From positions 30,012 to 94,011 of the forward strand of contig JBFLKU010000003.1 in NCBI GenBank assembly GCA_040883315.1: a stretch of DNA of 64,000 nt, given 5' to 3'. The DNA comes from Eubacteriales bacterium (lineage in GTDB: Bacteria > Bacillota > Clostridia > Christensenellales > UMGS416). A program made the translations under genes and the position numbers. The notes under the pieces were generated by a model. It was not told the origin of the DNA and searched no databases. It saw only the letters and a program-made list of their open reading frames with translations. This document shows, in pieces, positions 1-64,000 of the stretch. How positions within the stretch are numbered: the stretch's first letter is position 1; each line of letters begins with the position of its first letter.

Positions 1-41
1 TATAAAAAAGCAACTAATTTAACACATCGAAGGAGACCACT

Positions 42-1055
42 ATGAAAAGAGCATTAATCACGGGGATAACCGGGCAAGATGGCTCATATTTAGCAGATTT
101 GCTGCTGGAAAAAGGATACGAAGTATATGGACTTCTGAGAAGAAAGAGCGTAGAAGACTTTGGGAATGCAGAGCATCTGGTAGACAAGGTGAAGTTTATA
201 TATGGAGATATGATAGATGGGGCGTCACTTATTAATGCTATGAAGATATCCAAGGCAGACGAGATATATAATTTGGCTGCACAGTCTTTTGTGGCTGCAT
301 CATGGCAGCAGCCTGTGGCAACGGCAAACATCAACGGAATGGGCGTGGTAAACATGCTGGAGGCTATAAAAACAGTTAAACCAGAGGCGAGGTTCTATCA
401 GGCATCTACAAGCGAAATGTTTGGACTGGCGCAGGACGTTCCGCAGAAGGAGACCACACCTTTTTATCCGAGAAGTCCATATGGAGCTGCAAAGCTATAT
501 GGACACTGGATAACAAAAAACTACAGAGAAAGCTACGGAAGCTATTCATGTTCCGGTATTTTATTCAATCACGAGTCGGAGAGACGAGGGAAAGAATTTG
601 TTACTAGAAAAATAACAGATGCAGTAGCTAGGATAAAGCTGGGCAGGCAAGAGTGCGTGGAGCTGGGCAATATGTCAGCTAAGCGGGACTGGGGGCACGC
701 AAAGGACTATGTAAACGCTATGTGGCTGATGCTGCAGCAGGATGCAGCAGAGGACTATGTGATAGCAACAGGCGAATCGTATTCGGTGCGAGATTTTGCG
801 CGCTTTGCTTTTGAAGCCGCAGGAATAAACATAGAATTTAAAGGTGAGGGACTGGATGAGACAGGTGTTGACACTGCAACAGGAAAAACCATAATAAAGG
901 TTAACCCGAAGTTTTTCAGGCCTGCGGAGGTGGAGATGCTGCTGGGAGATTCAAGCAAGGCGGAGAAAGAGCTGGGCTGGAAACGAGAGATTTCTTTCAA
1001 AGAGCTTGTTGAAAGAATGGTGAAAAACGATTTGAAATTAGTAATGGCAGAATAA
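42..1055 (+). CDS. gmd: GDP-mannose 4,6-dehydratase
   Basis: 337 aa. N-terminal Rossmann motif ITGITGQDGSYL and SDR YxxxK (YGAAKLY). Full-length Gmd-like sequence. GGAGA SD upstream of the ATG. Confidence 0.93.
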   Translation: MKRALITGITGQDGSYLADLLLEKGYEVYGLLRRKSVEDFGNAEHLVDKVKFIYGDMIDGASLINAMKISKADEIYNLAAQSFVAASWQQPVATANINGMGVVNMLEAIKTVKPEARFYQASTSEMFGLAQDVPQKETTPFYPRSPYGAAKLYGHWITKNYRESYGSYSCSGILFNHESERRGKEFVTRKITDAVARIKLGRQECVELGNMSAKRDWGHAKDYVNAMWLMLQQDAAEDYVIATGESYSVRDFARFAFEAAGINIEFKGEGLDETGVDTATGKTIIKVNPKFFRPAEVEMLLGDSSKAEKELGWKREISFKELVERMVKNDLKLVMAE

Positions 1056-1075
1056 GATAGATTGTTACATGAATC

Positions 1076-1102
1076 AAAAAGACGACATAAAGTCGTCTTT
1101 TT
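1076..1102. terminator. bidirectional intrinsic terminator between convergent gmd and the DUF362 gene
   Basis: AAAAAGACGAC-ataaa-GTCGTCTTTTT. Perfect 6-bp GC-rich stem flanked by an A-run and a T-run. Confidence 0.7.
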
Positions 1103-1124
1103 CTGCATTATATTTTGTTGGTTT

Positions 1125-2432
1125 TTATTCGTCAACTTCGTACACATTGGTAGCTTCATCGCTGAATCTCATTATATATCCCTTTTCCAGCAAAGGCACA
1201 AGTGAAAGGCGCATCCAGTGACCAAATGCTGTAGGGGTGCTGCTGTCATCTGTATATATTTTTGCGAGATTAGTGTTGCCTGCCGCTTTGGCTTCTGGCA
1301 AAAGCACTGAGTTTACAGCCCAAAAGTCCAGAGCGAATGGATCTGTGCTGACAGCGATTATTTGGGTATTTACGGCTTTATAGTATTCAGTTCTAGGGCC
1401 TCTGATTGGGTTTATCCATATAGCGTCTAGTATATTTAGCGTGGGTACTGTTGTTTCAGCCATAAGTGTTCCCATGCCCCCTGTATCTATAGAAAAGTGA
1501 GAAACGGTCTTTGTCAGCTTGTCCGAAGGTACGCCCATATAGTTTTTTATGCATGCTGTCACACCGTATGTTCCGTGGGTTTTTAATACAGGCATGTTTA
1601 TCACTTTGAACTTATCTTTGTCATATGTTTGCGTGCTGCTGTCCCATATTCCGTATTTAAAGCTTACTTGTGTGCCAAATGTTGTGGTAAATTTAGGATA
1701 GCTGACCTTTATCTCAGTTACAGGGTCTTTCTGGGAATACAATACAAATCCATCTTTATCATCCCCTTGTGAGTATTCATCTACTTGCTTCTTTGTAATG
1801 GTATCCCAAAGATATGTGGATACTTTATATTCATTTGAATATCTATCTGCTACATCCTGTGCAGACTGGCTGGTATCGATTGCGTTGTTTTCTTCCCAGT
1901 CTAGGCTTCCTCCATTTCTGAAAGACCCGTACTGTGCCTGCCCGTTGTCCGCCACTATTATTTCTCCTGTAAATCCATCCGGGTGATTAATAATGGCTTG
2001 GATTACTGAATCCAGCAAATCTGTGTTTGTGCCGCCGCGCTGATTCCATTGGGAATTCACCTTTAGCAGCACTACATCATCGGATGCTATCAATCCGTTT
2101 ATATTGATATCAGTTTTATAGAATGATAAATCCACTTCTTCCATTTTCTCCAGCAGCTTTTTGAAGTCTTCATATTCTCCCATGGTGTTTCTCAGCACTA
2201 CGATGTCGCTGGAAAGCTCATTAGGTATTTTAGGTGTAGCCTCAGGGGTCTCTGTGGCTTTGGGCTCAGGCTCTGGAGTGGTTTCTTTTATGCTTTCAGT
2301 TGGCATTTCTGTGTTCAATACCCTAGGAGTAGGTGTAGTGGTGATTCTGCTGTTTAGCACGCTGCACCCTAAGAAAATGGATGAGATGAGCAGAACCATA
2401 ATTAGAATCAAGATGACTTTTTTATTATTCAT
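1125..2432 (-). CDS. DUF362-domain lipoprotein (function unknown)
   Basis: 435 aa. Lipoprotein signal MNNKKVILILIMVLLISSIFLGC. T/P/E-rich linker. The C-terminal region resembles DUF362 (VLKTHGTYGVTACIKNYMGV). Confidence 0.6.
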   Translation of the reverse strand: MNNKKVILILIMVLLISSIFLGCSVLNSRITTTPTPRVLNTEMPTESIKETTPEPEPKATETPEATPKIPNELSSDIVVLRNTMGEYEDFKKLLEKMEEVDLSFYKTDININGLIASDDVVLLKVNSQWNQRGGTNTDLLDSVIQAIINHPDGFTGEIIVADNGQAQYGSFRNGGSLDWEENNAIDTSQSAQDVADRYSNEYKVSTYLWDTITKKQVDEYSQGDDKDGFVLYSQKDPVTEIKVSYPKFTTTFGTQVSFKYGIWDSSTQTYDKDKFKVINMPVLKTHGTYGVTACIKNYMGVPSDKLTKTVSHFSIDTGGMGTLMAETTVPTLNILDAIWINPIRGPRTEYYKAVNTQIIAVSTDPFALDFWAVNSVLLPEAKAAGNTNLAKIYTDDSSTPTAFGHWMRLSLVPLLEKGYIMRFSDEATNVYEVDE

Positions 2433-2446
2433 TATGTTTCCCCTTT

Positions 2447-3382
2447 CTAGATAATCAGAATTAGGTCGATAAGTAAGCCTAATATTATGCTGATAGCTAC
2501 AATGAACATCAGATATAATAGAAGGTATTTTTTATTAATCATTGTCGATATTGCTAAAACATTGTTAATTTTTGTTCCAGGACCAGCTACTACAAATGCC
2601 ATAATTGAGCCAGTAGACATTCCATAGCTCATCCATGAGTGTATCAGTGCTATTGTTCCGCCTCCGCAGAAATAGAGAGGCACTCCCAGTGCTGCGCCAA
2701 AAAGAACCCCTAGTCCTGTGTTATTTACAAATATATTGGTGAAGATGTCTTTTGGCATAAATTTTTCAAACACTGCTGTCAGTGCTACGCCAAGCAGCAG
2801 ATAGGGAGCGGTTTTTTTAAAGCTTTTATATATATTATTCAGAAGCAGCTGGTATTTTGCTCTTTTTTTGTTTTTTGGCGTATCTTCAAACGTGAAGCTG
2901 AAAATTTCTTTATTTTTCAGGAATATTCTTGCTAGTATGCCGGCAATAAATCCTGTTAAAATGCAAATGAGAAGACGCAAAAGAGCGATATCTGCACCCA
3001 GAACAAAGCTATAGAATACAACGTTTGGATTAATAAGAACTGAGGTGACTATAAAAGATATTAAAACCGATTGATGCATTCCTTTGCTATGCATCAGAAT
3101 AACAATAGGAACCATTCCATACATAGTGATGGGTGAAAGTGCACCAAGGACACTTCCTATTATTATGGCAAGATATATTGATTTGTAATTATTGATTTTG
3201 TTTAGAAGATTTGTGAGCTGACTGTCAAAATAAACCGACAAAACAGAACCTGCCAGTATGCCAACTGCCCAAAACGGCACTATCAGCTTGAGCTGGTATA
3301 AAACCAGATAGATAAAATCTATAATATGATAACGAACATAGTCCATTTTTATACCTATGGTTTGGTCGCCCTTGTAACGCAA
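2447..3382 (-). CDS. polytopic permease, UPF0718/DUF318 (ArsP-like) family
   Basis: Multi-TM protein with an FCGGGT segment. It ends 14 nt before the DUF362 gene, so the two look co-transcribed. The track start is a TTG at 3382. The ATG at 3346 (MDYVRY...) is more likely given the promoter at 3395-3422. Confidence 0.6.
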   Translation of the reverse strand: MRYKGDQTIGIKMDYVRYHIIDFIYLVLYQLKLIVPFWAVGILAGSVLSVYFDSQLTNLLNKINNYKSIYLAIIIGSVLGALSPITMYGMVPIVILMHSKGMHQSVLISFIVTSVLINPNVVFYSFVLGADIALLRLLICILTGFIAGILARIFLKNKEIFSFTFEDTPKNKKRAKYQLLLNNIYKSFKKTAPYLLLGVALTAVFEKFMPKDIFTNIFVNNTGLGVLFGAALGVPLYFCGGGTIALIHSWMSYGMSTGSIMAFVVAGPGTKINNVLAISTMINKKYLLLYLMFIVAISIILGLLIDLILII

Positions 3383-3394
3383 AGGGTATTATAT

Positions 3395-3422
3395 ATTATA
3401 GCAAAAAAATATTTTTATACAA
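3395..3422 (-). promoter_or_regulatory. SigA-type promoter of the permease/DUF362 operon
   Basis: On the minus strand: TTGTAT, 16 nt, TATAAT. Confidence 0.45.
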
Positions 3423-3462
3423 AACTTTATTTTAAAAGAGAGAAATTAACACTTAATATAAT

Positions 3463-3488
3463 AAAAAAACCGCCTAATTAAGGCGGAT
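3463..3488 (-). terminator. intrinsic terminator after typA
   Basis: On the minus strand: CCGCCTtaattaAGGCGG followed by a run of 7 T. Confidence 0.7.
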
Positions 3489-3512
3489 TTCAATACTTAT
3501 TATATGCTTTGG

Positions 3513-5339
3513 CTATTTTGCCTTAGATTCAGCAGACAGCCTTTTTTCTTTGTTCAAAATTTTCTTCCTTAGTCGGAGTGACTTCGGAGTGACCTCTAGA
3601 AGCTCATCATCCTCTATAAATAAAAGCTTTTCTTCTAGGCTCATGTATCTCGGGCTAGATAATATTATGCTATCGTCTTTTCCTGATGCACGCATATTTG
3701 TCAGCTTCTTTTCTCTGCAGACGTTCACGTTCACATCCTCCGGCTTGGGGCATAGTCCAACTATCATTCCCTCGTACACTTGCTCACCAGCACCAATAAA
3801 TAGCTGTCCTCTTTTTTGTGCTGTATTTAGTGCATAGCTTGTGGATTTTCCCTGCTCTGTAGCCACCAAAACACCCGGACGAGTTCTTGGGATGTCGCCC
3901 ATCCACTGCCCGTAATGGTCGAATACGGAGCTCATTATGGCTTCGCCTTTTGTATTGGTCAGAAGCTCATCACGAAATCCAAAAAGTGCACGGGATGCGA
4001 TGTGGAATTCTAGTCTCACTCTTCCGTCTTTTGGATGCATATCCAGCATAGTTGCTTTCCTTAGGTTAAGCTTGCTCAATATAGTTCCGGAATGCTCTTC
4101 GGGCGAGTCTATCACCAGATGCTCTATTGGCTCTTTCTTGCCTTCATCATCTATTCTTACGATTATGTTTGGTTTTGATACCATAAATTCATAGCCTTCT
4201 CTGCGCATTGTTTCCACCAATATTGAAAGGTGAAGTTCTCCTCTGCCGCACACTCTGAAGCTATCGGTACTCTCAGTAGGCTCTATTCTAAGTGCTACAT
4301 CAGCCTTTGCTTCTCTTTCTAGTCTGGCAGCAATGTGACGGGATGTAACCATATCACCTTCTTTGCCTGCCAATGGACCATTGTTTACAGAGAAAGTCAT
4401 TGCTACAGTTGGCTCAGAAACCTTAAGCACAGGCATTGGCTCCATGGCATCTGGGCTGCAGATAGTGTCTCCGATATTTATGGAGTCTATCCCACTTATA
4501 GCTACAATGTCACCAATTGAAGCACTTTCAACTGGTATTTTGCTTAGTCCTTCAAACATCATTATGCTGGTTATTTTTGTGGACATTTGTGATACTTTGC
4601 CGTCAGTCGGATTGCATATTATCACGCTGTCGCCGATTTTTATTGTTCCTCTGTCTACACGACCAATGGAAATCCTGCCTACATAATTAGAGTGATCTAT
4701 AGTAGAGACCTGCATTCTGAATGGTGCATCCGCATTTCCAACAGGGCAGGGAATATGCTCTATTATTGACTTGAGAAGCGGCTCTAGACCATCAGCCATA
4801 GTATCAGGGGTAAGCCCCGATATTCCGTCTCTGCCTGATGCATAGATGACAGGGCTATCTAGCTGCTCGTCGTCTCCGCCCAGCTCCATCAGAAGCATTA
4901 ATGTATCGTCTACTGCTCTTGCACAGTCTGCATCTGGCTTGTCTGCTTTGTTCACTACTATTATCAATGGCAACGACAGTGCCATTGCCTTGGAGAGCAC
5001 AAACCTTGTCTGCGGCATAGGACCCTCTGCAGCGTCCACCAGCACTATAGCACCGGATACCATGGAAAGCACACGCTCCACTTCGCCGCCAAAGTCAGCA
5101 TGCCCTGGTGTATCAACAATATTTATTCTTACACCGTCGTATATTACAGAGGTGTTTTTTGATAGTATTGTTATGCCGCGTTCTCTTTCTAAATCGTTTG
5201 AGTCCATGGCTCTTTCTGTGGTTTGCTGATTATCACGGAACATCCCGCTTTGTTTGAACATTGTATCTACAAGTGTAGTTTTGCCGTGGTCAACGTGGGC
5301 AATTATAGCTACATCTCTAATGTCTTTTCTTTTTAGCAT
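3513..5339 (-). CDS. typA: translational GTPase TypA/BipA
   Basis: 608 aa. G1 motif AHVDHGKTT and DTPGHADF. EF-G-like domain order typical of BipA. Confidence 0.95.
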   Translation of the reverse strand: MLKRKDIRDVAIIAHVDHGKTTLVDTMFKQSGMFRDNQQTTERAMDSNDLERERGITILSKNTSVIYDGVRINIVDTPGHADFGGEVERVLSMVSGAIVLVDAAEGPMPQTRFVLSKAMALSLPLIIVVNKADKPDADCARAVDDTLMLLMELGGDDEQLDSPVIYASGRDGISGLTPDTMADGLEPLLKSIIEHIPCPVGNADAPFRMQVSTIDHSNYVGRISIGRVDRGTIKIGDSVIICNPTDGKVSQMSTKITSIMMFEGLSKIPVESASIGDIVAISGIDSINIGDTICSPDAMEPMPVLKVSEPTVAMTFSVNNGPLAGKEGDMVTSRHIAARLEREAKADVALRIEPTESTDSFRVCGRGELHLSILVETMRREGYEFMVSKPNIIVRIDDEGKKEPIEHLVIDSPEEHSGTILSKLNLRKATMLDMHPKDGRVRLEFHIASRALFGFRDELLTNTKGEAIMSSVFDHYGQWMGDIPRTRPGVLVATEQGKSTSYALNTAQKRGQLFIGAGEQVYEGMIVGLCPKPEDVNVNVCREKKLTNMRASGKDDSIILSSPRYMSLEEKLLFIEDDELLEVTPKSLRLRKKILNKEKRLSAESKAK

Positions 5340-5468
5340 TTATTTTTTATTTCTCGCTTTCTCTTTTCCGCTTGTTTTCGATTTGCCACAGGTATTATAA
5401 CACAGTTTTTGTAAAAATAAAGATTTATTATTTGAACAGTGTATAAATATATTGTGATAAAACGCATT

Positions 5469-5492
5469 AAAAAACCCCCATTATCAGGGGGC
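5469..5492 (-). terminator. intrinsic terminator after the rhodanese lipoprotein gene
   Basis: On the minus strand: CCCCCtgataatGGGGG followed by a T-run. Confidence 0.75.
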
Positions 5493-5508
5493 TTAGACTT
5501 AATATAAA

Positions 5509-7146
5509 TCAATCTGCCAGCGGCAGCTTTTGGTCTATGTATTCTGTCATTCCAGAATCTAGAGCGAGGGCATTATACCCCAGATTTCTCAGTATTGCTG
5601 TTATCTGGTGAGCAGCCTGGCCGGAATAGTCTGCAATTATCAGATTAGTGCTATGCAGCTTAGAAATAGATTCTGGCATATTCTCGTCAATTCTGATATT
5701 TGTAGCGCCATCTATGTGCCCGGCATTAAAGTCCTTTTCTGATCTTATGTCTATTACGATAAACTGTTCTCTATCTATTGCTCGTTTAACATCTTCCGAA
5801 TTTATCATATAGCTATTCATTTCAATTGCATTTGCGAAATAGTCCTGTGCGGAGCTAAGCAGGAATGGATTGATTTTAGAATCCACTGAAGGCATTTCAT
5901 TAGCATTGGTATTTATATATTTTTCATATCCTTTTGAGGAACTGATGGCTTCAAATCCGCCTTGAATAGATACTGCATCAATACCTATTATATTGCACAT
6001 AATAGAAGCCTGACTAGCGGTTTGACCGTCACTGCTGTATATATATATTCTCTCATCATCAGGCAGCAGAGATATTTTTTCTGCCAGATCTTCGCCCCAT
6101 TCAGCCAGATACGCACCGGTGACATGACCTTCGCTGTATTCCTTTTTTGTCCGTATGCTTAGTATATAAGGAGCTTCTGAATTGTCTATCATATTTGCAA
6201 TATCTGCCCATTGTGCCACAATGGAGCCTGTATATTCTTCAAAAAAGCTATTGGCGGCCCTTTCCATAATGTATGGCTGCCAGCCTAGATTTATGCCTAG
6301 CTTTAGTGCATATGCGTCATACCCCAGTGCGTGAAGCACCGCAACCACATGACCGGAGTTTTGACCATTATAATCAGTTAGTATTATTTTGCTGTCCTTA
6401 TATTTTTCGAAATCATCCAGCATATTTTCACCAAAAGGCACATTTACAGCAGTTTCTATATGACCTCTTTCAAAATCTTCCGCATCCCTTATATCTATAA
6501 GTTTAACATTGCCCCATTGGGAGAGAGTATTTACTTGACTGGCTGGCAGTATATTGCTGCCTTTATCCGGTATAGCATTAAAATAATCCTTAACGAATTT
6601 TAAAATATCTTTGTCGAATTTTGCATCAGCATCTGGTAGGGTATTTTCTTTTCTGGAAATATAGTCTTTGTATCTTGGGGATTTCAAAAAGCCTTCCGTG
6701 TATCCTAGATTTATGGATACGGCGTCAATGCCGAGCATATTGAGAAGAGCAGCAGTCTGAGATGAATCCTGTCCGTTATCACAATATATATATACTCTCT
6801 TATCTTTTGGCAGCATATCTATTTTGTCTGCCAAGTCTTCGCCCCATTCTGCGATATATGCACCTTTTATATGTCCTTTATCATATAGTTTTTGCTGGCG
6901 TATGCTTAGAATGAAAGGAGCTTTATCGCTGTCTATCAGACGCAGCACTTCACTCCATTCCACAATTTTATCGTCTGAATATTCTGTTATGAACGACACT
7001 GCAGCACTCACCAAATTGCTTTCTTCCACAGTCTCTTTTTTATCTGTAGGTGCAATAGTTGGATCTGAAGAAGCATTCTGTATTTTACATGCAGATATTT
7101 GAACCAATAAAATAACGGAGACAATAACTGCCAGTAATTTTTTCAT
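5509..7146 (-). CDS. lipoprotein with four rhodanese-like domains (internal tandem duplication)
   Basis: Lipobox VQISAC. Four rhodanese-type domains in two duplicated halves. Only the first has an active-site Cys (YCDNGQDS). The others read TDYNGQNS, YSSDGQTA and ADYSGQAA. The track start at 7149 is TTG. The adjacent ATG at 7146 is preferred. Confidence 0.8.
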   Translation of the reverse strand: MKKLLAVIVSVILLVQISACKIQNASSDPTIAPTDKKETVEESNLVSAAVSFITEYSDDKIVEWSEVLRLIDSDKAPFILSIRQQKLYDKGHIKGAYIAEWGEDLADKIDMLPKDKRVYIYCDNGQDSSQTAALLNMLGIDAVSINLGYTEGFLKSPRYKDYISRKENTLPDADAKFDKDILKFVKDYFNAIPDKGSNILPASQVNTLSQWGNVKLIDIRDAEDFERGHIETAVNVPFGENMLDDFEKYKDSKIILTDYNGQNSGHVVAVLHALGYDAYALKLGINLGWQPYIMERAANSFFEEYTGSIVAQWADIANMIDNSEAPYILSIRTKKEYSEGHVTGAYLAEWGEDLAEKISLLPDDERIYIYSSDGQTASQASIMCNIIGIDAVSIQGGFEAISSSKGYEKYINTNANEMPSVDSKINPFLLSSAQDYFANAIEMNSYMINSEDVKRAIDREQFIVIDIRSEKDFNAGHIDGATNIRIDENMPESISKLHSTNLIIADYSGQAAHQITAILRNLGYNALALDSGMTEYIDQKLPLAD

Positions 7147-7324
7147 CAACCTTTTCCTTTCGTTCTATATATTGTGTTTATAAAAAATACGATTAATCGA
7201 TAATGTTGTATACTACATATAATATAATAATAATCCTCTTTTTAAGAAACTTCAACAATAAAAAACATACCCATAGTAATTATCATCAAAATTATATTAG
7301 CACACCATTTTGAATATTAGTACT

Positions 7325-7349
7325 AAAAAAGCCTGCTTAAAAAGCAGGC
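7325..7349 (-). terminator. intrinsic terminator after the DUF1232 gene
   Basis: On the minus strand: GCCTGCTttttaAGCAGGC followed by TTTTTT. Confidence 0.75.
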
Positions 7350-7359
7350 GAAGGTAATT

Positions 7360-7806
7360 TTATTTTTCTTCTTCCGGGTCTATTATAAGTACAGTGTTGT
7401 CTTCCTCGTCTTGCTTTTGCTGTTCTTTCCATTTTTTATATTCATCTAAATCCTTGCTGATCTGCTTGAAAATAAAAACTAAAACAGCTGCATCGTCTCC
7501 AAAGCCAAGACCTACAATAAAATCTGGAATCAAATCCAGAGGCATAACAAAATATATTATACCTACAGTAATCATCGCAATAGACTTAAAAGGAATAACC
7601 TTGTATCTGCCCTTTACCCAGTCATCAAAAACGCTGAAAAATAGTTGTATCTTCTCCCATGCATCGTGCAAGGGGCCTTTTTTCTTTTCTGCCTTTTCTT
7701 TTGCATTCTCCAGCAGTCCCATTGCCTTTTCTCTATCATTGAGATATTCGTTTGCTTTGTTTTTGTATTTTGTATATCCCTTTTTTCCTACTTTTTCTTG
7801 GTTCAT
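7360..7806 (-). CDS. DUF1232 (YkvA-like) membrane protein
   Basis: 148 aa. Hallmark DLIPDFIVGLGFGDDAAV segment in a hydrophobic hairpin, with charged termini. Confidence 0.7.
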   Translation of the reverse strand: MNQEKVGKKGYTKYKNKANEYLNDREKAMGLLENAKEKAEKKKGPLHDAWEKIQLFFSVFDDWVKGRYKVIPFKSIAMITVGIIYFVMPLDLIPDFIVGLGFGDDAAVLVFIFKQISKDLDEYKKWKEQQKQDEEDNTVLIIDPEEEK

Positions 7807-7978
7807 TCAATTCTCCTTTATTATTTGTTTTAAAGAATTAATATAATTGAGATATTTTTATATTTAGCTTATAATATCACAGGAAGTAATCAATGTCGAT
7901 TGCTAATATTGGGAAAATATTGATGAATAAGTGGTATAATAAATAATAGAGCAAAAACCGGAAAGACATAAATGGGCT

Positions 7979-8542
7979 ATGAGTAAATTATTTGATACAA
8001 AAAAAGAGGCTATAGCAGACTTCGCAAAGTACGCTATTTTATTGACGGATATTAAAAACAGAGAGCACGCTGCCGTATTAAGAGAAAAAGACGGAAAGTT
8101 TTTTTATACAAAAATAGAAAAAGGATTTCATAGCACTGTATGGCCTACTGCTATAAAAAATATGCTGCTTAGCGGCACTAAATATTTTTTGCATACTCAT
8201 CCAAATCATGGAACTAAGACACCAAAAGGCAACAATAAAGACAATATACCATTTTCAGGAGTGCCGGGAAGCAAAAAAGCAAAGGACGCGGGGGATGCTA
8301 TGGTGGTGGATGTGCTGGGCTACGACGGCATATATCTGGTGTCTGCAATGGGCAATGTTTACCTATATGAAGGCATGGGAAAAACTGATGAAAATGATAA
8401 CACACATGCTGATACTGAAAAGGAGCTTGAAAACTTGAAGCCGATATTTACTGGCATGACACAGTCTAAATACTGCTATAAAAAGGTAGAAAGAAAGAAA
8501 AAAAGAGCTCAAAAATATGAAGTTCAATCATGGAATCCATGA
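7979..8542 (+). CDS. hypothetical protein with HTHP...FS motif (DUF4329-like / JAB-like, tentative)
   Basis: 187 aa with no signal peptide. Carries FLHTHPNHG followed by IPFSGVPGS. The C-terminal tail is K/E-rich. The family assignment is from memory only. Confidence 0.4.
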   Translation: MSKLFDTKKEAIADFAKYAILLTDIKNREHAAVLREKDGKFFYTKIEKGFHSTVWPTAIKNMLLSGTKYFLHTHPNHGTKTPKGNNKDNIPFSGVPGSKKAKDAGDAMVVDVLGYDGIYLVSAMGNVYLYEGMGKTDENDNTHADTEKELENLKPIFTGMTQSKYCYKKVERKKKRAQKYEVQSWNP

Positions 8543-8621
8543 TTTGCTTGCAACAATTTTCTTTACTAGACTTGCAAAATATAGTAGCATGATATAATAA
8601 GATGTAAAAACAGAAAGACTT

Positions 8622-9506
8622 ATGGGAAATATAATGGAAAAGAAAAAAACAAATATCGCAATATTATACGATTTTGACAATACATTGTGCACAAAAGATA
8701 TGCAGGAGTATAGCTTCATTCCGAACCTTGGAATGAAAGCAGAGGATTTTTGGGAGGAGTGCAATGAATTTTCAAAGTCCGAAAAAATGGACAGCATACT
8801 TACATGCATGTATAAGATGATAGACAAATCGAACGCAAACCACAATTCTATACAAAGGGAAGACTTTGTGAGGCTGGGAAGCGAAATAGAATTTTTCCCT
8901 GGCGTGGAAAAATGGTTTGATATAATCAATAAACACGGTGAGAGCCTTGGGCTGAATGTGGAGCACTTCATCATATCCTCGGGATTAAAGGAGATAATTG
9001 AGGGTACGGTAATTGCAAAAGAGTTCAGAGAGATATATGCCTGTGAGTATTATTATGACCACAATGGCATAGCCATATGGCCAAAGATGGCAATCAACTA
9101 CACAAACAAAACACAGTTTCTATTCAGAATAAATAAGGGAGTATTTGATATATCAAACAACTGTGACTTGAATAGAGTAATTCCTGAAAATGAAAGACAT
9201 ACACCATTTACAAATATGATATATCTGGGCGATGGAATGACGGACATACCCTGCATGAAGCTGGTGAAAGATAGAGGCGGCAAATCCATAGCTGTGTATA
9301 AGGAAGGGCAGAAAAACAAAGTAGACTCTTTGCTGATAGATGACAGAGTAGACTTTTTGTCCCTAGCTGACTACAGAGAGGACAATGAGCTGATGGATAT
9401 AGTGAAAAGTGTTATGCTGAAGGTGGCGTCTCAGAGTGCACTGGAGGAGATACATAAGAACCACATGGATGATGTGGAGGCAAGTGAAGCAAAATTTGAA
9501 TGCTAA
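8622..9506 (+). CDS. HAD-superfamily hydrolase
   Basis: Motif I is LYDFDNTL (DxDxT) and motif IV is YLGDGMTDIPCM. 294 aa. Confidence 0.7.
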   Translation: MGNIMEKKKTNIAILYDFDNTLCTKDMQEYSFIPNLGMKAEDFWEECNEFSKSEKMDSILTCMYKMIDKSNANHNSIQREDFVRLGSEIEFFPGVEKWFDIINKHGESLGLNVEHFIISSGLKEIIEGTVIAKEFREIYACEYYYDHNGIAIWPKMAINYTNKTQFLFRINKGVFDISNNCDLNRVIPENERHTPFTNMIYLGDGMTDIPCMKLVKDRGGKSIAVYKEGQKNKVDSLLIDDRVDFLSLADYREDNELMDIVKSVMLKVASQSALEEIHKNHMDDVEASEAKFEC

Positions 9507-9530
9507 ACATTAAATATATAGATACAAAAA

Positions 9531-9549
9531 AATAAGGGGTTAACCCTTA
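9531..9549. terminator. bidirectional hairpin between the convergent HAD and MerR genes
   Basis: ATAAGGGgttaacCCCTTAT palindrome flanked by an A-run and a T-run. It overlaps the 3' end of the MerR gene. Confidence 0.55.
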
Positions 9550-10283
9550 TTTTTTATGTAGTTCTGTATTGATTCATTTATAAACTCGGCTAGATTTTCA
9601 CCGTGTTTGTCAATGTTCTTTTTGAATCTTTCATCGAATACATACATGTCTGCAAGCCCCAGCAATATTTCATCTGTACACTCATAAAAATTTTCGCTGA
9701 TGTGGCTTTGCCACTGCTGCACCAGTGTGTCCACGCTTTTGCATTTCGGCTTTTTGTTCATGCAGTCCGCAAAATCACTAAATAGTCTGTTCCAGTAGTC
9801 ATTTATTCTTTTCCAGTCCTGCTCTGTGAATTCGGCGGTCTTTTTATTGCTTTGTTTGTATGCATCTGTGTGTCCCCACCTTTGCTTTGCTTCTTCTTTG
9901 TATTTTTCTATATGTTGTTTAATTTCTGTCATATCAAACTCCTTTAAGTCTACTTTATTTGATTTTAGGTTGTCATCCAGCAGCGCAATTATTTTACCAA
10001 GCCTTTCTCTTTTCAAAACTAATAGTTCCCGATGCTTCTTTAGGGCATCTGCTGTGTCGTGGTTTGGATTTTCCATTATTTCTTTTATATCCTTTAGCGG
10101 GATATCGAGCTCTTTGAAAAATAGAATTTCCTGAAGCTTTTCAAGAGATGTATAATCATATTGCCTGTACCCATTGTCTGCGATGCTGCTTGGGCAAAGC
10201 AGACCTATTTCATCATAATAGTGCAGTGTCCGTACGCTTACACCACAGAGATTTGCTATTTGATTTATGGTTAATGGCTTCAT
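9540..10283 (-). CDS. MerR-family regulator with TipAS-type C-terminal domain (Mta/TipA-like)
   Basis: N-terminal HTH LTINQIANLCGVSVRTLHYYDEIGLL. Long helical C-terminal effector domain. Confidence 0.85.
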   Translation of the reverse strand: MKPLTINQIANLCGVSVRTLHYYDEIGLLCPSSIADNGYRQYDYTSLEKLQEILFFKELDIPLKDIKEIMENPNHDTADALKKHRELLVLKRERLGKIIALLDDNLKSNKVDLKEFDMTEIKQHIEKYKEEAKQRWGHTDAYKQSNKKTAEFTEQDWKRINDYWNRLFSDFADCMNKKPKCKSVDTLVQQWQSHISENFYECTDEILLGLADMYVFDERFKKNIDKHGENLAEFINESIQNYIKNKG

Positions 10284-10313
10284 ATGGGCAACCTTTCAGT
10301 TCGAATTAATTTC

Positions 10314-10344
10314 ATTATAAACTATTACGCAGCGTTAGTGTCAA
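10314..10344 (-). promoter_or_regulatory. MerR-type promoter with 19-nt spacer
   Basis: On the minus strand: TTGACA (10344-10339), a 19-nt spacer CTAACGCTGCGTAATAGTT with an imperfect dyad, then TATAAT (10319-10314). Confidence 0.55.
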
Positions 10345-10371
10345 CAATAATATAAAATAAAATATTCAAAC

Positions 10372-10400
10372 AAAAAAAGCTGCCTGCAAATGCAGGCAGC
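10372..10400 (-). terminator. intrinsic terminator after the MBL-rhodanese gene
   Basis: On the minus strand: GCTGCCTGCatttGCAGGCAGC followed by TTTTTTT. Confidence 0.8.
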
Positions 10401-10413
10401 TGGTAAATCGCTT

Positions 10414-11460
10414 TTAGCTTCTATATCCTATCATTCCGCCTTCTAGTACCTTTACTTTTTCAAATCCCTGGGATGATAATATCTGTGCGGCGGTTGTGGC
10501 TCTTGCTCCGGAGCGGCATATAGAGACAATGGTCTTGTCTTTATATGGTATTATTTCATCTAGTCGCTTGCTTAGCTGACCGACAGGAATATTAATTACT
10601 CCATCTATATGTCCCAGTGCGTCGTCCAGCTCCTCCGGCTCGCGCACATCCAAAAGCACAGGTGAATTTAATGATTCCAAAGCATATTTGTCTATGTATT
10701 CCACCTGAATGTCTGCAACGTCAGAAGCCATAGTTCCCTTCACCTCGCATGCTGGCACATCTGTGGGTATGAATGCAGCATCGGGGTCTGTTGAGCAGCT
10801 ATAGTTTGCTTTTAGCACGTCCTTCATCCAGTCGGCAGGTCCTAGCTTCAAATCGTTTATATAGGTTACGAAGTCGTTTTTGCTTTTGATGCGAAGGTGA
10901 GGGTTTTTTTCTCTCTGGTTGTCCAGATTGGATGGCACACGGCTTCTGTATTCATGAGCCGGGTATACCATCACATCGCCTGAAACATCATCTAGCCTTT
11001 GAAGGCTTTCCCAGTGTGCTGTGGCATCCCCGCCCGGCAAATCGTCTCTTCCTGCTCCGGCATCCTCCAGAAATAGAAAATCCCCTGTGAAAATCATATC
11101 GTCAAATAATAGCGATATAGAGTCTCTGGTGTGCCCGGGAGTCTCTAGAACCCTTGCTTTTTTGCCTGCGATCTCTATAATGTCGCCTTCTCTAACATGT
11201 GTCGTAACACACTTGGCAGGGGCTTTTTCATGCATTACGTATTCGCATCCTGTTGCCTGCACCAATGATGCCCCGGCTGATATATGGTCTGCATGGGTAT
11301 GGGTGTCTACAACGTGTGTTAATTTTAGCTTTCTGTCCGAAAGCAGTTTCAAATACTCCTCTGTATGTATAATTACCGGATCAATCAAAACGCATGTGTT
11401 ATCATCATTTGTCAGCAGATATGTCCAGCATGCACCGGGATTAAGTTTTTCAATATTCAT
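10414..11460 (-). CDS. metallo-beta-lactamase-fold protein fused to a C-terminal rhodanese domain (ETHE1/CstB-like architecture)
   Basis: HTHADH metal motif in the N-terminal ~230 aa. C-terminal rhodanese domain with active-site loop CRSGARAT. GGAGGA SD. Confidence 0.8.
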   Translation of the reverse strand: MNIEKLNPGACWTYLLTNDDNTCVLIDPVIIHTEEYLKLLSDRKLKLTHVVDTHTHADHISAGASLVQATGCEYVMHEKAPAKCVTTHVREGDIIEIAGKKARVLETPGHTRDSISLLFDDMIFTGDFLFLEDAGAGRDDLPGGDATAHWESLQRLDDVSGDVMVYPAHEYRSRVPSNLDNQREKNPHLRIKSKNDFVTYINDLKLGPADWMKDVLKANYSCSTDPDAAFIPTDVPACEVKGTMASDVADIQVEYIDKYALESLNSPVLLDVREPEELDDALGHIDGVINIPVGQLSKRLDEIIPYKDKTIVSICRSGARATTAAQILSSQGFEKVKVLEGGMIGYRS

Positions 11461-11469
11461 ATTTTCCTC

Positions 11470-12279
11470 CTAGCCTAGTCCAACATCTAAGCCCATCATA
11501 ACCATGAAACCGATAACCACGCCTATGGTGGCTATATCGGAGTGTCCTTGGTGAGCTTCAGGTATCAATTCCTCTGCCACAACATATATCATAGCACCTG
11601 CTGCAAAAGCCAAAGCGTATGGAAGGATCGGTCTGAATGTCAGCACTGCGATTGCTCCCAGTACGCCGGCAATAGGCTCCACCATGCCGGAGAGCTGACC
11701 CCAGAAAAAGCTTTTGCCTCGTGACATTCCTTCCCTTCGAAGCGGCACAGAAACCGCAGCACCCTCTGGGAAGTTTTGTATTCCGATACCTACAGCCAAG
11801 GCTACAGCACCTGCCAGCGTTGCTCCGCTGAAATTGGCACCAACAGCACCAAATGCCACACCCACAGCCAGACCTTCCGGTATGTTGTGAAGAGTTATTG
11901 CGCTGACTAAAAGAATGCTTTTTCGCCAGTTCGATGTTAGTCCCTCTTTTTGTGTTCCGTCAGGGGTCATATGCATGTGCGGCAGCAGCTTGTCTGCACT
12001 AAACAAAAAAGCACAACCCATTCCAAAGCCTACCAGCACAACAATCCAAGCTGTCTGCCCTGAAGCTTCTGACATAGAAACTGCAGGTGCCAACAGTGAG
12101 AAAAAGCTGGCAGCAATCATAACACCGCTTGCAAATCCCAGCATTCCATCCAGCACTTTATAATTTATTTTTTTAAAGAAAAAAACTATTCCTGCACCTA
12201 GCATTGTCACTCCCCATGTGAAGAGTGTTCCGAAAAGAGCTTGGATTACAGGTGGGAATTGTCTTAAAAATTCTAACAT
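11470..12279 (-). CDS. ZIP-family divalent metal transporter (ZupT-like)
   Basis: 269 aa with 8 predicted TM segments. Signature HNIPEGLAVG and NFPEGAAV. Ends 9 nt before the MBL-rhodanese gene. Confidence 0.85.
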   Translation of the reverse strand: MLEFLRQFPPVIQALFGTLFTWGVTMLGAGIVFFFKKINYKVLDGMLGFASGVMIAASFFSLLAPAVSMSEASGQTAWIVVLVGFGMGCAFLFSADKLLPHMHMTPDGTQKEGLTSNWRKSILLVSAITLHNIPEGLAVGVAFGAVGANFSGATLAGAVALAVGIGIQNFPEGAAVSVPLRREGMSRGKSFFWGQLSGMVEPIAGVLGAIAVLTFRPILPYALAFAAGAMIYVVAEELIPEAHQGHSDIATIGVVIGFMVMMGLDVGLG

Positions 12280-12310
12280 ATATTATTCCTCTTTATTGAT
12301 TTAATATAAT

Positions 12311-12336
12311 AAAAAAAGGCTAAGAAAACCTAGCCT
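12311..12336 (-). terminator. intrinsic terminator after the rubredoxin-like gene
   Basis: On the minus strand: AGGCTAGgttttCTTAGCCT (one mismatch) followed by TTTTTTT. Confidence 0.6.
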
Positions 12337-12348
12337 CTTTTAAAAGTC

Positions 12349-12684
12349 TTACCATTTTCCTTTTCCAACGTGTCCAGCAATTTCTGCCTTTGAGCGTTGT
12401 TTTATTACCCAAGCTTCATCTAATGCATTTTTAAATAATGCAACGCATGGAGGATCTAGATTGATCTCTATTCCTTCCAATGCTAATTGCTGGATTTTTG
12501 CAGCTAATCCTACAATCTCCATATGTATATCGTTAGTTCTGTCTGAAGCATATACTTTGTCTGAAGCTTCTTTGCTTAACTCTTCAAATTTCTCTTTTGG
12601 TGCACCGCATTTTGGGCATGAATCTGGTGCTTCTTCTCCCTCGTGAATATATCCGCATACTGTACATTTGAACAATTTTTTCAT
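12349..12684 (-). CDS. rubredoxin-fold protein with an uncharacterised helical C-terminal domain
   Basis: N-terminal CTVCGYIH...CPKCGAPKEKF (two CxxC knuckles). ~70-aa C-terminal extension of unknown family. Confidence 0.55.
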   Translation of the reverse strand: MKKLFKCTVCGYIHEGEEAPDSCPKCGAPKEKFEELSKEASDKVYASDRTNDIHMEIVGLAAKIQQLALEGIEINLDPPCVALFKNALDEAWVIKQRSKAEIAGHVGKGKW

Positions 12685-12805
12685 ACTTTCTTCTCCTTTG
12701 CATGTTTTTTATATATCTAATCATACCATATGAAAGTACTATTTACAATATACACCAAGGCTATATTGTTAAATCCATGCTAATTATTTGAAGTAAGATT
12801 ATCAA

Positions 12806-13141
12806 TTAATGGTCACATACATTGTCTCCATATTCCAGCTCGTCATTCAGATATTTCTCCACCAATATATCAGGTGCAATAGAGGGAGCACCTACGCAGA
12901 CCTTTATATTTCGTTCCGCAAAAAGGCCTTGGGCTCTCTGACCCATTCCTCCTGTTATAATCAGCTGCACTTGCTTTTCTCCTAGCCATTTTGGAAGAAG
13001 TCCAGGCTCATGTGGGGGAGGCGTTACTAGTTCATATTTTGTTATGGCATTGTTTTTGTCTGTTTCGCATATGTAGAATTGCTGACAGTGACCGAAGTGA
13101 TTACAGAGTTTGTTATTCTGTATTGGTATAGCTATTTTCAT
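12806..13141 (-). CDS. NifX/NifB-like (MTH1175-like, dinitrogenase FeMo-cofactor-binding fold) protein
   Basis: 111 aa. MKIAIPIQNNKLCNHFGHCQQFYI and IITGGMGQRA are typical of the family. Starts 4 nt after the upstream gene's stop. Confidence 0.8.
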   Translation of the reverse strand: MKIAIPIQNNKLCNHFGHCQQFYICETDKNNAITKYELVTPPPHEPGLLPKWLGEKQVQLIITGGMGQRAQGLFAERNIKVCVGAPSIAPDILVEKYLNDELEYGDNVCDH

Positions 13142-13144
13142 TTT

Positions 13145-14023
13145 CTACTCCTTGTTATTTATAATATTTATATATTTGTTCCACATTTCATTTATGGATT
13201 TCGAAGCTTCACTTTTGGAGAATTCGATTATGGTTTTTTTGTGTATCTGTGCATTTGTAATTTCCTGGTCATAAGGCACTTTCCCTATCAAAGGTATGTT
13301 TCGAGCTGTAAGCATTTTTGCAATTTCTGCAGTTACATCTTCGTTTATATCGTATTTGTTTATGCATACATAGGAGCTGATGGAAAAATGCTTTGCTAAA
13401 TCTAAAACTCTTTGCATGTCGTGGACTCCAGATACTGTCGGTTCGGTGACAACTATTACGGAATCAACTCCGGTCATAGATGCTATCACAGGGCATCCGA
13501 TTCCGGGAGGACCATCAATTACTATATAGTCGCTCTTTTGGCTTGAGGCTATTTCTCTTGCTTTTCTTCGCACTTCGCTGACTAGCTTGCCGGAATTTTC
13601 AGCGGCTATAGATAGCTTTGCATGCACCATAGACCCGAATCTGGTATCTGAAACATAGTAGTGTCCGCATAATGAAGGCACAAAATCTATAGCTTTTTCT
13701 TGGCACACCCATGTACACACGCCGCACCCTTCGCACATTATGGGGTCTACCATGTACTTATTGTCAGTTTTCTTTATCGCATCAAATCTACAGCTTTCTA
13801 GGCATATACCGCAGGATATGCATTGGTTTTCTATTATGTTGGCTGTATGCCCAGAGATAAACTCATACTTTTCTTTTGTTTCAGGCTTTAGTATCAGGTG
13901 CAGGTCGGCTGCATCCACATCGCAGTCTGCAAAAACTGAGTTATGAGATAGTGATGCAATTGCACCAGTGATGCTGGTTTTGCCTGTTCCGCCTTTGCCG
14001 CTGACTATCAATATCTCTTTCAT
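13145..14023 (-). CDS. MinD/ParA-type P-loop ATPase with inserted 2x[4Fe-4S] ferredoxin domain
   Basis: Deviant Walker A SGKGGTGKT. CISCGICLESC and CEGCGVCTWVC motifs. ATGA overlap with the upstream paralog. Confidence 0.8.
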   Translation of the reverse strand: MKEILIVSGKGGTGKTSITGAIASLSHNSVFADCDVDAADLHLILKPETKEKYEFISGHTANIIENQCISCGICLESCRFDAIKKTDNKYMVDPIMCEGCGVCTWVCQEKAIDFVPSLCGHYYVSDTRFGSMVHAKLSIAAENSGKLVSEVRRKAREIASSQKSDYIVIDGPPGIGCPVIASMTGVDSVIVVTEPTVSGVHDMQRVLDLAKHFSISSYVCINKYDINEDVTAEIAKMLTARNIPLIGKVPYDQEITNAQIHKKTIIEFSKSEASKSINEMWNKYINIINNKE

Positions 14024-14856
14024 GCTACTACCTCTTGGATGTAAGAAAGCATATTATTAAGCTGAGCTTTTAATGATGGTATTGCATTTAAGATGCTGTT
14101 TCCATTGGAATATGCTTTTGCAGCTGCCATATTTTCAGGGATTTCTAATAGTATTTTTATATGGTTTTTTGCACAATATTCATGTATTTGCTTGTATTCT
14201 TTTTTTGCACGATTTATTACCACGCCAAAGGGTGTTTTAAGCGATTTTATAGTATCTACAGTTATTATCAAATCATTTAAGCCAAAAGGAGAAGCCTCTG
14301 TAACGAGCACTATATAGTCAGCTCCATTAATCGCAGTAATAAGAGGACATGAACTGCCGGGCGGGCAATCGATGATATTTATTATACTATCATCTATCCT
14401 TCTTTTTACTGCACGAATTAATGGAGGTGACATAGCACGGCCAATATCCAGTCTGCCCTGTGTAAAGGAAAGAGATTTAGATTGGGATGCTATAATCTTG
14501 CCGATAGGCATGTCTTGCTCTGATATAGCATTTTGAGGACATATCATTTCACATCCACCACAACCATGACATAGCTCATCAAAAATCAAAACATTATCTT
14601 TCAGCACGGCTATAACGTTAAACTGGCATATTTCCTGGCACTTGCCACAAAAAATACATTTATCTATATCAACAGAAGGTATAGGTATATTTACAGTTTC
14701 CTCCTTCGTGTTTTCTAAATCCAAAAATAAATCCGCATTAGGCTCTTCCACGTCGCAGTCCAATAGCTGCACTTTTTCGTCAATAGCCAAGGCTAGAGCA
14801 ATAGATATTGTGGTTTTTCCTGTTCCGCCTTTTCCGGAGGCAATGGCTATTTTCAT
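14020..14856 (-). CDS. MinD/ParA-type P-loop ATPase with inserted 2x[4Fe-4S] ferredoxin domain (paralog)
   Basis: SGKGGTGKT, CIFCGKCQEIC and CHGCGGCEMIC. Start moved to the ATG at 14856 (MKIAIASG), 1 nt after the NifX-like stop. The track start at 14880 would overlap that gene. Confidence 0.8.
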   Translation of the reverse strand: MKIAIASGKGGTGKTTISIALALAIDEKVQLLDCDVEEPNADLFLDLENTKEETVNIPIPSVDIDKCIFCGKCQEICQFNVIAVLKDNVLIFDELCHGCGGCEMICPQNAISEQDMPIGKIIASQSKSLSFTQGRLDIGRAMSPPLIRAVKRRIDDSIINIIDCPPGSSCPLITAINGADYIVLVTEASPFGLNDLIITVDTIKSLKTPFGVVINRAKKEYKQIHEYCAKNHIKILLEIPENMAAAKAYSNGNSILNAIPSLKAQLNNMLSYIQEVVA

Positions 14857-14857
14857 G

Positions 14858-15220
14858 CTACACCCAATGGCCTTCGACATTAGCGTCTGCCATTGAATGC
14901 AATTTTCTGCTTTTATACTGCTTAATATTATACATGATAGTTCCGTCTATTCCGGAATACACTTTGATGCCGGACGCTGAGAGCACTTTATATGCTTTGG
15001 GTCCGCAGTTTATTGTAATCAAAATATCTGCTCCAGCTTTTATTATTGTCTGGGCGGACTGTATGCCGGCACCTTGAGAAGACTCCATATTCTGAATGTT
15101 TTCTACTATATCAAAACTCATAGAGTCAGAATCGATAATAACAAAGTTTTTGGATCGACCAAATGATTTGCTTATTTCATCTTCTAATATATTGCTGTTT
15201 GTTGGGATTACTATTTTCAT
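14858..15220 (-). CDS. NifX/NifB-like (MTH1175-like) protein
   Basis: 120 aa. MKIVIPT...SFGRSKNFVI...ITINCGPKA family pattern. Confidence 0.8.
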   Translation of the reverse strand: MKIVIPTNSNILEDEISKSFGRSKNFVIIDSDSMSFDIVENIQNMESSQGAGIQSAQTIIKAGADILITINCGPKAYKVLSASGIKVYSGIDGTIMYNIKQYKSRKLHSMADANVEGHWV

Positions 15221-15286
15221 TTTTGCTCCAATTGTCTTTTATATGTGAATAAGCAACCTAAAAAATTAAGTTACTTATTCAATAAA

Positions 15287-15553
15287 TTAAAGGTTGTTTA
15301 GTTGTTCATCTAGGATAGATAGATCTTTCTCTAAAGAGATTTTTCTTTGGTTAAGCATTTCTTTCTTTTGCTCGTCAGTTAGCTCTACTGCCGAAAAAAG
15401 TCTGCCCATACCTCGGCCTCTTCTGCAGTTGCGGCCGCTGCCCATTCCGCGACCCATTGAGAAGCTATCGGCCTCTGTTTTGCCACAGTATCCTAGTCCC
15501 CTGCCTGTTTGCATGCCTGCACCCATTGGTCCAGTTCCATTCATTCCTGGCAT
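15287..15553 (-). CDS. DUF5320 protein
   Basis: 88 aa. G/M/P-rich N-terminus MPGMNGTGPMGAGMQTGRGLGYCG followed by a coiled-coil tail. AAGGAGGAA SD. Confidence 0.7.
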   Translation of the reverse strand: MPGMNGTGPMGAGMQTGRGLGYCGKTEADSFSMGRGMGSGRNCRRGRGMGRLFSAVELTDEQKKEMLNQRKISLEKDLSILDEQLNNL

Positions 15554-15601
15554 AGTTTAGTTCCTCCTTGTGCTTTATTGACATATGCCCTTTACAACTA
15601 C

Positions 15602-15629
15602 ATTATACTCAATAAAAAACATATGTCAA
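15602..15629 (-). promoter_or_regulatory. SigA-type promoter of the DUF5320/NifX/MinD-Fdx operon
   Basis: On the minus strand: TTGACA (15629-15624), 16 nt, TATAAT (15607-15602). Confidence 0.6.
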
Positions 15630-15653
15630 CAAATATTTAGATAAATTATTTTG

Positions 15654-15682
15654 TTGACACCTTTTTGAGAGAGTGATATTAT
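15654..15682 (+). promoter_or_regulatory. SigA-type promoter P1 of the DUF134-mrp operon
   Basis: TTGACA (15654-15659), 17 nt, TATTAT (15677-15682) preceded by TGa. Confidence 0.55.
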
Positions 15683-15725
15683 GAAAAGCGATATAGGGCA
15701 TATGTTCATTATTCGAATTTACAAT

Positions 15726-15753
15726 TTGACATAAAGGCTATTTAATCTATAAT
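15726..15753 (+). promoter_or_regulatory. SigA-type promoter P2 of the DUF134-mrp operon
   Basis: TTGACA (15726-15731), 16 nt, TATAAT (15748-15753). Confidence 0.5.
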
Positions 15754-15804
15754 AATTATGTGAAAAAGAGTAAAAGCTCTATTCTGCAAATAAAGGAGTG
15801 AGAT

Positions 15805-16170
15805 ATGCCAAGACCGACAAAATGGAGAAAAGTATGCTATATGCCTCGCAACACAGTCTTTGGTCCTATGGACAAAAGGCAAGATTCTGAAACCATTACT
15901 ATGATGGTGGATGAATATGAAACTATTAGACTGATAGATTTAGAGGGGCTGACGCAGGAAGAATGCGCAGAAAGAATGAATGTGGCGCGCACTACTGTGC
16001 AGCGAATATACACAATAGCCAGAAATAAACTGGCAAAATCCTTGGTAAACGGAAGTGTGCTGAAGATAGAGGGCGGTGAATACAAGCTGTGCACCGAAGA
16101 AGAAAGAATGAATGGATGCGGCAGATGCAAAAGAGGCCACTATGGGCAGATGACAGAAAATAATAATTAA
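15805..16170 (+). CDS. DUF134 (UPF0251) predicted DNA-binding protein with C-terminal Cys cluster
   Basis: [15 protein letters not shown]-terminus. Sigma-70 region-4-like [25 protein letters not shown]-terminal C...CGRC. Confidence 0.8.
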
Positions 16171-16197
16171 TTATTAAATAAACTTTTGGAGAAACAA

Positions 16198-17028
16198 ATG
16201 AGCGAAACATGCAACAATGACTGCAGCAGCTGTGCAGAAAGCTGCTCTGATAGAAAAGAAGAAAACACAGATTTTTCAGCAAAGCTAAATGATATGAGCA
16301 AGGTGGGAAAGGTCTACGCAGTAATCAGCGGAAAAGGCGGAGTAGGAAAATCCATGATTACCTCCATGATGGCTGCGGCTATGAACAAAAACGGATATAA
16401 GACAGCTGTTTTAGATGCAGATATAACAGGGCCGTCTATACCAAAGCTATTTGGTGTGGAAGCCAAAGCTATGCAGAATGAATTTGGCATATTGCCGTCA
16501 ATCAGCAAAAACGGAACTAAAATAATGTCTGTAAACCTGCTGCTGGAAAACAACACCGACCCTGTAGTATGGAGAGGACCAATAATAGCAAACGTAGTGA
16601 AACAATTCTGGACAGATGTGGTGTGGGGAGATGTAGACTATATGTTTATAGATATGCCTCCAGGAACAGGTGACGTGCCGCTGACAATATTTCAGTCTCT
16701 GCCTGTAGATGGGCTGATAGTTGTCACTTCGCCGCAGGAGCTGGTATCTATGATAGCCAGAAAAGCTGTGAGAATGGCAGAGATGATGAATGTGCCGATT
16801 ATAGCAATAGTCGAAAATATGTCATACTATACATGCCCGGACTGCGGAAATAAGCACAATATATTCGGGGAAAGCAAAATTGATGAAGTGGCAAAGGAGC
16901 ATTCCATTGATGTAGTTGCAAAGCTGCCGATCGATTCTGATATCGCTGCATTATCAGACAAAGGCGAAATTGAAAAATATGAAAGCGATGCGCTGAACGA
17001 AATAGTAGAAATAATCGAAAAAAAATAA
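16198..17028 (+). CDS. Mrp/NBP35/ApbC-family Fe-S cluster carrier ATPase
   Basis: Walker A SGKGGVGKS and CPDC bridging-cluster motif. Cys-rich N-terminus CNNDCSSCAESC. The track start at 16186 is TTG. The ATG at 16198 has a GGAGA SD 5 nt upstream. Confidence 0.85.
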   Translation: MSETCNNDCSSCAESCSDRKEENTDFSAKLNDMSKVGKVYAVISGKGGVGKSMITSMMAAAMNKNGYKTAVLDADITGPSIPKLFGVEAKAMQNEFGILPSISKNGTKIMSVNLLLENNTDPVVWRGPIIANVVKQFWTDVVWGDVDYMFIDMPPGTGDVPLTIFQSLPVDGLIVVTSPQELVSMIARKAVRMAEMMNVPIIAIVENMSYYTCPDCGNKHNIFGESKIDEVAKEHSIDVVAKLPIDSDIAALSDKGEIEKYESDALNEIVEIIEKK

Positions 17029-17052
17029 TAATATTTAAAATAGGAACTAAAG

Positions 17053-17079
17053 CACTTGCTAATGGGCAGGTGTTTTTTT
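17053..17079 (+). terminator. intrinsic terminator after mrp
   Basis: CACTTGCtaatggGCAGGTG (one mismatch) followed by TTTTTTT. Confidence 0.65.
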
Positions 17080-17129
17080 GTGCCTAAATGTCATTAAATT
17101 AAAGATTTCAGATATATATGGGTATATTT

Positions 17130-17158
17130 TTGGTGCAGAATAGATAGTATCATATAGT
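17130..17158 (+). promoter_or_regulatory. putative promoter of the ccdA-tlpA-msrAB-TCS operon
   Basis: TTGGTG, 17 nt, TATAGT. Confidence 0.4.
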
Positions 17159-17183
17159 TACAGAACAAAAGGAGAATAGGAAA

Positions 17184-17849
17184 ATGACAGAATTATATAT
17201 ATTAGGAGTATTTATCGGAGGAATAGCATCCTTCTTCTCACCGTGCATAGTGCCGGTACTCCCTGTATACGTTTCAATACTAGCAGGTGATGAAACTAAG
17301 GAAAAAGCCAGAGTGAGAGCTGTAGCGAGGACTATGTTATTTGTTCTAGGACTCTCGGTAGCTTTTGTGACAATGGGATTTGGAGTAGGTGCACTGGGCA
17401 AAGTACTATATAGCAAGACATTTATATATGTAAGCGGTGCAATTGTCATTCTGCTGGGACTATATCAAATGGGTCTGTTTAAGCTGAAGTTTTTAAACAG
17501 GCAGATGAAGATGAATGTTAATGCCAACAAAAAGACAGGATACTTTAGCGTATTTTTGCTGGGATTGGTTTTCAGCTTCGGATGGACACCATGCGTAGGG
17601 CCAATACTGGCGGCGGTTCTTTCGCTGACAGCCAGCCAAGGCAATGCGGCATACGGCGGATTTATGATGTTTGTTTACTCGCTGGGACTGGCAATTCCCT
17701 TTTTGGTGATATCGATATTCTCGGCAACCATACTGACAAAGGTAAAGGCCATAAACAAACATTTAGACAAAATAAAATTTATCGGTGGACTAATTATAGT
17801 GATTATGGGTATCCTGCTGATGACTGGAAATTTAAACTTATTACTATAG
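17184..17849 (+). CDS. ccdA: cytochrome c biogenesis protein CcdA (DsbD-family thiol-disulfide electron transporter)
   Basis: 221 aa, 6 TM segments. Conserved FFSPCIVPVLP and FGWTPCVGP cysteine motifs. Confidence 0.85.
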   Translation: MTELYILGVFIGGIASFFSPCIVPVLPVYVSILAGDETKEKARVRAVARTMLFVLGLSVAFVTMGFGVGALGKVLYSKTFIYVSGAIVILLGLYQMGLFKLKFLNRQMKMNVNANKKTGYFSVFLLGLVFSFGWTPCVGPILAAVLSLTASQGNAAYGGFMMFVYSLGLAIPFLVISIFSATILTKVKAINKHLDKIKFIGGLIIVIMGILLMTGNLNLLL

Positions 17850-17885
17850 ACATTGAATGTATATCAAAGACATAAGGAGAGAAAA

Positions 17886-18500
17886 ATGAAAAAATTAATT
17901 ATATTATTATCTGTTGTGGCAGCTTCAGCATTGGTGCTGGCAGCATGCGCACCAAAGGCTATGGATGAAGTGAATACAGAAGATAGCATGACACCAGACA
18001 CCCAAGACACAATGGAAGACAACACGATGGAAGAACAAGAGATGACAAAAGAGGATACTAGCATGGAAGAAGAGGACATGAGTCCGAATTTTCTAGATGT
18101 CACTATGATGGATGTAGATGGAAATGAGTGGAATCTAGCAGAGCTAGGCGACGAAGCAGTGGTTAAGGTATGGGCATCGTGGTGCTCTATATGCCTGGCA
18201 GGAATGGATGAATACAATACTTTCGCCGGTGAATATACAGACGCAAAGGTATTGACAGTGGTATCGCCCGGAATGCTGGGTGAGCAAAGCAAGGAAGACT
18301 TTGTAAGCTGGTTTAAATCGCTGGACGGAGTGGAAAACATTGTGGTTATTCTGGATGAAGACGGACTTTTGATTAAGAACCTTGGCATCAGAGGATTTCC
18401 TACATATGTTTACCTGAACTCAAATGGAAGAGCTGACAGCATTGCAGTGGGACATCAGCAAACAGCTGACGTAGTGGCAAAGCTGGAATCTATCCAGTAA
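17886..18500 (+). CDS. TlpA/ResA-like thioredoxin-fold lipoprotein
   Basis: Lipoprotein signal [21 protein letters not shown]. Acidic linker. CXXC site WASWCSIC. Start moved to the ATG at 17886, which has an AAGGAGA SD. Confidence 0.8.
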
Positions 18501-18510
18501 AGGAGATATT

Positions 18511-19620
18511 ATGAAGTATGCACTAGTAGCAATTGCTATTGTTATAGTGGCAATAGCAGGAGTGATATGGCTGACACCAAGCAAAGATGCTGCAGCTATT
18601 GCTGCGACAGAGCAGGACAGCAAAGAAGAAATGGTATACAATGAAGATGATGTTCGTGAGATATACTTGGCAGGAGGCTGTTTCTGGGGACTGGAGGAAT
18701 ACTTCTCCAGAGTGGAAGGCGTGGTAGACGCAACAGTGGGCTACGCCAACGGAAACACAGAAAACCCAACATACAAGGAAGTATGCTATGACAATACAGG
18801 ACATGCAGAGACAGTGCATGTGATGTATGACAGCTCGGTGATAAACCTGACAGAGGTTTTGAAATATTACTTTAGAGTGGTGGACCCCACCAGTCTGAAC
18901 AAGCAGGGAAATGATGTGGGAACACAATACAGATCCGGAATATACTACACAAATGAAGACGACAGGCAAGTGATACTATATGCCATGGAAACAGAGCAAA
19001 AGAAGCATGACAAAGAGCTGGTGGTGGAAGTAGAGCCATTAGACGGATATTATCTGGCAGAGGAGTATCATCAGGATTATTTGAAAAAGAATCCAAACGG
19101 ATACTGCCATATCAGCGTGGACTACGCCGAGGTGCCGCTAGAAAAACCTGTATTGAAAACGGAGGGAATTATGATAGACGAAAGCAAATATCAAAAACCT
19201 AGTGACGAAGAACTAAAAGAAAAATTAACACCGCTTCAATATGATGTGACACAAACAGGAGCAACTGAGAGAGCATTTGGCAATGAATACTATGACAACT
19301 ATGCAGAAGGAATTTATGTAGACGTTGTGACTGGTGAACCGTTATTTTCATCAAATGACAAATACGATTCTGGATGCGGATGGCCAAGCTTCACCAAGCC
19401 TATTGTGCCCGAAGTTGTTGAAGAATTTTCAGATACATCATATAATATGATTAGAACAGAGGTAAGAAGCCGTGCAGGTGATTCTCACCTAGGTCATGTT
19501 TTTGAAGATGGACCAAAGGACTCCGGCGGATTGAGATACTGCATCAACAGTGCATCAATCAGGTTTATACCGGTGGAAGAAATGGAAGCAGAAGGATATG
19601 GATACCTTCTAGAGGATTGA
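18511..19620 (+). CDS. msrAB: membrane-anchored bifunctional methionine sulfoxide reductase MsrA/MsrB
   Basis: N-terminal TM anchor. MsrA motif GGCFWG and MsrB motif RYCINS with CGWPSF. 369 aa. Confidence 0.92.
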
Positions 19621-19627
19621 GGACAAA

Positions 19628-20389
19628 ATGTTTAGTCTGTTAATAGTAGATGATGAGCCGATTGTTAGAAACGGAATAAAAAATTTAATAGATTTTCAAG
19701 AGCTTAATATCTCTAATGTGCTTGAGGCCGTCAATGGGCTTCAGGCACTAGAGATAGTGAAAAGAAATGATATTGATATTGTACTAGCAGATATAAACAT
19801 GCCCAAAATGAACGGACTGGAATTTGCAAAGAGTGCGAAAGAACATAAAAAAGACATATTAATAGCACTGGTGACAGGATATGATTATTTTGACTACGCT
19901 GTATCTGCACTAAGATACGGAGTAGATGAATACATTCTGAAGCCTGTATCCAAAAAGGATATCGAAAAGGTGCTGACACAGATGATAGACAAAATAAAGG
20001 ATACAAAAGTAGAAAGCGAAATAAAAAACATATCACAGCCAAAAGGCGATGGAATAGAGGACGGAAACTATAAAAAGCAAATAGCAAGGATTATTGAAGA
20101 AAAACTGTCTGACAGCAGTTTTTCTTTGAGCATGTTGTCGGATGAAATCAACCTGAGTACAGGATATCTAAGCAGGATATTCAAGCAATACTTTGGGCTG
20201 CCATTTCGCGACTACATACTCAAGGAAAGACTAGATAAAAGTAAAATACTTTTATTATCCAGCGACATGAAAATATATGAAATATGCGAAAATGTAGGAT
20301 TTGAAGACCCAAATTATTTCAGCACTATATTTAAAAAATCCACAGGGTATTCGCCAAATGGATACAGAAAGCACGTGGAAAATGATTAA
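19628..20389 (+). CDS. response regulator with AraC-type HTH output (YesN-like)
   Basis: REC domain (DDEP...D in ADINMP...K) plus a C-terminal AraC HTH. Starts 7 nt after the msrAB stop. Confidence 0.85.
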   Translation: MFSLLIVDDEPIVRNGIKNLIDFQELNISNVLEAVNGLQALEIVKRNDIDIVLADINMPKMNGLEFAKSAKEHKKDILIALVTGYDYFDYAVSALRYGVDEYILKPVSKKDIEKVLTQMIDKIKDTKVESEIKNISQPKGDGIEDGNYKKQIARIIEEKLSDSSFSLSMLSDEINLSTGYLSRIFKQYFGLPFRDYILKERLDKSKILLLSSDMKIYEICENVGFEDPNYFSTIFKKSTGYSPNGYRKHVEND

Positions 20390-22082
20390 GAAACTGAACA
20401 AAATAAAAGTACAGATATCGTTTTTTTATTCGATTATTGCACTAATTGCTATAGCAATAATCGGGATGATACTGTTTTTTGCATTTTCAAATATACTTAT
20501 CGATCAGTCGCTGAATCAGGCGAAGATATCCACAGAAAACAGCGGTAGTTATATTAATGCATATATAGACAAAATATACGGAATCTCTCGCTTGATAGTA
20601 AATGACAGCAAGCTGAAGGATTATATAATTAATCAGAATGACGATCAAGAAGACAAGATATTGAATGACATAAAAAATGTTTTGGCTGGTGACGAGTTTA
20701 TTAAATCCATAATAATAGTCACATACGACGGCAGGATAATAAGCAATGAAGAAAACTTGACTATGGAAATGTCGAATGACATGATGGAAACGGACTGGTA
20801 TCAAAAGGCTACCGATGCTATGCCGTATTTGTCATCTACCAGAATGAATGAATTCACGATGGATAAGGACTCGTGGGTAATATCTATCAGCACAGAAATT
20901 GTGGATGAAAGCGGCAGCAATTTGGGTGTTATGCTGGTGGATATAGACTATCAGTTTGTAGAGAACCATCTTTTCAGAATGGATAGCAGCGAAGATACAG
21001 ATGTCTTTATATTCGACAGCGGCAATTGCCTAGTATACCATAAGGATACATCATATTTTTCCGATGGAGAAAAAAGAGAATGTCTGGTGGATGAGACAAT
21101 AGACAACAAAGAATTTGACAGCAAAACCAACACAGCAACATATAGATATAATATTGAAAAAGCAGACTGGACATTAACTAGCGTAACGAAGCTGACACAG
21201 CTGGAAAACATGAAAAATGACCTAATTAAGGACATAGTGCTGGTTAGCCTGCTTCTGATAGTGCTGGTAGTGCTGGCAAGCAATATGCTGGCAGGCAGAA
21301 TAACACGCCCCATAAATAGGCTGGAAAAAGCAATGGAAACAGATGCCGGCAAAATAGTGGATATTGAAGATGGGTTTGCGTCGTGTGACGAAGTGAGAAG
21401 CCTGACCATACACTACAACAATATGATACAAAGGGTAAACGAACTGCAGCTAGAAAACATTGACAAGGAAAGAAGAGTGCGAGAAAGCGAGATAGAGGCA
21501 CTCACCAGCCAGATTAATCCACACTTTTTGTATAACACACTTGATACTATTTTGTGGATGGCGGAGTATAAAGACACTGAAGGTGTAGTGGATATGGTGA
21601 AAGCGCTAGGTCAGTTTTTCAGACTGTCACTAAGCCGAGGCGAACCATACGTATCTATTGAGGATGAAATAAAGCATGTGAAAGAATATCTTTATATCCA
21701 AAAGAAAAGATATGGAGAAAAGCTGACATACAGTTTTGACCTAGACAAAAGCATAATGGACGTAAAAGTGCCGAAGATAATATTGCAGCCGATAGTAGAA
21801 AATGCACTTTACCACGGGATAAAGGAGCTAGACACACCAGGGCATATAAAAATAAAATCCACAAAGGAAGATGGATTTATAAAGTTTATAATTTCGGATA
21901 ATGGTGTGGGATTTGAGGTAGAAAATCTAAATGAACAAAGCGACAAATTGAAACTATCGGGAGTAGGCATAAAAAACGTGGATGAAAGGCTTAAGCTGCA
22001 CTATTGTGACCAGTGCGGAGTGACGATAGAAAGTAAAATAGGAGAGGGCACTGTTGTTACGCTTAGGATAAATATCACATAG
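20382..22082 (+). CDS. sensor histidine kinase (YesM-like, His_kinase/HATPase_c) with extracytoplasmic sensor domain
   Basis: Two TM segments flank a ~270-aa external domain. HAMP domain, H-box NPHFLYNTL and ATPase domain. Start moved to the ATG at 20382, which overlaps the RR stop by 8 nt. Confidence 0.85.
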   Translation: MIKKLNKIKVQISFFYSIIALIAIAIIGMILFFAFSNILIDQSLNQAKISTENSGSYINAYIDKIYGISRLIVNDSKLKDYIINQNDDQEDKILNDIKNVLAGDEFIKSIIIVTYDGRIISNEENLTMEMSNDMMETDWYQKATDAMPYLSSTRMNEFTMDKDSWVISISTEIVDESGSNLGVMLVDIDYQFVENHLFRMDSSEDTDVFIFDSGNCLVYHKDTSYFSDGEKRECLVDETIDNKEFDSKTNTATYRYNIEKADWTLTSVTKLTQLENMKNDLIKDIVLVSLLLIVLVVLASNMLAGRITRPINRLEKAMETDAGKIVDIEDGFASCDEVRSLTIHYNNMIQRVNELQLENIDKERRVRESEIEALTSQINPHFLYNTLDTILWMAEYKDTEGVVDMVKALGQFFRLSLSRGEPYVSIEDEIKHVKEYLYIQKKRYGEKLTYSFDLDKSIMDVKVPKIILQPIVENALYHGIKELDTPGHIKIKSTKEDGFIKFIISDNGVGFEVENLNEQSDKLKLSGVGIKNVDERLKLHYCDQCGVTIESKIGEGTVVTLRINIT

Positions 22083-22114
22083 TAATATTGCATAATAGAA
22101 TAGAAATGCTTTTA

Positions 22115-22142
22115 AACCATATAAAATAATATATGGTTTTTT
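22115..22142 (+). terminator. intrinsic terminator after the histidine kinase gene
   Basis: AACCATATAaaataaTATATGGTT followed by TTTT. Confidence 0.7.
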
Positions 22143-22207
22143 GCATTTTATATTTATTTACCGCTAAATCCCTGTTTATAACATACAAATATCCTGTTCA
22201 AAAGTCA

Positions 22208-22262
22208 TTGACACATGTTGTCGGTAGTGCTATACTCGGGATATAGACAGAAGTTGTCGGTA
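22208..22262 (+). promoter_or_regulatory. promoter plus two candidate TetR operators
   Basis: TTGACA (22208-22213), 17 nt, TATACT (22231-22236). GACAcatgtTGTCGGTA at 22210-22226 and GACAgaagtTGTCGGTA at 22246-22262. Confidence 0.5.
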
Positions 22263-22281
22263 TTAATATCGGAGTGATTAT

Positions 22282-22914
22282 ATGGAAGAAAGATTTAAAA
22301 ATATCGACCCGGATAAACGGGACAGAATAATAAACGCTGCTATTGATGAATTTGCAGCAAATGGCTATGAGAAGGCATCAACAAATGAAATTGTAAAGAA
22401 TGCCGGAATATCCAGAGGGCTTTTGTATCATTATTTTAAAGATAAGGAAGAACTTTATGATGTTCTCACAAAGTATTCGATTGAAACTTTTGTTGAGAAG
22501 ATTAATTCATCCATCGACTGGGATGAGCCGGATATCTTTGAAAGACTTAAGCAGATAACATTTGTTAAAATTGAGGTATCAAGAGTATATCCAAAACTTT
22601 TTAACTTTGTTGTGAATATATTTTTAAAAGACATGAACGTGCAGACTATGGAGGACGCGTATGCCTTTTACGAAAAGCTGGGTATAAACATACAGGAACT
22701 TTTTGCAAATGTGTATCAGAAAAACATAGATTACTCCAGATTCAGAGAACCGGAGAAAATCGGAATAAACATGAACATAATCCGCTGGACGATTGAAAAG
22801 TGGGCCGAAGAGATTATGCAGAAAAGCGGAGGCAAGTTTACAGTTGAGGATATGGCGACTTTTGGGGAGCAGATAGACGAGTATATAAGTGTTTTGAAAA
22901 AAGCATTTTATTAA
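22282..22914 (+). CDS. TetR/AcrR-family transcriptional regulator
   Basis: N-terminal HTH FAANGYEKASTNEIVKNAGISRGLLYHYF. 210 aa. Confidence 0.85.
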   Translation: MEERFKNIDPDKRDRIINAAIDEFAANGYEKASTNEIVKNAGISRGLLYHYFKDKEELYDVLTKYSIETFVEKINSSIDWDEPDIFERLKQITFVKIEVSRVYPKLFNFVVNIFLKDMNVQTMEDAYAFYEKLGINIQELFANVYQKNIDYSRFREPEKIGINMNIIRWTIEKWAEEIMQKSGGKFTVEDMATFGEQIDEYISVLKKAFY

Positions 22915-22964
22915 TACAGTACTTATAAGTATAATTTTATTTTTTAATTAGGAGGACTGGCATA

Positions 22965-23819
22965 ATGATTTCAGTAAAGAACCTTTCGCATTCCTATAAT
23001 AACGATGGGAAGCTGGCTGTCAACAACATCAGTTTTGAAGTAGAAAAGGGAGAAACATTTGGTTTTCTTGGGCCATCGGGTGCAGGCAAATCTACAACAC
23101 AGGGTGTGCTGACTGGGCTGCTGAAGCTGCAAAAAGGCGATGTAGAGGTGGCAGGCTATGATGTGAAACGCGTGCAGAACAAAAGGTTCAATAAAATCGG
23201 CGTATCGTTTGAGCAATCAAATGTATATGGAAAACTTACAGCAAAAGAAAACCTAGATTTTTATGCAAAGCTTTTCGATGTAGAAACAAGAGATGCAGAA
23301 GAGCTGATAGAGCTAGTTGGGCTAAAAGGCAAGGAAAACGTGCGTGCAGCAGAGTTTTCAAAGGGCATGAAGCACCGCCTTACTTTCGCTCGTTCGATGA
23401 TAAACAATCCTGAAATGTGGTTTTTAGATGAACCGACTACAGGTCTGGATCCTGCAATTGCAGCAACTATCAAAGACATAATAAGAGACCAAAAGGCAAA
23501 GGGAACAACATCCTTTTTGACAACTCATAATATGTTTATAGCCGATGAGCTATGCGATAGAGTGGCATTTATTATTGATGGTGAAATCAAGCTGATTGAC
23601 ACACCAAAGAATCTGAAGCTGCAGTACGGACAAAAGCTGGTAGATGTTGAATACATTGAAAAAGACAAAATCATAAAAGAGACATTCAAAACTATTGATG
23701 AGGCTGACAGAAACAAACTAGCAGAAGTAATTAAGAAGCATGACATTCAAACTATGCACACAAAGGAAGCGACATTAGAGGAGATATTCATCCAAGTTAC
23801 CGGAAGGGGGCTAGTGTAG
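22965..23819 (+). CDS. ABC transporter ATP-binding protein
   Basis: Walker A GPSGAGKST, an ABC-signature region and Walker B WFLDEP. AGGAGGA SD. Confidence 0.9.
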   Translation: MISVKNLSHSYNNDGKLAVNNISFEVEKGETFGFLGPSGAGKSTTQGVLTGLLKLQKGDVEVAGYDVKRVQNKRFNKIGVSFEQSNVYGKLTAKENLDFYAKLFDVETRDAEELIELVGLKGKENVRAAEFSKGMKHRLTFARSMINNPEMWFLDEPTTGLDPAIAATIKDIIRDQKAKGTTSFLTTHNMFIADELCDRVAFIIDGEIKLIDTPKNLKLQYGQKLVDVEYIEKDKIIKETFKTIDEADRNKLAEVIKKHDIQTMHTKEATLEEIFIQVTGRGLV

Positions 23820-23820
23820 A

Positions 23821-25008
23821 ATGAAACTGCTAAGTACTTACCTAAAAGAGATGAAAATTGCATTTCGTGGTTTTTATTTCTATATTGAGGTCGTAATGGC
23901 GGCAATCATCCTCACTATTTTGCTGGTAGCAGTAAAGGAGAGCCCTGAGAGCAAGGAAAAAGAATTTATATTCTTCGATATGGATCAAAAGATTATAGAA
24001 GCTTATTTTGAGGATGACATAAAAGAGGGAACTGTGAAATTCGTAGACCCTGCTGAATTCGAGCTGAAGCCGCAGAAATTCGAAGTGACAAATAAAGAAA
24101 CCGGCAAAACAGAAGAATACGAATTTCATGCTGAAACTGTAGAAGTACAGGCTGTGGAGATATATGACAAGAGCACGGGTGAGCTGGATAAGATGATGTA
24201 CCTAACCAATACTGAAGAGGATATGATGCGGCTATCATATGCAGAAAAAGGGATAGGAGCTACAATATCTTTTGACGAAAGCTGGACACCAAACTACGTA
24301 TACTACACACAAGGATATGAAACTGAAAGAATGCAGGGGTTGCTATACATTCTTCACAACGAGTCGCTGGACAATCTAGTGGCTGCAATGGATAACCAAC
24401 AGGTGAGGAAACTGGGCGAAGTGGAAGTGCTGAACAATAGGCAGAACCTAATACCTTCGATGATAGTCCTTATGGGCTCTATGATGGGGTACTTTATAGT
24501 CATTGCCTATGTTTATCTTGATAAAGATGAAGGAGTAATAAAGGCGTTTGCCGTCACTCCATCTGCTGTGTGGAAATATCTGATGAGCAAAGCATTAGTG
24601 ATAATGACTACAGTGACCTTATCATCAAGTGTAATTACAATACCTGTGATGGGGCTGCAGCCCAATTATTTATTATTCTATCTGCTATTGTGGGTTTCCA
24701 CATTTGCATTTGCTGCACTGGGGCTTTTGATAGCCAGCTTCTTCGACAGCATGACAAAAGCATTTGGTGTGCTATTTGGTGGAATGATGATAATGATGCT
24801 TCCGGCACTATCATATTTTATACCTAGCTTTGATCCGGTTTGGATGAGATATGTGCCTACATATCCCCTGATGCAGGGATTCAAGGAGATTATAATGGTA
24901 AGCGGCGACTCAAACTATGTGCTGCTGCAATGCGGAATATTCTTGGTAGGAGGAATTGTATTATTCCTAATGGCAAACTTAAGATTTAAAAAGACTTTGA
25001 CGGTGTAG
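23821..25008 (+). CDS. ABC-2-type transporter permease with large external loop
   Basis: TM1, then a ~170-aa hydrophilic loop, then 5 C-terminal TM segments. Abuts the ATPase gene. Confidence 0.7.
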   Translation: MKLLSTYLKEMKIAFRGFYFYIEVVMAAIILTILLVAVKESPESKEKEFIFFDMDQKIIEAYFEDDIKEGTVKFVDPAEFELKPQKFEVTNKETGKTEEYEFHAETVEVQAVEIYDKSTGELDKMMYLTNTEEDMMRLSYAEKGIGATISFDESWTPNYVYYTQGYETERMQGLLYILHNESLDNLVAAMDNQQVRKLGEVEVLNNRQNLIPSMIVLMGSMMGYFIVIAYVYLDKDEGVIKAFAVTPSAVWKYLMSKALVIMTTVTLSSSVITIPVMGLQPNYLLFYLLLWVSTFAFAALGLLIASFFDSMTKAFGVLFGGMMIMMLPALSYFIPSFDPVWMRYVPTYPLMQGFKEIIMVSGDSNYVLLQCGIFLVGGIVLFLMANLRFKKTLTV

Positions 25009-25020
25009 GAGGACGATGAA

Positions 25021-26022
25021 ATGTTTAAAAAAATATTAAGAATTATGCAAAAAGATTTAAAGTCCTCAAGCCGTGATTTTATGGCAGCGTACATTATGAT
25101 AGCACCAATACTAATCGCTATTGCAATTGCCATATTTACACCGGGACTTAATGATACTACAGTTAATTTAGCAATGCTGGAGAGCGACGATGCTGAGCAT
25201 ATTGAATATATGGAGCAGTTTGCAAAGGTAGAGCTATTTGAAAGTGTTGAGGACATGGAGGCACGTGTAGAAAAACGGGACGACATAGCAGCGCTGGTAC
25301 CAAAAGGCGATGGATACGAAATAGTGATACAAGGAAATGAACCGGATGTCGTAGAAGAATTTGCAGTGATGCTTAATGCGTTCTATGACATGGGTGCAAC
25401 CAAGGAAGAAACAACAGCGCAATTAATGTCCTTTGGGCACACTGTTCCTCCGCTGAAAACGATGTTTGTGAATATGATGATATCCATGACTGTGATGTTA
25501 GCTGGAATGCTGATAGCTATAAGCATAGTGGAAGAAAAGGCAGACAACACAATAAATGCAGTGAATGTGACTCCCTTGACGCAGACAGGATTTGTAATAG
25601 GTAAAAGCCTATATGGAGGGATTACGGCATTGGTGGGGATAGTCATTGGATTGTTTATCACAGGATATGGTGATATCAACTGGCTGATGATAATATTAGT
25701 TGGATTGTCCTCTATGATATTATCCTTAGTTGTAGGATTTATACAGGGGCTTACCAGCGAAGATTTAATGGAAGCTGCATCAAATGTTAAAATGCTGTTC
25801 TTGCCTATAGCAGGCTCTATAGCAGGATATGAGCTGCTGGCAGACAAATGGCAGTGGACAATGTATTGGTCGCCATTCTATTGGGCATACAAGGCAAACC
25901 TGCTGATACTATCGAAAACAGCAGACTGGGGAACAGTGCTGATATGCACAGCAATGGTAATAGTGCTATCGCTAGGGGTCTATTTCCTAGCACTGCCAAA
26001 GCTAAGAAAAGGATTGAGCTAA
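25021..26022 (+). CDS. ABC-2-type transporter permease (second subunit)
   Basis: Same topology as the upstream permease. 333 aa. Confidence 0.7.
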   Translation: MFKKILRIMQKDLKSSSRDFMAAYIMIAPILIAIAIAIFTPGLNDTTVNLAMLESDDAEHIEYMEQFAKVELFESVEDMEARVEKRDDIAALVPKGDGYEIVIQGNEPDVVEEFAVMLNAFYDMGATKEETTAQLMSFGHTVPPLKTMFVNMMISMTVMLAGMLIAISIVEEKADNTINAVNVTPLTQTGFVIGKSLYGGITALVGIVIGLFITGYGDINWLMIILVGLSSMILSLVVGFIQGLTSEDLMEAASNVKMLFLPIAGSIAGYELLADKWQWTMYWSPFYWAYKANLLILSKTADWGTVLICTAMVIVLSLGVYFLALPKLRKGLS

Positions 26023-26069
26023 GCGTTGATACACGATGAATAGAATTAAAAGCTGAAAGGAGAAAGATT

Positions 26070-26294
26070 ATGGGAACTGGTTGGCTGTTAGGCGGAATTG
26101 CATGTCTTCTATATGCTGGATTGGTAGGATACTTCGGAGGAGTAAAAAAATCTCCGGGCCTGCTAAAGCTAGTTAAGATGAAGCTGAACAAAAACATGAG
26201 TGATGAAACTGCAGCAAAAGTATGCATGATAGCATCAATTGTTGTGGGACTAGGCGGAGTAGCACTGTTTATAGTAGGTGCAATAAAAGGATAA
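26070..26294 (+). CDS. small two-TM membrane protein
   Basis: 74 aa. Two hydrophobic helices flank a K-rich loop. AAAGGAGAAAG SD. Confidence 0.45.
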   Translation: MGTGWLLGGIACLLYAGLVGYFGGVKKSPGLLKLVKMKLNKNMSDETAAKVCMIASIVVGLGGVALFIVGAIKG

Positions 26295-26306
26295 AGAAAA
26301 GCGAAT

Positions 26307-26334
26307 AAAAAGCACATCGTATGATGTGCTTTTT
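26307..26334. terminator. bidirectional intrinsic terminator (ABC operon / trp operon)
   Basis: AAAAAGCACATCgtatGATGTGCTTTTT. Perfect 8-bp stem with an A-run and a T-run. Confidence 0.8.
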
Positions 26335-26341
26335 ATATTAT

Positions 26342-27118
26342 TTAATCATTTGTCAGACTGAAAATAAAATCTTTTAATTTCTCTGTGTCTCCATTAGTCT
26401 CATATACCTTTTTAACTATGGCAGAGCCTACTATTGCTCCTTCTGCATGCTGGGAAAAGAATTTAACGGCATCTCTGCTGCTTATTCCAAATCCTACCGC
26501 TATAGGAAGAGTGGTTTGGCTTTTTACGTCTTTCAAATATTCCGTAACATTTTCATTGAATGTGTCTCGCACGCCCGTCACGCCCATGGTGGACACGCAG
26601 TACACAAAGCCAGCTTTTTCGTGTGCGATATCTTTTACTCTGTCCTTTGATGTAGGAGCGACCAGAGGAACCAAACAAATATCAAATGTATCTGTATATA
26701 TTTTCAGCTCGTCTCTCTCTTCCATCGGCAGGTCAGGAACAATAATTCCATCTATTCCAGCATCTTTGCATCTTTTTGCAAATTCTTCATTTCCGATATT
26801 GAAAATAGTATTGTAATACACTAGAAACAGCAATGGAACTTGTGATGATTTGCGTATCTTCACTACGCAATTGAATATATCATCAACACATATGCCATTT
26901 TCAAATGCACGCAGACCTGCATCCTGTATTACAGGACCGTCTGCCAGAGGGTCTGAATAGGGTATACCTATCTCTATTATGTCAGCTCCGCCCTGCTCCA
27001 TAGCCAAAACTAAATCAGCCGTTTTTTCTATGCTGGGGTCTCCGCCGGTCACGTACCCTATGAAGGCACATTTATTTTCTTTTTTAAGTTCATCAAATTT
27101 TGCTGTTATTCTATTCAT
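26342..27118 (-). CDS. trpA: tryptophan synthase alpha chain
   Basis: [28 protein letters not shown]...[15 protein letters not shown]. Start moved to the ATG at 27118, which has a GGTGGA SD. The track start is 27130. Confidence 0.93.
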
Positions 27119-28301
27119 TTTTTCCACCATCCTTGTTTGCCAGATTGACTATGGTGTGCATGTCTTTGTCTCCTCTGCCGGAAATATTAATAACCACTAT
27201 TTCATCTTTTTTCATTTTAGGCACTATCTTCAGCGCATGTGCCACAGCGTGGGCGCTCTCTAGTGCTGGTATTATGCCCTCAGAGCGTGAAAGCTGGTAT
27301 AGTGCAGATACAGCCTCGTCATCCGTTATGCTCACATATTCTGCACGCTTTGTATGGTATAGATAAGAATGCTCTGGTCCTACACCTGGGTAATCCAGCC
27401 CTGCAGATATAGAATATACGGGGTATATGTTGCCGTCATCGTCCTGTATCAGGTATGTTTTCATGCCATGAATTATGCCTTTTCTTCCCTTTGCAAATGT
27501 GGCTGCGTGCAAAGGAGTATCAATGCCTTTTCCGGCTGCTTCCACGCCTATCAGCTTCACATTCTTATCATCAAGGAAAGGATAGAACATGCCTGCAGCA
27601 TTGCTTCCGCCGCCTATGCATGCCACTATTGCATCAGGCAGCTTGCCTTCTTTTTTTAATATTTCTTTTTTGGTTTCATCGCCGATTATCCTCTGGAAAT
27701 CACGCACCATCATAGGATATGGATGTGGACCTACAACAGAGCCTATTATATAGAATGTATCTTCAGCCGTACGGACCCATTCTCGTATGGCTTCATTTGT
27801 AGCGTCTTTAAGTGTTTTTGTTCCGCTAAGAGCCGGCACTACCTTTGCACCGAGCATCTCCATCCTAAATACATTCAGCCTTTGGCGCTCCATGTCCTCT
27901 TCACCCATGAACACTGTGCATTCCATATTAAATAGTGCTGCACCTGTAGCTGTTGCCACGCCGTGCTGACCTGCACCGGTTTCGGCAATCACTTTTTTCT
28001 TGCCCATTCGCTTTGCGAGCAGTATTTGCCCCAGAACATTGTTTATTTTGTGTGCCCCTGTGTGGTTCAGGTCTTCTCTTTTCAGATATACCTTTGCGCC
28101 GCCTAGCTGCTCTGTCATATTTTTGGCAAAATACAAAGGAGAAGGCCCGCCAACATATTCTTTTATATAGTAATCATATTCTTTTTTGAATTCAGGGTCA
28201 GCTTTAGCCTCTTCATATGCTTTTTCCAAATCTTTTAGTGGATGCATTAATGATTCCGGAACGTATTGTCCGCCGAATTCACCAAATTTGGTATTGTTCA
28301 T
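27111..28301 (-). CDS. trpB: tryptophan synthase beta chain
   Basis: 396 aa. PLP-lysine region [11 protein letters not shown] and GGGSNA. Confidence 0.95.
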
Positions 28302-28927
28302 TTTCTTGCCTTTCTGAGAAATTGCTCTATCTTGTCTTTGCTTTTCATTGTTATGCCGTTTTCTGTGGTCTCTACTCCGCTGGATACATCCACTACCTGT
28401 GGATGAACTGTGGCTATTGCGCTTTCTATATTTTCTGCATTCAGCCCGCCTGCCAGCACCAGATTTGTATCTTGGGATATTCCAGAGAGCATATCCCAGT
28501 TAAATGCCTTGCCTGTGCCGCCCTCCATGCCTTTGATATAGGTATCTGTTACAATAGCTGCAACATTTTTATATTTGCTGGCTTTGTTGGCTAGGGCTAT
28601 GCTATTTTCATCCTTTATGCCTATTCCGTACCATACAGGCTTTTGAATATCTGCAATCATATCCTGTGTATAGTTTTTATGTACTTGGACAATATCTAAT
28701 CCGACATTTTTTACTATTGAATTAATCTCAGCAACACTATGGTCTACAAAAACACCAACTTTTTTAATTCCATCTTTCAATGCATTTGAAAGCAGTCTCG
28801 CCTGATCAACATCTATTTGGCGTATGCTTTTGGCGAAGACAAACCCTATATAGTCGATATCCATTTGGTTTATGAATTCAATTTCATTTATGTCCTTTAT
28901 CCCGCATATTTTAATCTTGGTATGCAT
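28298..28927 (-). CDS. trpF: phosphoribosylanthranilate isomerase
   Basis: 209 aa. [10 protein letters not shown]...IDYIGFVF pattern. 4-nt overlap with trpB. Confidence 0.9.
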
Positions 28928-29702
28928 CTTTGAATTCCTTTGCCTTTTTGCTGATATTTTCGCACTTCATAAAGGTTTCACCTACAAGTATAGCATCAAT
29001 ATTCGCAGTCTTTATCTTTGATATATCATCTTTGGTGTTTATTCCGCTTTCACTCACTAATAGTGCTTTTCCGTCTATCACCTTTGCAGTATCTATGGTA
29101 GTTGTTATGTCCACATCAAATGTATTAAGATCCCTGTTATTTACTCCAATGATATTTGCACCTATTTCAATAGCAATTTTTGCTTCATCTATGTTATGGG
29201 TTTCCACCAAAGCATCCAATCCTATAGATTTTGCTGTTTTGTATAGACTGCTAAGCTGTTTTTCTTCCAGCATTGCCACTATCAGCAAAACAGCACTTGC
29301 ACCTATAGCCTTTGCTTTGTATATCTGGTATTCATCGGCTATAAAGTCCTTGCAGAGTATAGGCAGGTCTACATTCTGCGAAACTGCGGATAAATAGTCA
29401 TAGTGTCCCTGAAAGAAATCATTTTCTGTCAGTACCGATATAGCATCTACACAGTCTGCATATTCTTTAGCGATTTTTACGGGGTCAAAATCTGCTTTAA
29501 TTAGTCCTTTTGAAGGAGAGGCTTTTTTTATTTCACCTATAATGGAAAGCCCGTCTTTTGCAATTGCCTTATAGAACGAATTCTTTATTTGGGTGTTTTC
29601 AGAGAGTATTTTTATTTGGTCAAGGCTTATATGTTCTTTTTCCTGTTTCACTCTATATAGCTTTTTATCCAGTATCTTTTCAAGAATAGATGGTTTATTC
29701 AT
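28911..29702 (-). CDS. trpC: indole-3-glycerol-phosphate synthase
   Basis: 263 aa. IGEIKKASPSKG, ISVLTE and IGVNNRDL motifs. Confidence 0.9.
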   Translation of the reverse strand: MNKPSILEKILDKKLYRVKQEKEHISLDQIKILSENTQIKNSFYKAIAKDGLSIIGEIKKASPSKGLIKADFDPVKIAKEYADCVDAISVLTENDFFQGHYDYLSAVSQNVDLPILCKDFIADEYQIYKAKAIGASAVLLIVAMLEEKQLSSLYKTAKSIGLDALVETHNIDEAKIAIEIGANIIGVNNRDLNTFDVDITTTIDTAKVIDGKALLVSESGINTKDDISKIKTANIDAILVGETFMKCENISKKAKEFKDAYQD

Positions 29703-29709
29703 ATTGACC

Positions 29710-31299
29710 TCAGCTCATTCCCGATGATTTTTCAGCCAATTCATTAATCACATCTACAGCCTTTTTAGATTTTATTATTTCTTTAGCTAGCCTTATGCCG
29801 TCTTCAATGCTGTCCGCTTTTTTTCCAATATATAACGCAGCACCGGCATTAAGCAGCAGAATGTCCAGCTTAGGTCCTTTTTCTTTTCCGCTTAGCAAAT
29901 CCAAAACTATCTGTGCATTAGTTTCTGCATCGCCTCCAATTAAGTCTTTTATAGCAGCCTTTTTGAATCCAAATTGATCTGGTGATATTTCATAAGTTTT
30001 TATGATTCCATCCTTTAGCTCTGCAACAAAAGTGGTGTCCGTTGTGGATAGTTCATCCAGCCCGTCTCTGCCGTGCACCACCATAGCTCTTTCTACGCCA
30101 AGGTTTTTCAATACGTTTGCCATTGGCTCTGACAGGCTCTCTTCGAATACTCCCAACACTTGTCCGTTTGCACTAGCAGGGTTTGCCAGAGGACCTAGTA
30201 TATTAAACATTGTACGGTACCCCAATGTTCTGCGTACGCCCATTACGTGCTTCATAGCCTTGTGGAAAGTAGGAGCAAAGAAAAACCCAATACCGCATTC
30301 ATCTACACATTCTTTGGTCTGCTCAGGAGATAAAGATATATTAACTCCCAGCTTTTCTAAAACGTCAGCGCTACCGCATTTGCTGGATATGGATCTGTTG
30401 CCGTGCTTTGCCACTTTTATGCCTGCAGCAGCGGCTATAAATGCAACGGCTGTAGATATATTGAACGTTCCAAGCTTGTCGCCGCCTGTGCCACATGTAT
30501 CCAGAGTGTATTCATCTATAACAACTGATGACGCCTTTTCTCGCATTACCTTTGCAGCAGCGGATATTTCATCCACAGTCTCGCCTTTTATCTTCAGGGC
30601 TGTCAGGAAAGCACTTATTTGTATTTCGGGCACGCTTCCGCTCATTATTCCGTCCATAACATTTATCATTTCATCGCTATTTAAATTATTGCCTTCTACA
30701 ACTTTTATTAATTCATTTGTTATCATAGTTTTTTCTCCTATCTCCATGAAGTTTTTAATTATTTCCATGCCTTGAGGCGTGTATATCGACTCTGGGTGGA
30801 ACTGCAGACCATATATAGGATATTCTTTGTGTTCCACAGCCATTATTTCGCCGTCATCTGTTTTTGCAGTTATCTTCAGGCAGTCCGGCATTGTGTCATC
30901 TATAATTGCCAGAGAATGATATCTGGCGACCTTAAGAGGTGATTGAAGGTTTTTGAATAGTTTGCTGTTTTCAAAATTAATCATGGAAAATTTGCCATGG
31001 TAAAGCTTTTTAGCGTGGCTGACAGTTGCCCCAAATGCTTCGCCTATGCATTGGTGACCTAGGCAGATGCCCAGAATAGGGATTTCTTTTCCCAGTTCTT
31101 TGATTATATCTATGGATATTCCGGCATCATGAGGAGTACCGGGGCCTGGTGATATAATTATTTTCTCTGGGTTCAGTGCCCTGATTTCTTCTATTGTTAT
31201 CTTGTCATTACGCACTACTTTTATATCTGGATTTATGCTGCCTGCGTATTGATAAACATTGTATGTAAAGGAGTCATAATTATCTATTAGCAATATCAT
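29710..31299 (-). CDS. trpGD: fused anthranilate synthase component II (glutamine amidotransferase) / anthranilate phosphoribosyltransferase
   Basis: The N-terminal ~190 aa form a class-I GATase (GICLGHQ, HPES). The C-terminal ~335 aa are TrpD (CGTGGD, KHGNRS). Confidence 0.9.
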   Translation of the reverse strand: MILLIDNYDSFTYNVYQYAGSINPDIKVVRNDKITIEEIRALNPEKIIISPGPGTPHDAGISIDIIKELGKEIPILGICLGHQCIGEAFGATVSHAKKLYHGKFSMINFENSKLFKNLQSPLKVARYHSLAIIDDTMPDCLKITAKTDDGEIMAVEHKEYPIYGLQFHPESIYTPQGMEIIKNFMEIGEKTMITNELIKVVEGNNLNSDEMINVMDGIMSGSVPEIQISAFLTALKIKGETVDEISAAAKVMREKASSVVIDEYTLDTCGTGGDKLGTFNISTAVAFIAAAAGIKVAKHGNRSISSKCGSADVLEKLGVNISLSPEQTKECVDECGIGFFFAPTFHKAMKHVMGVRRTLGYRTMFNILGPLANPASANGQVLGVFEESLSEPMANVLKNLGVERAMVVHGRDGLDELSTTDTTFVAELKDGIIKTYEISPDQFGFKKAAIKDLIGGDAETNAQIVLDLLSGKEKGPKLDILLLNAGAALYIGKKADSIEDGIRLAKEIIKSKKAVDVINELAEKSSGMS

Positions 31300-31308
31300 A
31301 ATTCACCT

Positions 31309-32706
31309 CTACTTTCTGAGCACTTGCATAAGTGCCTGTACTTTGTTCTGGGTCTCTTCATATTCGCTCTCCGCTATGGAATCTGCCACTATGCCTGCCC
31401 CTGCCTGCATGTATACCATTCCTTCGTGTATCAGCATAGTGCGAATAGCAATACACATGTCCATGTCTCCATCGAAGCCAAAATAGCCTATAGCTCCTCC
31501 ATACATACCTCTCATGCTTGGTTCCAATTCCTCAATTATTTCCATTGCACGGATTTTTGGGGCTCCTGACAGGGTGCCCGCAGGCAGGAAGGTGGAAAGA
31601 ACATCAAACGAGTCGATTTCTTCTCTTTTTTCGCCCTCTACCAATGAAACCAAATGCATTACGTGGGAATAATTCCTGACATCCATCATAGTAGGCACAG
31701 TAACAGTGCCTATCTTTGCCACTCTTCCCATGTCATTTCTGCCTAAATCCACAAGCATCACATGCTCTGCCTGCTCTTTAGGGTCAGCCAGCAGATCCTT
31801 TGCCAGTGCTTGGTCTTCTGAGACGTCTTTTCCTCTTTTCCTAGTGCCTGCAATAGGGCAGGTGGTGACGGTCTTTCCGCGTACGCCAACTAGCATTTCG
31901 GGGGAAGAACCAGCTACCTGATAGTCTCCTAGATTAAAATAAAAAAGATATGCAGAGGGATTGATTTGTCTTAGCTTTCTATATAGCGTAAATGGGTGTG
32001 CATGGCATTCTATGCTCCAGCGCTGGGATAGCACTACTTGAAATATATCACCTTCATAGATGTATTTCTTTGCTTTGTTTACCATGTCGCAGAATTGCTC
32101 TTTGCTCACATTGGACTGTGGCTCACCATGATGTGTGTCCACAGAATTGATGTTTTCAAGGGTTGCATTTTCATGCAGCAGTTTTTCTATTGCTTCCAGT
32201 TTTTTTTCTGCTGTTTCCTTGCCCTGTTTGTCATCGGACTCTAAAACAACAATATTTATCTGCTGGAATTTGTGGTCAAAAGCTATAAGCTCCCTAACAA
32301 ACAATAGATTGACATCAGGAAGCCCTAATGTGTCCTCATTCGTTCTTGGCAGCTCTTCATATTGTCTGATGATGTCGTAGCCTATTGTGCCTACGGCACC
32401 GCCTACAAATGGTATATCAGAATTGTTTGTCACGTGATATTTGCCAATGTATTCTCTGGCAACGTCCAATGCTCTGCCATCAAAAACAGATAGTTTGCCT
32501 CTTTGTTCGACAACTACTTTTTCATCTTTTGATCTTATTGTTAAAAATGGATTTTTGCCCAAAAAGGAATAGCGTCCTTTAGGCATTTCAGCACTCTCTA
32601 AAAGAAAGCCCTTGCCTTCACCTACATATTTTGAGTAAAGTGTCACAGGAGTCTCTAAGTCTCCTGAAATACAGCGTATGTAGGGAATCAGTCTTTGAAT
32701 TCCCAA
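31309..32706 (-). CDS. trpE: anthranilate synthase component I
   Basis: 465 aa. Chorismate-binding domain (GAPKIRAMEII, GGAIGYF). TTG start 9 nt after a GAGAGGAG SD. No in-frame ATG nearby. Confidence 0.9.
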   Translation of the reverse strand: MGIQRLIPYIRCISGDLETPVTLYSKYVGEGKGFLLESAEMPKGRYSFLGKNPFLTIRSKDEKVVVEQRGKLSVFDGRALDVAREYIGKYHVTNNSDIPFVGGAVGTIGYDIIRQYEELPRTNEDTLGLPDVNLLFVRELIAFDHKFQQINIVVLESDDKQGKETAEKKLEAIEKLLHENATLENINSVDTHHGEPQSNVSKEQFCDMVNKAKKYIYEGDIFQVVLSQRWSIECHAHPFTLYRKLRQINPSAYLFYFNLGDYQVAGSSPEMLVGVRGKTVTTCPIAGTRKRGKDVSEDQALAKDLLADPKEQAEHVMLVDLGRNDMGRVAKIGTVTVPTMMDVRNYSHVMHLVSLVEGEKREEIDSFDVLSTFLPAGTLSGAPKIRAMEIIEELEPSMRGMYGGAIGYFGFDGDMDMCIAIRTMLIHEGMVYMQAGAGIVADSIAESEYEETQNKVQALMQVLRK

Positions 32707-32752
32707 CTTGTCTGGTCTCCTCTCGTCTATTCTGTCAGTCTAATCTATTCTA
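32707..32752 (-). promoter_or_regulatory. array of nine NAG triplets at 5-nt period covering the trpE SD and start (TRAP-binding-site-like)
   Basis: On the minus strand: TAGaaTAGatTAGactgaCAGaaTAGacGAGagGAGacCAGacAAG, then TTG. Confidence 0.45.
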
Positions 32753-32900
32753 GATATATAAAATATCTCTCTAAGGAATCAAAAAACCCGCATAAAGTGA
32801 AAAACGAAATGTAAAATGTTTATACGATTTTTTTCGATTTTGACTATGTTAACATATCAATAGCTTTTTGTAAAGTTATTTTATCTTTCAGCGTTGCAAT

Positions 32901-32926
32901 ATAAAAGAGCCCTTTTTGAGCTCTTT
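32901..32926 (-). terminator. intrinsic terminator after phoR
   Basis: On the minus strand: AAAGAGCtcaaaaaggGCTCTTTTAT. Confidence 0.6.
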
Positions 32927-32932
32927 AAGTAA

Positions 32933-34693
32933 TTATATAGGAAATTTAATATCTATTTTTGTTCCCTTGCCCAGTGCAGACTCTATGGATATTTTCCCGT
33001 CATGCATAATGGCAAGGTGCTTTACAATGGACAAACCTAGCCCAGTACCTCCTGTATCTCTAGATCTGTGCTTATCCACTCTATAAAATCTTTCGAAAAG
33101 CCTGCTGTGGTGTTTTTTGTCTATACCTATTCCGGTGTCTGTCACGCTCATTGTGATGCTGCTATTGTCTTTTTTAAATTCAATGGATACAGAGCCTTCC
33201 TCTGTATGCTTGATTGAGTTGTCTACAAGATTTATTAGAATCTGCTTCAGCTTGTTTCTGTCGCCTAGCATGGTGTAGTCTGTATCCTTGTCATATTCTA
33301 CTTTCATAGCGATATTGCTTTTCTCAGGATATTTTTGCTGTATCAGCTCTATTACTTCCTTGGCTATTTTTATTAAGTTTACTTTAGTGGTGAATACAGG
33401 CTTATTCTGGTTCTCAAGCCCTGAGAGCGTCAATATATCATCTATCAGCAGGTTTAGCCTTTCTGATTCATCATTTATGATATTCAGGAATTTATACGCA
33501 TTCTCTTTGTCTTCTATAGCACCGTTAAGCAAGGTCTGGGTGTAGCCTGAGATGCAGGTGATAGGCGTTTTCAGCTCGTGTGTCACGTTGGATACAAATA
33601 CGCTTCTCATGCGCTCCAGCTTTCTGATGTTTGTTACGTCCTCAACCACCAAAAGAATGCCCTTTTTAGTACCTTCATTGTCTTTTATGAAGCAGCCGCT
33701 GTAGTTTCTGTATGTGTCGTCTGAAAACTGAACGTTGTTCTTGGTTATCAGCCTGTCTTCCTCGCTGTCTTTTATCTCCTCTAATATATCGTATAGGTTT
33801 TCATCGAAGATATTGTGATATATGTTTTTGCTTATCAGTTCTCCGTCCATTTTCACTATCTTAAGGAATGTGTCATTGGTGTACTGCACTTTTCCGTTTA
33901 TGTTGCACACCAGAATACCCTGGTTCAGGCTCTGAAGAATGGCCTCTAGCTGCGCGTTTTTGGTGGAGATTTTGTCAAAAGATTTTTTCAGGCTTTTGGA
34001 TAGTTTGTTTAATGCCACTGAAAGCCGTGTCACCTCTTCATATGAGTTTATATACACGCTTTTTCCATAGTTTCCATTGGATATGGATCTAGCAAATTTT
34101 GTTATGCTTTCTATAGGCTGTATCACTTTTCTGTTGTATCTGTAGGATATCAAAAACGCAATGACAGCAGATATGAAGATAGCCAAAATCATTGATGATG
34201 CAATTGAATTATAAGAGTCTCTAATATTGTACAAGGGAGTAGAAGCTCGGATTACCAGCTTATTGCTGCCGATTTCTAGATATCTGGCATAATATATAAA
34301 GTCAACATTTTCTGTTTTGGAATGCCTGACAGATGAGCCTTCACTATATCTTAGTGCTTCGCTTATTTCCTCTCTGTATAGATGATTATCCATAGATGAA
34401 ACATCGTTAAAGCTGTCACCTAGCACTTCACCGGTTTCCGAGTCAATCACTGTTATGCGGTTTCCGGAGTATTTGCCAAAGTCTTTGCTGCTGGTATTCA
34501 AATCTGTATCAGGTTTATTCTCCAAAAGATATATGTATCCGTCTAGGCTCTCTGTAATATCAGCATAGGCTTCATTTATTAATGTATTCTTTATTCTTAT
34601 GTAGCTGAAAATACCACTGATTAAAATAAGAATGGTCAGTGACAATATAGTGCTTCTAATTAGTGTCTTTTTCAAGTTTGTACCCCACGCCAA
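32933..34693 (-). CDS. phoR: phosphate-regulon sensor histidine kinase (PhoR-like)
   Basis: Two TM segments, HAMP, PAS, H-box HELKTPIT and HATPase (GTGLGLSIV). TTG start overlaps the phoP 3' end. Confidence 0.85.
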   Translation of the reverse strand: MAWGTNLKKTLIRSTILSLTILILISGIFSYIRIKNTLINEAYADITESLDGYIYLLENKPDTDLNTSSKDFGKYSGNRITVIDSETGEVLGDSFNDVSSMDNHLYREEISEALRYSEGSSVRHSKTENVDFIYYARYLEIGSNKLVIRASTPLYNIRDSYNSIASSMILAIFISAVIAFLISYRYNRKVIQPIESITKFARSISNGNYGKSVYINSYEEVTRLSVALNKLSKSLKKSFDKISTKNAQLEAILQSLNQGILVCNINGKVQYTNDTFLKIVKMDGELISKNIYHNIFDENLYDILEEIKDSEEDRLITKNNVQFSDDTYRNYSGCFIKDNEGTKKGILLVVEDVTNIRKLERMRSVFVSNVTHELKTPITCISGYTQTLLNGAIEDKENAYKFLNIINDESERLNLLIDDILTLSGLENQNKPVFTTKVNLIKIAKEVIELIQQKYPEKSNIAMKVEYDKDTDYTMLGDRNKLKQILINLVDNSIKHTEEGSVSIEFKKDNSSITMSVTDTGIGIDKKHHSRLFERFYRVDKHRSRDTGGTGLGLSIVKHLAIMHDGKISIESALGKGTKIDIKFPI

Positions 34694-35351
34694 TCATTGT
34701 AGTTATTTTATACTGACTATTGTCATCAAAAAGCTTTTTTCGCAGGCTTCTGATGTGAACGTCTACAGTTCTGGTTCCGCCGATATATTCGTATCCCCAT
34801 ATTTGGGAAAGTATAGCGTCTCTTGTGCATATCTTTCCGATTTTTTTCACCAGATATAAAAGCAGCTCAAATTCTTTGTTTGTCAGCGGCACTTTCTCTC
34901 CGTTTTTTTTGGTAGTGTAGCTTTCGTTGTCAATGATAATGTCGCCTAGCTCATATACTTGGGTTTCGCTGGCACTTTCTTTGCTGCTCTTGCGAAGCTG
35001 CACTTTCACCCTTGCTACCAGTTCGTTTATGTTAAACGGCTTCACTATATAGTCATCTGCACCTATTTCCAGCCCCAGCACTATGTCAGAGCCTGTAGAT
35101 TTGGCAGTCAGCATGATTACAGGTGTATTTTTTATTTTATCACTGGATTTTATATATCTAAGTATGCTAAGCCCATCTATTTCAGGCAGCATAATATCCA
35201 GAATCACCAAATCAAAATGCTGGGCAGCAACGATGTTTAGGGCAGATTTGCCATCGTGCACCATTATAGTTTCGTATCCTGCTATCTCAAGATTATATTT
35301 GATTAATTCGGCAACATTTTTCTCGTCATCAACAATTAGTATATTACTCAT
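34656..35351 (-). CDS. phoP: OmpR-family response regulator (PhoP/PhoB-like)
   Basis: REC domain (DDE...DIMLP...K) plus a winged-helix output domain. Located in the pst-phoU context. Confidence 0.88.
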   Translation of the reverse strand: MSNILIVDDEKNVAELIKYNLEIAGYETIMVHDGKSALNIVAAQHFDLVILDIMLPEIDGLSILRYIKSSDKIKNTPVIMLTAKSTGSDIVLGLEIGADDYIVKPFNINELVARVKVQLRKSSKESASETQVYELGDIIIDNESYTTKKNGEKVPLTNKEFELLLYLVKKIGKICTRDAILSQIWGYEYIGGTRTVDVHIRSLRKKLFDDNSQYKITTMIGVGYKLEKDTN

Positions 35352-35362
35352 ATTTTTATCCT

Positions 35363-36007
35363 TTAGTGTGTTCCTGTTATGTTGTAAACCAGCCAGCCAG
35401 AAATGTTGGTAGCGTGGTCAGCTATTTTTTCCAAGTATTTAACAATCAATATCAGGTATGTGCACTGTCTTACGGTCTCTGGCTTTTTGCCCATTATGTC
35501 AATAAGCTCTTCTCTTATGTTTTCGAAGTAGTCATCAACTGTATTATCCATCATTAAAACTTCTTTTGCAAGTTCTAAATCCTTGGATATGAAGCTGCGA
35601 ATGGACATATTTATCATCTTTTCGCACTCAATTGCCATCTGCGGAATATCAACCAATGGCTTTATATATTCTTCCTGTGACATCAGCTTTATATACTCAC
35701 AGATATCTGCGCACTGGTCACCTACGCGCTCAAGATCGGAGATTACTCTGAAAACGGAAGTGACATCTCTTAAATCAGATGCTATAGGCTGGTGTCTGGC
35801 AAGAATAAGGATACAGTCCTTTTCTATCTTCAGCTCCATTGCGTCTATCTGCTCATCATTTTCTATCACTTCATCAGCCAATATTAAATCCTGCTCTTTT
35901 AGAGCTATTATCATGTTGTTGATGGATTTGCTTATTAAAGCCGTCATTTTAGCTAGGGATTTATGTATTACATCTAGCTGTGCTGTCATTAAAATTCTTT
36001 TTGGCAT
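35363..36007 (-). CDS. phoU: phosphate signalling complex protein PhoU
   Basis: 214 aa. Two PhoU repeats (ERVGDQCADI and EKIADHATNI). Confidence 0.9.
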   Translation of the reverse strand: MPKRILMTAQLDVIHKSLAKMTALISKSINNMIIALKEQDLILADEVIENDEQIDAMELKIEKDCILILARHQPIASDLRDVTSVFRVISDLERVGDQCADICEYIKLMSQEEYIKPLVDIPQMAIECEKMINMSIRSFISKDLELAKEVLMMDNTVDDYFENIREELIDIMGKKPETVRQCTYLILIVKYLEKIADHATNISGWLVYNITGTH

Positions 36008-36018
36008 AATCTATCTCC

Positions 36019-36792
36019 TTAACTATACTTACCGGTTATGTATTCTTCTGTTTTTTGGTTAGACGGGTTGGAAAAAATGGTGTCAGTATCATCAAATTCT
36101 ATCACCTCGCCCAGCAAGAAAAATGCTGTCTTGTCTGATACTCTTGCTCCCTGCTGCATATTGTGTGTTACTATAGCTATAGTATAGTCTTGTTTAAGCT
36201 CTGCAATCAAGTCCTCTATTTTCAATGTGGATATCGGATCCAGTGCAGATGTAGGCTCGTCCATCAGCAGCACATCAGGCGACACAGCAAGTGCACGTGA
36301 TATACACAGCCTCTGCTGCTGCCCTCCTGAAAGGCTGAGTGCGTTTTGGGGAAGTATATCTTTTACTTCTCCCCATAGTGCTGCTGAGCGAAGACTTTGC
36401 TCCACTATCTCATCCAGCTGAGATTTGTTTTTTATTCCATTCAGCTTGGGGCCGTATGCAATATTGTCATATATGCTCATAGGAAATGGATTAGGTTTTT
36501 GAAAGACCATTCCCACCCTAGTTCGCAGTCCTATTACATTATAGTTTTCCTGATAGATGTCTTCGCCGTCTAATAGCACTTTGCCATCTACTTTTGTGCC
36601 CTCTATTAGGTCATTTATTCTGTTCATTGTGCGCAGCAGCGTGGACTTGCCGCAGCCGGAAGGTCCAATGAATGCTGTCACTTTATTTTCAAGAATATCC
36701 AGATTGATTTTTTTCAGTGCCTTGAAATCACCATAGTAAAAATCTAAATCTTTTATCTGTATTTTGGGCTTTTCTTGTTTTTTGCTGCTCAT
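36019..36792 (-). CDS. pstB: phosphate ABC transporter ATP-binding protein
   Basis: [23 protein letters not shown] and [11 protein letters not shown]. 257 aa. Confidence 0.93.
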
Positions 36793-36802
36793 TGTTTATC
36801 TC

Positions 36803-37900
36803 CTAACTAAATTTGCTCATCTTGTCGAATTTTTCAATTATTCCAACAGATGCGTTGACTACTATTATCAATACAATTGTTACTATACCCATTGCGCAGG
36901 CCAATCTCATATCACCTGTTTCCTTTGCCACGGTGTATGCCTTAACTGTGAGTGTTGAGGCCGATTCAAACACTGTTTTTGGTATCATCGCAACTGTACC
37001 AGCTGTTAAAATTAATGCTGCGGATTCTGCCACTATTCTGCCTATGGAAAGCAGCACCCCCACCAAAACACCGGATAGTGAATTTGGTATAATCACCTTA
37101 AATACTGTCTGCAGCTTTGTGGCACCTAGTGCGAATGAGCCTTCGCGGAAGGTCAGCGGCACTCTGCGTATTGCTTCCTCGGACTGTGATATTAAAGTAG
37201 GCAGAAGAACAATTGACAGTGTTAGTGCGCCGGATATCATGGAAAAACCAAACTTAAGGGTTGTAACGAATGCCAGCATGCCGAATAGTCCGAATACAAT
37301 AGATGGAATGCCTGATAGTGCACTTGTTGTAAAGCGAATCAAATTAAGAAGTTTGCCTTTTCTTGCGTACTCAGCCAGATAGATGGCTGAAAATAGCGAC
37401 ACAGGCAGTGCTATGAGCAGGGAAAGAAGAATGATTGAAAGAGTATTTATTATCAGTGGGAAAATACCCTCTCCTGGTCTTGTTATTTTCAGTCTTATAT
37501 TTCCGCTTAGCGAAGCATTTATTTCGCTGAACTCATCTATAGTCATGTCAACAGTGTTTTTGTCTACTATTCTCCTTATGATGTCTCCTTTTTTCAAAGG
37601 GAAAACTTCGCCGTTTGTTATGCCGTACAGAACAGGAGAATCAGACTCTATTGACTTTATCTTCAAATAATTTTTTGTGTCGTAGTTAACAGTTTGTACT
37701 TCTATTTTCAGGTCGTCTATATTCTCTAAATCCACATAGACTGTTTTTGCATCAAATTCTCCCGATAGAAACTGCCAATTTATCAATCCTACACCCTGTA
37801 CAAATACATATCCTAAAATTAATAGTAAAAGACTGACTACAAGAACTGTACAAAAGACCATAATGCCCTTGAAGACTTTATCTTGTGATTTTGCTTTCAT
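36803..37900 (-). CDS. pstA: phosphate ABC transporter permease PstA (with extended external loop)
   Basis: 365 aa. BPD-transport EAA region and a ~110-aa loop after TM1. Confidence 0.85.
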   Translation of the reverse strand: MKAKSQDKVFKGIMVFCTVLVVSLLLLILGYVFVQGVGLINWQFLSGEFDAKTVYVDLENIDDLKIEVQTVNYDTKNYLKIKSIESDSPVLYGITNGEVFPLKKGDIIRRIVDKNTVDMTIDEFSEINASLSGNIRLKITRPGEGIFPLIINTLSIILLSLLIALPVSLFSAIYLAEYARKGKLLNLIRFTTSALSGIPSIVFGLFGMLAFVTTLKFGFSMISGALTLSIVLLPTLISQSEEAIRRVPLTFREGSFALGATKLQTVFKVIIPNSLSGVLVGVLLSIGRIVAESAALILTAGTVAMIPKTVFESASTLTVKAYTVAKETGDMRLACAMGIVTIVLIIVVNASVGIIEKFDKMSKFS

Positions 37901-37901
37901 A

Positions 37902-38798
37902 TTAATATTTCCCCATTCTTTTTATTAGGCTGCTCAATAGCAGATTGATAGCTATAATAAATACCATCAGTATGCTTCCTGTAGCAAATAGCATTTCCGA
38001 GTGCAGCCCTGTAGCATAGCTCATCTCCAATACAACATTTGTTGTAAGAGGGCGTATCGGGTCAAAGATACTTGTTGGTATGCCGCCGGATACATTTCCT
38101 GCAATCAAAACAACTGCCATAGCCTCGCCTATTGCGCGGCCTACACCCAGAATGACGCCCACCAAAATGCCGCGTCTTGCTGCGGGGATGATTACGTGTA
38201 TTGTTGTGTATACCTTGGAAGCCCCCAGTGCATATGATGCATTTCTATATGCTTTTGGTACGCTGGCTATAGCGTTTTCCGATATTACTATCATTGTTGG
38301 AAGTATCATCATGGTAAGCACGATGATAACTGCAAGCAGCGACTGCCCCTGAGGCATAGGAGAAATCTCTCTGATTCGAGGTACTATGAAGCCCAGTCCA
38401 AATATACCATATATAACGGAAGGGATTCCTGCAAGCAGCATTACGCCGGCTTTCACTATCTTTTTCACCTTTTCAGACGCCAGCTCAGAAAGATATGCAG
38501 CGGCAAAGATACTTATGGGCACTCCTATAATTATTGCACCGCCTGTGGCGAATATGGAGCCCACAATCATGTATAGTATGCCGTATTGCGCTGTGTTTAT
38601 GTCGTCATTTGGTCGCCATTCCAGTCCAGAGATAAATTTAAAGAATGAATAGGTGCCTTCCTTATTATTGTGAAGAAACGGCTGTATACCTTTGCTTAAA
38701 ATAAATAATACTATAAATCCTACGGCAACAATGGTGATTACCGATGATGCTCTAAATATTAACTCTACTAGCGGCTCATGAAATCTTTTTTTTCTCAT
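37902..38798 (-). CDS. pstC: phosphate ABC transporter permease PstC
   Basis: Polytopic permease. Start moved to the ATG at 38798 (MRKKRF), which has an AAGGA SD. The track start at 38828 is TTG. Confidence 0.85.
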   Translation of the reverse strand: MRKKRFHEPLVELIFRASSVITIVAVGFIVLFILSKGIQPFLHNNKEGTYSFFKFISGLEWRPNDDINTAQYGILYMIVGSIFATGGAIIIGVPISIFAAAYLSELASEKVKKIVKAGVMLLAGIPSVIYGIFGLGFIVPRIREISPMPQGQSLLAVIIVLTMMILPTMIVISENAIASVPKAYRNASYALGASKVYTTIHVIIPAARRGILVGVILGVGRAIGEAMAVVLIAGNVSGGIPTSIFDPIRPLTTNVVLEMSYATGLHSEMLFATGSILMVFIIAINLLLSSLIKRMGKY

Positions 38799-38884
38799 TT
38801 TCCCGTCCTTTAATCGCAAAATATGCAAGCATAGAATTATGCTCGCATATTTTTAATAAGTGTGTTTAGTATGTACCACTGAAA

Positions 38885-39772
38885 TTAGTCAACAGCGATT
38901 CCGCCCTTTTCTTCAATGATTTCTTTTGCTAAATCAGTTTTTGTGAATTCTAGGAATGCTTTTGCAGCATCTGACAGGTTCTCATCATGATAAACTATCA
39001 TGAAAGGTCTTGATACTGGGTATGAGCCGGCTAATACTTCCTCAACTGTTGGCTCTGCACCATCAACAGTAACTGTTTTGATTTGGTCATCGATATAGGT
39101 GAATGAAATGTAGCCGATAGCTGCTGCGTTTTCTTTTACTGCTGCGTGTACAGCACCGTTGCCCTCTTGAATTAGTGCTGATGTTACCAGCATGTTTTCG
39201 AACTCAACGATTTCTTCAAAAGCTCCGCGTGTGCCTGAGCCATCTTCACGAGAAACAACAACTATTTCTTGGTCTTCTCCGCCTAAATCTGCCCAGTTTG
39301 TTATTTCACCTAGATAGATTTTTTGGATTTGCTCCATTGTCAGTGAAGTTACTGAGTTAGCTGGGTTAACGATAACTGCAATTCCGTCATATGCCAGTAC
39401 TTCTTCAGTCATTCCCCACTCTTTTTCGCTGTCTTTGATGTTTCTTGATGCTGTTCCTAGCATTGATACACCTTCGTTTGCGTTTTTAACACCTGCAGAT
39501 GAACCTATGCCCTGGTATGTATACTTAACGTCTGGATACATAGCCATAAATTCGTCTCCTAGAGCCAGACCGATTTTTTCAACTGATGTTGAACCGGATA
39601 CTGTCACTTCGCCTGATAAAGGGGCTTCTGCTGGTTCAGCTGTTACTTCATCTTTAGGTGCATCTGTTGCATCTACTTTGTCTGTAGCTTGTGGAGCTTC
39701 TTCCTTTTGGCATGCTGCGAACATTGCCAGAGCCAAAATTAAAGCTAAAACTACGATTAATATCTTTTTCAT
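38885..39772 (-). CDS. pstS: phosphate-binding lipoprotein PstS
   Basis: Lipobox AMFAAC. GSTSV...GSSAG...SREDGSGTR PBP-type motifs. GGAGGT SD. Confidence 0.9.
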   Translation of the reverse strand: MKKILIVVLALILALAMFAACQKEEAPQATDKVDATDAPKDEVTAEPAEAPLSGEVTVSGSTSVEKIGLALGDEFMAMYPDVKYTYQGIGSSAGVKNANEGVSMLGTASRNIKDSEKEWGMTEEVLAYDGIAVIVNPANSVTSLTMEQIQKIYLGEITNWADLGGEDQEIVVVSREDGSGTRGAFEEIVEFENMLVTSALIQEGNGAVHAAVKENAAAIGYISFTYIDDQIKTVTVDGAEPTVEEVLAGSYPVSRPFMIVYHDENLSDAAKAFLEFTKTDLAKEIIEEKGGIAVD

Positions 39773-39840
39773 GTTACCTCCAAGAAAATATTTCTTATTT
39801 TTTATTACTGGCTAATGATACTATCGGAAAGTTATAGATA

Positions 39841-39868
39841 TATACATCGCATGTTAAATCCGTGTAAA
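39841..39868 (-). promoter_or_regulatory. candidate Pho boxes upstream of pstS
   Basis: On the minus strand: TTTACAcggatTTAACAtgcgaTGTATA. Three hexamers at 11-bp phasing, with a fourth weak one following. Confidence 0.5.
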
Positions 39869-39901
39869 ATGATAAATAGAATTAGATTTTGAAAGGTAAA
39901 T

Positions 39902-39941
39902 AAAAAAAGCACTGAATGCTATGATTGCAGTCAGTGCTTTT
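39902..39941 (-). terminator. intrinsic terminator after the GGDEF/EAL gene
   Basis: On the minus strand: AGCACTGA-15 nt-TCAGTGCT followed by TTTTTTT. Confidence 0.8.
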
Positions 39942-39959
39942 GAATTATACTAAATTATA

Positions 39960-41966
39960 TTAAATTGTAGAATTGAATATATACATTATGTCGTTCTTGC
40001 TTATTGGTTTATAGAAATAATATCCTTGGAAAAGGTTACATCCGTATTCTGTCAGCAGGCGCAATTGGTCTTCTGTTTCAACACCTTCAGCTACCAGCTC
40101 ATAGTTGTTCTTTGTAGATATTTCTACCAGCATCTTTGTGATGGACAAACTGATTGCACTGGTCATGATGTTATCAACGAATGATTTATCCAGTTTGATT
40201 TCGTCAAAGCTGATTGTATGCAGCTTAGACAGTGTGGAATATTCTGTACCAAAGTCGTCCATAGAGATTAGGCAGCCGGCTTCTTTTATTTCTTGAACTA
40301 CCTTCAGAGATCTTGTGAAGTCTCCTTCGAAGAATGACTCTGTAACTTCTATGTTTATTACGCCTCTTGGTATATTGTATCTTTTCATCAGCTGTGCCAG
40401 AACAGTAGTAAACTCATCGTCAAATAGCTGCTGAGGAGACACGTTGATTGAAATACTAATTGGATTATTTACACAGTATCTAGTTTTTATAAAGTCATTG
40501 TAGTCTTTAAACACAGCTTCTATTACCATGTATGCAAATTCATGAACTATTGACATACGCTCAATACGATTGATGAAATACCATGGAGAAAGTATACCTT
40601 TTTCTGGGTGATTCCATCTTGCCAAAGCTTCTAGCTTTGCGATTTTTTCCTTTTTGAAGTCAACAATCGGCTGATAATAAAGTATGAATTCATTATCATA
40701 AAAAGCTTTCTCTATTTCGTTTTCCCATCTGTGCTCTTCCACTATGTCGTCCACCATCTTTTGGTCGAATATACATAGCTCGTTTTTGCCTATTTTAGGT
40801 GCATTGGAGTTGGCGATTTCAGAGTACATTATTATCTCATCTATACTTGCAGAGTTCAGCGGGGCATATGCGATACCTGCACTAATCATCAGGTTATAGA
40901 TACCACCTCTAATCAGGGATGCTTGCTTAATAAATTTTCTTGCAGCATTCTCTATTTGTGTCTCCACAGTATATGGCATAACTACCATGAAATCACCGTC
41001 ACCAGTTTTAGCAACAAGTGCATTGTTTGGTGAATACTCTTTAAGAATGGTTGCAAATATTTTTATACAGTCATCAAATGCAGTCTGACCGTAAATATCC
41101 TTGGTCTCTTTGATATTTTGAATTGTCAGGGTCATAACTCCGTATTGGTTTGATGAAATATCCAGAGATTTCATACCAGTAATCAATCCGTCTCTGTTCA
41201 GCAAAGTGGTCAAGTGGTCGTGTGTTGCCAGATATTGAAGTCTTATTTCGTTTTTTGCTTCTTCTGTAACGTCACGCAGGAATACTATCATTCCCTTATC
41301 CATATCAGATTTGTCTATTGGGCTGATTGTCATATTCATTGTCAGCTCTTTGCCGGATTCGGTTGCAATCTTAAGGGGAAGATTTTTTACGGTAACGCCT
41401 TTTCTAGCCTTTGCCACTTCGTATGCTACGCATGAAGAGAAGTTTCCACCTGTGGCTATGCCTTTTACAGTGGACGGGAATTCTGTTCTCAATGTATCCT
41501 TTGCAGGGCATTGTGCGTCTGTGCACTTGGTTCCAGATGTTTTAAAGCAAACCACGTTGTGAAGCTTTTTACCTAGGATTTCCTGCTCTTTCACTTCAAA
41601 CAAATCAAGAACGGCAGAGTTTATAAATGTTATATTACCATTTTTATTTAATCCAATAATAGGATCGACAATACTTTGCACTATTTGCGATGAGTATGCT
41701 CCGCCTCCACGCCTAGCTTTATTGTGAAGTTTCCCATTGAATGCTACTAAAAGAATAAATATCAATGTGATGGCTATAATTAATGGAATTACAACCCTTA
41801 GCGGAACGGAATCATCCAAGCTCAAATTGCTTAGAATATCCATAAATCCATTACTAGTATCAGGAGCCATAGTGCTTGCCGCATATGCAACAGCGCTGAC
41901 GCCATATGCTACTAGTAATGTTAACATGAATACTATAGCTACTACATACTTTTTTCCCTTTTTCAT
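39960..41966 (-). CDS. membrane-anchored PAS / degenerate GGDEF / EAL protein (likely c-di-GMP phosphodiesterase)
   Basis: Two N-terminal TM segments, then a PAS domain. The GGDEF position reads GDGDF. EAL motifs are intact (EALARW, DDFGTEYS, KLDKSF, EGVE). Confidence 0.85.
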   Translation of the reverse strand: MKKGKKYVVAIVFMLTLLVAYGVSAVAYAASTMAPDTSNGFMDILSNLSLDDSVPLRVVIPLIIAITLIFILLVAFNGKLHNKARRGGGAYSSQIVQSIVDPIIGLNKNGNITFINSAVLDLFEVKEQEILGKKLHNVVCFKTSGTKCTDAQCPAKDTLRTEFPSTVKGIATGGNFSSCVAYEVAKARKGVTVKNLPLKIATESGKELTMNMTISPIDKSDMDKGMIVFLRDVTEEAKNEIRLQYLATHDHLTTLLNRDGLITGMKSLDISSNQYGVMTLTIQNIKETKDIYGQTAFDDCIKIFATILKEYSPNNALVAKTGDGDFMVVMPYTVETQIENAARKFIKQASLIRGGIYNLMISAGIAYAPLNSASIDEIIMYSEIANSNAPKIGKNELCIFDQKMVDDIVEEHRWENEIEKAFYDNEFILYYQPIVDFKKEKIAKLEALARWNHPEKGILSPWYFINRIERMSIVHEFAYMVIEAVFKDYNDFIKTRYCVNNPISISINVSPQQLFDDEFTTVLAQLMKRYNIPRGVINIEVTESFFEGDFTRSLKVVQEIKEAGCLISMDDFGTEYSTLSKLHTISFDEIKLDKSFVDNIMTSAISLSITKMLVEISTKNNYELVAEGVETEDQLRLLTEYGCNLFQGYYFYKPISKNDIMYIFNSTI

Positions 41967-42071
41967 AAGACCCTCTCTTTATACGAAATTATTAATACAC
42001 TCTCCAATATATAATACACATTTAGAAGATACATTAAACATATTAAAGAATATTATAATGTAATTTTATAA

Positions 42072-43487
42072 TTACTCTATTACTTCATCATATTTGGCAG
42101 AATACAAGTACGAATTGTAGTTGAATTTCCACCATTGGCTATCTATAGACTTAAATCCTGCAAGAAGCATTACATCGTGCAGAATTTCTCTATTATAAAT
42201 CTGATCCGGTGTCAGATTATCACATATATATGACGTGAATTCATCAAACACCATGTATTCGCCACCCATATCCACAGGATTTCCACTGAGATCGGCTAAT
42301 GATACATCTATTTCGGAGCCTCTTATATATAATCTATTTGTATCATAAGAAATATATTTTTCTCTCAGTTCAGCTTTTGTATAGCCTGCGTAATATGCAT
42401 CTTTTGTATCTATATCTTCTTCATCATCCAGCCATGCTTCTATTTGGTAGAATGCATCCACTGGTCTGTATGCATCATTCACTATAAGCCTGTAGCCATA
42501 TGTTTCAAGCATTTCGTTTGCTTTAATAAGCGCATTCGCTGCATCGACTGTTGTTATCACTTGATTATCGTTATATCCATCCAATTGCACTCCCAGAATA
42601 TTATCAGAAGTTGCAAATTTGATATCGGCAATTATATCCGTAGTAAAATCGCTAAGATATACTAAACCGCCGCCGCCTATCAGATTGTGATTAAGCTGAA
42701 CGATGTGCGTATTGGCATTTGGATCTAGCCATGCAATCAGTTTATTTATGTTTTCTCTGCTGATGGCAGTACACCCGCTGGTATCTTTTTTAGAGCTTGT
42801 CCATATGTGCAGGAATATTGCACTGCCGACTCCCGGCTTTCTTTCGCTGTTGTATCTTATTTCGATAGCTCTTTCAAAAGGTGTAATATTTAGATTGCTG
42901 TAGTTTTTCCAGTCTGCATCATCAACAGAATCTTCCTGCATAAACATATTATAATATTTTGAGTTTGAATCCTCAACCCAAATATCGCCTTTTTCAGTTG
43001 TTCTCCATGGCCATGTAGTGCCTGTGGGGGCTTCGTCTTTGCCGAAAGCATATCCCAGCTCAAAAACACCTACCGGGCTTTTGCCGTCGCCTTCTTTTTC
43101 TTTTCCCAGTCCATTTTTGCCAAGCTGCACATCAAAAGGACCATCTACCACCTGCCACATTCCATTTTCAGCTTTTTCCATCAGATACATTTTGTCATAT
43201 CTTCCGTCAACTACTACCAGAACGATTTGCGTTGTATCCTCTGGAATGTCTTGATTTATCAAAAGTCCATTTAATGACTTCCATGATATAGAACTTGTAT
43301 TGAAAACATACGGTTCAGCAGTGGGCTCCGGGGTGAACTGAATCTCTGGAGTTTCGGTGTTTTCTATGTCAGCAGATTCGGTAGTTTCGGTGTCTAAGGG
43401 TGCGGCTGTGATCTCATCTTCTTGGTTTTTAGAACAACCACTTATAAAAATCATAGCTATTAAAGCTATTATAATATACTTTTTCAT
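42072..43487 (-). CDS. lipoprotein: L,D-transpeptidase-type catalytic domain fused to a VanX/DdpX-like (peptidase M15) domain with substituted active-site residues
   Basis: Lipobox FISGC. AIFLHIWTSSKKDTSGCTA (H...SxGC). C-terminal DAYRP...RLYIRGSEID...QWWKF aligns to the VanX motifs SxHxxGxAxD and ExxH. Confidence 0.65.
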   Translation of the reverse strand: MKKYIIIALIAMIFISGCSKNQEDEITAAPLDTETTESADIENTETPEIQFTPEPTAEPYVFNTSSISWKSLNGLLINQDIPEDTTQIVLVVVDGRYDKMYLMEKAENGMWQVVDGPFDVQLGKNGLGKEKEGDGKSPVGVFELGYAFGKDEAPTGTTWPWRTTEKGDIWVEDSNSKYYNMFMQEDSVDDADWKNYSNLNITPFERAIEIRYNSERKPGVGSAIFLHIWTSSKKDTSGCTAISRENINKLIAWLDPNANTHIVQLNHNLIGGGGLVYLSDFTTDIIADIKFATSDNILGVQLDGYNDNQVITTVDAANALIKANEMLETYGYRLIVNDAYRPVDAFYQIEAWLDDEEDIDTKDAYYAGYTKAELREKYISYDTNRLYIRGSEIDVSLADLSGNPVDMGGEYMVFDEFTSYICDNLTPDQIYNREILHDVMLLAGFKSIDSQWWKFNYNSYLYSAKYDEVIE

Positions 43488-43534
43488 AGTATTTATTCTA
43501 ACAAATAGTTTGTACGAAGTAAATAAGTAATATT

Positions 43535-43554
43535 AAAAAACACACTTTGTGTGC
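43535..43554 (-). terminator. intrinsic terminator after the small L,D-transpeptidase gene
   Basis: On the minus strand: CACACaaaGTGTG followed by TTTTTT. The stem is short. Confidence 0.5.
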
Positions 43555-43559
43555 TTTAA

Positions 43560-44267
43560 TCATTCATTAATAATAACCGGAGTACCTAAATCACAGATTT
43601 TATATAGTAAATCCATTATGCTGTCATCCACAGCGATGCATCCTGCTGTCCAGTCGCTTTGTGAACCATGCCCGTGAATCATTATTTCGCCGCCTAAGGG
43701 TGTGTCCCATGGGGGTCTTTTGCCGTTATCTATAGCACTGGCTATTTTGTCATATGTTTTTTGGCTTATGCGTCCTTCGTCCAAGGCTCTTTGGGCGTCT
43801 GACTTGTTAGGATATGAGAGACCTATAGACAAGTGAAATTTACTTTTTGGGTTTTTATAGCATATATAGTACTCGCCTTCGGGTGTTTTGCCGTCTCCCT
43901 GCACTGTTTTTGCGCCTACAGGAGAGAACCCAAGACCTATGTCAAAGCTTGATAGATATTCATCATTATTATATAGATATAGTTTCCTTTTGGATTTATA
44001 TATTATTATTTTGGGATTTGATATTTCCATGCTCACCAGTTCTTCCAATGAAAGAGAAGGAATAGGGGTGATTATAGGCTCTGAAGCCTCCAAAGTATAG
44101 GAGGCTTCAGGCTCTTTTGTTTGATTTATTTCATTCATATCTGTTTTCGGGAGCTCCGAATTGGGAGTATTAGTATAAGATGTTTGTATATCAGGCATTT
44201 GACAGCCTGAAAGAAAAACAAGGAAAGCAAATAGAACTATTGAGATTTTTTCATTTAGCTTTTTCAT
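43560..44267 (-). CDS. L,D-transpeptidase-family lipoprotein (YkuD/YafK-like)
   Basis: Lipobox FLSGC. Catalytic motif MIHGHGSQSDWTAGCIAV. 235 aa. Confidence 0.75.
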   Translation of the reverse strand: MKKLNEKISIVLFAFLVFLSGCQMPDIQTSYTNTPNSELPKTDMNEINQTKEPEASYTLEASEPIITPIPSLSLEELVSMEISNPKIIIYKSKRKLYLYNNDEYLSSFDIGLGFSPVGAKTVQGDGKTPEGEYYICYKNPKSKFHLSIGLSYPNKSDAQRALDEGRISQKTYDKIASAIDNGKRPPWDTPLGGEIMIHGHGSQSDWTAGCIAVDDSIMDLLYKICDLGTPVIINE

Positions 44268-44301
44268 TTTTAATCCTTGTAAGGCTTCCTGAATTAAATA
44301 A

Positions 44302-44880
44302 TTAACTGAATTTTTTTCTGCTGCCGGGCTTAACTAGTGGCAAATCTGTTTTGCAGATAGGGCACTCTGCTGCTTCGTAGCTTATCACTTCGGTTGTCAG
44401 CACGGCGTGTTTTTTGCATCCGAAATCTACCACTCCATTGCTTCTGTCCACTACTAAACCAACACCTGCAACTTTGGCACCGATTTCCTTAATCAATTCA
44501 ATAACTTCAACTACAGAGCCGCCGGTTGTTACCACGTCTTCAACTACCAGCACGTTTTGGTTTGGTGATATTTCAAATCCTCTGCGAAGCAGCATTGCTC
44601 CGTCTACGCGCTCCGCAAACATATTTCTGACATTTAGATGTCTTGAAACCTCATAGCTGAGTATTATTCCGCCCATTGCTGGGCCGACTACTAAATCAAT
44701 ATTATCGTCCCTGAATGCATCTGCAATATCTTTTGCAATCATTTCGCTGTACTCAGGGTATTCGAAAAGCCTGGCACATTGCATATATGTGTCGCTGTGT
44801 CTTCCGGATGTAAGCAGAAAATGTCCTTTTTGCATCAGGCTTGTTTTTTCAAATATTTCTAATATCTTCTCTTTTTCCAT
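44302..44880 (-). CDS. pyrE: orotate phosphoribosyltransferase
   Basis: 192 aa. PRPP-binding loop VLVVEDVVTTGGS. Confidence 0.92.
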   Translation of the reverse strand: MEKEKILEIFEKTSLMQKGHFLLTSGRHSDTYMQCARLFEYPEYSEMIAKDIADAFRDDNIDLVVGPAMGGIILSYEVSRHLNVRNMFAERVDGAMLLRRGFEISPNQNVLVVEDVVTTGGSVVEVIELIKEIGAKVAGVGLVVDRSNGVVDFGCKKHAVLTTEVISYEAAECPICKTDLPLVKPGSRKKFS

Positions 44881-44897
44881 TTGGAGTGCCTTCCTGA

Positions 44898-45809
44898 TTA
44901 TTTTGTTTTAAGCTGACCAATAATGTCTTTTACATTTTTGATTTTCATTTGTTTTAAATATTCATTTAGTCCTTCAAGCACCTGTATAGTAGCATCTGGA
45001 TATACCAGATTCATTGTGCCTACCATAACAGCACTGGCACCTGCCAGCATAAATGCTGCAGCGTCTTCTCCTGATGATATGCCGCCCATTCCGATTATAG
45101 GAATATCGACCACCTGTGCCACACTGTATACCATGCTTAGAGCAACCGGCATTATAGCTGGACCAGAAAGACCTCCGGTTACATTTCCTAATATAGGTCT
45201 TTGCCTATATACATCTACTGCCATGCCCTTTAATGTGTTTATCAATGATATTCCGTCAGCGCCTGCATACTGTGCTGCAATTGCTGTGGCTGTGATATCG
45301 GCAGTGCTGGGAGATAGCTTCACAATCAGCGGCTTTTTGCACACTGATTTGCAGTTTGTAACAATCTCTGTAACAGCCTGCGGATACATACCGAATGTCG
45401 CTCCGCCTGTTGAAACATTAGGGCAGGATATATTTAGCTCTATAAAGTCTATTTTTGTATCATTTAACTTGTCTATTACTTGGCAGTATTCATCTATAGT
45501 TTCGCCGGCTACATTTGCAAAAAGCACAGTATCCGCATCTTTTAGCTTTGGCATTTCTTCTTTCAGGAAGTAGTCAACTCCCGGGTTTTGTAGACCTACA
45601 GCATTTAGTATGCCAGATGGTGTTTCTGCTATTCTTGGAGGAGGATTTCCCAGACGCTTTTTTACCGTGATAGCCTTCAGTGATACGCCGCCTAAATCAG
45701 ATATATTGATATACTGGCTGAATTCTTTGCCGAAGCCAAAGCATCCGGAAGCTGCAATAACAGGGTTTTTAAGCTCTATTCCACAGATTTTTGTTTTCAT
45801 ATTTGCCAT
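44898..45809 (-). CDS. pyrD: dihydroorotate dehydrogenase B, catalytic subunit
   Basis: 303 aa. Class 1B motifs (ASGCFGFG, NISCPN, GGISSGEDA). Confidence 0.93.
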   Translation of the reverse strand: MANMKTKICGIELKNPVIAASGCFGFGKEFSQYINISDLGGVSLKAITVKKRLGNPPPRIAETPSGILNAVGLQNPGVDYFLKEEMPKLKDADTVLFANVAGETIDEYCQVIDKLNDTKIDFIELNISCPNVSTGGATFGMYPQAVTEIVTNCKSVCKKPLIVKLSPSTADITATAIAAQYAGADGISLINTLKGMAVDVYRQRPILGNVTGGLSGPAIMPVALSMVYSVAQVVDIPIIGMGGISSGEDAAAFMLAGASAVMVGTMNLVYPDATIQVLEGLNEYLKQMKIKNVKDIIGQLKTK

Positions 45810-46585
45810 CAGAGCACCACCTCTCTTATATCAAATACTGGTCCGTCTTGGCAGACTTTCTTGTAGTCTTTTACCCCATCTGCTTTTGTTTCGCATACGC
45901 ACACCTTGCATGCACCTATTCCGCAGCCCATTCTTTGCTCCAAAGAAATGTAGCAGGGCACGTCATATTTCAAAACAACTTTTTCAAGTGATTTAAATAG
46001 GGGGAGTGGTCCACATGCACAGATTGAATCGAAATGTTCATTCATCATCATTTTCTCTAGCGTATCTGTGGCAATGCCCTTTCTGCCGGCCGTTCCGTCA
46101 TCTGTATGCAGATATAGCGTGCTTATTTCCTTGAATATTGGTATTTGATATGCAAACTTTTTGCTTCTATATCCAATAAATGAATAGAATTCAATTTGTG
46201 GGTTTCTTTCGATTAAGTATCTTAATGGTGCAACGCCTATTCCTCCGCCTACTATTGCCACCTTTTTGGTGTCCTTATGCAGGAAAAATCCTCTGCCTAC
46301 AGGTCCTATAACGTCAAGTATAGTGTTGGGTGGCTGCTCGCACAGTATTTTTGTTCCTTCTCTTTTTGCCTGAACTATCAAAGTCATGGTTCCTGCTGAT
46401 GTATCTATGGAATTAATGCTTATAGGTCTTCTGGTAAGCATATCTGGTCTATTCGGTATTTGTATATGAACAAACTGGCCCGGTATGGCGTCTCGCTTTG
46501 CATTGTCCATATCCAGCACCATTTCGTATGTATCTACTGCAACTTTTGTTGATGATATCAACATTGCTTTTTGGTATCTTGCCAT
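45809..46585 (-). CDS. pyrK: dihydroorotate dehydrogenase B, electron-transfer subunit
   Basis: FAD/NAD-binding fold plus a C-terminal 2Fe-2S cluster CGIGACKVCVC. TGATG overlap with pyrD. Confidence 0.9.
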   Translation of the reverse strand: MARYQKAMLISSTKVAVDTYEMVLDMDNAKRDAIPGQFVHIQIPNRPDMLTRRPISINSIDTSAGTMTLIVQAKREGTKILCEQPPNTILDVIGPVGRGFFLHKDTKKVAIVGGGIGVAPLRYLIERNPQIEFYSFIGYRSKKFAYQIPIFKEISTLYLHTDDGTAGRKGIATDTLEKMMMNEHFDSICACGPLPLFKSLEKVVLKYDVPCYISLEQRMGCGIGACKVCVCETKADGVKDYKKVCQDGPVFDIREVVL

Positions 46586-46632
46586 GTTCTATAGTCCTTT
46601 CAAAATTTGTGTATATATAGAATACACTAAAA

Positions 46633-49600
46633 TTATTTATCTGTATATATTTCATTTAGTGCAACAGGCACAATATCTTTTTCTTCCAGATTCAGTTTTA
46701 GTGCTTTTACCAATGCACCTAAAGTATCTACTGATGTGATACATGGTATTTTGTATTCCACTGCCATTCTACGCACTCTGAACCCGTTTCTGGTGGCGTC
46801 GCGACCTTTTGTAGGGGTGTTTACTATCAGCTGCACTTTTTCGCTCTTTATCAAATCCTGCAGATTTGGACTTTCGTCATGATAGTGACCTATGTTGGAT
46901 GTAGGCACATATCTGGCTGTAAATTCGTGTGCTGTGCCTGCAGTCCCATATAAATTGTATCCGAGACCCACCAGATCCTCTGCCATAGGCACAGCTTCCT
47001 GCTTGAAACTATCGGAGATGGAGAGCAGTACATTGCCGGACTTTGGTATATTCATTCCTGCTGCAATCAATCCTTTATATACAGCTAGTTCAAATTTTCT
47101 GTCAATCCCCAGTGCTTCACCGGTTGATTTCATTTCAGGACCTAAAGATACCTCCAGCTCCGGCAGCTTTTCAAAGCTGAATACTGGAACTTTTACAGCG
47201 TAGAAATCTCTTTTTGGATACAGACCTGTGCCGTATCTAAGGGATTTTAATTCTTCTCCCATCATGCACTTTGTTGCCAGCTCTATCATAGGAACACCTG
47301 TAACCTTTGATATATATGGCACTGTTCTGGATGAACGTGGATTTACTTCGATTACATATAAATCATTTTTATATTCGATATACTGTATGTTTATCATGCC
47401 CAGTACGTTCAGTGCATTGCACAAAGAATAGGTGGTCTCTATTATCTTTTCCTGCAGTGCATCTGATATTGTGGGGGCAGGATATACTGATATTGAATCT
47501 CCTGAGTGCACACCTGCACGCTCTATATGCTCCATTATGCCGGGGATAAGTATATCCTTACCATCACAAATTGCATCTACTTCTATTTCTTTACCTGTCA
47601 GGTATTTGTCTACTAGTATAGGGTGCTCTTTTGTGCCATATCTATTTATTATTGCCATGTATTCGCTGATATCGCTGTCGGAATAAGCAATCTCCATGCC
47701 CTGTCCGCCCAGCACATATGAGGGACGAACCAATACAGGATAGCCAAGTCTTTTAGCTACCTTCAGGGCTTCGTCTGCTGTGAATACAGTAGAGCCTTCC
47801 GGTCTTGGAATATTCAGGCTTTCCAAAACCATTTCAAACTGCTCTCTATCCTCTGCCGCATTTATATCCTTTAGAGATGTTCCTAATATTTTAAAGCCTA
47901 GCTGCTCTACGTACTTTGCCAGCTTGATAGCTGTCTGTCCGCCAAACTGAACAACTACGCCTTCAGGCTTTTCAAGCTCCAGAACGTTCCATACGTACTC
48001 TGGGGTAAGCGGCTCGAAATACAGCCTGTCTGATGTATCAAAGTCTGTGGATACAGTCTCCGGATTGTTATTGATTATTACAGTATCGTATCCCATTTCC
48101 TTAAGTGCCCATATGGAGTGAACCGAACAATAGTCGAACTCTACGCCTTGACCTATTCTTATAGGGCCAGAGCCTAGAACAACAACGGATTTGTTTTTGC
48201 CAACTTGTGCTTCGTTTTCGTGCTGATATGTGGAGTAATAATACGGACTGACGGCATCAAACTCCGCACCACATGTATCTACCATTTTATATGTTGGCAT
48301 TATGCCCCAGTCCTTGCGCATTTTTCGGATTTCCTGCTCGTCTATGCTGCACCATCTGGCGATTGCGGAGTCGCTTATTCCACGTTCCTTTAGGGAGCGA
48401 AGATAGTCTTCGTTCAGCAAAGATGCACCATTTTTCTTTAGTGCTTCCTCTGTTTCTACTAGCTTTTGCAGCTTGTAGAGATACCACCTGTCAATTTTGG
48501 TGATATCAAATATATAGTCTGGGGTCACGCCGCGGCGGAGTGCCTCGGTGACAACGAATATTCTTTCGTCGCTTTTCCAGTGAAGCAGCTTTTTAATCTC
48601 TTCATCAGAATATTTTTTTGCATCTTTAAACTCCAAAGAATCAAAATCCAGCTCCAATGAGCAGATAGCCTTCATAAATGCAGACTCGAAATTGGCACCA
48701 ATGCTCATGACTTCGCCGGTTGCCATCATTCTGGTTCCCAATGTTTTTTCTGCTGTTGTGAATTTATCAAAAGGCCAGCGAGGGAATTTAGCAACAACAT
48801 AGTCCAGCGTAGGCTCGAAGCTGGCGTATGTTTTGCCGGTAACGGAATTGACTATTTCGTCCAGTCCGTAGCCTATTGCTATTTTTGTTGCTACTTTTGC
48901 TATTGGATATCCTGTGGCTTTGGATGCTAGGGCTGAGGAACGTGAAACGCGAGGGTTCACCTCTATTACTCCGTACTTCATGCTATCGGTGTCCAGTGCA
49001 TACTGCACATTGCAGCCACCCTCTATTTTCAGGGAATTTATTATATTGATAGCTGATGTTCTGAGCATTTGATACTCAGCATCACGAAGGGTTTGTGATG
49101 GGGCAACAACTATTGAGTCACCTGTGTGAATGCCTACAGGGTCAATATTTTCCATGTTACATACTGTTATGCAGTTGCCTTTGGAGTCACGCATTACTTC
49201 ATATTCTATCTCTTTATATCCGGATACGCTTTTTTCTATTAGGCATTGGGATGTTCTGGAATACCTAAGACCATCGCTTGTTATCATTGCCAGCTCTTTT
49301 GGGCTGTCAGCAATTCCACCGCCGCTGCCACCTAGTGTGTATGCAGGGCGTACTATCACGGGGTATCCTACCTCTGCTGCAAATTTAAGAGCCTCATCCA
49401 CATCAAAAACTATATGGGAGTCTATTACGGGCTCACCGATTTCCAGCATTGTCTGCTTAAAGGCGTCTCTGTCCTCTGCTTTATATATGCTCTCTACATT
49501 TGTGCCAAGAAGCTTTATGCCGCTTTCTTCTAGAAAGCCATCTTCAAAAAGCTCCATTGCAAGGTTGAGACCGGTCTGTCCGCCTAATGTAGGCAGCATG

Positions 49601-49854
49601 GAGTCTGGCTTTTCTTTTCTGATAATATTTTTTATCAGTTCTTTTGTTAAGGGCTCAAGATATACACTATCTGCAATATTCAAGTCAGTCATTATAGTTG
49701 CAGGGTTAGAATTGCACAAAACAACTTCGATGCCCTCTTCTTTTAGTGCTCTGCACGCCTGTGTGCCTGCATAGTCAAACTCTGCAGCCTGACCTATTAC
49801 AATAGGACCAGACCCTATAACTATTACTTTTTTAATATCCTTATTTAATGGCAT
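46633..49854 (-). CDS. carB: carbamoyl-phosphate synthase large subunit
   Basis: 1073 aa. Duplicated ATP-grasp halves and an MGS-like C-terminal domain. Confidence 0.96.
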   Translation of the reverse strand: MPLNKDIKKVIVIGSGPIVIGQAAEFDYAGTQACRALKEEGIEVVLCNSNPATIMTDLNIADSVYLEPLTKELIKNIIRKEKPDSMLPTLGGQTGLNLAMELFEDGFLEESGIKLLGTNVESIYKAEDRDAFKQTMLEIGEPVIDSHIVFDVDEALKFAAEVGYPVIVRPAYTLGGSGGGIADSPKELAMITSDGLRYSRTSQCLIEKSVSGYKEIEYEVMRDSKGNCITVCNMENIDPVGIHTGDSIVVAPSQTLRDAEYQMLRTSAINIINSLKIEGGCNVQYALDTDSMKYGVIEVNPRVSRSSALASKATGYPIAKVATKIAIGYGLDEIVNSVTGKTYASFEPTLDYVVAKFPRWPFDKFTTAEKTLGTRMMATGEVMSIGANFESAFMKAICSLELDFDSLEFKDAKKYSDEEIKKLLHWKSDERIFVVTEALRRGVTPDYIFDITKIDRWYLYKLQKLVETEEALKKNGASLLNEDYLRSLKERGISDSAIARWCSIDEQEIRKMRKDWGIMPTYKMVDTCGAEFDAVSPYYYSTYQHENEAQVGKNKSVVVLGSGPIRIGQGVEFDYCSVHSIWALKEMGYDTVIINNNPETVSTDFDTSDRLYFEPLTPEYVWNVLELEKPEGVVVQFGGQTAIKLAKYVEQLGFKILGTSLKDINAAEDREQFEMVLESLNIPRPEGSTVFTADEALKVAKRLGYPVLVRPSYVLGGQGMEIAYSDSDISEYMAIINRYGTKEHPILVDKYLTGKEIEVDAICDGKDILIPGIMEHIERAGVHSGDSISVYPAPTISDALQEKIIETTYSLCNALNVLGMINIQYIEYKNDLYVIEVNPRSSRTVPYISKVTGVPMIELATKCMMGEELKSLRYGTGLYPKRDFYAVKVPVFSFEKLPELEVSLGPEMKSTGEALGIDRKFELAVYKGLIAAGMNIPKSGNVLLSISDSFKQEAVPMAEDLVGLGYNLYGTAGTAHEFTARYVPTSNIGHYHDESPNLQDLIKSEKVQLIVNTPTKGRDATRNGFRVRRMAVEYKIPCITSVDTLGALVKALKLNLEEKDIVPVALNEIYTDK

Positions 49855-49869
49855 TTCTTTCTCCTTGCA

Positions 49870-50928
49870 CTACGCCTTGTTTTTTAGTTTGTCCACAAAC
49901 TCATCAAATAGATGTGAAGTATCATGAGGGCCGGGTGAAGCCTCCGGGTGAAACTGAACTGTAAATGTATCGTGGTCTTTGTATCGTATGCCCTCTATGG
50001 TCATGTCGTTCCAGTTTCTGTGGCTTATCTCCATATTATCAGGCAAATCTTTTTCTATTATAGTGTAGCCGTGGTTCTGCGATGTTATATATACACGGTC
50101 TTTTTCCATGTCCTTCACCGGATGGTTTGCGCCTCTGTGACCATAGCGCAGCTTTTCTGTGTCTGCTCCGCATGCCAGAGCCATCAGCTGGTGACCTAGG
50201 CATATGCCAAAAATAGGCTTTTTGCCTATCAGCTTTTTCAGCTCTTCAATTACGCCCTCGTTGTCTTTTGGGTCTCCGGGGCCGTTTGTAAGCATTATTC
50301 CATCTACCTTATCTTCTAGTATATCCTCTGCTTTCACATTTGCAGGGTAGACTATCAGGTGGCAGTTTCTTTTCCTTAGTGATGATAAAATAGATGCCTT
50401 CAAGCCGAAGTCCATAACAGCAATTTTTGGACCGGAGCTAGGCATTATAAATTTTTCTTCGCAGGTTACTTTTTCGACCGGATTTTTGTTTATATAGCTG
50501 AGCGCTTTTTTAATATCCTCATCTGTAGGTTCATTGTGGCATATTACTCCTCGCAGAGTGCCGAAATCACGGATTTTTCTGGTTAATGAGCGGGTGTCTA
50601 TTCCCTGTATTCCCACTATGCCGTGCTTTTCCATATAATTATTCAGGCTGCCTTCGCTGTGCCAGTTGCTGGGAATCTCGCAAAGCTCACGTACGATAAA
50701 TCCCTTAACCTGCGGATGCTGGGACTCTGGGTCTTCCCAGTTTACGCCGTAGTTGCCTATCAGTGGGTATGTCATCATAACTATCTGACCGCAGTATGAT
50801 GGGTCAGTTAGAACTTCCTGATAGCCTGTCATTCCCGTATTAAAAACTACTTCACCAACGGTGTCACACTTTGCTCCAAATGATTTTCCGTGATATACAG
50901 TAGAGTCTTCCAATACTAAATATGCCAT
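49870..50928 (-). CDS. carA: carbamoyl-phosphate synthase small subunit
   Basis: 352 aa. GATase triad region GICLGHQ...HPE. Confidence 0.95.
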   Translation of the reverse strand: MAYLVLEDSTVYHGKSFGAKCDTVGEVVFNTGMTGYQEVLTDPSYCGQIVMMTYPLIGNYGVNWEDPESQHPQVKGFIVRELCEIPSNWHSEGSLNNYMEKHGIVGIQGIDTRSLTRKIRDFGTLRGVICHNEPTDEDIKKALSYINKNPVEKVTCEEKFIMPSSGPKIAVMDFGLKASILSSLRKRNCHLIVYPANVKAEDILEDKVDGIMLTNGPGDPKDNEGVIEELKKLIGKKPIFGICLGHQLMALACGADTEKLRYGHRGANHPVKDMEKDRVYITSQNHGYTIIEKDLPDNMEISHRNWNDMTIEGIRYKDHDTFTVQFHPEASPGPHDTSHLFDEFVDKLKNKA

Positions 50929-50948
50929 GTATTTCTCCTTGTAAGATA

Positions 50949-51833
50949 TTACTTGTTGTTTAATGCTTTATCTATGCTTTCAATCATGGAAACTGTAGCA
51001 TCATATGCAGACTGCGCAAAGTCATCAGTTTCTGCTTTTTTCCATGCACCTATTATTCCTCTGGATGAGTTTACTATGCCACCCACTCCGTTTTTATCAA
51101 ACATTCCTGCTATGTCATCAGCTGCTGCACCCTGTGCTCCGTACCCGGGGATTAGGAAGAATGTATTTTTCATTTTTTTGCGAAGGGATATGCCTTCTTC
51201 TTTGTGAGTAGCACCTACTACTGCACCGATAGAATTATATCCATGTTTGCCTGCTGTATTGCCCCATTTTATAACCAAATCTGCACACTTTTCATATATC
51301 TTACTGCCATCATCTGTCATCAGATCCTGCAGCTCAGAAGATGATGGATTAGACGTTTTGACCAGTACGAAAAGCCCTTTGTCATCCTCAATACATTTAT
51401 CCAAAAATGGCTGCATTCCGTCTGTTCCGAAATATGGGTTTACTGTCATAAAATCTGCGTTGAATAATGCCTTGCCAAGATGGGCATCAGCATATGCTGT
51501 GCATGTGGAGCCGATGTCACCTCTTTTTACGTCGGCAATTACTATCATATTGGCAGAGTGTGCATATTCTATGGTTTTCGCATATGCTTCAATTCCTGCT
51601 ATTCCATACATTTCATAGTATGCATTCTGCAGCTTTACGCTGGGGATAATATCAGCCAATTTATCTATTAATATTTTATTATATTCAAAGATTTTATCGG
51701 CGCATTTTGATAAGTCACTAACATCTACATTTTTGATATATGATGCGGGCATCACACCTAGGTGAGTATCCAGACCTACACATATAGGTGCATTGGTTTC
51801 TATAATCTTGTCGATTAGTTTATCGGTTATCAT
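50949..51833 (-). CDS. pyrF: orotidine-5'-phosphate decarboxylase (long, type 2 form)
   Basis: 294 aa. VGLD...ADVKRGDIG motifs. Confidence 0.88.
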   Translation of the reverse strand: MITDKLIDKIIETNAPICVGLDTHLGVMPASYIKNVDVSDLSKCADKIFEYNKILIDKLADIIPSVKLQNAYYEMYGIAGIEAYAKTIEYAHSANMIVIADVKRGDIGSTCTAYADAHLGKALFNADFMTVNPYFGTDGMQPFLDKCIEDDKGLFVLVKTSNPSSSELQDLMTDDGSKIYEKCADLVIKWGNTAGKHGYNSIGAVVGATHKEEGISLRKKMKNTFFLIPGYGAQGAAADDIAGMFDKNGVGGIVNSSRGIIGAWKKAETDDFAQSAYDATVSMIESIDKALNNK

Positions 51834-51895
51834 ATTATCTCCTTGTATATTGATTTACATTATAGCAAATGTATAATTATTAATCAAGATGTATA

Positions 51896-53170
51896 TTATG
51901 CTTGATATACTATATTGCCTTTTACTATAGTAGTTTTTATTTTTCCTTTTACATTCCAGCCATCAAAGGGATTGTTTTTACCTTTCGATACAAACGAACT
52001 GACATCTACTGCATATTCCGCGTTTTCGTCTATTATTGTTATATCAGCATCCGCACCTATAGATAGAGTTCCTGCTGCGATATTTAATATTTTTGCAGGA
52101 GCGGCACACATCATCTCCACAAGCTTAGAAATTGATATTTTCTTTGTCTCTACCAATTGAGTGTAGCATAGAGAAAAAGCAGTCTCAAACCCTGATATTC
52201 CCATAGCAGCCAGCTGATACTCCACTAGTTTATCATCAACATGGTGGGGAGCATGGTCTGTGGCTATGGCGTCTATTGTGCCGTCAATTATTCCGTTTAT
52301 TATTGCTTGTCTATCTTCTTCTGTTCTAAGAGGCGGGTTAACCTTTGTAGATGTGTCATAGTCCGCTGTCATTTCGTCTGTTCCAGCTATATAATGCGGG
52401 CATGTTTCGCAGGTTACATTCACCCCTCTTTTTTTTGCATTGCGAATTATTTCCACGCTGCCTTTTGTGGATATATGAGCTATGTGAACCTTTGTATCCA
52501 ATGCCTCAGCTAATGCTATTTCTCTGAAGACCATTATTTCCTCTGCGGCTCTGTTTATGCCCGGCATACCTAGCTTGGTGGACATTATTCCTTCGTTTAT
52601 GCAGCCGCCTGCTGCCAGCTCGTCTTCGCAATGAGATATTATAGGCATATCAAATTGCTTTGCGTAGTTTAGGGCATTATACATCATTTTGGATGTAGAG
52701 ACTCCCTTGCCATCGTCCGAGAATGCCACACATCCTGCATCTTTCATCATTCCCATCTCTACCAGTTCTTTGCCGGATAGTGATTTGGTTATTGCACCTA
52801 TAGGGTAGATATTTACTACTGAATCAGATTTGGCAGATTCCAAAATTGATATGGTAATCGCCGGATTATCATTTATTGGGTTTGTATTCGCCATGCATGC
52901 AATAGATGTGAAGCCACCTTTTGCTGCAGCTCTGGAGCCTGTGAATATATTTTCTTTATATTCGTATCCCGGCTCCCGCAGATGGCAGTGCATATCAACA
53001 AGCCCCGGAATTGCAGTCATATTTTGAGCATCTATTATTTCTGCATCTTTACAATTTATACTTTCTGCAATTTTCTTTATTTTGTCGTTTTCAATTAGGA
53101 TATCAGCTTTTTTATTTATATTGTTTTCTGCACACACAACATTTACATTTTTTATTATTGTTTGTTTCAT
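51896..53170 (-). CDS. pyrC: dihydroorotase
   Basis: DMHCHLREPG metal motif, amidohydrolase fold. Start moved to the ATG at 53170, which has a GGAGAA SD. The track start at 53185 is GTG. Confidence 0.92.
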   Translation of the reverse strand: MKQTIIKNVNVVCAENNINKKADILIENDKIKKIAESINCKDAEIIDAQNMTAIPGLVDMHCHLREPGYEYKENIFTGSRAAAKGGFTSIACMANTNPINDNPAITISILESAKSDSVVNIYPIGAITKSLSGKELVEMGMMKDAGCVAFSDDGKGVSTSKMMYNALNYAKQFDMPIISHCEDELAAGGCINEGIMSTKLGMPGINRAAEEIMVFREIALAEALDTKVHIAHISTKGSVEIIRNAKKRGVNVTCETCPHYIAGTDEMTADYDTSTKVNPPLRTEEDRQAIINGIIDGTIDAIATDHAPHHVDDKLVEYQLAAMGISGFETAFSLCYTQLVETKKISISKLVEMMCAAPAKILNIAAGTLSIGADADITIIDENAEYAVDVSSFVSKGKNNPFDGWNVKGKIKTTIVKGNIVYQA

Positions 53171-53188
53171 ATTTTCTCCATTCACAGC

Positions 53189-54106
53189 TTAATAATTTGG
53201 TCTGGTAAGCATGAAGAGCAATGCCATGCGAACAGCCACACCGTTGGTTACTTGTTCGTCTATTACGCAGCTTTCATAGTCCATCACAAAGGAGCTGATT
53301 TCAGCACCTCTATTCACAGGACCGGGGTGCATAATCATAACGTCTTTGTCAGCCAGTGATACACGTCTTTCATCTATTCCGAAAAATTTATGATATTCTC
53401 TGATGCTTGGGAAAAGCCCTGCGGATTGTCTCTCTTTTTGTATCCTAAGCCCCATTATCACATTTGCACCAGTCACTGCTTCGTCTATATTTTTATCTAC
53501 CGTTGCTCCCAGCTCCTCTATGCCATATGGCAGCATAGTTTGTGGAGATGTGATATGGACATCTGCTCCCATAGTTGTCATGCCATATATATTGCTTCTA
53601 GCTACTCTGGAGTGAAGAACATCGCCTGCAATTGCTATCTTTAGCCCTTTTAGTGTGCCGAATTTTTCTTTTATGGTCATCATATCCAGAAGTGACTGTG
53701 TAGGGTGCTCGTGCATGCCATCGCCTGCGTTTATTACGCTGGCTTTCACATGCTTTGCCATCAGATGAGGAGCGCCTGCCATTGGGTGACGCATTATTAA
53801 AACATCCACTTCCATTCTGTCTAGGGTTCGGGCTGTGTCCAGCAGTGTTTCGCCCTTTGAAACTGATGATGATGACGCTGATACATTTGATGATGCAGCA
53901 GATAAATACTTGCATGCAAGATCAAATGACACTCTTGTTCTTGTGGAGTTTTCATAAAATAGAGTGACAACAGATTTTCCCTGAAGATGAGGTGTTTTCT
54001 TGTTGCCGGTTTTTAATATTTTTTTCATTTGTGATGCTGTGGATAGTACCCTTAGTATTTCGTCTTTGGATACATCTTTTAAGCCTAATAAATCTTTGCT
54101 TTGCAT
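53189..54106 (-). CDS. pyrB: aspartate carbamoyltransferase catalytic subunit
   Basis: STRTR and HPTQ motifs. Start moved to the ATG at 54106, which has a GGAGGG SD. The track start at 54136 is TTG. Confidence 0.93.
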   Translation of the reverse strand: MQSKDLLGLKDVSKDEILRVLSTASQMKKILKTGNKKTPHLQGKSVVTLFYENSTRTRVSFDLACKYLSAASSNVSASSSSVSKGETLLDTARTLDRMEVDVLIMRHPMAGAPHLMAKHVKASVINAGDGMHEHPTQSLLDMMTIKEKFGTLKGLKIAIAGDVLHSRVARSNIYGMTTMGADVHITSPQTMLPYGIEELGATVDKNIDEAVTGANVIMGLRIQKERQSAGLFPSIREYHKFFGIDERRVSLADKDVMIMHPGPVNRGAEISSFVMDYESCVIDEQVTNGVAVRMALLFMLTRPNY

Positions 54107-54170
54107 ATTCCCTCCGGTTTTTATACTTCTGCTCAAAAATCTTTTGATTTTTCAGCACAGATATAATGAA

Positions 54171-54192
54171 GGAGGAGGAAAATCCTCCTCCC
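54171..54192 (-). terminator. strong hairpin after pyrP (terminator-like, weak U-tail)
   Basis: On the minus strand: GGAGGAGGAtttTCCTCCTCC, a 9-bp perfect stem, followed by TTCATTATAT. Confidence 0.45.
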
Positions 54193-54200
54193 AAATTGGA

Positions 54201-55463
54201 TTATTGATTGTCTACATGTTCGGGCAATACTAGGTTTAGTATTATTCCTACAAGTGCTGCAAGGGCTACACCTGATACTGTGAACGAATCATTTATTTGT
54301 ATAGACACTGCTATACCCGTTACTAGAATGATTGATAGGATTAGTAGATTACGGCTTTTGGTGAAGTCAACTTTTGCTTCTGCCATAGTACGGATACCTA
54401 TAGAAGCTATCATTCCAAATAGTACAAAGCTCATTCCGCCGATAACTGGCTGAGGTACTGTCTTTAGGAAAGCACCGAAGAAGCCGAATATTGAAAGTAC
54501 TATTGCATATGTTGCAGCTACACGAAGTGTTCTTGGGTCATAATTTTTTGTTACAGCAAGCACGCCTGTGTTTTCGCCGTATGTTGTGTTTGCAGGTCCG
54601 CCTACAAAACCCGCCAGCATTGTTGCAAGTCCGTCACCTATTAAAGTTCTATGAAGACCTGGGTCTTTGAAGAAGTCTTGCTTAACAACTGAACCGTTTG
54701 TTGTGATGTCGCCTAGATGCTCCATGAATGTGGCTATTGATATTGGTGCAATTGTAAGAATTGCTGACCATGAGAATGCAGGCAAGTGGAAAGCCGGAAG
54801 TTCAAGGAATTGAGCTTTACTGAATGGCTCAAAGTTCATCAATGGTGCAACACCTTCTGGAAGAGCTACTGTATAGTGCAGAAGAATAGCTACTCCATAG
54901 GAGACTATAAGACCAAATAATATTGGTACGAGCTTGAAGAAGCCTTTTGTGAAAATTGATACTATTACAACAGTAGCAATTGCTGATACAGCAACCAGCC
55001 ACTTAGTCCAAAGTACTCCGCCAACAAAAGATGCTGCTATATCATTATAGATAACTGTTGGTGCAAGAGTTAGACCGATAACTATGATAACAGGACCTGT
55101 TACGATGGCTGGGAAGACTTTTCTCACTCTTTCGCTGCCTACTAGTTTTACTATTAGTGCGAATATCAGATACATAGCACCTGCTATCATAATAGCACCT
55201 GTTGCGTATTGTTTTCCCTCAGCCTGCACAATGTATGCAATAGCACCCATGAATGCAAAGCTGGAGCCTAGAAATACTGGCACTTTTCTTTTGGTTACAA
55301 GGTGGAAAATCCACGTGCCGGCACCTGCTGCAAAAAGTGCAACGCCTACATCAAGACCTGTGAGTGCCGGAACAACGATTGTAGCACCGAACATTGCAAA
55401 TAGATGCTGCAATCCCAGTACAAAGGTTTTCCATGACAATGGAGCTTTGGTTGTTTCGCTCAT
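54201..55463 (-). CDS. pyrP: uracil permease (NCS2 family)
   Basis: 420 aa, polytopic. QHLFAMFGATIVVP signature. Located in the pyr operon. Confidence 0.9.
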   Translation of the reverse strand: MSETTKAPLSWKTFVLGLQHLFAMFGATIVVPALTGLDVGVALFAAGAGTWIFHLVTKRKVPVFLGSSFAFMGAIAYIVQAEGKQYATGAIMIAGAMYLIFALIVKLVGSERVRKVFPAIVTGPVIIVIGLTLAPTVIYNDIAASFVGGVLWTKWLVAVSAIATVVIVSIFTKGFFKLVPILFGLIVSYGVAILLHYTVALPEGVAPLMNFEPFSKAQFLELPAFHLPAFSWSAILTIAPISIATFMEHLGDITTNGSVVKQDFFKDPGLHRTLIGDGLATMLAGFVGGPANTTYGENTGVLAVTKNYDPRTLRVAATYAIVLSIFGFFGAFLKTVPQPVIGGMSFVLFGMIASIGIRTMAEAKVDFTKSRNLLILSIILVTGIAVSIQINDSFTVSGVALAALVGIILNLVLPEHVDNQ

Positions 55464-55495
55464 AAATATACCTCCGAAATAAAATATTGTATAAT

Positions 55496-56189
<694 letters not shown>

Positions 56190-56239
56190 TTATACAGCAA
56201 ACTATACAATTACTAAATATAAATTGCTTTTTATCATCA

Positions 56240-56270
56240 CCTTGTCAGCTTCACGGAACTGATTTAAAGG
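56240..56270 (-). promoter_or_regulatory. candidate PyrR-binding stem-loop in the pyr leader
   Basis: On the minus strand: CCTTTAAATCAGTTCCGTGAAGCTGACAAGG. The core CAGUUCCGUGAAGCUG matches 12 of 16 positions of the CAGUCCAGAGAGGCUG consensus. Flanked by CCUUU/AAGG pairing. Confidence 0.5.
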
Positions 56271-56284
56271 TAAATTTCTATTGA

Positions 56285-56313
56285 ATTATACATTAAATAT
56301 TGCTTTTAGTCAA
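56285..56313 (-). promoter_or_regulatory. SigA-type promoter of the pyr operon
   Basis: On the minus strand: TTGACT (56313-56308), 17 nt, TATAAT (56290-56285). Confidence 0.65.
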
Positions 56314-56324
56314 TCACATATTTT

Positions 56325-56804
56325 TTAGTGTCCGCACTTGCCGCAGCTGGTGCAGCTATGCGACAGAGGAGAAGTTTCTTTTACGACTTTCATCACTATT
56401 CTTTCATCTCCCGGCTCCATTTCATGTGTTTTGCCGCAGTCAGCGAAATTAAGCTTTTTATAGAAATCCACACTTTCTTTTCTAGCGTACACATATACTT
56501 CCTCAGCCAGCAGATTGAAAGCCATCTGCAGAAGCATCCTTACCAGCAAGTCGCCGATATTATTGCCTCTAGCTTCCGGAAGCACTGCTATGCCGCCGAT
56601 TGTAAACGTTCCGTTGTATTCATATACTCTGCCTGTAGCTACTGGTTTGTCATCATCTAGCAACAATACATGCATTGCTCTGCTGTCGTATTCATCGAAA
56701 TGTGTATTTTCGCTTAATCCTAAATCATCTATAAAAACTTTTTTTCTTATATTATATATTTCGTCAAAGTTGTCTTTGCCGAAAATCCATTTGCCTTCTA
56801 TCAT
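56325..56804 (-). CDS. GNAT-family N-acetyltransferase with Cys-rich C-terminal tail
   Basis: 159 aa. Acetyl-CoA region IAVLPEARGNNIGDLL. C-terminal tail CTSCGKCGH. Confidence 0.8.
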   Translation of the reverse strand: MIEGKWIFGKDNFDEIYNIRKKVFIDDLGLSENTHFDEYDSRAMHVLLLDDDKPVATGRVYEYNGTFTIGGIAVLPEARGNNIGDLLVRMLLQMAFNLLAEEVYVYARKESVDFYKKLNFADCGKTHEMEPGDERIVMKVVKETSPLSHSCTSCGKCGH

Positions 56805-56923
56805 AGTTTTGTATCCCTTATATTTTATTTGGTTACATAATTATATCAGATGATGATGTTTAGTCAATGTAAATAGGGATTATTATATTAAAACGAAAAG
56901 AACTTTTTTGCTTAATCTGCTAT

Positions 56924-56952
56924 TTGACAAAATTAATCTTTATGTGTAGAAT
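56924..56952 (+). promoter_or_regulatory. putative rho promoter (~230-nt leader)
   Basis: TTGACA (56924-56929), 17 nt, TAGAAT (56947-56952). Confidence 0.5.
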
Positions 56953-57189
56953 TGACCTAGGTTGTATTACAGAAGAAAAAGGGAGCATAATTAAGCACAA
57001 ACAGGTGCAAGCGCATTTTTTTACCAATAAACAATTAGAATTTAAATTTCAAGAGATAAAAACAAATCGATATTATAAAATTATAGGCAAAATATGTTTT
57101 TCTTTGCTTTAGTGACGTTTTTGTCATATGCATGTTATAGAGTTGCATATATCTAATACACAACCCAATTATTTGAACAGGAGAAAAAA

Positions 57190-58671
57190 ATGAACGAAAT
57201 AAACCTTGAAAGCATGAAGGTTTCCGAGCTGAAGAAACTAGCAGAAGAGTCTAATCTGGAGCTGCCTCCAAAGGCGAAAAAGGACGAGATAATTAAAATA
57301 ATACAAAAAAAGATAGACGAATATAATGAGCAGATTGAAAACGGCGGAATTGTTATAAGCAAATCTGACGCAGAAAATGAAGCAAAAAAAGTTTCAGTTA
57401 TTGATGATGATTTTGATGAAGAAGATGAGATTTTTGAAGATGAAAGCAGCAAACCTGCGAAAAAGCCAAAAGGGAAAAAGAAAAAGGACAATTCTGCTGC
57501 AGTAAATGAAATGATTAAAAATGAAGACTGCGGAGAAGCGTATGGGGTGCTAGACATTCAGCAAGACGGATATGGATTTTTACGTTCAGTTCAGAAAGGT
57601 GAAAAAGACGTTTATGTATCGATAAATCAAATAAGGAAATTCAAGCTTCGCCAAGGGGATTTGGTGAAAGGGCTGACAAGACCAGAAAAAGAAAACGAAA
57701 GATATCTGGCAATGCTCTACATTACAGAGATTAACGGGCAAACACCCGGAGAAATACAAAAGAGAAAGCATTTTGAAGACTTAGTGCCAGTATTCCCTGA
57801 GGAGAAGCTGGTGCTTGAAAGAATAGAACACCCAAATCAAATAGCATTAAGGCTGGTAGACCTGGTAGCACCTGTAGGAAAAGGACAGCGCGGAATGATT
57901 GTGTCTCCGCCGAAAGCAGGAAAGACTACATTGCTAAAAAATATTGCCAACGCAATATCATCGAATTATCCAGAAATACATTTGATAGTTCTACTAATAG
58001 ATGAGCGTCCTGAAGAAGTGACGGATATGCAGCGCTCCACAAAGGGCGAAGTTATATCTTCAACATTCGATGAACGTCCGGAAAATCACTGCAAGATTGC
58101 AGAGATGGTGTTAGAGCGTGCCAAGAGACTTGTTGAGCAGGACAAGGACGTTGTTATCCTGCTGGATTCAATTACAAGACTTGCAAGAGCATACAACCTG
58201 ACAGTAGCACCATCCGGAAGAACTCTATCAGGCGGACTAGACCCAACAGCATTGTTTAAGCCGAAAAGATTTTTTGGTGCAGCAAGAAATATTGAGCACG
58301 GCGGCTCGCTGACAATTTTGGCGACTGCATTGGTGGATACAGGCTCTCGTATGGACGACATAGTATATGAAGAATTTAAGGGCACAGGAAACATGGAGCT
58401 TCATTTGGACAGAAGGCTGCAGGAGCGCAGAATATTCCCAGCCATAGATTTATATAGAAGCGGCACAAGACGTGAAGAAGTCCTGATGAGCAAAGAAGAA
58501 GTAGAGACTATCTGGAAGGTGAGAAAGCTGCTGGCTGGAAACCAAGAAACCGCAACTGAACAGCTGGTAGATATGATGACAAAAACCACTACAAATGCAG
58601 AATTTGTGGTTAAACTTAACCAATGGCTAAACCTGATGGACAAGGAAGGATTTAGGCAGCCGGGCAGATAA
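57190..58671 (+). CDS. rho: transcription termination factor Rho (with charged N-terminal insertion)
   Basis: 493 aa. Rho_N helix bundle, CSD-like RNA-binding domain (DGYGFLR), Walker A PPKAGKTT, and Q/R loops. Confidence 0.95.
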
Positions 58672-58832
58672 AAGGCAAAAAATAGTGAACAAAAGTGAAT
58701 ATAAAAGAAAATACTTATAAATTTTTTGCATATTAGCAAAATATGTTTGAAATAAATCCCATTGTGATATATTATTATTGTTATAGTTGAGGGTAAATAC
58801 AGTAAGATTTCGTAAACAAAGAAGGTGATTTT

Positions 58833-60524
58833 ATGGCGAGACATAAAAAGTATTTGGGTGAAATGCTTGTTGAAGCAGGAATTATCACAAATATGCAGCT
58901 GGAAGAAGCTCTGGATATTCAGCGTAAAACTCAGGGTAAGAGACTTGGAACAATATTGAGGGAATTGGGATATGCTGATGACCAGATAATAATGAGTGTT
59001 CTTGAGGCTCAGTTGGGTGTACCATTTGTTGATTTAACTAGTGTTCAGATTCCGCAGGAAATGATAAAGCTAGTTCCGGTTAATATAGCAAAGAAACACA
59101 AACTAATACCACTTAAAGTAGAAAATGATTTACTATATGTAGCAATGGAAGACCCATTCTCGTTTTTAGCTATCGAGGATGTTCGCCGTGTTGCCAGAAT
59201 GGAAGTGAAAACATTTCTGGCAAAAGCCGAGCAAATTTTGGCTGCAATCGAGAAGCTATATAGCAGAGAGCATACAGAAAAAGCATTGAAAGACCTTTCG
59301 GTCAGCACATCTCAGGAAGATATCGTAGATGATGTAAGTGTTTCTGAAAATGACGTAGTAGGAAATGCTCCTGTTGTAAGACTGGTTAATTCCATTATTG
59401 AAGAAGCAATTAACACAGGCACAAGTGATATACACATTGAGCCTATGGAAGATATAGTCCGTGTAAGGAACAGAACAGATGGTACTCTTAGAAAAGTTTT
59501 GGATACTCCAAAATATCTGCTGCCATCAATTATTGCAAGAATAAAAATAATGGGTGCTATGAACATAGCAGAAAAAAGAGTGCCTCAGGACGGACGTACA
59601 CAAGTTAGCCTTTCGGGCAAAGAGATAGATATTCGTATTTCTACATTGCCTACCATACATGGTGAAAAGGCTGTTATGCGTTTGCTGGACAGGTCATCAT
59701 TCCTTCGTCCAAAATCCGAACTTGGCTTCACAGCCAAAAACGACGCACTATTTGAAGAGCTGCTGCAAAACCCGCATGGCATCATACTGGTTACAGGACC
59801 TACCGGTTCTGGTAAATCCACCACTTTGTACACCATGCTTAGTGAGCTGAACCAAGAAAAAGATAATATAATTACAGTTGAAGACCCTGTTGAATATCAA
59901 ATAGCCGGACTTAACCAAGTACACGTAAATATGAAAGCCGGTTTGGATTTCCCAACAGCACTTAAATCTATTCTGCGTCAAGACCCAGACATTATAATGA
60001 TCGGTGAGATTCGTGACAGCGAGACCGTGGAAATAGCAACAAGAGCTGCTATTACCGGTCACTTAGTTCTGTCTACAATCCATACCAATGACTCTGTTTC
60101 CACTATCTCACGTTTGATAGATATGGGAATTGAGGAATTTATGCTGGCTGCTTCACTTGTTGGCATTATAGCTCAAAGACTGGTTAAGCTAAATTGTAAA
60201 TTCTGCAAACAGCCAATAAAGCTATCTCAAAAAGAGCTGGACTACTGCAAAATTACAGATCCTGAAAATTATACTTTCACAAAAGGAGTGGGCTGCCCGA
60301 ACTGCAACGGCACAGGGCTGAAGGGCAGAACAGCTGTGCATGAAGTTTTAATGATGGATAGAAAGATGCGTGATATGATATCCAGCAAAAAATCAGTAGA
60401 TGAAATCCGCGACTATGCTATATCAAAAGGATTAAGCACATTGAAAGACGAGTGCATAAGACTTTTGAAAGAAGGTAAAATTACCATAGAAGAAGTATAT
60501 AGCGTAGCATATTCAGGCGAATAA
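58833..60524 (+). CDS. pilB: type IV pilus / T2SS assembly ATPase PilB (GspE family) with N-terminal MshEN-type domain
   Basis: 563 aa. Walker A GPTGSGKST, Asp/His boxes, and tetracysteine CKFC...CPNC. The N-terminus carries tandem LGxxLVxxGII...L...L..Q and RLGxxL...Q motifs. Confidence 0.88.
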   Translation: MARHKKYLGEMLVEAGIITNMQLEEALDIQRKTQGKRLGTILRELGYADDQIIMSVLEAQLGVPFVDLTSVQIPQEMIKLVPVNIAKKHKLIPLKVENDLLYVAMEDPFSFLAIEDVRRVARMEVKTFLAKAEQILAAIEKLYSREHTEKALKDLSVSTSQEDIVDDVSVSENDVVGNAPVVRLVNSIIEEAINTGTSDIHIEPMEDIVRVRNRTDGTLRKVLDTPKYLLPSIIARIKIMGAMNIAEKRVPQDGRTQVSLSGKEIDIRISTLPTIHGEKAVMRLLDRSSFLRPKSELGFTAKNDALFEELLQNPHGIILVTGPTGSGKSTTLYTMLSELNQEKDNIITVEDPVEYQIAGLNQVHVNMKAGLDFPTALKSILRQDPDIIMIGEIRDSETVEIATRAAITGHLVLSTIHTNDSVSTISRLIDMGIEEFMLAASLVGIIAQRLVKLNCKFCKQPIKLSQKELDYCKITDPENYTFTKGVGCPNCNGTGLKGRTAVHEVLMMDRKMRDMISSKKSVDEIRDYAISKGLSTLKDECIRLLKEGKITIEEVYSVAYSGE

Positions 60525-60538
60525 TATAAGGAGAGAAT

Positions 60539-61588
60539 ATGGATACTCAAGAATTACTTGTACATACAGCGCAGATAGGTGCTTCTGACTTACATATTAC
60601 TGTAGGGTCTCCGCCAATATGCCGTCTTCACGGCAAACTACACCCATTGACAGACCAGATTATGATGCCGGTTGATACTAGAAAATTCGTTACGGATATT
60701 TTAGACAGGGACCAATGGGATGAGATGAACAAAACAGGTGAGCTGGACTTATCAATCTCTGCTGCAGGACGTTTTAGATATCGTGTTAACGTATATAAGC
60801 AAAGAGACTGCTATGCTGTTGCTCTGAGATTGGTTAAAAGTGAAATACCAGATGCTAAGGATTTGGGTCTGCCCCAGTCTGTAATGGATTTGACAAACAA
60901 CACAAGAGGATTGGTTTTGGTTACAGGACCAACAGGTTCTGGTAAATCCACTACCTTGGCTTCCATGATAAACCTGATTAACAGCACTCGCGGTGACCAT
61001 ATAATAACAATTGAAGACCCAATAGAATTTCTGCATAAGCACAAGAAGAGCCTAGTGAACCAAAGAGAAGTAGGCAGAGATACCAATTCATATGCAAACG
61101 CACTGCGCGCTGCACTGCGTCAAGACCCAGACATCATCCTAATCGGTGAAATGCGTGACTTGGAAACTATAGAAATCGCTTTGCGTGCTGCTGAAACAGG
61201 ACACTTGGTTTTCTCTACACTGCATACTACAGGAGCAGCAAAAACTATTGACCGTATTATAGACGTTTTCCCGCCCCACCAGCAGACGCAGGTAAGAATG
61301 CAGCTCTCTACTTCAATTCAGGGCGTTGTATCCCAGCAGTTGATACCAAGACAGGACAAAGAGGGAAGATGCTGTGCAATAGAAGTTATGAAAAGATCAC
61401 CGGCTGTAAGCAACATGATACGTGAAGGAAAAACTTCACAAGTTAATAATATTATTATGACATCAGGTCAGCAGGGTATGAGTCTGATGGATTATTCAAT
61501 AGCGGGGCTATTTAAGCAAGGAAAAATATCCAGAGAAAATGCAGTTAAGTACTGCCAGGATATTGATTATTTAAACAGATTGATGTAG
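60539..61588 (+). CDS. pilT: twitching-motility retraction ATPase PilT
   Basis: 349 aa. GPTGSGKST and IGEMRD. PilT-specific C-terminal region. Confidence 0.9.
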   Translation: MDTQELLVHTAQIGASDLHITVGSPPICRLHGKLHPLTDQIMMPVDTRKFVTDILDRDQWDEMNKTGELDLSISAAGRFRYRVNVYKQRDCYAVALRLVKSEIPDAKDLGLPQSVMDLTNNTRGLVLVTGPTGSGKSTTLASMINLINSTRGDHIITIEDPIEFLHKHKKSLVNQREVGRDTNSYANALRAALRQDPDIILIGEMRDLETIEIALRAAETGHLVFSTLHTTGAAKTIDRIIDVFPPHQQTQVRMQLSTSIQGVVSQQLIPRQDKEGRCCAIEVMKRSPAVSNMIREGKTSQVNNIIMTSGQQGMSLMDYSIAGLFKQGKISRENAVKYCQDIDYLNRLM

Positions 61589-61689
61589 CAAAATTTGCTG
61601 CCGTCTGAGATTTATGACGAGTGAGGGATATTTTAGAGCGTTGTGTTTTAGGATATCCTTTTTATTTGTTTAGGGCGCAAAGGACATAT

Positions 61690-63138
61690 ATGAAAAAGTG
61701 GGAAAATAAAAATTTGTCTCTTGAAGAAAGAGCAAAATATTTTGTTAAAGACATGTCTAGAGAAGACAAAGCAGATGAAATAGCTAGAGTTGTTTCGTCT
61801 ATTCCTGTATTGGATATTTTTAAAAGTACAGCGGATGATATTTATAAGGAAGAAATTGTGGATAGAATTTGTTCTGCTTTTCCTCCCATCAGCTGCATAG
61901 GAGCTATGTTTGGGAATGAACTATCTTATGATGCTGCATATTATTATATAAACTATGCTATAGATAAAAAAATAATCAATGAAAAAACTCTCGACAGCAT
62001 AATATATAAAATCATTTATCATAAAATTAATTCAGGCAATGCCATGCTTGAGAAGCACACTAGAAGCAGAACTAGAGAAAAAAGAAATGCTTTTGATAAG
62101 GGTGAGCAGATGATAGCAGAAAGCACAGTGCTGCTGAAAAACAACGGTCTTCTGCCACTGTCAAAAGACAAAGTAGGAAGCATAGCTATAATAGGTCCAA
62201 ACGCCAACTGTACAGAGGTGCTAACGGGAGAGCCAGATGGTTCGGATACAAACACCGTTTTTCATGGGCTTTTGGAAGCCTACCCTAGTGTAAAAATATT
62301 GTATGCAAAAGGATGTGGATATTCGAGAGAGCTCGACGAAAAAGAAGCATATGAAGCTGTGAAAGTGGCGGAGCAAGCGGAGATTATTGTTCTGGCACTG
62401 GGGCTGACTCCTGAGATGGAGGGCAAAGCAAAAGGAAAAGAAACCGTATGGAGTTTGCCGAAATCCCAGATAGAGCTAATGGAGAAAATACACAGAATGG
62501 GGAAGCCTATCGTCTTGCTTAATTTTTCCGGAGCATGCGTAGATTTAGGCAGGGCTGATAAAATATGTGATGCGATTATGCAGTGCTGGTATCCCTATAA
62601 AAAGACCGATGAAACAGTTTCAAAACTGCTATTTAATGATTATCAGCCTACAGGAAAGCTGCCTTTCACTTTCTATAGAAATGCCGATACAACTGAAGAG
62701 TCGGCAAAGAAAAACAAGGAAATACTATATCCTTTTGGATATGGACTGAATTATTCAAATATCGAGTACTACAGAATATATTTATCTAGCGCCAGCATAG
62801 AGGCGGGCGAGGATATTGTGGTGACAATATATGCAAAGAACAAAGGAAAGTACAGCACAAAGGACACAGTTCAGGTATATTTGGTGGATGAACAGGCAAG
62901 CATAAAAGTGCCTGAAATGAAATTAGCTGCATCAAAACTGGTGGAACTGCCAAAGGACAAAGAAGTGAAAATTTCTCTAAGGATTAGAGCTGAGGATATG
63001 GCTACGACTAAAGAAGACGGAACCATAGTGATAGAGCCAGGAAGATTTTCGATGTATGTAGGCAGCGGACAGCCCGATGATTTAACGGCTGAGCTTTATA
63101 ATAGAGATTGTCTGCATATTGGATTTTTAGTAGAATAG
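61690..63138 (+). CDS. glycoside hydrolase family 3-like protein lacking most of the N-terminal catalytic barrel
   Basis: GH3 C-terminal alpha/beta domain (VLLKNNGLLPL...IAIIGPNA...) and Fn3-like domain (GYGLNYS...VQVYL...) are present. Only ~150 aa precede them. Start moved to the ATG at 61690. The track start at 61621 is GTG. Confidence 0.7.
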   Translation: MKKWENKNLSLEERAKYFVKDMSREDKADEIARVVSSIPVLDIFKSTADDIYKEEIVDRICSAFPPISCIGAMFGNELSYDAAYYYINYAIDKKIINEKTLDSIIYKIIYHKINSGNAMLEKHTRSRTREKRNAFDKGEQMIAESTVLLKNNGLLPLSKDKVGSIAIIGPNANCTEVLTGEPDGSDTNTVFHGLLEAYPSVKILYAKGCGYSRELDEKEAYEAVKVAEQAEIIVLALGLTPEMEGKAKGKETVWSLPKSQIELMEKIHRMGKPIVLLNFSGACVDLGRADKICDAIMQCWYPYKKTDETVSKLLFNDYQPTGKLPFTFYRNADTTEESAKKNKEILYPFGYGLNYSNIEYYRIYLSSASIEAGEDIVVTIYAKNKGKYSTKDTVQVYLVDEQASIKVPEMKLAASKLVELPKDKEVKISLRIRAEDMATTKEDGTIVIEPGRFSMYVGSGQPDDLTAELYNRDCLHIGFLVE

Positions 63139-63162
63139 AAAAGATTTTGAAAGCATAAGATA

Positions 63163-63663
63163 ATGATTAATATAAGAAAAGCAAATGAAGAGGACATGAT
63201 GCAGATATCCCAAATAAGACCTGAAGTATACAAGAAAATGATGGAGATGGGCCTTGAACAGTGGGATGACAACTATCCTACGGATGGAATTCTGCTTGAG
63301 GATATAAAAAAGGGCGAAATGCTGGTTGCATTAATCGAAGATGAAATAGCAGGATATGTGACTGTGAATGAAGAACAGCCGGCAGAATATGATGATATTG
63401 AGTTTCAGTTTAGTCCTAAGCTATGTGTGCATAGACTGAGTGTAAACCCGAAGTATGCAAGGCGTGGTGTAGCCATGAACATTATGGAGTATATACATTC
63501 GCATTACAAAGAGCAAAATTATAAATCTATTTGCTTGGATACATCCGATGCCAATAAGGCGGCTTTAGGGCTATATAGCAAGCTGGGATATACGATAAGA
63601 GGATATGTGAACTTTAAGAGAAAGCCACAGTATAGATTTCCAGTGATGGAAATTAGACTTTAG
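63163..63663 (+). CDS. GNAT-family N-acetyltransferase
   Basis: 166 aa. LSVNPKYARRGVAMNIM acetyl-CoA motif. Confidence 0.8.
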   Translation: MINIRKANEEDMMQISQIRPEVYKKMMEMGLEQWDDNYPTDGILLEDIKKGEMLVALIEDEIAGYVTVNEEQPAEYDDIEFQFSPKLCVHRLSVNPKYARRGVAMNIMEYIHSHYKEQNYKSICLDTSDANKAALGLYSKLGYTIRGYVNFKRKPQYRFPVMEIRL

Positions 63664-63685
63664 AATATAGAGAGGATGTAGAATT

Positions 63686-64000
63686 TTGAAGGTATTTTTG
63701 CTGGCAGAAAAGCCGACACAAAATAGTGTAGCATTTTGGAATTTGCTGGGGAAGCAGTGCGAACTGACAGTGGCATTTCAAGAATATGCTGATAAAGACG
63801 GAGAATGGGTATTTTCGCCTGCAGGCAATAGCTTTAAATTTATGTATCTTACGGGTATAAACCTGGGCAAGGGTGTAGGAATTGCCTACGGTATAAAAAG
63901 AATAATAAACGAAGAAGCATTTGACGTGTTTGTGATAAACGACTATGAAACAGGTGCGGAGAAGGCAGCCATTAAAGAGCTGATTTTTTCGGGCAAAAAG
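63686..64000 (+). CDS. partial ORF running off the window end (unknown function, possibly glycosyltransferase-like)
   Basis: Open frame of 105 codons from a TTG at 63686, with an AGAGGA SD 9 nt upstream. It is not in the supplied track because it is incomplete. Confidence 0.35.
   Translation, partial: MKVFLLAEKPTQNSVAFWNLLGKQCELTVAFQEYADKDGEWVFSPAGNSFKFMYLTGINLGKGVGIAYGIKRIINEEAFDVFVINDYETGAEKAAIKELIFSGKK

Follow-up and report, generated by a model that had tools for sequence, protein, structure and literature searches.

The orange-protein (ORP) system is described from Desulfovibrio, and its biochemical role is unsettled in the literature. In D. vulgaris, an orpR mutant is morphologically defective and the MrpORP protein is found at the poles (PMC6345978, PMC8359166). 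The regulator OrpR is confined to delta-Proteobacteria, where it joined an ORP system that was older and possibly archaeal (PMC8359166). [quoted passage not shown]

We analyzed a candidate locus of this type, made up of two divergent operons, within a stretch of 64 kb (the window) from an anaerobic bacterium of the Clostridia type. A first-pass annotation had described seven of its ORFs; all are real, their coordinates are exact, and the domain calls were upheld by profile searches (Pfam, NCBIfam). The ATGA overlap between the two ATPase genes is also real, with the start of paralogue a and the stop of paralogue b sharing 14020-14023. The genes are:

15287..15553, minus strand: DUF5320 gene (PF17253, 5e-20), first in the minus-strand operon
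14858..15220, minus strand: NifX-like protein, orange-protein/MTH1175 type, Orp8-like (Nitro_FeMo-Co, PF02579, 4e-20)
14020..14880, minus strand: MinD-like P-loop ATPase, Orp3/Orp4 type, paralogue b (CbiA/ParA match, motifs)
13145..14023, minus strand: MinD-like P-loop ATPase, Orp3/Orp4 type, paralogue a (CbiA/ParA match, motifs)
12806..13141, minus strand: stand-alone Di-Nase (Nitro_FeMo-Co) protein (Nitro_FeMo-Co, 7.5e-17; NF041136, 128.7 bits)
12349..12684, minus strand: rubredoxin-like protein (PF21349, 7e-17)
15805..16170, plus strand: DUF134 (UPF0251) HTH protein (PF02001, 8e-21; sigma70_r4-like matches)
16198..17028, plus strand: Mrp/NBP35-type Fe-S carrier ATPase (PF10609, 1.6e-88); longest ORF from TTG 16186, the ATG at 16198 (GGAG 7 nt upstream) being the more likely start

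The assignment to the ORP type is supported by several of the proteins. The nearest solved structure to the 120-aa NifX-like protein is the Desulfovibrio gigas orange protein (2WFB, 4.3e-16), followed in the PDB by MTH1175 (1EO1, 1.8e-13). Both ATPases combine a CbiA/ParA P-loop with two CxxCxxCxxxC motifs each, i.e., a 2x[4Fe-4S] ferredoxin-type insert; in paralogue b the motifs read GKGGTGKT, CIFCGKCQEIC and CHGCGGCEMIC, and in paralogue a C34 and C177 are invariant in addition to the eight ferredoxin cysteines. The gene previously annotated as a second NifX-like gene does belong to the Nitro_FeMo-Co family, and is more exactly a stand-alone version of the C-terminal Di-Nase domain of MrpORP: its product aligns to positions 265-365 of the NCBIfam MrpORP model NF041136 and contains CNHFGHCQ and TPPPHEPGLLP, with CDH at its end. 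The Mrp protein has the reported N-terminal cysteines (CNNDCSSCAESC) and CPDC motif, together with a Walker A motif (GKGGVGKS), and matches positions 1-240 of the same model with 329.5 bits (model cut-off 450). Judged by these alignments, the Mrp gene and the separate Di-Nase gene are a split MrpORP; in 17 other loci, the domain fused to Mrp is of the same Di-Nase type.

We compared the locus with about 165 related loci, including an ATPase-fetched set and a DUF134-centred metagenome sample, with gene labels verified by Pfam on samples. The 80 ATPase-fetched loci come from more than 15 phyla. At least two ATPase genes and a NifX-like gene occur in all 29 of those with at least 4 kb of flank on each side; the same 29 contain DUF5320 (21 loci), Mrp (14), a sigma54 enhancer-binding protein (12), DUF134 (10) or both regulators (2). 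In ATPase-centred loci, DUF134 lies within 5 kb in no more than roughly one case in three. Conversely, ORP-type genes are present in 39 of the 41 DUF134-centred metagenome loci, most frequently in the order DUF5320 > DUF134 > NifX > ATPase > ATPase > Mrp > NifX, and DUF134 and Mrp are often immediate neighbours. DUF134 also adjoins ORP genes in Desulfobacterota, Ignavibacteria, Dehalococcoidia, Methanocellaceae, Methanosarcinales and Thermoplasmata. Conserved synteny in other anaerobes is thus found very widely. Together with the structural relatives and the ATPase type, it shows that the locus encodes an ORP-type set of metal-cluster proteins.

This comparison gives no support to an unusual substitution by DUF134 and DUF5320 that would be peculiar to Firmicutes, as both regularly belong to clusters of this kind in Bacillota, Desulfobacterota, Dehalococcoidia, Ignavibacteria and archaea. 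Loci of the sigma54/OrpR type contain DUF5320 as well, e.g., a Desulfovibrionales locus (L166) with a PAS-sigma54 activator, and by its distribution DUF5320 is an ordinary component of ORP loci, not a replacement. Orp7 was equated with DUF5320, and Orp5 identified, from position and from a related Desulfovibrionales locus rather than from D. vulgaris sequences. The locus is ordinary for anaerobes, and it is the sigma54 activator of deltaproteobacteria that is the lineage-specific version.

As had been noted, no ORF resembling a sigma54 enhancer-binding protein is present anywhere in the 64 kb, and we found no usable GG-N10-GC sigma54 promoter in the intergenic region. These 251 bp instead contain three matches to sigma70 promoters and three CATATG-centred sites:

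15602..15629, minus strand: DUF5320-operon promoter, TTGACA, 16 nt, TATAAT (12/12)
15654..15682, plus strand: promoter P2, TTGACA, 17 nt, TATTAT, with TG (11/12)
15726..15753, plus strand: promoter P1, TTGACA, 16 nt, TATAAT (12/12)
15616..15629, no strand assigned: operator-like site O1, AAAACATATGTCAA, over the -35 box of the minus-strand promoter
15578..15591, no strand assigned: operator-like site O2, TTGACATATGCCCT (reverse complement AGGGCATATGTCAA), over the predicted transcription start
15694..15707, no strand assigned: operator-like site O3, AGGGCATATGTTCA, immediately downstream of the P2 -10 box

Divergent transcription is therefore predicted to start from consensus sigma70, not sigma54, promoters. 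In three close relatives (L081-L083), both hexamers of the DUF5320-operon promoter are kept, P1 is conserved, and the three CATATG sites persist despite diverged flanking DNA. O1 corresponds to a family-wide 'site A', TATTGACATATG. O2 lies 38 bp from O1 and ends 25 nt ahead of the DUF5320 start codon, and O3, which is 40 bp away from where the P2 -35 box starts, agrees with TGRRCATATGYYCA at 13 of 14 positions. No clear operator covers P1. The sequence GGGCATATG occurs three times in the 64 kb, two of them in the intergenic region, and the remaining matches to the operator motif in the window fall within long ORFs.

Similar sites recur across phyla upstream of DUF134 operons, and we propose them as a new, conserved operator-like motif, TGR(R)CATATG(Y)YCA. 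A 14-bp palindrome precedes the DUF134 start codon by 24-46 bp in Smithella, Desulfobacterales, Ignavibacteria and Dehalococcoidia, and it is often placed in the spacer that separates the -35 and -10 boxes; in two archaeal loci its versions are weaker and imperfect. Of 92 regions upstream of gene runs that include DUF134, 37 have the site, versus 1.5% expected (p ~1e-42), a test that partly reuses the loci from which the motif was derived and includes some near-duplicate loci. The metagenome loci played no part in deriving the motif, and 55 of their 68 unique upstream regions contain it. None of 24 upstream regions of sigma54-only loci does. The form of the operator follows the DUF134 subfamily: TGRRCATATGYYCA accompanies SRxTFxRIL-type recognition helices, and TGRCATATGYCA is the form of the metagenome set, retrieved with the Clostridia-type patterns AR[TA]TVQ[RKN]IY and [ED]EYETIRL.

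From this co-occurrence and position, we infer that DUF134 binds the palindrome. The best explanation of the locus, which we regard as fairly probable, is an ORP set under DUF134/CATATG control, with DUF134 as the autoregulated repressor of the ORP genes. DUF134 would be the dedicated transcription factor of the locus, binding CATATG-centred palindromes, probably as a dimer, through its sigma-region-4-like HTH. Occupancy of O1 and O2, on the -35 box and transcription start, would control the DUF5320 operon, and occupancy of O3, right after the P2 -10 box, would control DUF134's own promoter. Given these predicted positions, DUF134 would be both repressor and autorepressor. P1, being free of an operator, would supply basal expression of the regulator, and regulation of DUF134 and mrp may therefore be partial. 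Counting against this model are the 38-40 bp spacing, seen in 25 of 36 two-site pairs in the metagenome set, which is a non-integral number of helical turns, and the low share of ATPase-centred loci that have DUF134 nearby. The hypothesis is testable and apparently unpublished.

It is unlikely that the palindromes are instead bound by another, trans-encoded regulator of, e.g., the CRP/FNR, LexA or ArgR type, with DUF134 in another role, such as an accessory DNA-binding protein or Mrp partner. TTGAC-ATAT-GTCAA does share the 5-4-5 layout of FNR-type boxes (TTGAT-N4-ATCAA-like), but the CATATG centre is best conserved and the outer arms less so, the opposite of FNR and CRP sites. A few sites (L056, L099, L005) read GAACATATGTTC and look LexA-type, agreeing with the Gram-positive SOS-box consensus (GAAC-N4-GTTC); however, none of the 92 sites of the independent metagenome set has that form. 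Moreover, DUF134 is the sole transcription factor gene common to site-bearing loci across phyla, the site lies directly upstream of DUF134 where this gene heads its own unit, and both the covariation of motif and subfamily and the lack of sites in sigma54-only loci argue for DUF134.

We consider it quite unlikely that DUF134 binds the sites as an activator or sigma-region-4 surrogate that, at hexamers resembling the -35 box, recruits RNA polymerase or takes the place of part of it. In favor of this idea, the HTH core of the DUF134 model (AF2, pLDDT 79) can be laid over the region 4 with which ECF sigma factors bind the -35 box, at 0.5-0.8 A across some 47 residues; half of the palindrome equals the sigma70 -35 hexamer TTGACA, and the centre of O3 is about 60 bp ahead of the predicted start of P1, where class I activators classically sit. 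However, the promoters already have perfect sigma70 consensus, and such promoters normally need no activator; sites over the -35 box and +1, or between -35 and -10, are typical of repressors. DUF134 also has no sigma region 2, and it occurs with similar upstream palindromes in archaea (L008, L080), which have no sigma factors.

Under the preferred reading of DUF134 as repressor, it may possibly sense a metal cluster or redox state. More speculatively, its Cys11, Cys54, Cys105 and Cys108, each found in 114-119 of the 120 members of the subfamily, could hold an Fe-S cluster or metal, perhaps delivered by the adjacent Mrp or NifX proteins. This would give IscR-like feedback or redox control and make DUF134 the functional counterpart of OrpR, a [4Fe-4S]-PAS sensor. 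A DUF134-Nitro_FeMo-Co fusion was found in one locus (L056). The four-Cys set is subfamily-specific: elsewhere in the DUF134 family the tails are zinc-ribbon-like or cysteines are absent altogether, which makes a universal Fe-S sensor improbable.

If the Desulfovibrio system serves as a guide, the ORP proteins would form a complex, in which the Mrp ATPase may load [4Fe-4S] clusters onto the ferredoxin-ATPases and the small NifX-family proteins may hold or hand over labile Fe-S or thiometallate clusters. The system would be needed in strongly reducing, anaerobic conditions. That the module serves mainly cell division or positioning rather than cluster trafficking, with its MinD/ParA-like ATPases placing the septum or a polar complex, was first proposed for D. 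vulgaris, where the orpR phenotype and polar MrpORP favor it; the core of the paralogue a model (AF2, pLDDT 89) is likewise nearest to MinD and FlhG, and next to NifH, in structure comparison. For this locus we judge it very unlikely. The ATPases are of the Orp3/Orp4 type rather than genuine MinD, with 71-77 bits against NCBIfam cut-offs of 202-213, and they score 41-58 bits against the ParA equivalog model (cut-off 180); they have the 2x[4Fe-4S] insert and extra invariant cysteines, all partner genes encode cluster-binding or carrier proteins, and minC, minE and parB were not found in the locus. Nitrogenase-type cofactor maturation by NifX/NafY/NifB-like carriers and a NifH-like ATPase is suggested by the Pfam family name ('dinitrogenase iron-molybdenum cofactor'), weak Fer4_NifH matches and the NifH structural neighbour, but is highly implausible, as the small proteins group with ORP, MTH1175 and TM1816 rather than NifX or NafY, nif structural genes do not adjoin the cluster and went unremarked in non-systematic inspection of the 165 related loci, and the source lineages are largely not known as diazotrophs.

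Two hairpins may mark the ends of the transcription units:

12312..12341, minus strand: intrinsic-terminator-like hairpin closing the minus-strand unit, 13-bp stem and T run
17052..17079, plus strand: possible terminator downstream of the Mrp gene, GCACTTGC, taatgg, GCAGGTGT, T7, found by eye

The hairpin scan did not report the second, which we call a terminator with low confidence. Because the strong terminator-like hairpin at 12341..12312 comes after it, the rubredoxin-like gene is probably the last of the minus-strand operon. Its product has a CxxC...CxxC pattern and then a 75-aa tail, and the gene keeps its directly downstream position in L081 and L082. The metal/sulfur theme ascribed to the neighbouring genes is conserved in part: it holds in close relatives (L081-L084), and in distant loci MBL-rhodanese, ZupT or rubredoxin-like genes are only sporadic. 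At the other end of the operon, DUF5320 is also the first gene in L081-L083 and is present in 21 of the 41 DUF134-centred loci; by composition, the N-terminal 55 aa of its product are cationic (pI 11.3) and Gly/Arg/Met-rich with 2 Cys, and the C-terminal part is acidic and coiled-coil-like.

The seven open reading frames of the divergon lie exactly at the coordinates reported in the first-pass annotation, and each of its domain calls is upheld by Pfam and NCBIfam. NifX-like proteins are listed under their family name, Nitro_FeMo-Co (PF02579).

15553..15287, minus strand: DUF5320 protein (PF17253, 5e-20; Pfam 72.9 bits, gathering threshold 27)
15220..14858, minus strand: Nitro_FeMo-Co protein, 120 aa (Pfam 4e-20)
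14880..14020, minus strand: CbiA/ParA-type P-loop ATPase (ATPase b) with GKGGTGKT and two CxxCxxCxxxC motifs
14023..13145, minus strand: CbiA/ParA-type P-loop ATPase (ATPase a) with GKGGTGKT and two CxxCxxCxxxC motifs; ATGA overlap with the 14880..14020 gene
13141..12806, minus strand: second Nitro_FeMo-Co protein, 111 aa
15805..16170, plus strand: DUF134 protein, 121 aa (PF02001, 8e-21, 74.9 bits, gathering threshold 27; weaker matches to sigma-70 region 4)
to 17028, plus strand: Mrp/NBP35 ATPase (PF10609, 1.6e-88) with CNNDCSSCAESC, GKGGVGKS and CPDC

For the Mrp gene, the most probable start is the ATG at 16198, preceded by a GGAG, and not TTG 16186. An exact-sequence look-up of the 280-aa ORF with the TTG start returned no match, the annotated start probably being ATG 16198. 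In alignment, the DUF134 protein has both the N-terminal MPRPxKxR motif and the HTH core of DUF134/UPF0251 (PF02001).

The earlier proposal of an orange-protein (ORP)-type locus is supported. In a PDB search, the best solved relative of the 120-aa NifX-like protein is the Desulfovibrio gigas orange protein 2WFB (4.3e-16), followed by MTH1175 (1.8e-13), which agrees with its proposed place in the orange-protein family. The 111-aa protein, whose nearest solved structure is TM1816, matches positions 265-365 of the NCBIfam MrpORP equivalog NF041136 (128.7 bits), and the window's Mrp matches positions 1-240 (329.5 bits). Because these proteins match two parts of NF041136, MrpORP is here encoded by two genes, at opposite ends of the divergon and on opposite strands; neither half reaches the cut-off of 450 bits set for the single-polypeptide equivalog. 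The features of MrpORP (NF041136; PMC6345978) are nonetheless complete across the halves: the deviant Walker A motif GKGGVGKS (aa 49-56) and the CXXC motif CPDC (aa 217-220) lie in Mrp, and the 111-aa protein contains CNHFGHCQ, TPPPHEPGLLP and a terminal CDH, as in the published motifs CxHFGHC, TPPPHxPGxxP and CDH of the C-terminal Di-Nase domain (PMC6345978). Mrp and Di-Nase are fused in 17 related loci, where the fused domain is always of the 111-aa-protein type. Unlike MrpORP, the window's Mrp has an additional Cx3Cx2Cx3C at its N-terminus (window 16210-16245), reminiscent of the cluster site of eukaryotic Nbp35.

The two ATPases do not group with genuine MinD or ParA partition proteins; such a grouping is what the first-pass annotation had named as counting against its reading. 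In NCBIfam they score 71-77 bits against the MinD models (cut-offs 201.75 and 212.9) and 41-58 bits against the ParA model (cut-off 180), far below these thresholds, and minC-, minE- and parB-type partner genes are absent at the locus. A confident model of ATPase a (pLDDT 89) has a core of the MinD/FlhG/NifH class, and the resemblance to MinD is limited to this core fold; by structure comparison, no solved structure contains the ferredoxin insert. Given the scores below cut-off and this insert, we regard the ATPases as of Orp3/Orp4 type and not as partition ATPases. A cysteine that is invariant in them, Cys177, lies seven residues past the Walker B aspartate. It recalls the switch II cluster ligand of NifH, and may mark an inter-subunit cluster.

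Few "anaerobe-specific" gene sets are as well conserved as the ORP system. We compared the window with two samples of related loci, whose ORFs were labelled by profiles seeded from the window proteins, with samples verified against Pfam. Scanning an ATPase alignment over one genome per species gave 80 loci, from Desulfobacterota, Bacillota, Planctomycetota, Omnitrophota, Armatimonadota, Acidobacteriota, Ignavibacteria, Dehalococcoidia, Verrucomicrobiota and five archaeal lineages. Among the 29 of these with at least 4 kb of flank on each side, two ATPases and a NifX-like gene are universal (29/29), DUF5320 is found in 21 and Mrp in 14; a sigma54 enhancer-binding protein (EBP) is present in 12 and DUF134 in 10, with both in 2 and neither within 5 kb in 9. 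The second sample consists of 80 metagenome loci fetched with a Clostridia-type DUF134 alignment. Its unique loci with adequate flank number 41, and ORP-type genes are present in 39 (NifX-like 37, both ATPases 28, Mrp 27), with DUF5320 immediately upstream of DUF134 in 21; the commonest order, on a single strand, is DUF5320 > DUF134 > NifX > ATPase > ATPase > Mrp > NifX. Sigma54-type loci can carry DUF5320 as well (L028, L029, L030, L033, L055 and L166). The last of these, from Desulfothermus okinawensis, was reached by a search seeded with a Desulfohalobiaceae DUF5320, which did not reach Desulfovibrio itself; its order is PAS-sigma54 activator, a 192-aa gene without a Pfam match, DUF5320, NifX, ATPase, ATPase, NifX.

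The synteny anticipated for other anaerobes is therefore present, with ORP gene sets across many bacterial phyla and archaea. Since DUF134 and DUF5320 recur in both samples, and DUF5320 in sigma54-type loci too, they are regular components of ORP clusters in many lineages, and the description of the locus as a Firmicute variant with a non-canonical regulator set does not hold. The window locus belongs to a known and widespread type, of which it is an ordinary example. Its divergent layout and flanking genes are common to the close relatives L081-L083; most other loci have co-directional genes, whereas the window has two divergent operons, and its layout is a rearrangement of the common co-directional cluster. 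In line with this, OrpR, the EBP of the Desulfovibrio locus, is reported to be confined to delta-Proteobacteria and to be a later addition to an ORP system that is older and possibly archaeal (PMC8359166). The DUF134-type arrangement is the common one and probably the older. Two variants were observed in passing. The otherwise collinear L083 has an ARMT1-like/DUF89 gene (damage-control phosphatase family; L083:1943-2833) between the orange-protein-type gene and the first ATPase. In Paenibacillus macerans, a DUF134-Mrp-NifX trio without ferredoxin-ATPases (L085:8001-9589) has a two-site operator upstream (7841, 7880) and adjoins a rhodanese/TusA/DsrE/TauE sulfur-handling cluster.

DUF134 is a large family (at least 5,588 clusters in one query), for which we found no functional study in the searchable literature, where DUF134/UPF0251/COG1342 and DUF5320 are mentioned only incidentally. 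A PDB sequence search found no solved DUF134 structure. In Foldseek, the HTH core of a DUF134 model (pLDDT 79) superimposes on region 4, the -35-binding region, of ECF sigma factors (0.5-0.8 A over ~47 residues); only this core matched, and the small beta-sheet around it gave no match. DUF134 lacks sigma region 2 and has archaeal members, so that it is a transcription factor and not a sigma-70/ECF sigma factor. Four cysteines, C11, C54, C105 and C108, each recur in 114-119 of the 120 members of the subfamily to which the window protein belongs. Proteins of other subfamilies lack cysteines, end in a tail resembling a zinc ribbon, or are fused to a Nitro_FeMo-Co domain. The fusion (L056:665-1462), which directly follows a stand-alone DUF134 gene, is possibly a natural "sensor-fused" form of the regulator.

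The 251-bp intergenic region contains three near-perfect sigma70 promoters and three operator-like sites centred on CATATG, as follows.

DUF5320-operon promoter, minus strand: TTGACA at 15629..15624, spacer of 16 nt, TATAAT ending at 15602
P2, plus strand: TTGACA from 15654, spacer of 17 nt, TATTAT to 15682, with TG
P1, plus strand: TTGACA from 15726, spacer of 16 nt, TATAAT to 15753
O1, 15616-15629: overlap with the -35 box of the DUF5320-operon promoter
O2, 15578-15591: 38 bp from O1, over the predicted start site, ending 25 nt before the DUF5320 start codon
O3, 15694-15707: AGGGCATATGTTCA, directly past the P2 -10 box

In an alignment with L081-L083, the three sites and the promoter hexamers form conserved islands. 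The sequence GGGCATATG occurs 3 times in the 64 kb, two of them in this intergenic region in inverted orientation. Half of the putative DUF134 site equals the sigma70 -35 hexamer. The earlier observation that a sigma54 activator is lacking is borne out across the whole 64-kb window, in which we found no EBP-like ORF and no sigma54-type promoter; the intergenic region has no usable GG-N10-GC. A search of Rfam over 12000-17400 gave no credible match (best E-value 0.39), which leaves a riboswitch or sRNA account of the conserved intergenic blocks unsupported. Further operator matches in the window (40862, 43932, 50197, 32038) are at chance level, and the two that were checked, 40862 and 50197, lie inside long ORFs. 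Around P1 (window 15725-15765) there is a weak inverted repeat, TTTGACATAA ... TTATGTGAAA, with non-canonical spacing, which could be a decayed operator pair.

In distant loci, the DUF134 start codon is preceded, at 24-46 bp, by a 14-bp palindrome that in many cases lies between a -35 and a -10 box: TGAGCATATGCTTA in Smithella, TGAACATATGTTCA in Desulfobacterales, TGGACATATGTCCA in Dehalococcoidia and TGAGCATACGCTCA in Ignavibacteria, with weaker, imperfect versions in two archaeal loci. We measured enrichment by counting upstream regions that match TGRRCATATGYYCA at no fewer than 12 of 14 positions, with the expectation taken from background density. Among DUF134-containing gene runs, 37/92 upstream regions have a match against 1.5% expected (binomial p ~1e-42), a figure for which the motif had been seen beforehand in part of the data and some loci are near-duplicates. 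The corresponding count is 0/24 for gene runs of sigma54-activator loci without DUF134. In the metagenome set, which played no part in deriving the motif, a CATATG site is present in 55 of 68 unique upstream regions. The consensus there is a site A, AGTTATTGACATATGtCa.AAA...gTAtAAT, followed by a site B, TGgCATATGTCAAtAA; by this consensus, site A overlaps the -35 box and spacer. The CATATG-to-CATATG distance is 38-40 bp in 25 of 36 pairs, and O1/O2 of the window, read on the minus strand, are exactly this module.

These data bear on which protein binds the sites. Another trans-acting factor, for example of FNR, LexA or ArgR type, could do so. Against it, the motif has a conserved centre and variable arms, lies directly upstream of DUF134 genes in many phyla, and is absent from sigma54-only loci. 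The motif also co-varies with the DUF134 subfamily: the TGRRCATATGYYCA variant goes with recognition helices of the SRxTFxRIL type, and the TGRCATATGYCA variant with the metagenome set, for whose retrieval the Clostridia-type patterns AR[TA]TVQ[RKN]IY and [ED]EYETIRL were used. The LexA/Cheo, FNR/CRP, ARG and NrdR boxes and the Rex and Fur-family motifs were rejected on context and on architecture, namely the conserved centre with variable arms, the 7-0-7 layout and the paired sites 38-40 bp apart. If DUF134 is the binding protein, it is less likely to be an activator or sigma surrogate, since the sites overlap promoters that already have consensus sequences. For the ORP module itself, neither a pure cell-division role nor a nitrogenase-maturation role is supported by the family scores and context.

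We therefore favour DUF134 as a repressor, and build on the gene content, the split MrpORP, the sigma70 promoters and the promoter-overlapping palindromes associated with DUF134 that are observed here. A putative target of a DUF134 dimer on DNA is TTGACATATGTCAA. Through O1 and O2, DUF134 would repress the DUF5320 operon, and through O3 its own promoter P2, with P1 presumably giving basal expression. By analogy with Desulfovibrio work (PMC6345978, PMC8359166), the Mrp ATPase would build [4Fe-4S] clusters and pass them to the ferredoxin-ATPases. The small NifX-family proteins, again by analogy with Desulfovibrio, would bind labile Fe-S or thiometallate clusters, and the system would be wanted under reducing conditions only. 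More speculatively, the DUF134 cysteines might bind a metal or cluster as a measure of redox state or of ORP output, in an IscR-like feedback. In the proposed logic, DUF134 would resemble IscR and SufR as a small HTH repressor with cysteines, its gene lying among those of the carriers, that controls its own expression at promoter-overlapping palindromes; it differs in having a sigma-region-4-like HTH in place of an Rrf2 or ArsR winged helix, and in a Cys set that is not conserved family-wide, with cluster binding putative.

To our knowledge, ORP regulation is known for Desulfovibrio only (OrpR, sigma54). The locus of D. vulgaris Hildenborough, orp5-orp4-orp3 / orpR / orp7-orp8-orp9 (DVU2103-DVU2109), is specific to anaerobes, as is that of the window, and shares with it two divergent operons, a pair of MinD-like ATPases with ferredoxin domains, a protein of the orange-protein/MTH1175 type, an Mrp/NBP35 carrier, and a Di-Nase with CxHFGHC, TPPPHxPGxxP and CDH. 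It differs in the partition of genes between operons and in its OrpR and sigma54 promoters, where the window has DUF134, consensus sigma70 promoters, a MrpORP split to opposite divergon ends and two Nitro_FeMo-Co genes only, without a clear counterpart of Orp5, a homologue of a [2Fe-2S]-binding protein. In the Desulfovibrionales sigma54-type locus L166, DUF5320 takes the first position before the ORP-type gene, which suggests that Orp7 is DUF5320. OrpR, an AAA+ activator of sigma54 promoters that also requires IHF (PMC8359166), resembles DUF134 in being a dedicated regulator encoded inside the divergon, and it controls both operons. The two are unrelated in fold and mechanism. DUF134 is 121 aa long and has a sigma-region-4-like HTH, and the overlap of its putative sites with sigma70 promoters suggests repression. 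The [4Fe-4S] PAS domain of OrpR and the conserved Cys set of DUF134 may nevertheless have analogous sensory roles, the latter being, on this speculative comparison, a functional analogue of the former.

The N-terminal half of DUF5320 is cationic and rich in Gly, Arg and Met (pI 11.3), and the tail of the protein is acidic and helical. In Pyrococcus furiosus, IssA, which serves thioferrate storage, consists of an IPR003731 domain of MTH1175 type linked to a disordered, cationic segment rich in Gly and Arg (PMC5524996). DUF5320, with its cationic N-terminus and a gene beside that of the MTH1175-type protein, might similarly provide an IssA-like tail in trans. Unlike in IssA, the cationic segment belongs to a separate protein with a coiled-coil tail and is not a covalent tail. 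The link is supported by fusions of a NifX-like domain to a DUF5320-like segment in L022, L032, L038 and L071. Two of these (L022:7626-8519 and L032:1170-2162) have a DUF5320-like linker between two Nitro_FeMo-Co domains, and thus both NifX-like types and a cationic segment in one chain.

Taken jointly, these proposals give a reading that we consider rather unlikely to be right as a whole. DUF134 would be an ancient family, common to archaea and bacteria, of repressors that sense clusters or redox state; with a sigma-region-4-like HTH standing on its own as their scaffold, they would bind inverted -35-like hexamers and be loaded or unloaded by adjacent Mrp/NifX-family carriers in an IscR-like homeostatic loop; the ORP system, with DUF5320 as an IssA-like tail in trans, would be a distinct anaerobe-specific route of Fe-S/thiometallate storage and delivery.

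The proposed control by DUF134 through a defined operator is unlike that of the only characterised ORP system, and we did not find it described in the searchable literature. Outside delta-Proteobacteria, ORP clusters are commonly accompanied by DUF134. With an explicit operator, a layout of the promoters and a motif variant specific to the subfamily, one can directly test what DUF134 does, which signal governs ORP genes in Clostridia and methanogen relatives, and which genes belong to the regulon. Reconstitution can be guided by the observation that DUF5320 and a stand-alone Di-Nase protein are ordinary ORP components.

Several neighbouring genes were also observed. After Mrp, window 17184-19620 (plus strand) encodes a CcdA/DsbD-type membrane protein, a thioredoxin-like lipoprotein and a fused MsrA-MsrB, together resembling an operon for extracytoplasmic repair of methionine sulfoxide; L081-L084 keep this arrangement, with an AraC-type response regulator and a histidine kinase downstream (19628-22082). 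On the minus strand, the rubredoxin-like protein (12349-12684) has a RUBY_RBDX knuckle in residues 5-34 only, its other ~75 residues matching no Pfam family, and relatives of it lie downstream of ORP clusters in L081, L082, L150 and L152. Beyond a terminator (12312-12341) follow a ZupT-type ZIP metal importer, an MBL-fold/rhodanese fusion and a MerR/TipAS-family regulator (9540-12279, minus strand), the same trio being present in L081. In several loci of Desulfobacterota and Phycisphaerae (L002, L007, L034, L055 and L058), larger MBL-rhodanese proteins are encoded at a distance of 5-6 kb from the ORP cluster.

What the first reader, a model, noticed from the sequence alone, without database searches (positions are those of the whole stretch)
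15581..15705. Exact 11-bp inverted repeat placed just downstream of both divergent promoters: candidate shared operator
ACATATGCCCT (15581-15591) and its exact reverse complement AGGGCATATGT (15695-15705) bracket the divergent control region. Each arm sits just downstream of a near-consensus outward-facing promoter. On the minus strand that promoter is TTGACA-16-TATAAT at 15629-15602. On the plus strand it is TTGACA-17-TATTAT at 15654-15682. Both predicted transcripts would therefore begin with GGGCATATGT(C/T) at about +5 to +20, in the same orientation. A third CATATG-centred copy (GTTGACATATGTT on the minus strand, 15630-15619) overlaps the minus -35. Three CATATG cores within ~125 bp is far more than composition predicts. 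A second plus-strand promoter (15726-15753) lies beyond the box and could give box-independent expression of the DUF134-mrp genes. The symmetric layout suggests one repressor, or a DNA loop, co-regulating both operons. The adjacent DUF134 HTH/Cys protein is the obvious candidate, possibly sensing metal or Fe-S status.
Basis: partly seen in the sequence, partly recalled or inferred. Interest (0 to 1): 0.62.

Follow-up and report, generated by a model that had tools for sequence, protein, structure and literature searches.

The report
Conserved operator boxes of DUF134–ORP regulon
The 11-bp inverted repeat is real, and it is a fragment of a widely conserved set of 'TTATTGACATATG' boxes that sit on and just downstream of the promoters of an anaerobe-specific metal-cluster (ORP-like) gene cluster; the boxes are most likely the operators of the neighbouring, still uncharacterised DUF134 regulator.

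Summary
Taken alone the repeat is only marginally unusual (P≈0.03). Its significance comes from comparison.

TTGACATATG is the most widespread 10-mer upstream of DUF134 genes (67 of 80 species). It normally occurs as a pair of ~14–20-nt inverted arms (GTTATTGACATATGyyc … grrCATATGTCAATAAC) offset by 42–43 bp. Arm 1 includes the −35 hexamer, and arm 2 lies about +8 to +20 downstream of a near-consensus TATAAT.

The window's minus-strand promoter is a textbook copy: boxes A (15575-15591) and B (15620-15632).

A motif-only metagenome scan gave 120 loci. Of these, 108 carry ORP-type genes and 90 carry DUF134. All 19 loci with long flanks on both sides carry ORP genes, and 17 of them carry DUF134.

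DUF134 has a σ-region-4-like HTH and conserved cysteines, and it is often fused to the NifX-like domain encoded in the regulated operon.

Best reading: a dedicated, autoregulated DUF134 repressor co-controls both divergent operons. It is the Bacillota counterpart of the σ54/OrpR control of the Desulfovibrio orp operons. Binding, sign of regulation and signal are untested. The literature I could search describes neither the motif nor the regulator.

The parts
15574..15594 (.). Box A (TTTATTGACATATGCCCTTTA). On the plus strand its TTGACA is also the -35 of a weak mirror promoter (15578-15606).
   Evidence: PWM 25.3 bits, the top hit in the window. Invariant in the 3-genome alignment. Arm of inverted repeat I1. 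Geometry is modal for 142 oriented units.
15602..15607 (-). -10 hexamer TATAAT of the minus-strand (DUF5320/ORP operon) promoter. It lies 16 nt from the -35 and 14 nt before the CATATG of box A.
   Evidence: 12/12. The modal spacer is 16 nt and the modal distance to the box is 14-15 nt across loci. Conserved in L001 and L002.
15613..15633 (.). Box B (TAAAAAACATATGTCAACAAA; minus strand TTTGTTGACATATGTTTTTTA). It is 'box 1' of the minus-strand promoter and includes its -35 TTGACA (15629-15624).
   Evidence: PWM 22.8 bits. The 42-bp offset to box A is the modal offset (54 of 131 pairs at 42, 38 at 43). Invariant core.
15654..15682 (+). Promoter P1 of the DUF134-mrp operon: TTGACA-17-TATTAT with a TG extension. 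Its -35 region (TTGACACCTT) is a degenerate box 1.
   Evidence: 11/12, TG present. The -35 and TG-n-TATTAT are conserved in L001 and L002.
15692..15713 (.). Box C (TATAGGGCATATGTTCATTATT). The outer half is damaged (GAACATATG in place of TTGACATATG).
   Evidence: Exact 11-mer. PWM only 10.6 bits, within the shuffle range. The GGCATATG core is invariant in L001 and L002, and L001 has a full box, GGGCATATGTCAATAA.
15726..15753 (+). Promoter P2 (TTGACA-16-TATAAT). It has no downstream box and is probably a box-independent source of DUF134 and Mrp.
   Evidence: 12/12. Both hexamers are invariant in L001 and L002.
15805..16170 (+). DUF134/UPF0251 protein (121 aa), the candidate box-binding regulator. 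It has a sigma-region-4-like HTH, a conserved N-terminal R-P-x-K..V-C-x-L-P arm, and Cys11/54/96/105/108.
   Evidence: Pfam PF02001 at 74.9 bits; Sigma70_r4 at 27.1 bits. Foldseek hits to sigma region 4 and DeoR HTHs. Cys conservation. Fusions to Nitro_FeMo-Co.
16186..17028 (+). Mrp/NBP35-type Fe-S carrier ATPase (MrpORP-like P-loop domain without the C-terminal NifX-like domain), co-transcribed with DUF134.
   Evidence: Pfam ParA/NUBPL 296.7 bits. NCBIfam MrpORP 329.5 bits, below the 450 cutoff, covering positions 1-240 of 365.
12806..15553 (-). Box-controlled ORP-like operon:
- DUF5320 (15553-15287)
- Nitro_FeMo-Co protein (15220-14858)
- two MinD-like ATPases with 2x[4Fe-4S] ferredoxin inserts (14880-14020 and 14023-13145)
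- a second Nitro_FeMo-Co protein (13141-12806)

A rubredoxin-like gene (12684-12349) and a ZIP transporter (12279-11470) follow on the same strand.
   Evidence: The same gene order follows the box pair in most of the 200 related loci.

Best explanation
The 250-bp region is the shared control region of a split ORP-like gene cluster.

**The sites.** It carries three copies of one operator box. The outer half-site, GTTATTGACAT|ATG, is strongly conserved. The inner half, yyCwwwA, is weaker. Each box is therefore a ~20-bp pseudo-palindrome centred on CATATG.
- Boxes A and B bracket the -10 of a consensus sigma-A promoter that drives DUF5320, NifX-like, MinD/Fer4 x2 and NifX-like genes leftwards. 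Box B covers the -35. Box A covers about +5 to +21.
- Box C is a weakened copy. It occupies the same downstream position at P1, one of two tandem promoters driving DUF134-mrp rightwards.

**Proposed mechanism (inferred).** The 121-aa DUF134 protein binds each box, probably as a dimer, through its sigma-region-4-like HTH. The target sequence contains the -35 hexamer TTGACA. Binding would exclude RNA polymerase from these otherwise constitutive promoters. The result is one repressor that shuts off the ORP operon tightly (two strong boxes) and its own operon partially (one weak box at P1, none at P2).

**Proposed signal (speculative).** Release would follow a redox, metal or cluster signal. It could be read through the conserved cysteines, through a NifX-like partner protein, or both. 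This is by analogy with the Fe-S redox sensor OrpR, which controls the two divergent orp operons of Desulfovibrio.

**Status of each step**
- Shown: the sites, their conservation, their geometry and their exclusive association with this gene cluster.
- Inferred: who binds them, and that the effect is repression.
- Speculative: the signal.
For: **1. Conservation in loci chosen by protein only (80 species).**
- TTGACATATG (<=1 mismatch) occurs 220 times against 41-56 in shuffles, in 78 of 80 loci.
- It is the commonest 10-mer in the 600 bp upstream of DUF134 (67 of 80), and all top-25 10-mers are shifts of one motif. The control maximum is 6 of 70.

**2. Fixed architecture.**
- Inverted arms are offset 42 bp (54 pairs) or 43 bp (38 pairs) out of 131.
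- The gene-facing -10 is TATAAT in 83 of 142 units.
- The spacer is 16 nt (103 units) or 17 nt (36 units).
- The CATATG of the downstream box starts 14-15 nt after the -10 in 103 of 142 units.
- The window's minus-strand promoter has all the modal values.

**3. Footprint in the two closest relatives.** These share the same divergent layout, with DUF134 78-83% identical. Boxes A, B and C, the three promoters and the RBS are invariant islands in diverged spacers.

**4. Reverse test.** The box-pair pattern alone retrieved 120 metagenome loci.
- 108 have ORP-type genes and 90 have DUF134 within 3.5 kb.
- Among the 19 loci with >=3 kb on both sides, 19 have ORP genes and 17 have DUF134.
- 94 of 120 have an ORP-type gene starting <=700 bp from the boxes.

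**5. Regulon.** The first gene after the boxes is DUF134 (67 units), DUF5320 (56) or a NifX-like gene (15). The typical operon is box > (DUF5320) > DUF134 > NifX > MinD/Fer4 x2 > Mrp > NifX. DUF134 is the only DNA-binding-type protein consistently present.

**6. The protein.**
- The HTH matches sigma-70 region 4 by Pfam and by fold, at rmsd 0.5-0.9 A over 40-49 residues against -35-binding domains and DeoR.
- 10 of 10 long family representatives tested are DUF134 + Nitro_FeMo-Co fusions.
- Cys11, Cys96 and Cys108 are kept in 77-90% of 60 diverse representatives.

**7. Sign of regulation.** Consensus promoters need no activator, and sites over the -35 and the early transcribed region are repressor positions (established principle).

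**8. TTGACA in the downstream box.** That box is inverted and cannot serve sigma-A for the gene-facing promoter, yet its TTGACA is as conserved as in the upstream box.
Against: - There is no binding, expression or TSS data for any member. The DUF134-box link is guilt by association.
- No covariation test between the recognition helix and the box was possible, because both are nearly invariant in the sampled clade.
- Box C alone is not distinguishable from chance by PWM: 10.6 bits, while shuffles reach 9-19. In L002 its outer half is lost. Autoregulation at P1 may therefore be weak or absent in this lineage.
- The two half-site TTGACA elements of a perfect box are only 8 bp apart centre to centre, which is tight for a classical HTH dimer. 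Stoichiometry is open.
- The centre-to-centre distance between boxes (38-39 bp, about 3.6 turns) does not put two dimers on one DNA face. Cooperative tetramer models are not favoured.
- The AF2 model is only moderate (pLDDT 74.7; the termini carrying the Cys are 34-66). No metal site can be asserted.
- Some box pairs on long contigs have no DUF134 within 3.5 kb (L165, L198).
Confidence: 0.65

Rival explanations
1. The boxes are genuine operator sites, but the protein that binds them is not DUF134. It could be DUF5320 or a regulator encoded elsewhere, and DUF134 would be just another regulon member.
For: - DUF5320 is the first gene after the boxes in 56 of 142 units.
- Two long contigs have the boxes and ORP genes but no DUF134 within 3.5 kb.
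- No direct evidence ties DUF134 to the DNA.
Against: - DUF134 is the only HTH protein consistently in the cluster.
- It lies within 3.5 kb of 17 of 19 fully covered box pairs.
- DUF5320 matches no DNA-binding family (Pfam: DUF5320 only), and it is absent from many box-headed operons (67 units start directly with DUF134).
- To my knowledge the motif does not resemble the Fur, Rex, PerR, IscR, CodY or cre consensus sequences.
- A regulon this narrow is typical of a local regulator.
Confidence: 0.15
2. DUF134 binds the boxes but acts positively. It would be an activator, or a detached sigma-region-4-like module that recruits or redirects RNA polymerase to TTGACATATG-type -35 elements, rather than a repressor.
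For: - The HTH is sigma-region-4-like, and the box contains the -35 hexamer.
- To my knowledge, split or two-subunit sigma factors exist in Bacillota.
- In Desulfovibrio the orp regulator is an activator (PMC8359166).
Against: - The promoters are already 11-12/12 matches to the sigma-A consensus with optimal spacing.
- A second, inverted box sits at about +8..+20, where an activator or sigma module has no known role.
- DUF134 has no sigma region 2 partner in the cluster.
Confidence: 0.08
3. No dedicated factor is involved. The inverted arms would simply be the two -35 elements of a mirror-symmetric bidirectional sigma-A promoter sharing one central -10 (TTGACA-17-hexamer-17-TGTCAA = 52 bp, the 42-bp offset).
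For: - The geometry fits exactly.
- The away-facing -10 keeps A2 and T6 in 83% of units.
- 15 units do sit between divergent ORP genes.
- The window has a 10/12 plus-strand promoter in box A.
Against: - Conservation extends well beyond TTGACA, into GTTA upstream and TATG(yyc) downstream at 1.3-1.9 bits per position. Sigma-A does not require that.
- 142 of 181 units face a recognised ORP-type gene on one side only (24 more face none) and still keep the inverted arm, and the away-facing -10 is weaker: 4.3 against 5.4 of 6.
- The 26 specified bases are found almost only next to ORP clusters, which generic promoter elements would not be.
- Box C keeps the CATATG core while losing the -35-like part.
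Confidence: 0.06
4. The shared GGGCAUAUGU at the 5' end of both transcripts is an RNA-level signal, such as a leader structure, an RNA-binding-protein site or an sRNA site.
For: The downstream boxes are predicted to be transcribed in both operons (geometry).
Against: - The identical inverted copy lies upstream of the TSS, over the -35.
- Neither predicted 5'UTR is structured: z = +1.0 and +0.16.
- There is no Rfam match; the best E-value is 0.14, and that hit is unrelated.
- The dyad symmetry is a DNA-site property.
Confidence: 0.03

Closest known systems
Desulfovibrio vulgaris Hildenborough orp1/orp2 operons controlled by sigma54, OrpR (DVU2106) and IHF (PMC3897727, PMC8359166, PMC6345978)
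   Same: - Same kind of genes: orange-protein-type Nitro_FeMo-Co proteins, two MinD-like Fe-S ATPases and an Mrp/NBP35 carrier.
- Two divergent operons share one control region.
- Palindromic sites for one dedicated local regulator sit in front of each operon.
- The regulator gene lies in the cluster and is negatively autoregulated.
- The regulon is essentially limited to the cluster.
- The regulator carries conserved cysteines. In OrpR these hold a redox-sensing [4Fe-4S] cluster.
   Different: - Here there is no sigma54 promoter: no GG-N10-GC core on either strand.
- There is no EBP.
- The promoters are consensus sigma-A type.
- The sites overlap the promoter (-35 and +8..+20) rather than lying at -88 and -131, which implies repression rather than activation.
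- The motif is unrelated: TTGACATATGTCAA against GGGCGYRTTTTGCGCCC.
- The regulator is a 121-aa DUF134 protein.
Classical autoregulated repressors of divergent promoters with multiple operators, e.g. Tn10 TetR/tetO (own knowledge)
   Same: One small HTH repressor gene is transcribed divergently from the genes it controls. Dyad-symmetric operators overlap the core promoters in a short shared intergenic region. Regulator and target are repressed together.
   Different: - The protein family is unrelated.
- The boxes here contain the -35 hexamer itself in both arms.
- The two strong boxes bracket the -10 of only one of the promoters.
- The regulator's own operon has an extra box-free promoter (P2).
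Sigma-70 region 4 / ECF sigma region 4 recognition of -35 elements, and SorC/DeoR-type N-terminal HTH repressors (PDB 2h27, 5fgm, 7bhy, found)
   Same: The HTH fold superposes at 0.5-0.9 A over 40-49 residues. Pfam Sigma70_r4 scores above its cutoff. The DNA target contains TTGACA.
   Different: DUF134 has no sigma region 2 or 3. It has extra N- and C-terminal beta-strands and a Cys-rich tail. Foldseek E-values are weak (>=0.047) because the shared domain is small. Sequence similarity to any solved structure is insignificant.
Symmetric bidirectional bacterial promoters that share a -10 region (own knowledge: Warman et al., Nat Microbiol 2021)
   Same: The layout is -35 ... shared central -10 ... 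inverted -35, with 16-18-nt spacers on both sides. In 15 units, and possibly in the window, both directions face genes.
   Different: Conservation goes far beyond the promoter hexamers, and it is specific to one gene cluster. Most units are used in one direction only.

Membership tests
Repressor-type operator at a sigma-A promoter | The site is conserved in orthologous regulatory regions while the flanks diverge. | tested here: met
   67 of 80 species carry the exact 10-mer, and the boxes are invariant islands in the 3-genome alignment.
Repressor-type operator at a sigma-A promoter | Dyad symmetry compatible with an oligomeric HTH protein. | tested here: met
   Arms are inverted. Perfect 14-20-bp palindromes (TTATTGACATATGTCAATAA) occur in L044, L046, L048, L068 and L070. 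In most sites the inner half is degenerate.
Repressor-type operator at a sigma-A promoter | The site overlaps core promoter elements or the early transcribed region. | tested here: met
   This rests on promoter prediction only. Box 1 contains the -35, and the core of box 2 starts 14-15 nt after the -10. No experimental TSS is available.
Repressor-type operator at a sigma-A promoter | Specific binding by a repressor, and derepression when the repressor or site is lost. | not testable with these tools
   Needs EMSA or footprinting plus genetics.
Desulfovibrio-type orp regulation (sigma54 + OrpR + IHF) | A sigma54 -24/-12 promoter (GG-N10-GC) in front of each operon. | tested here: not met
   There is no GG-N10-GC on either strand of 15554-15804. 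The best match to TGGCAC-N5-TTGCA has 4 mismatches of 11.
Desulfovibrio-type orp regulation (sigma54 + OrpR + IHF) | An enhancer-binding protein gene (PAS-AAA+-HTH) in the cluster, with a GGGCGYRTTTTGCGCCC site. | tested here: not met
   Pfam and NCBIfam scans of the genes from 11470 to 17849 show no AAA+ EBP. The conserved motif is unrelated.
ORP (orange protein complex) gene cluster | Orange-protein-type Nitro_FeMo-Co proteins, two MinD-like Fe-S ATPases and an Mrp/NBP35 protein, arranged in two divergent operons. | tested here: met
   One caveat: the Mrp here lacks the C-terminal Nitro_FeMo-Co domain and scores 329.5 against the MrpORP equivalog cutoff of 450. The NifX-like domain is encoded separately (128.7 bits to the C-terminal part of that model).
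ORP (orange protein complex) gene cluster | The proteins form the ORP complex and bind a Mo/Cu or Fe-S cofactor. | not testable with these tools
   Biochemistry is required.
DUF134 / UPF0251 (Pfam PF02001) | Match to the family model above the curated threshold. | tested here: met
   74.9 bits against a cutoff of 27. 5588 relatives at 90% clustering and 4830 clusters at 50%.
cis-regulatory RNA (riboswitch or leader) | Conserved secondary structure in the transcript, or a match to a known RNA family. | tested here: not met
   No significant Rfam hit. The predicted UTRs are not more stable than shuffles.
Symmetric bidirectional promoter | Functional -35/-10 pairs on both strands sharing the -10 region. 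| tested here: inconclusive
   The geometry fits, and the away-facing hexamer averages 4.3 of 6. The window's plus-strand partner is 10/12. Activity is not testable here.

The most novel reading that the evidence does not exclude
DUF134/UPF0251 would be a large, unstudied family of sigma-region-4-like repressors. They would work by imitating sigma-A's own -35 recognition: they sit on TTGACA-containing palindromes on both sides of the -10. They would be switched by the state of a metallocluster, sensed through a Cys4-type site that staples the N- and C-termini, through a NifX/orange-protein-like domain supplied in cis (fusions) or in trans, or through both. In Bacillota this module would replace the sigma54/OrpR redox switch of Desulfovibrio. 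That would make ORP-cluster expression a direct read-out of cofactor or redox status.
Probability: 0.3. Interest if true: 0.75.

Novelty: new member of a known kind. Interest (0 to 1): 0.58.

Why it matters
DUF134/UPF0251 (COG1342) is a widespread family: 4830 clusters at 50% identity. It is annotated only as a 'predicted DNA-binding protein'.

The ORP complex it accompanies is anaerobe-specific and important for normal cell morphology in Desulfovibrio, and its function is still unclear (PMC8359166).

This locus, read alongside about 200 related loci, yields three things:
- a precise DNA motif;
- a promoter architecture;
- a narrow regulon for the family.

The function of DUF134 therefore becomes directly testable by EMSA, reporter assays and DAP-seq. 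The work also shows that the same gene set is wired through two unrelated regulatory solutions: a sigma54 activator in Desulfovibrio and a sigma-A repressor in Bacillota.

The fusions to the NifX-like cofactor-binding domain suggest what the signal might be. That in turn could help reveal what the ORP machinery makes or carries.

For annotation, the box is a ready-made marker of ORP-regulon genes in Clostridia, acetogens and Desulfotomaculia.

Tried and rejected
1. **Known RNA family.** The Rfam E-value scan of 15000-16400 gave only chance-level hits.
2. **More sites in the window.** The PWM scan found only boxes A and B above noise. The 12.4-bit hit at 40544-40565 lies in coding sequence with no -10 and is within the shuffle range.
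3. **Literature.**
   - DUF134, UPF0251, COG1342 and DUF5320 as whole words gave only incidental mentions.
   - A first search with word-start matching returned DUF134x families only.
   - The motif strings returned only NdeI-site cloning primers.
   - Fievet 2011 (PMC3133258) is not held.
4. **EarA lead.** Foldseek hit 8hnp ('archaeal transcription factor'). From memory, the euryarchaeal archaellum regulator EarA binds TACATA repeats. I could not establish from the held papers that EarA is a DUF134 protein. I dropped the lead as untested and did not use it.
5. **Solved structures by sequence.** No significant relative was found. The best E-value was 0.033, to a DeoR HTH.
6. **Sigma54 promoter, as in Desulfovibrio.** Absent.
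7. **Covariation between the recognition helix and the box.** This was not feasible. R62, T64, Q66 and Y69 and the box core are nearly invariant in everything sampled. The more distant family members returned by the representative search cannot be traced to contigs with the allowed tools.
Full report
**1. The observation**

They are the only exact copies in the window.

- minus strand 15629-15602, 12/12;
- plus strand P1 15654-15682, 11/12 with a TG extension;
- plus strand P2 15726-15753, 12/12.

It also finds a fourth plus-strand site at 15578-15606 (10/12).

Internal statistics are weak.
- An exact inverted repeat of >=11 bp appears in about 3% of composition-matched shuffles of the 251-bp spacer.
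- A cluster of three CATATG appears in about 6% of shuffled windows.
- CATATG is not enriched overall.

The left arm and the 'third copy' belong to a longer 21-nt inverted repeat, TTTATTGACATATGCCCTTTA / TAAAAAACATATGTCAACAAA. So 'TTGACATATG' is itself repeated in inverted orientation.

**2. The genes**

*Minus strand.* It encodes DUF5320, a Nitro_FeMo-Co (NifX/orange-protein-like) protein, two MinD-like ATPases with ferredoxin inserts and a second Nitro_FeMo-Co protein. A rubredoxin-like protein and a ZIP transporter follow.

*Plus strand.* It encodes DUF134, whose HTH also matches sigma-70 region 4, and an Mrp/NBP35 ATPase that best matches NCBIfam 'MrpORP'. CcdA, a thioredoxin-like lipoprotein and MsrAB follow.

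This is the gene set of the orange-protein (ORP) complex of Desulfovibrio vulgaris. There it is also encoded by two divergent operons (PMC6345978).

**3. Comparative footprinting**

The DUF134 protein has thousands of relatives. The identical protein comes from a MAG labelled 'Eubacteriales bacterium'.

I fetched 80 species-level genome loci using the protein alone.
- Their upstream regions show a striking common architecture.
- TTGACATATG (<=1 mismatch) occurs 220 times against 41-56 expected, in 78 of 80 loci.
- An unbiased 10-mer census of the 600 bp upstream of DUF134 ranks TTGACATATG first (67 of 80 loci).
- Every one of the top 25 10-mers is a shifted piece of one motif, GTTATTGACATATG(y)(y)C / (A)AAGGGCATATGTCAATAAC. 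No 10-mer exceeds 6 of 70 loci in control segments.

**4. Architecture**

The boxes come in inverted pairs with a sharply peaked start-to-start offset: 42 bp in 54 pairs and 43 bp in 38 pairs, of 131.

I oriented 142 units by their downstream gene.
- The gene-facing -10 is a perfect TATAAT in 83 units.
- The spacer after TTGACA is 16 nt (103 units) or 17 nt (36 units).
- The CATATG of the second box starts 14-15 nt after the -10 in 103 units.

So box 1 contains the -35, and box 2 covers roughly +8 to +20.

The consensus of the 52-nt units is TTGACATATGtc...AAtg..gTATAATaaaatt.TAAatgaCATATGTCAA. The window's minus-strand unit is TTGACATATGTTTTTTATTGAGTATAATGTAGTTGTAAAGGGCATATGTCAA. It has every modal value.

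- The left arm is box 2 of the minus-strand promoter.
- The 'third copy' is box 1 of the same promoter.
- The right arm is the corresponding downstream box of plus-strand promoter P1, whose own box 1 has decayed to TTGACACCTT.

A PWM gives 25.3 and 22.8 bits for boxes A and B. It gives 10.6 bits for box C, which is inside the range reached by shuffled sequence.

Box C is supported instead by position and by conservation. In the two closest relatives (L001 and L002, same divergent layout) boxes A, B and C, P1, P2 and the RBS are invariant islands among diverged spacers. In L001 box C is a full GGGCATATGTCAATAA.

**5. Regulon and the reverse test**

In most Bacillota the box pair heads a single operon: (DUF5320) - DUF134 - NifX-like - MinD/Fer4 - MinD/Fer4 - Mrp - NifX-like. 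Extra box pairs precede other NifX, Mrp or DUF5320 units. The window's lineage has split this operon into two divergent halves around the control region.

Those loci were all chosen through DUF134. I therefore ran the test in the other direction and scanned metagenomes for TTATTGACATATG-N27-34-CATATGTCAATAA alone.
- Of the 19 loci with at least 3 kb on both sides, all have ORP genes and 17 have DUF134.
- In 94 of 120 loci an ORP-type gene starts within 700 bp of the boxes.
- Loci without hits mostly carried short contigs or weak homologues. A few revealed further members: a small ferredoxin with an HdrD-like protein, and a CbiM-like transporter.

The boxes are thus specific to this gene cluster, and divergent arrangements around one box pair are common.

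**6. The candidate regulator**

*Fold.* DUF134 is the only DNA-binding-type protein consistently present. Its modelled HTH (pLDDT ~90 in the core, 74.7 overall) superposes on -35-binding sigma region 4 domains and on DeoR/SorC HTHs, at 0.5-0.9 A over 40-49 residues. No full-length relative has a solved structure.

*Family-wide features.* The family is large: 4830 clusters at 50% identity. All ten ~240-290-aa representatives I scanned are DUF134 fused to Nitro_FeMo-Co. This is an independent Rosetta-stone-type link between the regulator and the NifX-like proteins of the regulon. Across 60 diverse representatives:
- R3, P4, P14, R62 and Y69 are invariant;
- Cys11, Cys96 and Cys108 are kept in 77-90%;
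- Cys54 is kept in 73%, and Cys105 in 55%, with alignment gaps.

*The TTGACA argument.* TTGACA is as conserved in the downstream, inverted box as in the upstream one. There it cannot serve sigma-A for the gene-facing promoter. This argues that TTGACA is read by the regulator. That is a notable match for a sigma-region-4-like HTH, but it is inference only.

**7. Mechanism and rivals**

*Best explanation (0.65).* DUF134 is a dedicated, autoregulated repressor. It occupies boxes B and A to block the ORP-operon promoter, and box C to damp P1 of its own operon. P2 provides box-independent expression.

*Grounds for repression.* It is inferred from the consensus quality of the promoters and from the site positions.

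*Signal.* It is unknown. By analogy with OrpR ([4Fe-4S], redox potential; PMC8359166), and from the Cys pattern and the NifX-domain fusions, I favour redox or metallocluster status.

*Rivals.*
- Another protein binds the boxes (0.15).
- DUF134 acts positively or as a sigma-like module (0.08).
- The unit is a purely symmetric bidirectional promoter (0.06). The geometry TTGACA-17-hexamer-17-TGTCAA fits. But conservation extends far beyond the hexamers, most units are unidirectional with a weaker away-facing -10 (4.3 against 5.4 of 6), and the sequence is cluster-specific.
- An RNA leader element (0.03). There is no structure (z +1.0 and +0.16), no Rfam hit, and an identical copy lies upstream of the TSS.
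- Pure chance, which the comparative data exclude.

*Open points.*
- Box stoichiometry is unresolved, because the half-site TTGACA centres are only 8 bp apart.
- The box-to-box distance is not helically phased (38-39 bp).
- It is unclear whether box C is still functional.

**8. Comparison with what is known**

The closest system is the D. vulgaris orp locus.
- Shared: the same genes, two divergent operons, one local Cys-containing regulator with a regulon limited to the cluster, and negative autoregulation (PMC3897727, PMC8359166).
- Not shared: the defining features of that regulatory system are absent here. There is no sigma54 core promoter and no EBP, the motif is unrelated, and the sites are at repressor rather than enhancer positions.

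Functionally it resembles classic divergent repressor/operator modules such as TetR/tetO (own knowledge).

The searchable literature contains nothing on DUF134/UPF0251/COG1342 or DUF5320 function, and nothing on the motif.

**9. Verdict**

The operator idea and the candidate regulator hold. The delineation of the element, the pairing of arms and the chance argument do not.
- This is a new member of a known kind: a repressor-operator module. It belongs to an uncharacterised, widespread regulator family and a poorly understood anaerobe-specific gene cluster.
- Interest 0.58.

Noticed in passing
window 15238-15286 (minus strand), and after DUF5320 in 66 related loci: A stable stem-loop follows the DUF5320 stop codon directly. 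In the window it is ATAAGTAACTTAA..TTAGGTTGCTTAT, dG -18.2, z -4.3. Across 67 loci the median z is -3.2, and 64% have z < -2. The stem sequences differ (e.g. AAGTAACAGGGG..CCCCTGTTACTT, CAGGGAAAGAA..TTCTTTCCCTG), usually with no U-tract. It looks like a conserved intercistronic RNA element, perhaps a partial terminator or stabiliser that sets the ratio of DUF5320 to downstream genes.
   Followed up: partly
P0125, P0128, P0129, P0136, P0142, P0147, P0148, P0164, P0180, P0218 (family representatives): All ten ~240-290-aa DUF134 representatives tested are N-terminal DUF134 fused to a C-terminal Nitro_FeMo-Co (NifX/orange-protein-like) domain. This suggests the NifX-like domain is the sensory or ligand module of the regulator family.
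   Followed up: partly
window 15578-15606 (+): Box A's TTGACA, with CATTAT 17 nt downstream, forms a 10/12 plus-strand promoter that mirrors the minus-strand one and shares its -10 region. The box pair may therefore fire in both directions and give a third transcript towards DUF134. In 15 related units a single box pair sits between divergent ORP genes.
   Followed up: partly
window 17184-19620 (+): Directly downstream of DUF134-mrp on the same strand lie CcdA/DsbD-type thiol-disulfide transporter, TlpA-like thioredoxin lipoprotein and fused MsrA-MsrB genes. This is an extracytoplasmic oxidative-repair module. CcdA and TlpA also follow in relative L002, further downstream. I did not examine whether they are co-transcribed with the regulator.
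   Followed up: no
window 11470-12684 (-): A rubredoxin-like (rubrerythrin C-terminal type) gene and a ZIP-family metal transporter continue the minus-strand ORP operon. Rubredoxin-like genes also end the operon in L001, L002, L085 and L131. This hints at a metal or redox theme.
   Followed up: no
L108 1030-1433, L146 1937-3686, L198 3794-5513: Box pairs found by motif alone also head operons for other genes: a 62-aa ferredoxin (MIA(E/I)V.QDECIGCESCPEFCPE...) followed by what looks by eye like an HdrD/CCG-type Fe-S protein, and a probable CbiM-like metal-transport gene downstream of a NifX-like gene. These identifications are by eye, not by family scan. They are possible further regulon members.
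   Followed up: partly
L044 950-1010, L046 3905-3918, L048 3589-3602, L068 4434-4447, L070 3895-3908: Some genomes carry perfect 14-20-bp palindromic boxes (TTATTGACATATGTCAATAA). Most boxes keep only the outer half-site. These would be useful as ideal probes for binding assays.
   Followed up: no
window 14858-14880 and 14020-14023: Consecutive ORP-operon genes overlap: NifX-like with MinD/Fer4 by 23 nt, and the two MinD/Fer4 genes by 4 nt. This is consistent with translational coupling.
   Followed up: no

What the first reader, a model, noticed from the sequence alone, without database searches (positions are those of the whole stretch)
32707..32782. TRAP-like NAG triplet array covering the trpE Shine-Dalgarno and start codon
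Immediately 5' of the trpE TTG start, the minus strand reads TAG-aa-TAG-at-TAG-actga-CAG-aa-TAG-ac-GAG-ag-GAG-ac-CAG-ac-AAG-TTG. That is nine NAG triplets: 4 UAG, 2 GAG, 2 CAG and 1 AAG. They form two blocks with strict 2-nt spacers, separated by one 5-nt spacer. The array runs straight through the GAGAGGAG SD. This is the architecture of binding sites for the undecameric trp RNA-binding attenuation protein (TRAP/MtrB). In Bacillus, TRAP binds 9-11 (G/U)AG repeats with 2-3-nt spacers and blocks ribosome binding at trpG, trpP and ycbK. Trp operons in clostridial-type genomes are more usually T-box controlled, and I found no T-box core here. A possible promoter (TTGATT 32782-32777, 16 nt, TATATA 32760-32755) would give a very short 5'-UTR made almost entirely of the repeats. 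That implies translational repression rather than terminator/antiterminator attenuation.
Basis: partly seen in the sequence, partly recalled or inferred. Interest (0 to 1): 0.6.

Follow-up and report, generated by a model that had tools for sequence, protein, structure and literature searches.

The report
TRAP-type triplet operator on trpE start
Nine NAG triplets spaced about five bases apart cover the ribosome-binding site and run up to the start codon of the first tryptophan-synthesis gene; all ten related uncultured Clostridia examined keep the array, so it is most likely a landing pad for a tryptophan-sensing ring protein like Bacillus TRAP, but whether these genomes encode that protein could not be checked.

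Summary
On the minus strand, 32752-32707 reads TAG-aa-TAG-at-TAG-actga-CAG-aa-TAG-ac-GAG-ag-GAG-ac-CAG-ac-AAG and directly abuts the TTG start of trpE. It is the best such array in the 64 kb window (1 of 200 shuffles reaches its score).

The array is conserved. All ten trpE loci with at least 76% TrpE identity carry 7-9 closely spaced NAG triplets (8-10 in the best-scoring chains) running through the invariant GAGAGGAG Shine-Dalgarno to the start codon. The first triplet base and the spacers vary, while the AG is almost invariant. Twenty-eight more distant relatives have no such array, and most show a T-box core by eye.

This is the architecture of the TRAP operators that block ribosome binding at B. 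subtilis trpG, trpP and ycbK.

The proposed promoter is not conserved; a conserved TTTACA-17-TGnTAACAT promoter lies upstream and gives a structured leader of about 130 nt. The key test, an mtrB gene in this organism, could not be run. No TRAP homolog lies in the window or in any fetched flank of clade genomes, although TRAP homologs do exist in other Clostridia MAGs.

Verdict: a real, conserved, probably TRAP-type translational operator and a new member of a known kind. The protein that binds it is unverified.

The parts
32707..32752 (-). Array of nine NAG triplets (TAG,TAG,TAG | CAG,TAG,GAG,GAG,CAG,AAG). This is the putative binding site for a TRAP-type ring protein.
   Evidence: Sequence. 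Unique in the window. 1 of 200 shuffles reaches its score. An orthologous array is present in all ten clade leaders.
32740..32752 (-). Distal block: TAG-aa-TAG-at-TAG. A 5-nt spacer (32739-32735) follows.
   Evidence: In L169 and L170 the two blocks stay in 5-nt register through a non-AG triplet (TTG or ACG). In the window and L168 the register is shifted.
32707..32734 (-). Proximal block: CAG-aa-TAG-ac-GAG-ag-GAG-ac-CAG-ac-AAG, all spacers 2 nt, ending at the start codon.
   Evidence: The core acGAGagGAGac is present in 9 of 10 clade leaders (ct instead of ac before it in L179); the GAGagGAGac part is in all 10.
32717..32724 (-). Shine-Dalgarno GAGAGGAG, made of two GAG triplets of the array.
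   Evidence: AGGAG ends 10 nt before the TTG. Invariant in the clade.
32704..32706 (-). TTG start codon of trpE.
   Evidence: It is the first start after an in-frame TAG. The homologous codon is TTG in L168, GTG in L169 and L170, and ATG in L002, L003, L172, L173, L179 and L180.
31309..32706 (-). trpE (anthranilate synthase component I, 465 aa).
   Evidence: Pfam PF04715 and PF00425. 100% identical to an NCBI MAG protein labelled Eubacteriales bacterium.
26342..31299 (-). Rest of the operon: fused trpG-trpD (29710-31299), trpC (28911-29702), trpF (28298-28927), trpB (27111-28301), trpA (26342-27130). The genes are closely packed or overlapping.
   Evidence: ORFs. Pfam domains.
32846..32874 (-). 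Probable promoter: -35 TTTACA, 17-nt spacer with TG, -10 TAACAT.
   Evidence: Promoter scan. The same TTTAC[AT]-17(TGn)-TAA[CTG]AT occurs in all ten clade loci, 78-145 nt before the start codon.
32771..32786 (-). Invariant UUUUUUGAUUCCUUAG in subclade A. The U-run plus GAU closes a 5' stem-loop with the 5' end of the leader, and UUCCU is predicted to pair with the SD.
   Evidence: Alignment. MFE folds of the four subclade A leaders all show both pairings. This is prediction only.
32753..32770 (-). Small hairpin immediately 5' of the first triplet (AGAGAUAU..AUAUAUCU). It is longer and more G+C-rich in L169 and L170.
   Evidence: RNAalifold consensus of window, L168, L169 and L170. Single folds.
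32683..32704 (-). Hairpin GGGAAU...AUUCCC at the very start of the coding region.
   Evidence: RNAalifold consensus. The compensatory pair GGGAAC/GUUCCC in L172 was read from the sequence.

Best explanation
The array is an RNA operator for a multimeric, tryptophan-activated RNA-binding protein of the TRAP (MtrB, PF02081) type.

The trp operon mRNA starts at the conserved TTTACA-17-TGnTAACAT promoter. It carries a 5' stem-loop and then a single-stranded run of nine NAG triplets spaced about 5 nt apart. That run includes the two GAGs of the Shine-Dalgarno and ends at the start codon.

When tryptophan is plentiful, the ring protein would wrap this stretch around itself, one triplet per subunit. 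That hides the SD and start codon from the 30S subunit, so trpE is not translated. The tightly packed downstream genes would then drop through loss of translational coupling, and possibly through Rho-dependent polarity or mRNA decay. When tryptophan is scarce, the protein releases the RNA and the strong SD is used.

Shown here: the array, its phasing, its conservation, its position, and the absence of a T-box or of a terminator after it. Inferred: the identity of the protein, the tryptophan dependence, and the downstream polarity.
For: (1) The sequence is exactly as described and is the top-scoring array in the window.

(2) 10 of 10 loci with 76-100% TrpE identity have 8-10 triplets in the best-scoring chain (7-9 of them closely spaced) ending at the start codon. 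Their scores are 5.5-8.5, against 3.0 or less in 28 relatives with 47-65% identity.

(3) Selection signature. At the three variable triplet positions flanking the SD, the first base takes 3-4 different values among the ten sequences, while the AG is kept in 28 of 29 cases. Weak triplets in the window (CAG-ac-AAG) are TAG-ac-GAG in the 92%-identical L168. Spacers of 1, 2, 3, 4, 5 and 7 nt occur. L002, L003 and L180 have 8-9 canonical (G/U)AG triplets.

(4) The array region has no significant structure of its own (z = 0.09), as TRAP binding needs single-stranded RNA.

(5) The architecture equals the known TRAP operators that overlap the SD and initiation region of trpG, trpP and ycbK and compete with ribosomes (PMC1635260, PMC10327191). 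The consensus there is GAG/UAG repeats with 2-3 nt spacers.

(6) The regulated gene is trpE, and the sister lineages regulate the same gene with Trp T-boxes. A tryptophan-linked control element is therefore expected at this spot.

(7) TRAP-family proteins are not confined to Bacillaceae. PF02081 proteins occur in MAGs labelled Clostridia, Clostridiales, Bacillota, Limnochordia and Synergistales, typically just downstream of dnaE.

(8) A rho gene lies in the window.
Against: No mtrB homolog was found in the 64 kb window or in any flank fetched from clade genomes. The HMM search found its positive controls. The genomes as a whole could not be searched, so the defining trans factor is unverified.

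The window's own array is only moderately good. It has 6 canonical triplets plus 2 CAG and 1 AAG, and one 5-nt spacer breaks the 5-nt register. B. subtilis sites use 2-3 nt spacers.

The ten leaders are related by descent, and the SD-proximal half is nearly identical, so part of the conservation is simply SD conservation.

No second array near another trp-related gene was seen in about 320 kb of scanned loci, of which about 215 kb is clade DNA.
Confidence: 0.6

Rival explanations
1. The array is a real regulatory operator, but it is read by a protein that is not a canonical TRAP. Candidates are a divergent TRAP-like ring lacking the usual tryptophan pocket, or an unrelated oligomeric RNA-binding protein. 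RBS occlusion would work in the same way.
For: No mtrB in any sampled clade DNA. Divergent TRAP-like families exist that keep the RNA-contact residues (E36, K/R37, K/R56, R58) but lack the GLTRGxDT loop, namely P0198, P0231 and P0234. The arrays here are UAG-rich, and CAG and AAG are tolerated.
Against: Only a few percent or less of each genome was sampled, so absence means little. The site fits canonical TRAP rules (NAG, mostly 2-nt spacers, 8-11 units). HutP, the other known UAG reader, uses 4-nt spacers according to my own knowledge, and that spacing is not seen here.
Confidence: 0.15
2. The array has no dedicated regulator. It is a purine-rich extended SD or translational enhancer, plus a slippage-prone 5-nt microsatellite (TAGAT/NAGAC), kept by descent. 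The UAGs may also stop stray upstream translation in all three frames.
For: The most conserved part is the SD itself. L002 reads (TAGAT)3TAG, and L004 carries a perfect 19-nt tandem repeat, so slippage clearly generates such arrays. A chain of 6 NAG alone is reached in 29 of 200 shuffles. The sequences are not independent.
Against: The first base and the spacers turn over while AG and the approximate phasing are kept across 76-100% TrpE identity and six different genomic contexts. GAG replaces TAG in L172, L173 and L179, so stop codons are not what is conserved. The T-box-regulated relatives have ordinary SDs without arrays. In this clade the array coincides with loss of the T-box.
Confidence: 0.17
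3. A T-box, another riboswitch or a leader-peptide attenuator controls the operon, and the triplets are incidental.
For: T-box control is the rule in the nearest outgroups, and L004 still has one. The leader is about 130 nt and has a predicted 5' stem-loop followed by a U-run.
Against: No Rfam family reaches threshold, and there is no T-box hit even at E of 10 or less. The scan finds no terminator-like site in 32600-33000. The only small ORF in the leader (ATG CGG GTT TTT TGA) has no Trp codon. No terminator lies between the array and the start codon.
Confidence: 0.04

Closest known systems
TRAP operators at the B. subtilis trpG (pabA), trpP (yhaG) and ycbK ribosome-binding sites
   Same: A run of (G/U)AG-type triplets with short spacers overlaps the SD and the translation initiation region, and no terminator is involved. 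The expected mechanism is direct competition with the 30S subunit (PMC1635260 and PMC10327191).
   Different: The controlled gene here is trpE, the first gene of the whole operon. The host is an uncultured clostridial lineage, not a Bacillus. The window's site has only 6 canonical triplets and one 5-nt spacer. The binding protein has not been identified.
B. subtilis trpEDCFBA leader (11 triplets, antiterminator/terminator switch, 5' stem-loop, SD-sequestering hairpin)
   Same: The same gene is controlled, the triplet count is 9-11, and a 5' stem-loop precedes the triplets. A possible anti-SD element (UUCCU) lies upstream in subclade A.
   Different: There is no terminator or antiterminator after or within the array. 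The triplets themselves cover the SD, whereas in B. subtilis they lie upstream of it and act through refolding.
Trp T-box leaders of related Clostridia (Rfam RF00230)
   Same: Same position in front of trpE, same pathway, and the same broad lineage. L004 combines a T-box with a triplet array.
   Different: No T-box is detectable here. The presumed signal would be free tryptophan through a protein rather than uncharged tRNA-Trp.
HutP binding site of the B. subtilis hut operon (UAG repeats)
   Same: An oligomeric, amino-acid-activated protein reads repeated UAG triplets in a leader. This rests on my own knowledge and was not checked in a paper here.
   Different: HutP sites have 4-nt spacers in two sets of three and act by antitermination on histidine utilisation genes. 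Here the spacers are mainly 2 nt, GAG is interchangeable with UAG, and the gene is trpE.

Membership tests
TRAP (MtrB) RNA operator | Nine to eleven GAG/UAG triplets separated by 2-3 nt | tested here: inconclusive
   The window has 9 NAG triplets but only 6 are G/UAG. Seven spacers are 2 nt and one is 5 nt. Orthologous sites in L002, L003 and L180 meet the rule well, with 8-9 canonical triplets and spacers of 2-4 nt.
TRAP (MtrB) RNA operator | Located in the leader or initiation region of a tryptophan biosynthesis or transport gene | tested here: met
   The array abuts the trpE start and contains its SD.
TRAP (MtrB) RNA operator | Triplet phasing, not sequence, conserved among relatives | tested here: met
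   10 of 10 clade leaders carry the array. AG is kept in 28 of 29 variable triplets while the first base and spacers change. It is absent from 28 outgroup leaders.
TRAP (MtrB) RNA operator | Binding region single-stranded | tested here: met
   The leader fold is no more stable than shuffles (z = 0.09). Only weak pairs are predicted inside the array.
TRAP (MtrB) RNA operator | A TRAP protein (PF02081) encoded in the same genome | not testable with these tools
   None in the window or in about 150 kb of clade flanks by tblastn and HMM, with positive controls found. The last protein search returned nothing usable. A walk upstream in OY776378.1 found none.
TRAP (MtrB) RNA operator | Tryptophan-dependent protein binding and repression | not testable with these tools
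   Needs filter binding, toeprinting or reporter assays.
T-box leader (RF00230) | Stem I with specifier loop, T-box sequence, terminator/antiterminator | tested here: not met
   No hit at gathering threshold in the window and none at E of 10 or less in 32600-33000. The same search finds T-boxes in L004, L005 and L006.
HutP operator | UAG triplets separated by 4 nt, in two sets of three | tested here: not met
   Spacers are 2 nt (one of 5 nt), and GAG, CAG and AAG substitute for UAG. The defining rule is taken from my own knowledge.

The most novel reading that the evidence does not exclude
The clade genomes contain no canonical mtrB. The phased NAG array would then be read by a different ring-shaped RNA-binding protein, for example one of the divergent TRAP-like families that lack the tryptophan-binding loop, or an unrelated factor. 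In this lineage that would have replaced the ancestral Trp T-box. L004 would be a transitional leader that senses tRNA-Trp charging (T-box) and the second signal (triplet array) in cis on one transcript.
Probability: 0.15. Interest if true: 0.75.

Novelty: new member of a known kind. Interest (0 to 1): 0.45.

Why it matters
TRAP is a textbook RNA-binding regulator studied almost only in Bacillus and Geobacillus. The data here predict a TRAP-type operator in an uncultured clostridial clade from metagenomes (at least one sample also carries the Microbiome Anaerobic Digester label is not established; the habitat is unknown). In that clade it sits directly on the trpE ribosome-binding site and appears to have taken the place of the T-box used by neighbouring lineages.

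If confirmed, this would extend the functional range of TRAP. It would give a natural series of operators with 7-15 triplets and spacers of 1-7 nt for studying binding rules. It would also offer a case of regulatory turnover (T-box to protein-RNA operator), with a possible intermediate in L004.

If mtrB turns out to be absent from the two complete chromosomes, the array would point to an unknown triplet-reading protein.

Tried and rejected
(1) TRAP in the window. tblastn with G. stearothermophilus TRAP and an HMM built from 92 TRAP representatives against all six-frame ORFs gave nothing. The 74-aa ORF next to trpA (26070-26294) is a small hydrophobic protein, not TRAP. The 83-aa ORF called upstream of trpE in L173 is a low-complexity read-through of the leader.

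(2) TRAP in clade genomes.
- The search for homologous proteins with TRAP listed only Bacillaceae among its top 120 of 4559 hits.
- A representative search gave 127 clusters but no link to this clade.
- A local leave-one-out test showed that a profile query would be swamped by Bacillaceae.
- L162 and L002 share comM and dprA, which suggested mtrB might lie upstream of comM in OY776378.1. A walk there found ClpB, RNase HII and a glycosyltransferase, but no TRAP.

It worked only through a cluster-member id.

(4) The metagenome scan with TrpE added no full-length clade member.

(5) Rejected alternatives: T-box or other Rfam families, a leader peptide with Trp codons, and a terminator in the leader.

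(7) Papers on the trpP operator and the T-box review (PMC305772, PMC2650889) are not held. Exact triplet counts for trpG, trpP and ycbK are therefore not quoted.

Full report
OBSERVATION

Reading the minus strand gives ...tatatatc TAG aa TAG at TAG actga CAG aa TAG ac GAG ag GAG ac CAG ac AAG TTG gga att caa... The nine NAG triplets occupy 32752-32707. The two GAGs form the Shine-Dalgarno GAGAGGAG (32724-32717). The TTG at 32706-32704 opens a 465-aa ORF that is anthranilate synthase component I (PF04715 + PF00425).

TTG is the first start codon after an in-frame TAG. In orthologues the homologous codon is TTG, GTG or ATG, followed by the same Gly-Ile/Thr...Ile-Pro-Tyr N-terminus. The start is therefore well supported.

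Downstream lie a fused trpG-trpD, then trpC, trpF, trpB and trpA, closely packed or overlapping. Upstream lies a pst-phoU-phoB-phoR cluster on the same strand.

IS IT MORE THAN CHANCE?

In the whole window the only chain of six NAG with 2-nt spacers is in this leader. So are both chains of three (G/U)AG with 2-nt spacers on that strand. I scored arrays with 1 point for GAG or UAG, 0.5 for AAG or CAG, and a penalty for spacers outside 2-3 nt. The array scores 6.75. The best score anywhere in dinucleotide-preserving shuffles of the 64 kb, both strands, is 4.69 +/- 0.56, and 1 of 200 shuffles reaches 6.75. A plain chain of six NAG is not rare (29 of 200 shuffles), so the window alone gives moderate significance. 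The position at the trpE start and the comparative data carry the argument.

RELATIVES

The window's TrpE is identical to a protein of an NCBI MAG labelled Eubacteriales bacterium and to one Logan contig. Its closest relatives fall into two groups:
- Subclade A, with fused trpGD and a pst-pho context: L168 (92% identity), L169 (84%) and L170 (81%).
- Subclade B, with separate trpG and trpD and varied contexts: L002 = OY776378.1 (79%), L172 (78%), L173 (77%), L003 = OY781093.1 (76%), L179 (76%) and L180 (76%).

Every one of these ten loci (the window plus nine) has an array ending at the start codon:
- window: TAG-aa-TAG-at-TAG-actga-CAG-aa-TAG-ac-GAG-ag-GAG-ac-CAG-ac-AAG|ttg
- L168: AAG-at-TAG-aa-TAG-actga-CAG-aaatgac-GAG-ag-GAG-ac-TAG-ac-GAG|ttg
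- L169: TAG-at-TAG-ac-AAG-at-TAG-atttgac-CAG-ac-GAG-ag-GAG-ac-CAG-ac-AAG|gtg
- L170: TAG-at-TAG-ac-AAG-at-TAG-aaacgac-TAG-ac-GAG-ag-GAG-ac-CAG-ac-AAG|gtg
- L002: TAG-at-TAG-at-TAG-at-TAG-ttta-TAG-ac-GAG-ag-GAG-ac-GAG-at-GAG
- L003 and L180: TAG-ac/at-TAG-at-TAG-tat-TAG-aa-TAG-ac-GAG-ag-GAG-ac-AAG-ac-GAG|atg
- L172: GAG-ac-GAG-at-TAG-tat-CAG-ac-GAG-ag-GAG-ac-AAG-ac-GAG|atg
- L173: AAG-ac-GAG-ca-TAG-aa-CAG-ac-GAG-ag-GAG-ac-GAG-ac-GAG|atg
- L179: ...AAG-at-GAG-at-TAG-aa-TAG-ct-GAG-ag-GAG-ac-GAG|atg

In each locus this is the top-scoring array in about 20 kb.

The pattern of change is informative. At the variable triplets next to the SD the first base takes three or four values across the ten sequences, while the AG is kept in 28 of 29 cases. 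The single exception is ATG in L168. The weak CAG-ac-AAG of the window is TAG-ac-GAG in its 92% relative. Spacers of 1, 2, 3, 4, 5 and 7 nt occur. In L169 and L170 the 7-nt spacers are 2+3+2, which keeps an exact 5-nt register through a non-AG triplet.

As a control I took the 105 nt around the trpE start of 28 more distant relatives (47-65% identity). They score 3.0 or less, against 5.5-8.5 in the clade. By eye most of them carry the T-box core GGGTGGTACCGCG followed by a terminator. Rfam confirms T-boxes in L004, L005 and L006.

Caveat: the ten leaders share ancestry, and the SD-proximal half is close to identical. The independent evidence lies mainly in the distal half and in the first-base and spacer turnover.

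THE REST OF THE LEADER

The promoter scan finds TTTACA-17-TAACAT with a TG extension at 32874-32846. The same TTTAC[AT]-17(TGn)-TAA[CTG]AT occurs in all ten loci. It lies 132-145 nt before the start in subclade A and 78-87 nt before it in subclade B. The surrounding intergenic DNA is otherwise diverged.

In L169 and L170 TTGATT has no properly spaced -10. TTGATTCC belongs to an invariant UUUUUUGAUUCCUUAG. In the MFE folds of all four subclade A leaders, this element closes a large 5' stem-loop with the 5' end of the transcript. Its UUCCU also pairs with the SD AGGAG.

A small hairpin sits immediately 5' of the first triplet. Another (GGGAAU...AUUCCC) begins at the last base of the start codon and covers the first codons, with a compensatory GGGAAC/GUUCCC in L172. 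Subclade B leaders each fold into a 5' stem-loop of different sequence before the array. These structures are predictions only.

The array region itself is not significantly structured (z = 0.09). No terminator-like site is found in 32600-33000. No Rfam family matches, even at E of 10 or less. The only mini-ORF in the leader has no Trp codon.

MECHANISM

The anatomy is a phased run of NAG triplets that contains the SD and ends at the start codon, with no terminator after it, in front of trpE. That is the anatomy of the TRAP operators of B. subtilis trpG, trpP and ycbK. [quoted passage not shown]

From my own knowledge, the A and G of each triplet make the main contacts, and the first base is preferred in the order G > U > A > C. 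That matches the invariant AG and variable first base seen here.

I therefore think the most likely mechanism is translational repression of trpE by a TRAP-type ring protein in the presence of tryptophan. Secondary loss of downstream expression would follow from lost translational coupling, and possibly from Rho, since a rho gene lies at 57190-58671. The 5' stem-loop before the triplets recalls the 5' stem-loop of the B. subtilis trp leader. Its role here is speculative.

THE MISSING PIECE

The trans factor was not found and could not be properly searched for. No PF02081 homolog lies in the window. None lies in the 10-kb flanks of any trpE locus fetched, and the same HMM detects TRAP in control loci L174 and L176. 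None lies in an extra 5 kb upstream in OY776378.1. The sampled regions are about 64 kb in the window's genome and about 20 kb each in nine others, of genomes of roughly 3 Mb, so these negatives weigh little.

What can be said is that TRAP is not confined to Bacillaceae. Of 127 clusters at 50% identity, several are labelled by NCBI as Clostridia bacterium, Clostridiales bacterium, Bacillota bacterium, Limnochordia, Synergistales and WOR-3. In three independent non-Bacillaceae groups the gene sits just downstream of dnaE, and in two of them pfkA follows. That is where to look first in the clade genomes.

COMPARISON AND NOVELTY

As a cis element this behaves like a TRAP operator of the RBS-occluding kind. 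Membership is met for position, phasing conservation and single-strandedness. It is borderline for the window's own triplet quality (6 canonical of 9, one 5-nt spacer) but good for L002, L003 and L180. It is untested for the protein and for tryptophan dependence. It is not a T-box (tested, not met), and it does not fit the 4-nt spacing of HutP sites.

I rate it a new member of a known kind. The mechanism is known. The target (trpE RBS instead of an attenuator), the host lineage (uncultured Clostridia labelled Eubacteriales or Christensenellaceae) and the apparent replacement of a T-box are new details.

The composite leader of L004 is the most unusual relative. It has a Trp T-box (100 bits, specifier UGG by eye) plus a terminator. 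A perfect 19-nt tandem repeat that supplies 15 triplets follows, and then 4 triplets at the SD. The perfection of that repeat also warns that slippage can create such arrays quickly.

VERDICT

I put 0.6 on a TRAP-family protein being the binder, 0.15 on a different binder, about 0.17 on no dedicated regulator, and 0.04 on an RNA-only or leader-peptide mechanism. Interest is 0.45.

Noticed in passing
L004:1479-1861 (JAUUZV010000025.1): Composite trpE leader. A Trp T-box (Rfam 100 bits, specifier UGG by eye) with its terminator is followed directly by a perfect 19-nt tandem repeat, TAGATAAGATGAGAAGAGT x about 3.6. That repeat gives 15 NAG triplets, and 4 more triplets sit at the SD.
   Followed up: partly
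L162-L167:10001-10249; L174/L175:10001-10258; L176:10001-10240: TRAP (PF02081) genes of three non-Bacillaceae groups all lie immediately downstream of dnaE. In two groups pfkA follows, inside a murB-(rapZ)-whiA-dnaE-mtrB-pfkA cluster. One of these TRAPs (P0261) is very widespread: the index lists it in 583 blocks of the collection.
   Followed up: partly
proteins P0198, P0231, P0234, P0187, P0214: Divergent TRAP-like small proteins keep the RNA-contact residues (E-K/R...K/R-x-R) but lack the GLTRGxDT tryptophan-binding loop. Several very large proteins (775-2268 aa) carry 2-7 TRAP-like stretches.
   Followed up: no
window 32771-32786 (-): UUUUUUGAUUCCUUAG is invariant in the four subclade A leaders. 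It is predicted to close a 5' stem-loop, and its UUCCU is predicted to pair with the SD AGGAG (a possible anti-SD). GAUUCC recurs at 32689-32684 inside the coding region.
   Followed up: partly
window 32683-32704 (-): Hairpin GGGAAU..AUUCCC begins at the last base of the start codon. It is present in most clade members, with a compensatory GGGAAC/GUUCCC in L172. It could tune initiation or simply reflect codon choice for Gly-Ile...Ile-Pro.
   Followed up: partly
window 29710-31299 (-) versus L002:11403-12995: trpG and trpD are fused into one 529-aa protein in the window and in L168-L170. They are separate genes in L002, L003, L172, L173, L179 and L180.
   Followed up: no
L171, L173, L179, L180 flanks: The trp operon of subclade B sits in a different neighbourhood in almost every genome. 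A transposase lies nearby in OY776378.1, and Mob/recombinase genes lie nearby in L173. This suggests the operon, with its leader, moves or is often rearranged.
   Followed up: no
window 57190-58671 (+): A rho gene (Rho_RNA_bind + ATPase domains) lies in the window. It is relevant to polarity if trpE translation is blocked.
   Followed up: no
window 26070-26294 (+): A conserved 74-aa hydrophobic ORF without a Pfam match lies just after trpA on the opposite strand in all subclade A loci. It is not TRAP-like.
   Followed up: partly
L007:9890-10000 (Vallitalea sp. MAG): This T-box-type leader has three TAGs with 3-nt spacers (TAGatgTAGtttTAG) between the terminator and the SD. It is the highest-scoring outgroup (3.0) and may be chance.
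   Followed up: no
window versus Logan contig SRR28267356_177568: The only indexed contig with the identical TrpE ends at about window position 36,660 and extends about 29 kb to the left of the window. The window therefore comes from another assembly, probably the 125,684-bp NCBI MAG contig.
   Followed up: no
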